This document shows, in pieces, positions 1 to 10,268 of a DNA stretch of 10,268 nucleotides. How positions within the stretch are numbered: position 1 is the stretch's first letter; each line of letters opens with the position of its first letter. Source of the DNA: Candidatus Thorarchaeota archaeon (GTDB lineage: Archaea > Asgardarchaeota > Thorarchaeia > Thorarchaeales > Thorarchaeaceae); the NCBI GenBank assembly GCA_048882385.1, contig JBHLRQ010000111.1:1-10268 (forward strand), read 5' to 3'. The notes under the pieces were generated by a model, which ran no database searches, was not told the origin of the DNA, and saw nothing but the letters and a program-made list of their open reading frames with translations. The translations under genes and the position numbers were made by a program.

Positions 1-275
1 GGTACCTTTGCGGTGTGCTGAATCCATTTCCTAAGAGGATCAATAGCGTGACCAAACTCCTCCATGAAGACTTCCAGACGTTTCTCAGAGAGGTAATACT
101 TGTTACCTTTCCGAATGATGGGGGATTTGTTCGGTTGTATTGGAGGAGACATATGCTCGAACTCTTCCGGAAGCCCAAGCTCTTTCCATGTCAGTGCCTT
201 CTCAGGTGTAGTCGCTCCTTTCTCTCTGAAGGTGTCTATCAACCTGCGGAAGGGACTAAGCATGTCAACGTTCAT
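1..275 (-). CDS. 5' part of a probable PadR-family winged-helix transcriptional regulator with an N-terminal extra domain (runs off the left edge)
   Basis: Open minus-strand frame from ATG at 275 to the window edge, with an in-frame stop just upstream (309-311). Translation: MNVDMLSPFRRLIDTFREKGATTPEKALTWKELGLPEEFEHMSPPIQPNKSPIIRKGNKYYLSEKRLEVFMEEFGHAIDPLRKWIQHTAKVP. The final W-x-x-H-T-A-x-V-P resembles, from my recollection of the family, the segment preceding KGFLRY at the start of archaeal PadR domains. The PadR core itself would lie outside the window. Confidence 0.65.
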   Translation of the reverse strand, partial: MNVDMLSPFRRLIDTFREKGATTPEKALTWKELGLPEEFEHMSPPIQPNKSPIIRKGNKYYLSEKRLEVFMEEFGHAIDPLRKWIQHTAKV

Positions 276-315
276 GGTCGAACTAGCCTTTATCTTATTC
301 GAAAAATATCATAAC

Positions 316-349
316 TGATATATCACATGTGATATAATCGTGATATAAA
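316..349. promoter_or_regulatory. Palindromic operator TATATCACATGTGATATA (319-336) with extra TGATATA half-sites, next to a minus-strand TATA-like box
   Basis: Perfect 18-bp inverted repeat at 319-336. TGATATA occurs at 316-322, 330-336 and 341-347. Minus-strand TTTATA at 344-349 would place the transcription start near 320. The site lies in the divergent intergenic region between the regulator and the 438 gene. Confidence 0.7.
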
Positions 350-437
350 GTCTATGAAGGATGAATCAACGTACTAGAATGATTAGATGCCAAACTAAAC
401 ACATAATAGTGTTAACAATAGTTAAAGACTGATTGTG

Positions 438-689
438 ATGTCAAAAGAAAAGTTCGTGAGAAGCAAACCACATGTGAATATCGGACTATTCATTGTGGTG
501 TTGGCAATCTTTGCTATGTTGACATACTATCTACCACAACAAATACCTCCAGGGAGTATTGCATTCCCTGTCGAGAGTGCACTCCGTCCAGAGTTTGGTG
601 TTCTAGTGACTCAGAGTCTACTGAATGGAGTTTTCTATGGTGTTGTAGGAGTAATCGGCTTCCAAGCAATCTCGCGTGCAAGGAATTGA
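438..689 (+). CDS. Small membrane protein (83 aa, 2 predicted TM segments) with an EF-Tu-like N-terminal peptide
   Basis: ATG at 438 (alternative GTG at 435), stop TGA ending at 689. N-terminus MSKEKFVRSKPHVNIG, then hydrophobic LFIVVLAIFAMLTYYL and FGVLVTQSLLNGVFYGVVGVIGFQAI. No GTPase P-loop, so it is not EF-Tu itself. Confidence 0.75.
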   Translation: MSKEKFVRSKPHVNIGLFIVVLAIFAMLTYYLPQQIPPGSIAFPVESALRPEFGVLVTQSLLNGVFYGVVGVIGFQAISRARN

Positions 690-768
690 CAGTATAATTC
701 TGAGGGGGCTAGTTAATAGGCACTCAAAATCATTCACATCGAAGATGATTACAAACGGGGATGACAAT

Positions 769-1767
769 TTGAAATATCGAAATGTTGGAAAGAGTGGACT
801 GAAAGTGAGTGAGATCTCACTGGGTTCTTGGCTGACTTATGGTGGAACTGTTGAGAATGAAATAGCCAAGAAGTGCATGGCTACAGCGCTCGACAATGGT
901 ATTAATTTCATTGACTCAGCAGAAATCTATGCAGGAGGTAAGGCGGAGGAGGTCATAGCACAGTTTCTACGGGATGAAAATGTCAGTAGAAGGAATCTCG
1001 TCATCTCGAGTAAGGTATTCTGGCCTACGAGTGAAGACATCACAGACTGGGGGAATAGTAGAAAGAATGTCATGAATGCAATCGAGGGCACTTTAGAACG
1101 ACTCGACCTAGACTACATCGACATCTACTTCCTGCATAGGTATGACTACACGACACCTGTAAAGGAAACTGTCATGGCTATGGATGATCTCATCAGAGAA
1201 GGGAAAGTGCGCTACTGGGGGACCTCGGCTTGGACAGCTGCACAACTAGAACGAGCAAATGCTGTCGCAAAGGAGTTGGGAGCTCACAGGCCTATAGTAG
1301 AGCAACCACTCTACAATATGTTTTCTAGGTTCATAGAACTTGAGATAATGTCTGTGGCCAAGACTCATGGAATGGGTCTAACGGTCTTTAGCCCTCTTGC
1401 ACAAGGACTGCTTACTGGGAAATACAATGACGGAGTGCCTCAGGGAAGTCGAGGAGCAACGTCCTCGATAATGAACAGATACCTCATTGAGGAAAACCTT
1501 ACCAAAGTCAGAAAACTTGGTGAGATAGCATCATCATTGGACATCACCACGGGGCAATTGTCACTAGCATGGGTACTCAGACGTCCAGAGGTTTCAGCCG
1601 CACTAGTTGGTGCAACCAAACCTGAACATGTCCTTGAGAATGTTCAGGCTTCAGATGTTTATCTCTCAAAAGACATTATCGAGCAAATCGATGGAGTATT
1701 GGACAATGTTCCAGAATGGCCAGCACCATATAGACCCAACATCTATCACAAAGACAAGATGAAGTGA
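769..1767 (+). CDS. Aldo/keto reductase, Kv-beta (AKR6)-like / YajO-type, NADPH-dependent
   Basis: Canonical N-terminus MKYRNVGKSGLKVSEISLGSW from TTG at 769, preceded by GGGGATG. Catalytic tetrad D (IDSAEIY), Y, K (ISSK) and H (FLHRYD) is present, as is the NADPH-binding SPLAQGLLTGKY motif. The track's start at 676 adds a non-homologous extension overlapping the upstream gene. Confidence 0.93.
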   Translation: MKYRNVGKSGLKVSEISLGSWLTYGGTVENEIAKKCMATALDNGINFIDSAEIYAGGKAEEVIAQFLRDENVSRRNLVISSKVFWPTSEDITDWGNSRKNVMNAIEGTLERLDLDYIDIYFLHRYDYTTPVKETVMAMDDLIREGKVRYWGTSAWTAAQLERANAVAKELGAHRPIVEQPLYNMFSRFIELEIMSVAKTHGMGLTVFSPLAQGLLTGKYNDGVPQGSRGATSSIMNRYLIEENLTKVRKLGEIASSLDITTGQLSLAWVLRRPEVSAALVGATKPEHVLENVQASDVYLSKDIIEQIDGVLDNVPEWPAPYRPNIYHKDKMK

Positions 1768-1850
1768 ATTAAGAAACAATGGTGGAGAGTGTGGTGCTGT
1801 ACCCAAGAAGTAATCAATGTATATTCTAGCATTTTCGTCAGTGATAGATT

Positions 1851-2306
1851 GTGAGTATTATTGACGATATCAAGAGTTGGTTGTGGATACCAGTTTTCTG
1901 GGTCGTTTTGTACACTTTGTTTCTTTTGATTGGAATTAGTGTAGGAAATGAGTTTGGTCCGATTTTCTACTGGACAGTTATCTTAATTGGAGTGCCTCTC
2001 ACAATTGCTCCAATCACTTACAAGAATCTCGTTGGTGGAGGTTGTAACCTCAAGTATCAAATCTGTTCATTGGTAAAAGGCATGTTTGCTGGTTTCGTTT
2101 TCATGTCACTCACGATGATTGCAGACTCTCTGGTATGGTCAAGCTTCTCAGCAACAATTGGATGGAATCCAGTGACTCTCAGCATATCTGAAGCGATGTA
2201 TTATGTATGGTTCTTCAGTGGTATCCTCGGCGGGTTTGGAGCAAGGATCGTCGAAGTCAGAGGGTATCAACCCCATAATGAGATTACTATTGCGGGGTTC
2301 GAATAA
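1851..2306 (+). CDS. Hypothetical integral membrane protein (about 4 TM helices)
   Basis: 151-aa ORF with GTG start and four long hydrophobic Trp/Gly-rich stretches. It fills the gap between co-oriented genes. No family recognised. Confidence 0.75.
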   Translation: MSIIDDIKSWLWIPVFWVVLYTLFLLIGISVGNEFGPIFYWTVILIGVPLTIAPITYKNLVGGGCNLKYQICSLVKGMFAGFVFMSLTMIADSLVWSSFSATIGWNPVTLSISEAMYYVWFFSGILGGFGARIVEVRGYQPHNEITIAGFE

Positions 2307-2371
2307 CGACTAGCGCTAAAAGGATACGATAAAAGGGGGCATCCCTTCCTGATTGGTTGAGGAGTTATTTG

Positions 2372-3550
2372 ATGGTAAGCGTGACACCTGAGCAATTACA
2401 ATGGAATCAACTAAGGAAGCAGTTTCTCTTGGACGAAAAACCAGAAACTTTCTATGAAGTTGTAAAAGCGCAACTTGGCCTTCATTCAACAGATTATTGG
2501 ACACCCTATCTGTCAGTCTGGTCACGTATCGGAGATTTCGACGCTAAGAGGATGTTTGAATCCCTTGAAAATGGGATAGAGATTGTCAGAACCCATGCAT
2601 TTAGGACAACAGTACATGTAATGCACATCGACAATCTATCTATGATAATTAGCGCAACAGGACCCCCTTTATTCAGATCTTTTCGAAATGACAGGTATAG
2701 AAAGATGGACCAACTAAAGGACACTGAGATTGAGGATATGCTCAAACAGGTCAGGTCCGCGTTGAAGAAAGGTCCGCTCAAAACCTCAGAACTGAAAAAA
2801 GCAGCGCCAAAGGTGGGAGACAATGTTCGTTCAGCCTTAATTCTGCTAATGGCTAAGGGTGAAGTGGTTCGAGCAAAAGCTAAGCATGCACGCAGTAACC
2901 TCACATCATATGCATTGCTTGAAGATTGGGTTGACGGATTTAATTTGAAGATTATTGACGAGCAAGAGGCAACGAATAATCTGATTAAAAGTCACATCGA
3001 TTTATTCGGCCCTGTATCAATAGAAGATACAGCATGGTGGTTCAAACAGACGAAAACAACAGTGAAGAATGCCATTCAGGATTTTGGAAACCATGTTGTT
3101 GGTGTTGAGGTTGATGGTTCAGAGAAATTCATGACAATCGATGATCTTGAAGTTGCGTCTTCACTGGATCCTCCATCTGACAAACCAGTCTTGTTTCTTC
3201 CTTATGAAGACCATTTCTTGAAGGCATTCATAGAAAGAAAACGGTTCATATCTGAGGACATTCAACCTATGATTTCTCCGGCTGATCGAAGACACTTCTG
3301 GCCATCAAAGCCTGATGAACCAAGAGTCATGCCCAGTCCAGGGGTCAGACAAACAGGCGAAGTCAGACCTACAATCTGGCTTGATGGTGTAGTTATTGGC
3401 AGGTGGGAGATTGACGATGACGACAAACAGAAGAAGATTGTCACAAGTCTATATTCGAAAGTCCCGAAAAACCAACTAGAAAGGATTGAGGAAAAAAGAT
3501 TGGATCTTGAGGATTTTGTAAATTCAGCTCTGGTCCCAATATCAGGTTAA
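2372..3550 (+). CDS. AlkZ/YcaQ-like (HTH_42) winged-helix DNA glycosylase family protein, putative crosslink/alkylation repair
   Basis: GAGGAG RBS at 2359-2364 before ATG 2372. Family-type motifs: GLHSTDYWTPYLSVWSRI, IVRTHAFRTTVHVM, FGPVSIEDTAWW, LFLPYEDHFL and RPTIWLDGVVIGRW. Length about 392 aa fits the family. Confidence 0.85.
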   Translation: MVSVTPEQLQWNQLRKQFLLDEKPETFYEVVKAQLGLHSTDYWTPYLSVWSRIGDFDAKRMFESLENGIEIVRTHAFRTTVHVMHIDNLSMIISATGPPLFRSFRNDRYRKMDQLKDTEIEDMLKQVRSALKKGPLKTSELKKAAPKVGDNVRSALILLMAKGEVVRAKAKHARSNLTSYALLEDWVDGFNLKIIDEQEATNNLIKSHIDLFGPVSIEDTAWWFKQTKTTVKNAIQDFGNHVVGVEVDGSEKFMTIDDLEVASSLDPPSDKPVLFLPYEDHFLKAFIERKRFISEDIQPMISPADRRHFWPSKPDEPRVMPSPGVRQTGEVRPTIWLDGVVIGRWEIDDDDKQKKIVTSLYSKVPKNQLERIEEKRLDLEDFVNSALVPISG

Positions 3551-3607
3551 ACTTGAAATTTGGGCGGTAATAATGTATTATATTCAATCATAGAAATCAT
3601 AGAGACG

Positions 3608-3615
3608 TATAAATA
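3608..3615 (+). promoter_or_regulatory. Putative archaeal TATA box (TATAAATA) for the 3661 gene
   Basis: TATAAATA preceded by a purine-rich AGAGAC segment, about 45 nt upstream of ATG 3661 in an AT-rich intergenic region. Confidence 0.45.
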
Positions 3616-3660
3616 GAAACATTCCAATGAATCATAACCAATCTTCCGGAGTTAACGAGA

Positions 3661-3873
3661 ATGGGAAAGGGTTTAGCCTTATTCGGACTAATACTGATCA
3701 TAGTAGGGATTCTCCCGCTATTTATGCCGATGATCGGCCTTGGTCAGTTCGTGGATTACTTTTACATGCTTAACATCTACACATTGACTCTAGCAGGATA
3801 TGACTTCTCAGAGCTAATGCTAATCCTCTTAGGATTAGGTGTTATACTCCTTATAGTGGGAGCAGTCAGGTAA
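3661..3873 (+). CDS. Small hypothetical membrane protein (70 aa, 2 TM hairpin)
   Basis: ATG start and two strongly hydrophobic helices (LALFGLILIIVGILPLF; LMLILLGLGVILLIVGAV). It has its own TATA-like box and a downstream hairpin. Confidence 0.75.
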   Translation: MGKGLALFGLILIIVGILPLFMPMIGLGQFVDYFYMLNIYTLTLAGYDFSELMLILLGLGVILLIVGAVR

Positions 3874-3901
3874 TTCATTAATTCTGCAAAAAGACATCCA
3901 A

Positions 3902-3934
3902 GGGGAGAGAGACATCTCCCCCTCTACTTATTTT
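3902..3934. terminator. Putative terminator hairpin between convergent genes
   Basis: GGGGAGA (3902-3908), loop GAGACA, TCTCCCC (3915-3921), followed by TACTTATTTT. An A-run upstream would give a T-run on the minus strand. It sits between the convergent 3661-3873 and mscL genes. Confidence 0.45.
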
Positions 3935-3947
3935 GCTATATCATGCA

Positions 3948-4307
3948 TTACTCGATTCCTATTCGAGATGCAATCTTTACGATTAGAAAGACTACAAATG
4001 CCACAATTATGAATGTGATCAGACTGTCCATAATTGGGCCCCCCGATAAGACATAAGTATCGCCTGTAGGGTCAATTGGCGAATATACTATCTTTACAAT
4101 TGGCATAATGAGACTGTTCACAAGAGCCTGCACAACTTGACCAATATAGATGCCCAAGATGAATGCAACTGCAAGTCCGAGTACCTTGTATTTCGAGATA
4201 AACGCAACGAACTCATTAACCAAGCCTTTTGGCGGCTCTGGCTTTGGAGGCGGTGTCAACAGTTTTCGTATTTCTCTAAGCTCTTCTAACATAGCATCGT
4301 TTGACAT
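3948..4307 (-). CDS. mscL: Large-conductance mechanosensitive channel (MscL family) protein
   Basis: S1 amphipathic helix LVNEFVAFI, TM1 VLGLAVAFILGIYIGQVVQALVNSLIMPIV and TM2 SLITFIIVAFVVFLIVK match the MscL pattern. RBS GGGGTGA on the minus strand at 4312-4318. Confidence 0.88.
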   Translation of the reverse strand: MSNDAMLEELREIRKLLTPPPKPEPPKGLVNEFVAFISKYKVLGLAVAFILGIYIGQVVQALVNSLIMPIVKIVYSPIDPTGDTYVLSGGPIMDSLITFIIVAFVVFLIVKIASRIGIE

Positions 4308-4409
4308 ACTGTCACCCCTTTTGATGTGCCAAGTGAGGTGGTAAATCTTTGATTTGACTCTTTCCCAGCGTGGCTTAGATTCATATCTTCGTGTGCAGAA
4401 TATGAGTCA

Positions 4410-5003
4410 ATGAGTTTCTGGTTCCTAATCTCTGTAATAGGCATAATTGCTGTCGTTCCAATACACTTTGTATCAGTTGAACATGACAGGCTGGATAGCA
4501 GATTTGGAGTAGAAAAGGGCTACAAGGTCGGAGCGGCTCTTGGGATGATCTCAGGATGGGGGTTCTTCCTTTTTCTCTTTGGACTTTGGATTTCTCCTCA
4601 GGAGCGCTTCTCACTTGATTTCTCAGGAATCAATCTCCTTGGTGTGCCGATATTTCATCTGCTTTTGGCGTTTGGTCTTCTTCTCCCAGGAGCATATTTG
4701 GGAATTAAAGGAGTGACAGAGATGGGGCTAAAGACTGCAGAAACACATAGAGCTGAGAGTGTGATTTCATCAGGAGTCTACGCCAGAGTGAGGCATCCTC
4801 AATATCTGGGGGCATTTCTATCTCATATAGGTGCAACATTCCTTCTTTCAGGATACTACTCCCTTCTTGTTTCACCCGTTGTATTGATTGTCAACTACAT
4901 CCTATGTTGGAAAGAAGAACGAGAACTAATCAGAGAGTTCGGGCAGGAGTATCAGAGTTATCGAGAGAGTGTTCCGATGTTGATTCCCAAGATTGGAGCA
5001 TAG
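4410..5003 (+). CDS. Isoprenylcysteine carboxyl methyltransferase / PEMT (STE14-like) family membrane methyltransferase
   Basis: Multiple TM helices plus hallmark C-terminal motifs SSGVYARVRHPQYLG and KEERELIREFGQEYQSYRESVPMLIPK. Confidence 0.88.
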   Translation: MSFWFLISVIGIIAVVPIHFVSVEHDRLDSRFGVEKGYKVGAALGMISGWGFFLFLFGLWISPQERFSLDFSGINLLGVPIFHLLLAFGLLLPGAYLGIKGVTEMGLKTAETHRAESVISSGVYARVRHPQYLGAFLSHIGATFLLSGYYSLLVSPVVLIVNYILCWKEERELIREFGQEYQSYRESVPMLIPKIGA

Positions 5004-5187
5004 GTTGGCTTAATGAAATTCGGTTATTTTAGAGAGTTATTCAGTGTTCCATTCAATTAATCGAATGCAGGCCAAACAAGGAACAATAATAACCTAATAA
5101 AATGAGTCTACTGAGTTGAGTGGGCTACCCATATCTGCAGACTAAGAATCTGGGTAATCAACAATCTTGAGGCTTGAGGTAACCAAG

Positions 5188-8100
5188 ATGCGTAGCAAGC
5201 AATATTCAATCATAGCTCTACTTGTATGTCTATTATTTATGGGGCTACTGACATCTTTTGACTCTAGTATTGTTCATGAGATCACGGATGACAAAGATGA
5301 AGGCCCATTGTATCAGAATATTAACGAGGTCAACAAGAGAGGCTTCACTATTTCGCAGACTACGCAGGAGGGGTTAATCAATCCAGTCCAAATTAAAGAG
5401 AGTGCTTTCCGAACAACAGATGCTGCGAAGGCTCGGACTGATACTGGCGCAAACACAGGTCAGAACATCACAATTGATGAGGGCAATAATTGGTTTGCCA
5501 ACTATACAAGTATAGAAGTTTCGAGTATCAAGCAGCTTTACGGAGTCAATGGTACATTCGAAGATGGAGTAGATCCATGGACGAATTATACGATAAGTTA
5601 TGGATCGAACACACAGATACCTGGTTATGACTCGAGCGGGGAGTATATCACATGTAGGAATGTAGGGGATTACAGAAAAATTGGACCCAACCATGTTTGG
5701 GACCATGATGCAGGTTCAGAGGTCGGATTTGAGCAGGCTGTGTATAATACAGGGGGAGAACAGGTTTTTGATTTGAGGTTTGATTTTCGTTATGCTACTG
5801 GACCTATTGATCCAGAAGGAGATAATGCCTTGCCAGGAGTGGTGGGTGTATTCTATCAAATCAATGATGAAGGGGGGTCGTTATATGAGGGGTATTATTA
5901 TCCAATGGATGCGTATGTTGATTCGAGAGATGCATGGTTATCAATAGAGGATTCTTTCACAATTCCTTCACCATGGAGTGAGTTTTCCTTCGCTGTAGGT
6001 TTGTATCTTGCGGGAGGTATTACTATAAACAATGCCACAGATTACGATGACGACCCACTTGGAGAGCCTGATGGCACAGTAAATGCTGAAAATCTAACTG
6101 TCTATATCGACAACGTTGAGTTTACTGGTAGGACAACACCTACTTTTGATAGTGTAGACCTTACCTTTCACGCGGGTGTTTTTTCAGAAGCAGTCACAGG
6201 GAGTGGAGTGGGTACCGCATCGATTTCAAATCCTAGTTTCTGGACTGTTGATCCTCTAGAGGTCCAAATCACATCGAATACAAGTGTAATCTTTACCTAT
6301 TCGATTACCTCACTATTTCATCGTTACATTAATTCATCTTGGACAACAGATCTAAGCAAGGCTGGAGTCACATATTCAATTACCTCAGGACTGAGTTCAG
6401 ACCTGACCTTCTATACCTACATCACCGAGCCAGGGGGATATTATAATGCAACATTTGACATCGTCCATCCTCAAGATTGGGAGAACACGACGGTTTGGGA
6501 TCCTCTGGCCAACGATATCACGAGTTCATGTTCCATATCTCTCGGACAGATTCATATACCAACAAGTGAACTGAGTCGAAGTGGATGGTGGGAGATCAAC
6601 CTCAACAGTCTAAACTATGCTAAGAACATCTCTGTCCAAGTATATGATCAGAGCACCACTGATTGGTCGGAGAATTCGCTGTTCCGACCTGGTAACGTAA
6701 CTCGTGTCCAGGCAGAGATAGGAACTCCCAGCGTGACTCCTATAGGAGGAGATCCTGTGAATGTAACATGGATTAAACCCAATGAAGATCAGTGGGCAAT
6801 GGACTCAATCACTACTATGGTTGGAGGCGCTGTTACCAGCTCTTTATGGTCATTTGGGAATACAAACACTTCTGCTGGTGAGTGGTCTCTTGAAGTCTTA
6901 TGGACCAATGGAACTGAGATTGCCTTTGGATTGGTGACATTCGACCTCTACCACACAGCATCAATAGTTGCTACTTATCCAAACATCGAAACAGACTATG
7001 GTCTGATAATCTCAAATCTGATCACTTACAAAGATGCAGATACAAACGAGTACCTCTTAGACGACAGTGTCACCATCGAGGCTAACTGGTCAAGCACAGT
7101 TGTTTCATTTACGCAAAATTATGCGAAGAACTGGTGGGAGGCTGACTTTGACACCTTATTGCTTGGAGGGGGACAGTTTGTTGTTGTAGTTACTGCATCA
7201 AGACCGTATTTTGACTCAGTGTCCACAGAATTTACTGTAATATCATACTACGAATCAGCTCTACAAATAGTAAACACACCGTCACCGATTGAGAGGGGGC
7301 TCAATGAAGTCTTCACTGCGCAAATCGACTATGAGTTTCTCAATGGCACAGGCATTTCTGGAGCTCTGCCAATCATCACATTCTCAGGGCCAGTAGGAGG
7401 ACTCTCATGGAACTCATTTGTGGACAACAACAATGGTCACTATTCAGTGAACATTGTTTGTGATATTGCAGCAACCTACGAGGTCACAATCACTCTGTCA
7501 AAACCATACCATTACAATGCCTCAGACTCTTTTGTGCTAATAATTAGTGAAACTGGTACTGAACTGGAATCACTGAATGGCACCGCGGATGTTGTCAGTT
7601 TTGGAGATAGCTACAGACTTGTTGTTGAGTATAGAAACAGCACTGGACAAGGTCTGTCTGGAGCAGATTTGGAGATTGTATCAATCACTCCTTCGACAGG
7701 GTTGATCAATGGAAGCTTCAGTCCAATAACGGGAGGCCTCTATGAAATCACTCTGACACCTACAGCAACTGGCACTTACTCGATAGTAATTCGCGCGAGT
7801 CTCTTCAATCATGAAACTCAGTATATCACATTCACTCTTACAGGGGTGGTCATCCCCACAATTCTGACTTCCATGCCATCGAGTGCAACTGTCGCGGTGA
7901 ATGAGAGTTTCATCCTACAACTGCTGTTCCAAGATGAGGACCTTAGCCCAGTAGACGTGGCTAACATCACTGTTCTCAGTCCACCGAGTGGAATTACGAT
8001 TTCGGATGCAACATGGGTTGGAGGTGGTCTGTACAACATATCGATGCAGTCGTCAAGCATTGATGTATACAATCTACTCTTCAGAGCCTCTGCAGATAAC

Positions 8101-10268
8101 CATCAAAGCTCAATTGTCGGATTCACGCTTTCAGTGACAGCTTTGCAAACAATGTTGGAAATTCTGAATGCAGGGTCTATTCCAGTCGAAAATGGTCTTA
8201 ATGAGTTCTTCACAGTCCAATTGAGTTATCAACTTCTTAATGGTAGTGGAGTTGCAGGGGCATCACTGGGAGTTATTTTCACAGGACCTTCAGAGGGTCT
8301 TTCATGGACTAACTTCGTTGACAACAGTAATGGATTGTACTCGTTTGATATCACCTGCAATGTTTCAGCCATATATGGAATTACAGTCACACTGTCCAAA
8401 ATACATCACTACAACACCACAGATGCCTTCACACTTATTATCGGAGAAACAGGGAGTGAACTTCAGCTTCTGAATGGAACAGTAGACGTCGTCCTGTTTG
8501 GTGACAATTACACTCTGTTTGTTGAATACAGAAACAGCACTGGTTCAGGTCTGGTAGGCGCTAATTTGCAGGTTGTGACAATAACACCTTCAGTTGGAAT
8601 GACCCATGGCGGCTTTTCACCCCTTTATGATGGGTTTTATCAAATCACGCTTACTCCCACAGCTGCTGGAGCATTTTCAATTGTCATCAGTGCAAGTATC
8701 ATAAATCATGAAACCCAATATGCGACATTCACGCTATCAGCAACAGGCATTCCCACAATTCTGACATCATTGCCCTCAAGTGCAAGTATTGCATTGGACC
8801 AGAACTTCACTGTACAGCTAAGTTTCCAAGATGAGGGATATAATCCGATTGATGTAGCCAACTTCACCATAACCAATCCACCAAGCGATCTGATAATTTC
8901 AAATGTGACTGCAATAGGAGGCGGGCTGTATAACTTCACATTGACTCCTCTAACAACAGGCACTTTCAACGTACTCTTCAGGAGCTCAGCTGAAAACTAT
9001 CAGAGCTCGAGTGCAGCGTTTACTCTCATAGTAACTATGATAGAAACACGAATTGAGTTTGAGGGTGAAGTGTCTTCAGCTCTCGTTGAGTTTGAAGAAC
9101 CTTACCTACTTACTGTCTACTACTATCGGGATGACATAGCATTGCCAGTCAATATTGAAGGAGCTAATGTTTCAGTAATAACACAAGACCCTGGACTCAT
9201 CATCACAGTTGAGGGATTTTCAGGATATTATCTGATCACGATTAGAGGTCAAGCAATTGGTTCTTGGTCACTAACAATCACGGCAAACAAGACAGATCAC
9301 TTTACTTCGACCAAGCAATTCCTATTTCAAGTAGAGGAGATTGACACATCAATAGAAGGTTCAAGTCCATTGGAGGCACTCCTAATCGATAGACACTACC
9401 AATTCGTCTTCAGCTATATGTTCGAAACAAACAGTAGCAATATCTTCGGTGCTTCAATGACACCATTTGGTGAGGGAGCTGATTGGGTAACATATGTAGA
9501 ACTTGGTAATGGTCAATATGCAGTAAATCTGACTCCATTAGCACTGGGCGAGTATAGTGTATTATTGACCTTTGAGAAGACAGGATTTGAAACGGTCAGC
9601 TACAGACTGAGTTTCACAGTCAATGAGATACCAATCACGGTTGAAGTGCTGCAAGGACTTCAAGGCCCAGAAGGATTTCCAACAACAATACTTGTGCGTG
9701 TCGTTGAGAGTGACACAAGAGATCCTGTTGTTGGAGCTACTGTATTCTTCGACATTCGCAAATCAGATGGTACACCCGTTGGTACACGAACATCAATGAA
9801 CCCGACAACTACTCCAGGAGTCTATATGGCAACAGCAGAGATGCCTCCAGCAGATGGTGCTTATTACATCGAAATTTCATGCGAAGCAACTAATTTCATC
9901 CTTGTTCAATCTTTGTCAATGCCATTTCAACCTGCAAGAGACCTAACAACAATGCTGTATATTTCATTCCAGCAATACTTCCTCATTTACTTAGGAGCTG
10001 GAGCCTTGGCTGTTGGACTAGCTTACCGGAGAAGCGCTAGAAAGCGTAGAATACGCCAAAACAAGATCACATTAGCCATTAAGAGACGCTTTGATGATGT
10101 AAGAAGCCTTCTAGGAGTGATTGTCATCCACAAAGACAGTGGATTACCAGTTTATTCCAAGATATTGAGAGATGGCCTTGAAGAAGCAGTCATCTCAGCA
10201 TTCATCACAGCTGTCACAAGTTTCAGAGGTGAATTCGATATTGAATCAACAACAGAGGAGTGGGGATT
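5188..10268 (+). CDS. Giant single-pass cell-surface glycoprotein (at least 1693 aa, 3' end outside window): signal peptide, Ig-like/beta-sandwich repeat ectodomain, TM helix, cytoplasmic longin/roadblock-like domain
   Basis: Continuous frame +1 with no stop from ATG 5188 (GAGGT upstream) to the window end. Starts MRSKQYSIIALLVCLLFMGLLTSF (signal peptide). The ectodomain is Thr/Ser/Gly-rich with more than 30 N-x-S/T sequons. TM YFLIYLGAGALAVGLAY at 9976-10026 is followed by basic RRSARKRRIRQNK, then LLGVIVIHKDSGLPVYSKILRDGLEEAVISAFITAVTSF. Confidence 0.92.
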   Translation, partial: MRSKQYSIIALLVCLLFMGLLTSFDSSIVHEITDDKDEGPLYQNINEVNKRGFTISQTTQEGLINPVQIKESAFRTTDAAKARTDTGANTGQNITIDEGNNWFANYTSIEVSSIKQLYGVNGTFEDGVDPWTNYTISYGSNTQIPGYDSSGEYITCRNVGDYRKIGPNHVWDHDAGSEVGFEQAVYNTGGEQVFDLRFDFRYATGPIDPEGDNALPGVVGVFYQINDEGGSLYEGYYYPMDAYVDSRDAWLSIEDSFTIPSPWSEFSFAVGLYLAGGITINNATDYDDDPLGEPDGTVNAENLTVYIDNVEFTGRTTPTFDSVDLTFHAGVFSEAVTGSGVGTASISNPSFWTVDPLEVQITSNTSVIFTYSITSLFHRYINSSWTTDLSKAGVTYSITSGLSSDLTFYTYITEPGGYYNATFDIVHPQDWENTTVWDPLANDITSSCSISLGQIHIPTSELSRSGWWEINLNSLNYAKNISVQVYDQSTTDWSENSLFRPGNVTRVQAEIGTPSVTPIGGDPVNVTWIKPNEDQWAMDSITTMVGGAVTSSLWSFGNTNTSAGEWSLEVLWTNGTEIAFGLVTFDLYHTASIVATYPNIETDYGLIISNLITYKDADTNEYLLDDSVTIEANWSSTVVSFTQNYAKNWWEADFDTLLLGGGQFVVVVTASRPYFDSVSTEFTVISYYESALQIVNTPSPIERGLNEVFTAQIDYEFLNGTGISGALPIITFSGPVGGLSWNSFVDNNNGHYSVNIVCDIAATYEVTITLSKPYHYNASDSFVLIISETGTELESLNGTADVVSFGDSYRLVVEYRNSTGQGLSGADLEIVSITPSTGLINGSFSPITGGLYEITLTPTATGTYSIVIRASLFNHETQYITFTLTGVVIPTILTSMPSSATVAVNESFILQLLFQDEDLSPVDVANITVLSPPSGITISDATWVGGGLYNISMQSSSIDVYNLLFRASADNHQSSIVGFTLSVTALQTMLEILNAGSIPVENGLNEFFTVQLSYQLLNGSGVAGASLGVIFTGPSEGLSWTNFVDNSNGLYSFDITCNVSAIYGITVTLSKIHHYNTTDAFTLIIGETGSELQLLNGTVDVVLFGDNYTLFVEYRNSTGSGLVGANLQVVTITPSVGMTHGGFSPLYDGFYQITLTPTAAGAFSIVISASIINHETQYATFTLSATGIPTILTSLPSSASIALDQNFTVQLSFQDEGYNPIDVANFTITNPPSDLIISNVTAIGGGLYNFTLTPLTTGTFNVLFRSSAENYQSSSAAFTLIVTMIETRIEFEGEVSSALVEFEEPYLLTVYYYRDDIALPVNIEGANVSVITQDPGLIITVEGFSGYYLITIRGQAIGSWSLTITANKTDHFTSTKQFLFQVEEIDTSIEGSSPLEALLIDRHYQFVFSYMFETNSSNIFGASMTPFGEGADWVTYVELGNGQYAVNLTPLALGEYSVLLTFEKTGFETVSYRLSFTVNEIPITVEVLQGLQGPEGFPTTILVRVVESDTRDPVVGATVFFDIRKSDGTPVGTRTSMNPTTTPGVYMATAEMPPADGAYYIEISCEATNFILVQSLSMPFQPARDLTTMLYISFQQYFLIYLGAGALAVGLAYRRSARKRRIRQNKITLAIKRRFDDVRSLLGVIVIHKDSGLPVYSKILRDGLEEAVISAFITAVTSFRGEFDIESTTEEWG
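7252..9045 (+). repeat. Intragenic tandem duplication, period 897 bp (299 aa, three modules per unit), two diverged copies
   Basis: Matching motifs recur at exactly +897: E-x-GLNE 7291/8188, YRNSTG 7630/8527, NHETQY 7807/8704, FQDE 7927/8824, GGGLYN 8020/8917 and FTL 8122/9019. Confidence 0.92.

Follow-up and report, generated by a model that had tools for sequence, protein, structure and literature searches.

The DNA studied here (below, the window) is a whole contig of 10,268 nt (C111) from a 3.7-Mb metagenome-assembled genome of a Candidatus Thorarchaeota archaeon with an estimated contamination of 4.9%. A coding sequence at positions 438–689 of its plus strand (ATG at 438, stop codon TGA at 687–689) encodes an 83-residue membrane protein with two helices, which has 13 homologues in a large protein database and five in congeneric genomes. 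The 83-codon frame begins with the peptide MSKEKFVRSKPHVNIG (residues M1–G16, positions 438–485, plus strand), which is of the EF-Tu type by comparison with PDB sequences, NCBIfam models and an EF-Tu fragment. The sequence after G16 is hydrophobic. The automatic list of open reading frames opens the frame one codon earlier (GTG 435); the homologues conserve the position of ATG 438.

Transmembrane helix 1 (residues 15–31, positions 480–530) is present in the AF2 model and gives 19-residue Kyte-Doolittle windows of up to 2.26. The short, predicted external loop that follows (residues 32–52, positions 531–593) carries the residues P33, P38, S47, L49 and R50, invariant in the family alignment A1, and leads to transmembrane helix 2 (residues 53–82, positions 594–683; N63, G64 and Y67 conserved in A1), all on the plus strand. 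The AF2 model built on A1 has a mean pLDDT of 84.8 and consists of helices 15–31, 39–42 and 53–82. The first 10 residues have a mean pLDDT of 56, consistent with a flexible arm. The net charge is +3 for the N-terminal tail, –1 for the loop stretch 36–58 and +2 for the C-terminal tail, and both ends of the hairpin are predicted to be cytoplasmic. The motif stands at the start codon directly before helix 1. The features of a cleavable Sec-type signal peptide (a short n-region, an h-region of 7–15 residues and a small-x-small cleavage site) are not seen: the helix has at least 17 residues and, as judged by eye, no A-x-A-type site follows it.

The C-terminus of the window protein is shortened. The stop codon TGA is premature, and the nine in-frame codons after it, up to TAA at 714–716 (the whole segment being 687–716, plus strand), are, by orthologue comparison, a diverged remnant of the ancestral C-tail. 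The window frame reads ...SRARN(stop)QYNSEGAS(stop), alike in frame and length to ...TRVRILKHSPEWTN(stop) of the orthologue in genome G020; the proteins P0002–P0005 end with IPKHNPEWTN, and the window has its TGA where such orthologues read on to ...RIPKHNPEWTN. P0001, 99% identical to the window protein, shares the short form. The basic C-tail, which is KGKKILQN or of the R-I-P-K-H type in the family, has been reduced to SRARN with the ancestral tail still recognisable downstream; the C-tail is dispensable in this lineage, in which the leader is intact. Reading of TGA 687–689 as selenocysteine was considered and judged unlikely: a SelB-like gene is present, but the downstream remnant has diverged.

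A Pfam search with the 438–689 frame gave no family and no GTPase domain, and PADLOC models at E ≤ 0.1 matched neither this protein nor the large, bacterial and paralogous proteins described below. The family has no NCBIfam assignment either, in line with the sequence-only reading, by which it may be undescribed. In a protein atlas no feature match reached 0.9 and the structure matches were generic helical hairpins. The frame is a genuine gene, and its product is a small membrane hairpin belonging to an Asgard-specific family. It resembles the small regulatory hairpin membrane proteins of prokaryotes in its size (less than 100 residues), two helices, patchy accessory distribution and conserved polar helix residues (N63, and an R in most members). 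Unlike in those proteins, conservation in the Asgard family is highest in the cytoplasmic arm rather than in the helices, and the Asgard hairpin is not known to have a partner membrane protein.

The divergent intergenic region upstream of the gene contains a perfect 18-bp palindrome (319–336) and a direct repeat GTGATATAA (329–337 and 340–348); the segment 319–348 is a likely, putative operator. An aldo/keto reductase gene lies downstream (745–1767, plus strand; Pfam PF00248, E 3e-73). Of 13 extended loci, 4 have an aldo/keto reductase within 8 kb; the gene is syntenic among close relatives only and is not a family-wide partner. No conserved neighbour was found in 18 loci with 1.5-kb flanks and 13 loci with flanks of about 8 kb. 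In the window a membrane methyltransferase of the PEMT/ICMT family is encoded 3.7 kb downstream of the gene, and G020 has one at a similar distance. A PEMT-family paralogue directly adjoins the locus of genome G378; this paralogue and the enzyme of the window share 30% identity over 84 residues. The other 10 extended loci have no PEMT/ICMT-family gene within 8 kb. This neighbour was considered as an enzyme modifying the leader and set aside in view of the 11 PEMT-family copies in the window's genome and the low identity at G378. Neighbours, Pfam and defence models pointed to no reader or partner of the arm.

Relation of the N-terminal peptide to bacterial EF-Tu

The phmmer search of PDB sequences with the small protein gave 29 matches at E ≤ 10, of which 28 were EF-Tu chains. 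In the three printed alignments residues 1–17 or 1–18 of the query lie on residues 1–17 or 1–18 of EF-Tu, and in the remaining rows residues 1–17 or 2–17 lie on the EF-Tu start, offset in tagged or EF-Ts-fused chains. The identity to E. coli-type EF-Tu is 13 of 16 residues, which confirms the count given in the sequence-only reading. The only NCBIfam models matching the small protein are four EF-Tu models (E 0.027–0.13), with scores of 11–13 bits against cut-offs of 449–522. They cover positions 1–17 only, in agreement with the earlier statement that the similarity ends before the P-loop. The bacterial-type arm K-E-K-F-x-R-x-K-P-H-V-N is present in the frame 438–689, and the G1 P-loop and the GTP_EFTU domain are absent. 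An EF-Tu fragment in the large protein collection (P0014) is identical to the window peptide in 16 of 16 residues and then continues as GTIGHVDHGKTT.

In the large Asgard proteins that carry the same leader, the identity to EF-Tu often extends through G-T-I (residues 16–18) and then reaches 18 of 18 residues, start position included; the EF-Tu NCBIfam models align with their residues 1–24 (E 6.5e-5). The residues G-T-I are the start of the EF-Tu strand β1, and the residues of this strand begin the transmembrane helix in the small Asgard protein. The likeness is to the EF-Tu N-terminal arm (the elf18 region): residues 1–16, and up to 18 in the large relatives, are identical to natural EF-Tu N-termini, and in both cases the arm opens the protein, following a Met that can be removed and beginning with Ser or Ala as residue 2. 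Unlike EF-Tu, the small Asgard protein lacks the P-loop, the G domain and domains 2 and 3.

A scan of species-representative genomes with tuf genes not excluded gave at least 119 stretches, and all 80 loci examined were bacterial tuf. The string MSKEKFVRNKPHVNIG is the exact N-terminus of bacterial tuf in at least nine loci and MSKEKFVRDKPHVNIG in at least one. A tuf gene starting with MSKEKFVRNKPHVNIGTI occurs in at least nine loci, with the titles Kofleriaceae, Polyangia, Myxococcales and Omnitrophica, and one starting with MSKEKFVRDKPHVNIGTI in one Nannocystaceae record among the matches listed. The two commonest leader variants of Asgards thus occur as exact N-termini of bacterial tuf.

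The host, unlike the bacteria that bear EF-Tu, is an archaeon with a factor of the EF-1alpha type. The genome's own elongation factor (...KEHLNLVVIGHVDHGKST) is archaeal and has no F-x-R-x-K insert, whereas the peptide has it, which bears out the earlier assignment of the peptide to the bacterial EF-Tu type. The GTP_EFTU matches in the genome are aEF1A, EF-2 types, a SelB-like protein, aIF2-gamma, HflX and a GTPBP1-like protein. A split GTPase, in which the arm and strand β1 complement a truncated EF-Tu, was rejected because none of these is a bacterial-type or N-truncated EF-Tu.

Conservation and selection in the small family

A protein search of 61 related genomes gave the five congeneric homologues, which align from residue 1 (E 2.5e-29 to 1.2e-10). 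The 13 homologues from the large database have 83–95 residues, and the close ones are named 'Candidatus Thorarchaeota archaeon'. In the alignment A1 (18 sequences) S2, K3, E4, K5, F6, R8, K10, P11, V13, I15 and G16 are invariant, while the overall identity of the distant members to the window protein falls to 44–50%. Many leader loci were found by a pattern that itself fixes K3, E4, K5, F6, R8, K10, P11, V13 and N14, so that invariance is partly circular there; the fair test is given by the sets found by homology, and even in these the leader adds to the match score.

In six small genes found by homology, codons 2–16 of the leader have pS 0.81, pN 0.047 and pN/pS 0.058, as compared to pS 0.74, pN 0.379 and pN/pS 0.51 for the rest of the same genes. 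By this test, which the sequence-only reading had called for, the motif is under strong purifying selection, and 10 large genes show a similar pattern of leader versus rest. Saturation of synonymous sites is seen in the leader as well as in the remainder, and every degenerate position is occupied by several synonymous codons. Since the synonymous codons vary freely and the amino acids do not, the constraint acts on the peptide and not on DNA or RNA.

Carriers of the peptide in Asgard archaea and bacteria

The back-translated motif pattern was found in 17 of 400 Asgard genomes, one place in each, and its reversed control in none of the 400. With up to two mismatches the same genomes gave 17 further places versus 13 control places. 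Among the four mismatch places translated (L055, L056, L060 and L062) only L060 and L062 have the leader, and the mismatch scan adds two genuine carriers (genomes G015 and G315). In total 19 of 400 genomes are carriers with one gene each, in assemblies labelled Thor-, Heimdall- and Lokiarchaeota; the distribution is patchy and the gene is therefore accessory. In the source genome a six-frame scan, also with a looser motif, gave the window's gene as the sole match. The motif of G013 has the substitution H12T, and an upstream ATG would add 11 residues there. The codon preceding Ser/Ala-2 is a canonical start in 36 of 41 Asgard-type loci (ATG 30, TTG 5, GTG 1) and near-cognate in the other five (ATT 2, ATC 1, ACG 2). 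Both loci with ACG lack a canonical start further upstream, and GAGGAG stands eight nucleotides before the ACG.

In the window's own family (f1) the protein with the leader is the small hairpin. In families f9, f23 and f30 the same leader and helix head proteins of 359–460 residues; proteins of these types are labelled by their sources as hypothetical proteins of Heimdallarchaeota and Lokiarchaeota. Taken together, the leader-headed large Asgard proteins have 337–460 residues and a beta-rich ectodomain. A phmmer search with one 399-residue large protein against 1.84 billion representatives gave 76 matches. Seven of them have the leader, including P0022 and P0029 at only 27–28% overall identity, five are fragments without the N-terminus, and the other 64 are remote relatives of the ectodomain (20–31% identity) with ordinary signal peptides of the MKK...-hydrophobic kind. 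The leader therefore belongs to one branch of a wider family. P0029 (337 residues) combines the leader with the C-terminus KGKKILQN found in most small proteins, and its shared ends link the small form to the large one by loss or gain of the ectodomain.

The model of the large protein consists of a helix, a beta-sandwich and a second helix, with the ectodomain of about 300 residues between the two helices (pLDDT 69 overall and 80–93 in the ectodomain). The cleavable signal peptides of the remote relatives put the ectodomain outside and therefore the leader of the large protein inside. The best fold match of the ectodomain in the PDB is 6nyq_C, the luminal domain of GLMP (E 4.4e-10, TM 0.45 normalised by query and 0.54 by target). 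Both are membrane-anchored, glycoprotein-like beta-sandwich domains. They share 9% sequence identity, and the beta-supersandwich is also found in many N-domains of glycosidases. The small protein of the window has no GLMP-like domain at all.

The window's genome encodes also a paralogue of the hairpin core (C12:22994–23248, minus strand), which has the N-terminus MPLNRPALDSRGYREI instead of the leader and matches the leader-type proteins over the helices and the loop (E 1.8e-9 to 1.7e-4). Thus hairpin and leader are separable modules. By the sequence-only reading, loss or neutral decay of the motif in orthologues of the transmembrane part would speak against it; this is partly the case, in that a paralogous hairpin branch lacks the motif, but within the motif-bearing branch it has not decayed. 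A region-restricted search for longer proteins was uninformative on fusions: of 51 candidates one matched (E 9.4), the EF-Tu fragment P0014.

Metagenome contigs were searched with a pattern in which His at codon 20 is excluded and position 7 is Val; for other residues at position 7, the search for non-GTPase carriers covered the Asgard genomes and a sample of one bacterial phylum. The 36 loci obtained comprise 14 large and 8 small Asgard-type genes, 2 cut after at most 22 residues, 3 frameshifted tuf genes and 9 frames on contigs of high GC content (0.56–0.69). In each of these nine a signal peptide with a small-x-small site (judged by eye; ends such as ...EARA, ...GARA, ...SAFA and ...DAVA) is followed at once by A/S/G-KEKFVRxKPHVN, and the sequence downstream of the motif is unrelated and apparently beta-rich. 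Four of these frames form a homologous group, and searching the database with one member yielded 22 proteins. In the alignment A3 (18 bacterial sequences) the only invariant columns are K-E-K-F, R and K-P-H-V-N, and the remainder falls to 37% identity. The motif stands about 25 residues inside the bacterial precursor, after the signal peptide; if the predicted cleavage is right, the mature bacterial N-terminus would copy that of EF-Tu after removal of Met. Searching with A3 for this signal-peptide family in five genomes with exactly matching tuf gave tuf matches only, the pattern used for the metagenome contigs had no match in 121 genomes of the phylum of genome G400, and viral contigs contained no motif match. 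The leader is thus found on at least two Asgard architectures and several bacterial ones, which agrees with the earlier suggestion of a reused leader. The occurrence of the same peptide on several unrelated non-GTPase proteins of Asgards and bacteria suggests a portable module.

Origin and possible role of the peptide

Capture of the 5' end of a bacterial tuf gene is a plausible origin of the leader and the simplest one: the sequences are identical, begin at the same start position and share the insert of bacterial type. About 50–60 nt, start codon included, would have been captured. In the predicted topology some 13 residues (SKEKFVRSKPHV) make up a basic, flexible arm that is anchored on the cytoplasmic side of the membrane, since the former β1 residues (VNIG...) begin transmembrane helix 1. 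The arm is a portable module, kept nearly unchanged on different scaffolds and always at the predicted mature N-terminus. There it would imitate the free arm at the start of EF-Tu, and some factor would bind or modify it, with the hairpin or ectodomain protein as its membrane-anchored carrier. In every carrier the leader is the part under the strongest selection. A flexible arm, the strongest selection, a mature N-terminus and unrelated carriers are properties of linear motifs, and we therefore infer, at roughly even chances, that the captured tuf 5' end has been kept as a short linear recognition peptide at the membrane. These 13–18 residues are under selection about eight times stronger than the rest, in archaeal as well as bacterial proteins that are not GTPases, which argues for a function of the peptide itself that is detachable from the GTPase. 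The arrangement recalls the NHLP/Nif11-type RiPP leaders, which are leader peptides borrowed from another protein family: in both cases a segment derived from a housekeeping protein or enzyme is reused as an N-terminal module on varied cargo. Unlike RiPP precursors, the Asgard 'cargo' is a membrane hairpin or ectodomain protein with no cleavage site after the leader, and no maturation or transporter genes were found near the Asgard loci (18 and 13 loci examined).

The main rival of the recognition reading is a topogenic or translational role, in which A-rich first codons and basic residues would aid translation initiation or early elongation and fix the N-in orientation with no trans-acting reader. 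The net charge of +3 directly before helix 1 fits the positive-inside rule, the motif is placed exactly at the start codon in the 36 canonical loci mentioned above, and tuf is a very highly expressed gene. This explanation is weakened by the free variation of synonymous codons at fixed amino acids, which places the constraint on the peptide and not on mRNA. Moreover, a generic basic n-region needs no 11 invariant residues, the remote relatives manage with MKK-type signal peptides, and a motif lying deep inside the bacterial precursors cannot act on initiation; on balance we consider it unlikely. It is also conceivable that the arm is a substrate, modified at the membrane surface by an N-terminal acetyltransferase or lysine methyltransferase and functional in the modified form. 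Lysines 3, 5 and 10 do not vary and residue 2 is almost always Ser or Ala, EF-Tu itself is acetylated at its N-terminus and methylated at Lys5, and the PEMT/ICMT-family enzyme downstream, with its counterparts in G020 and at G378, could be taken for the modifier. Against it stand the multiplicity of this enzyme family in the genome, the distant relationship of the G378 neighbour and the 10 extended loci without such a gene; besides, modification dependent on acetyl-CoA or SAM is not expected outside the cell, the predicted site of the bacterial proteins. The substrate role thus appears improbable.

Convergence, by which the Asgard peptide would have reached the EF-Tu sequence independently of tuf, might be considered since the peptide is short and its K-P-H-x-N part is shared with archaeal EF-1alpha-type factors (KEHLNL in the genome's own). 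It is made quite improbable by the complete identity to natural EF-Tu N-termini (16 of 16, and 18 of 18 in the large proteins, at the same start position), by the F-x-R-x-K insert and the G-T-I continuation, which are bacterial and not archaeal, and by the several independent scaffolds that keep 13 to 19 residues of one segment, as would be expected if a single template had been captured repeatedly. Archaeal pilins and archaellins likewise have a short basic N-terminus that ends with Gly before a hydrophobic helix, here of about 20 residues, so that one may think of a class III signal peptide, cleaved after G16 by prepilin peptidase to release the helix into a filament. The rule for this class is a charged residue at –2, Gly or Ala at –1 and a single N-terminal helix. 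Here positions –2 and –3 are the uncharged Ile and Asn, with Ile-Gly at –2/–1, and every member has, besides the first helix, another transmembrane helix and a basic C-tail, which unlike in pilins is cytoplasmic; the large ones carry an ectodomain of about 300 residues between the helices. No pilus assembly genes are among the conserved neighbours, and a leader to be discarded would need no invariance of residues 2–14, which makes a class III peptide very improbable. Finally, an assembly chimera or a non-coding frame comes to mind, as the window is itself a complete short contig and its metagenome-assembled genome has an estimated contamination of 4.9%. A 929-nt contig record of run X1 covers positions 270–1198 with zero differences, although X1 may be the source sample itself; the portions examined of runs X2, X3 and X5 contained no contig across 438–689. 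Stronger evidence for continuity of the junction comes from the many independent loci. The same junction recurs in dozens of these, which answers the earlier concern about a chimeric junction, and the gene has the codon-level signature of a coding sequence; the likelihood of an artefact is negligible.

The predicted location of the arm is cytoplasmic in Asgards and periplasmic or extracellular in bacteria, and one shared reader is hard to picture; there may be several readers, or a property intrinsic to the peptide. A wider proposal, which we put forward tentatively and consider doubtful, is that the free arm of EF-Tu serves generally as a portable peptide for recognition by a reader or readers still to be discovered, and has been copied repeatedly onto unrelated carriers. 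In this view the Asgard membrane carriers would display the arm, obtained from bacteria, at the cytoplasmic face, and the exported bacterial carriers would display it after removal of the signal peptide. The Asgard carriers, with conserved short cytoplasmic tails at both ends and the GLMP-like ectodomain of the large members, could then be cargo-receptor-like or adaptor-like proteins read from the cytosol.

Literature matches for the MSKEKF string and for elf18 with archaea were only plant-immunity papers or unrelated titles among those listed, and the titles and abstract starts listed for Asgard signal peptides contained nothing relevant. On this limited literature basis, the Asgard family and the reuse of the EF-Tu arm appear to be undescribed. 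The work defines an unannotated family of Asgard membrane proteins, the conserved parts of which are cytoplasmic tails, and, as far as the proposed origin holds, points to a transfer from bacteria to Asgards in which only part of a gene was passed on. The EF-Tu N-terminal arm is among the most conserved bacterial peptides, for which reason it serves as a plant immune pattern, and its role within EF-Tu is poorly defined. A tiny membrane protein carrying this short peptide offers a concrete handle on the binders or modifiers of the arm. A general recognition peptide, if true, would explain the conservation of the disordered arm of EF-Tu in bacteria.

Flanks and neighbours of the leader gene

Upstream of the leader ORF (438-689, forward strand), the divergent intergenic region harbors an 18-bp perfect palindrome, TATATCACATGTGATATA, overlapping a direct repeat of GTGATATAA (window 319-348); this element is probably a regulator binding site. 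The C-tail of the encoded hairpin protein is shortened by a premature TGA, 3' of which the ancestral frame, with a C-tail remnant and the stop, is still recognisable (window 687-716). Reading of this TGA as selenocysteine was considered since a SelB-like factor is encoded on contig C4 of the same genome; it was not supported and is unlikely.

In three Thor-family loci a PEMT/ICMT-family membrane methyltransferase is found near the leader gene (window 4410-5003, forward strand; L241, 3269-3895; L242, 8066-8737), and in genome G378 it directly adjoins it. The link between the two genes is weak because this methyltransferase family has 11 members in the window's genome and its representative in G378 is only a distant paralogue. 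The open-ended ORF at 5167-10266 (forward strand, >1,700 aa) contains long internal tandem modules and a late transmembrane segment. At its cytoplasmic end it is similar to the N-terminal portion of a 417-aa protein encoded beside the leader gene in another Asgard genome (G015, locus L016), and a homologue of the ORF is present in the locus of the window orthologue (G020, L241).

Bacterial carriers of the EF-Tu motif

In high-GC bacterial ORFs from metagenome contigs (L191, L194, L199, L214, L215, L217, L218, L221 and L223; proteins P0116-P0137) the EF-Tu N-terminal motif comes immediately after a predicted Sec-type signal peptide, and the sequence beyond it is unrelated. Neither Pfam nor PADLOC gave a match for these ORFs. 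In one family among them, of ~165 aa, this motif is the sole invariant block. Frameshifted tuf genes can mimic "non-GTPase" carriers during pattern scans: L196, L197 and L206, found in public metagenome contigs, are bacterial tuf genes whose reading frame shifts around codons 18-20, in each case probably through an assembly indel.

Start codons

At several loci the conserved start position is occupied by a near-cognate codon, namely ACG in L213 and L219 and ATT/ATC in L046, L047 and L202. Together with the lack of a canonical start upstream of both ACG codons and the presence of GAGGAG 8 nt 5' of them, this suggests that non-AUG initiation may occur in some Asgard lineages.

Large Asgard proteins and the hairpin paralogue

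The large leader-bearing Asgard proteins (L033-L042 and L060, alignment A2) carry a D-x-D-G-D motif behind TM1 and an ectodomain predicted to fold as a GLMP-like beta-sandwich. Their H-E-x-G-H-x-L-x-x-S-H stretch looks like a metzincin signature, with Pfam support only at E 0.2-0.5. TM2 is followed by one to three copies of the tail motif R-K-K-P-G-R-V-K-Y-x-x-[IL].

The window's genome also encodes a paralogous hairpin protein of 85 aa (C12, 22994-23248, reverse strand; L003/L182), represented also by L183-L186, whose conserved N-terminus, MPLNRPALDSRGYREI, differs from the leader. Its C-tail, SERLRHKGR, is similar to the RIPSTLRHRNR end of the large proteins. The cytoplasmic tails of this hairpin/large-protein family look like interchangeable short motifs.
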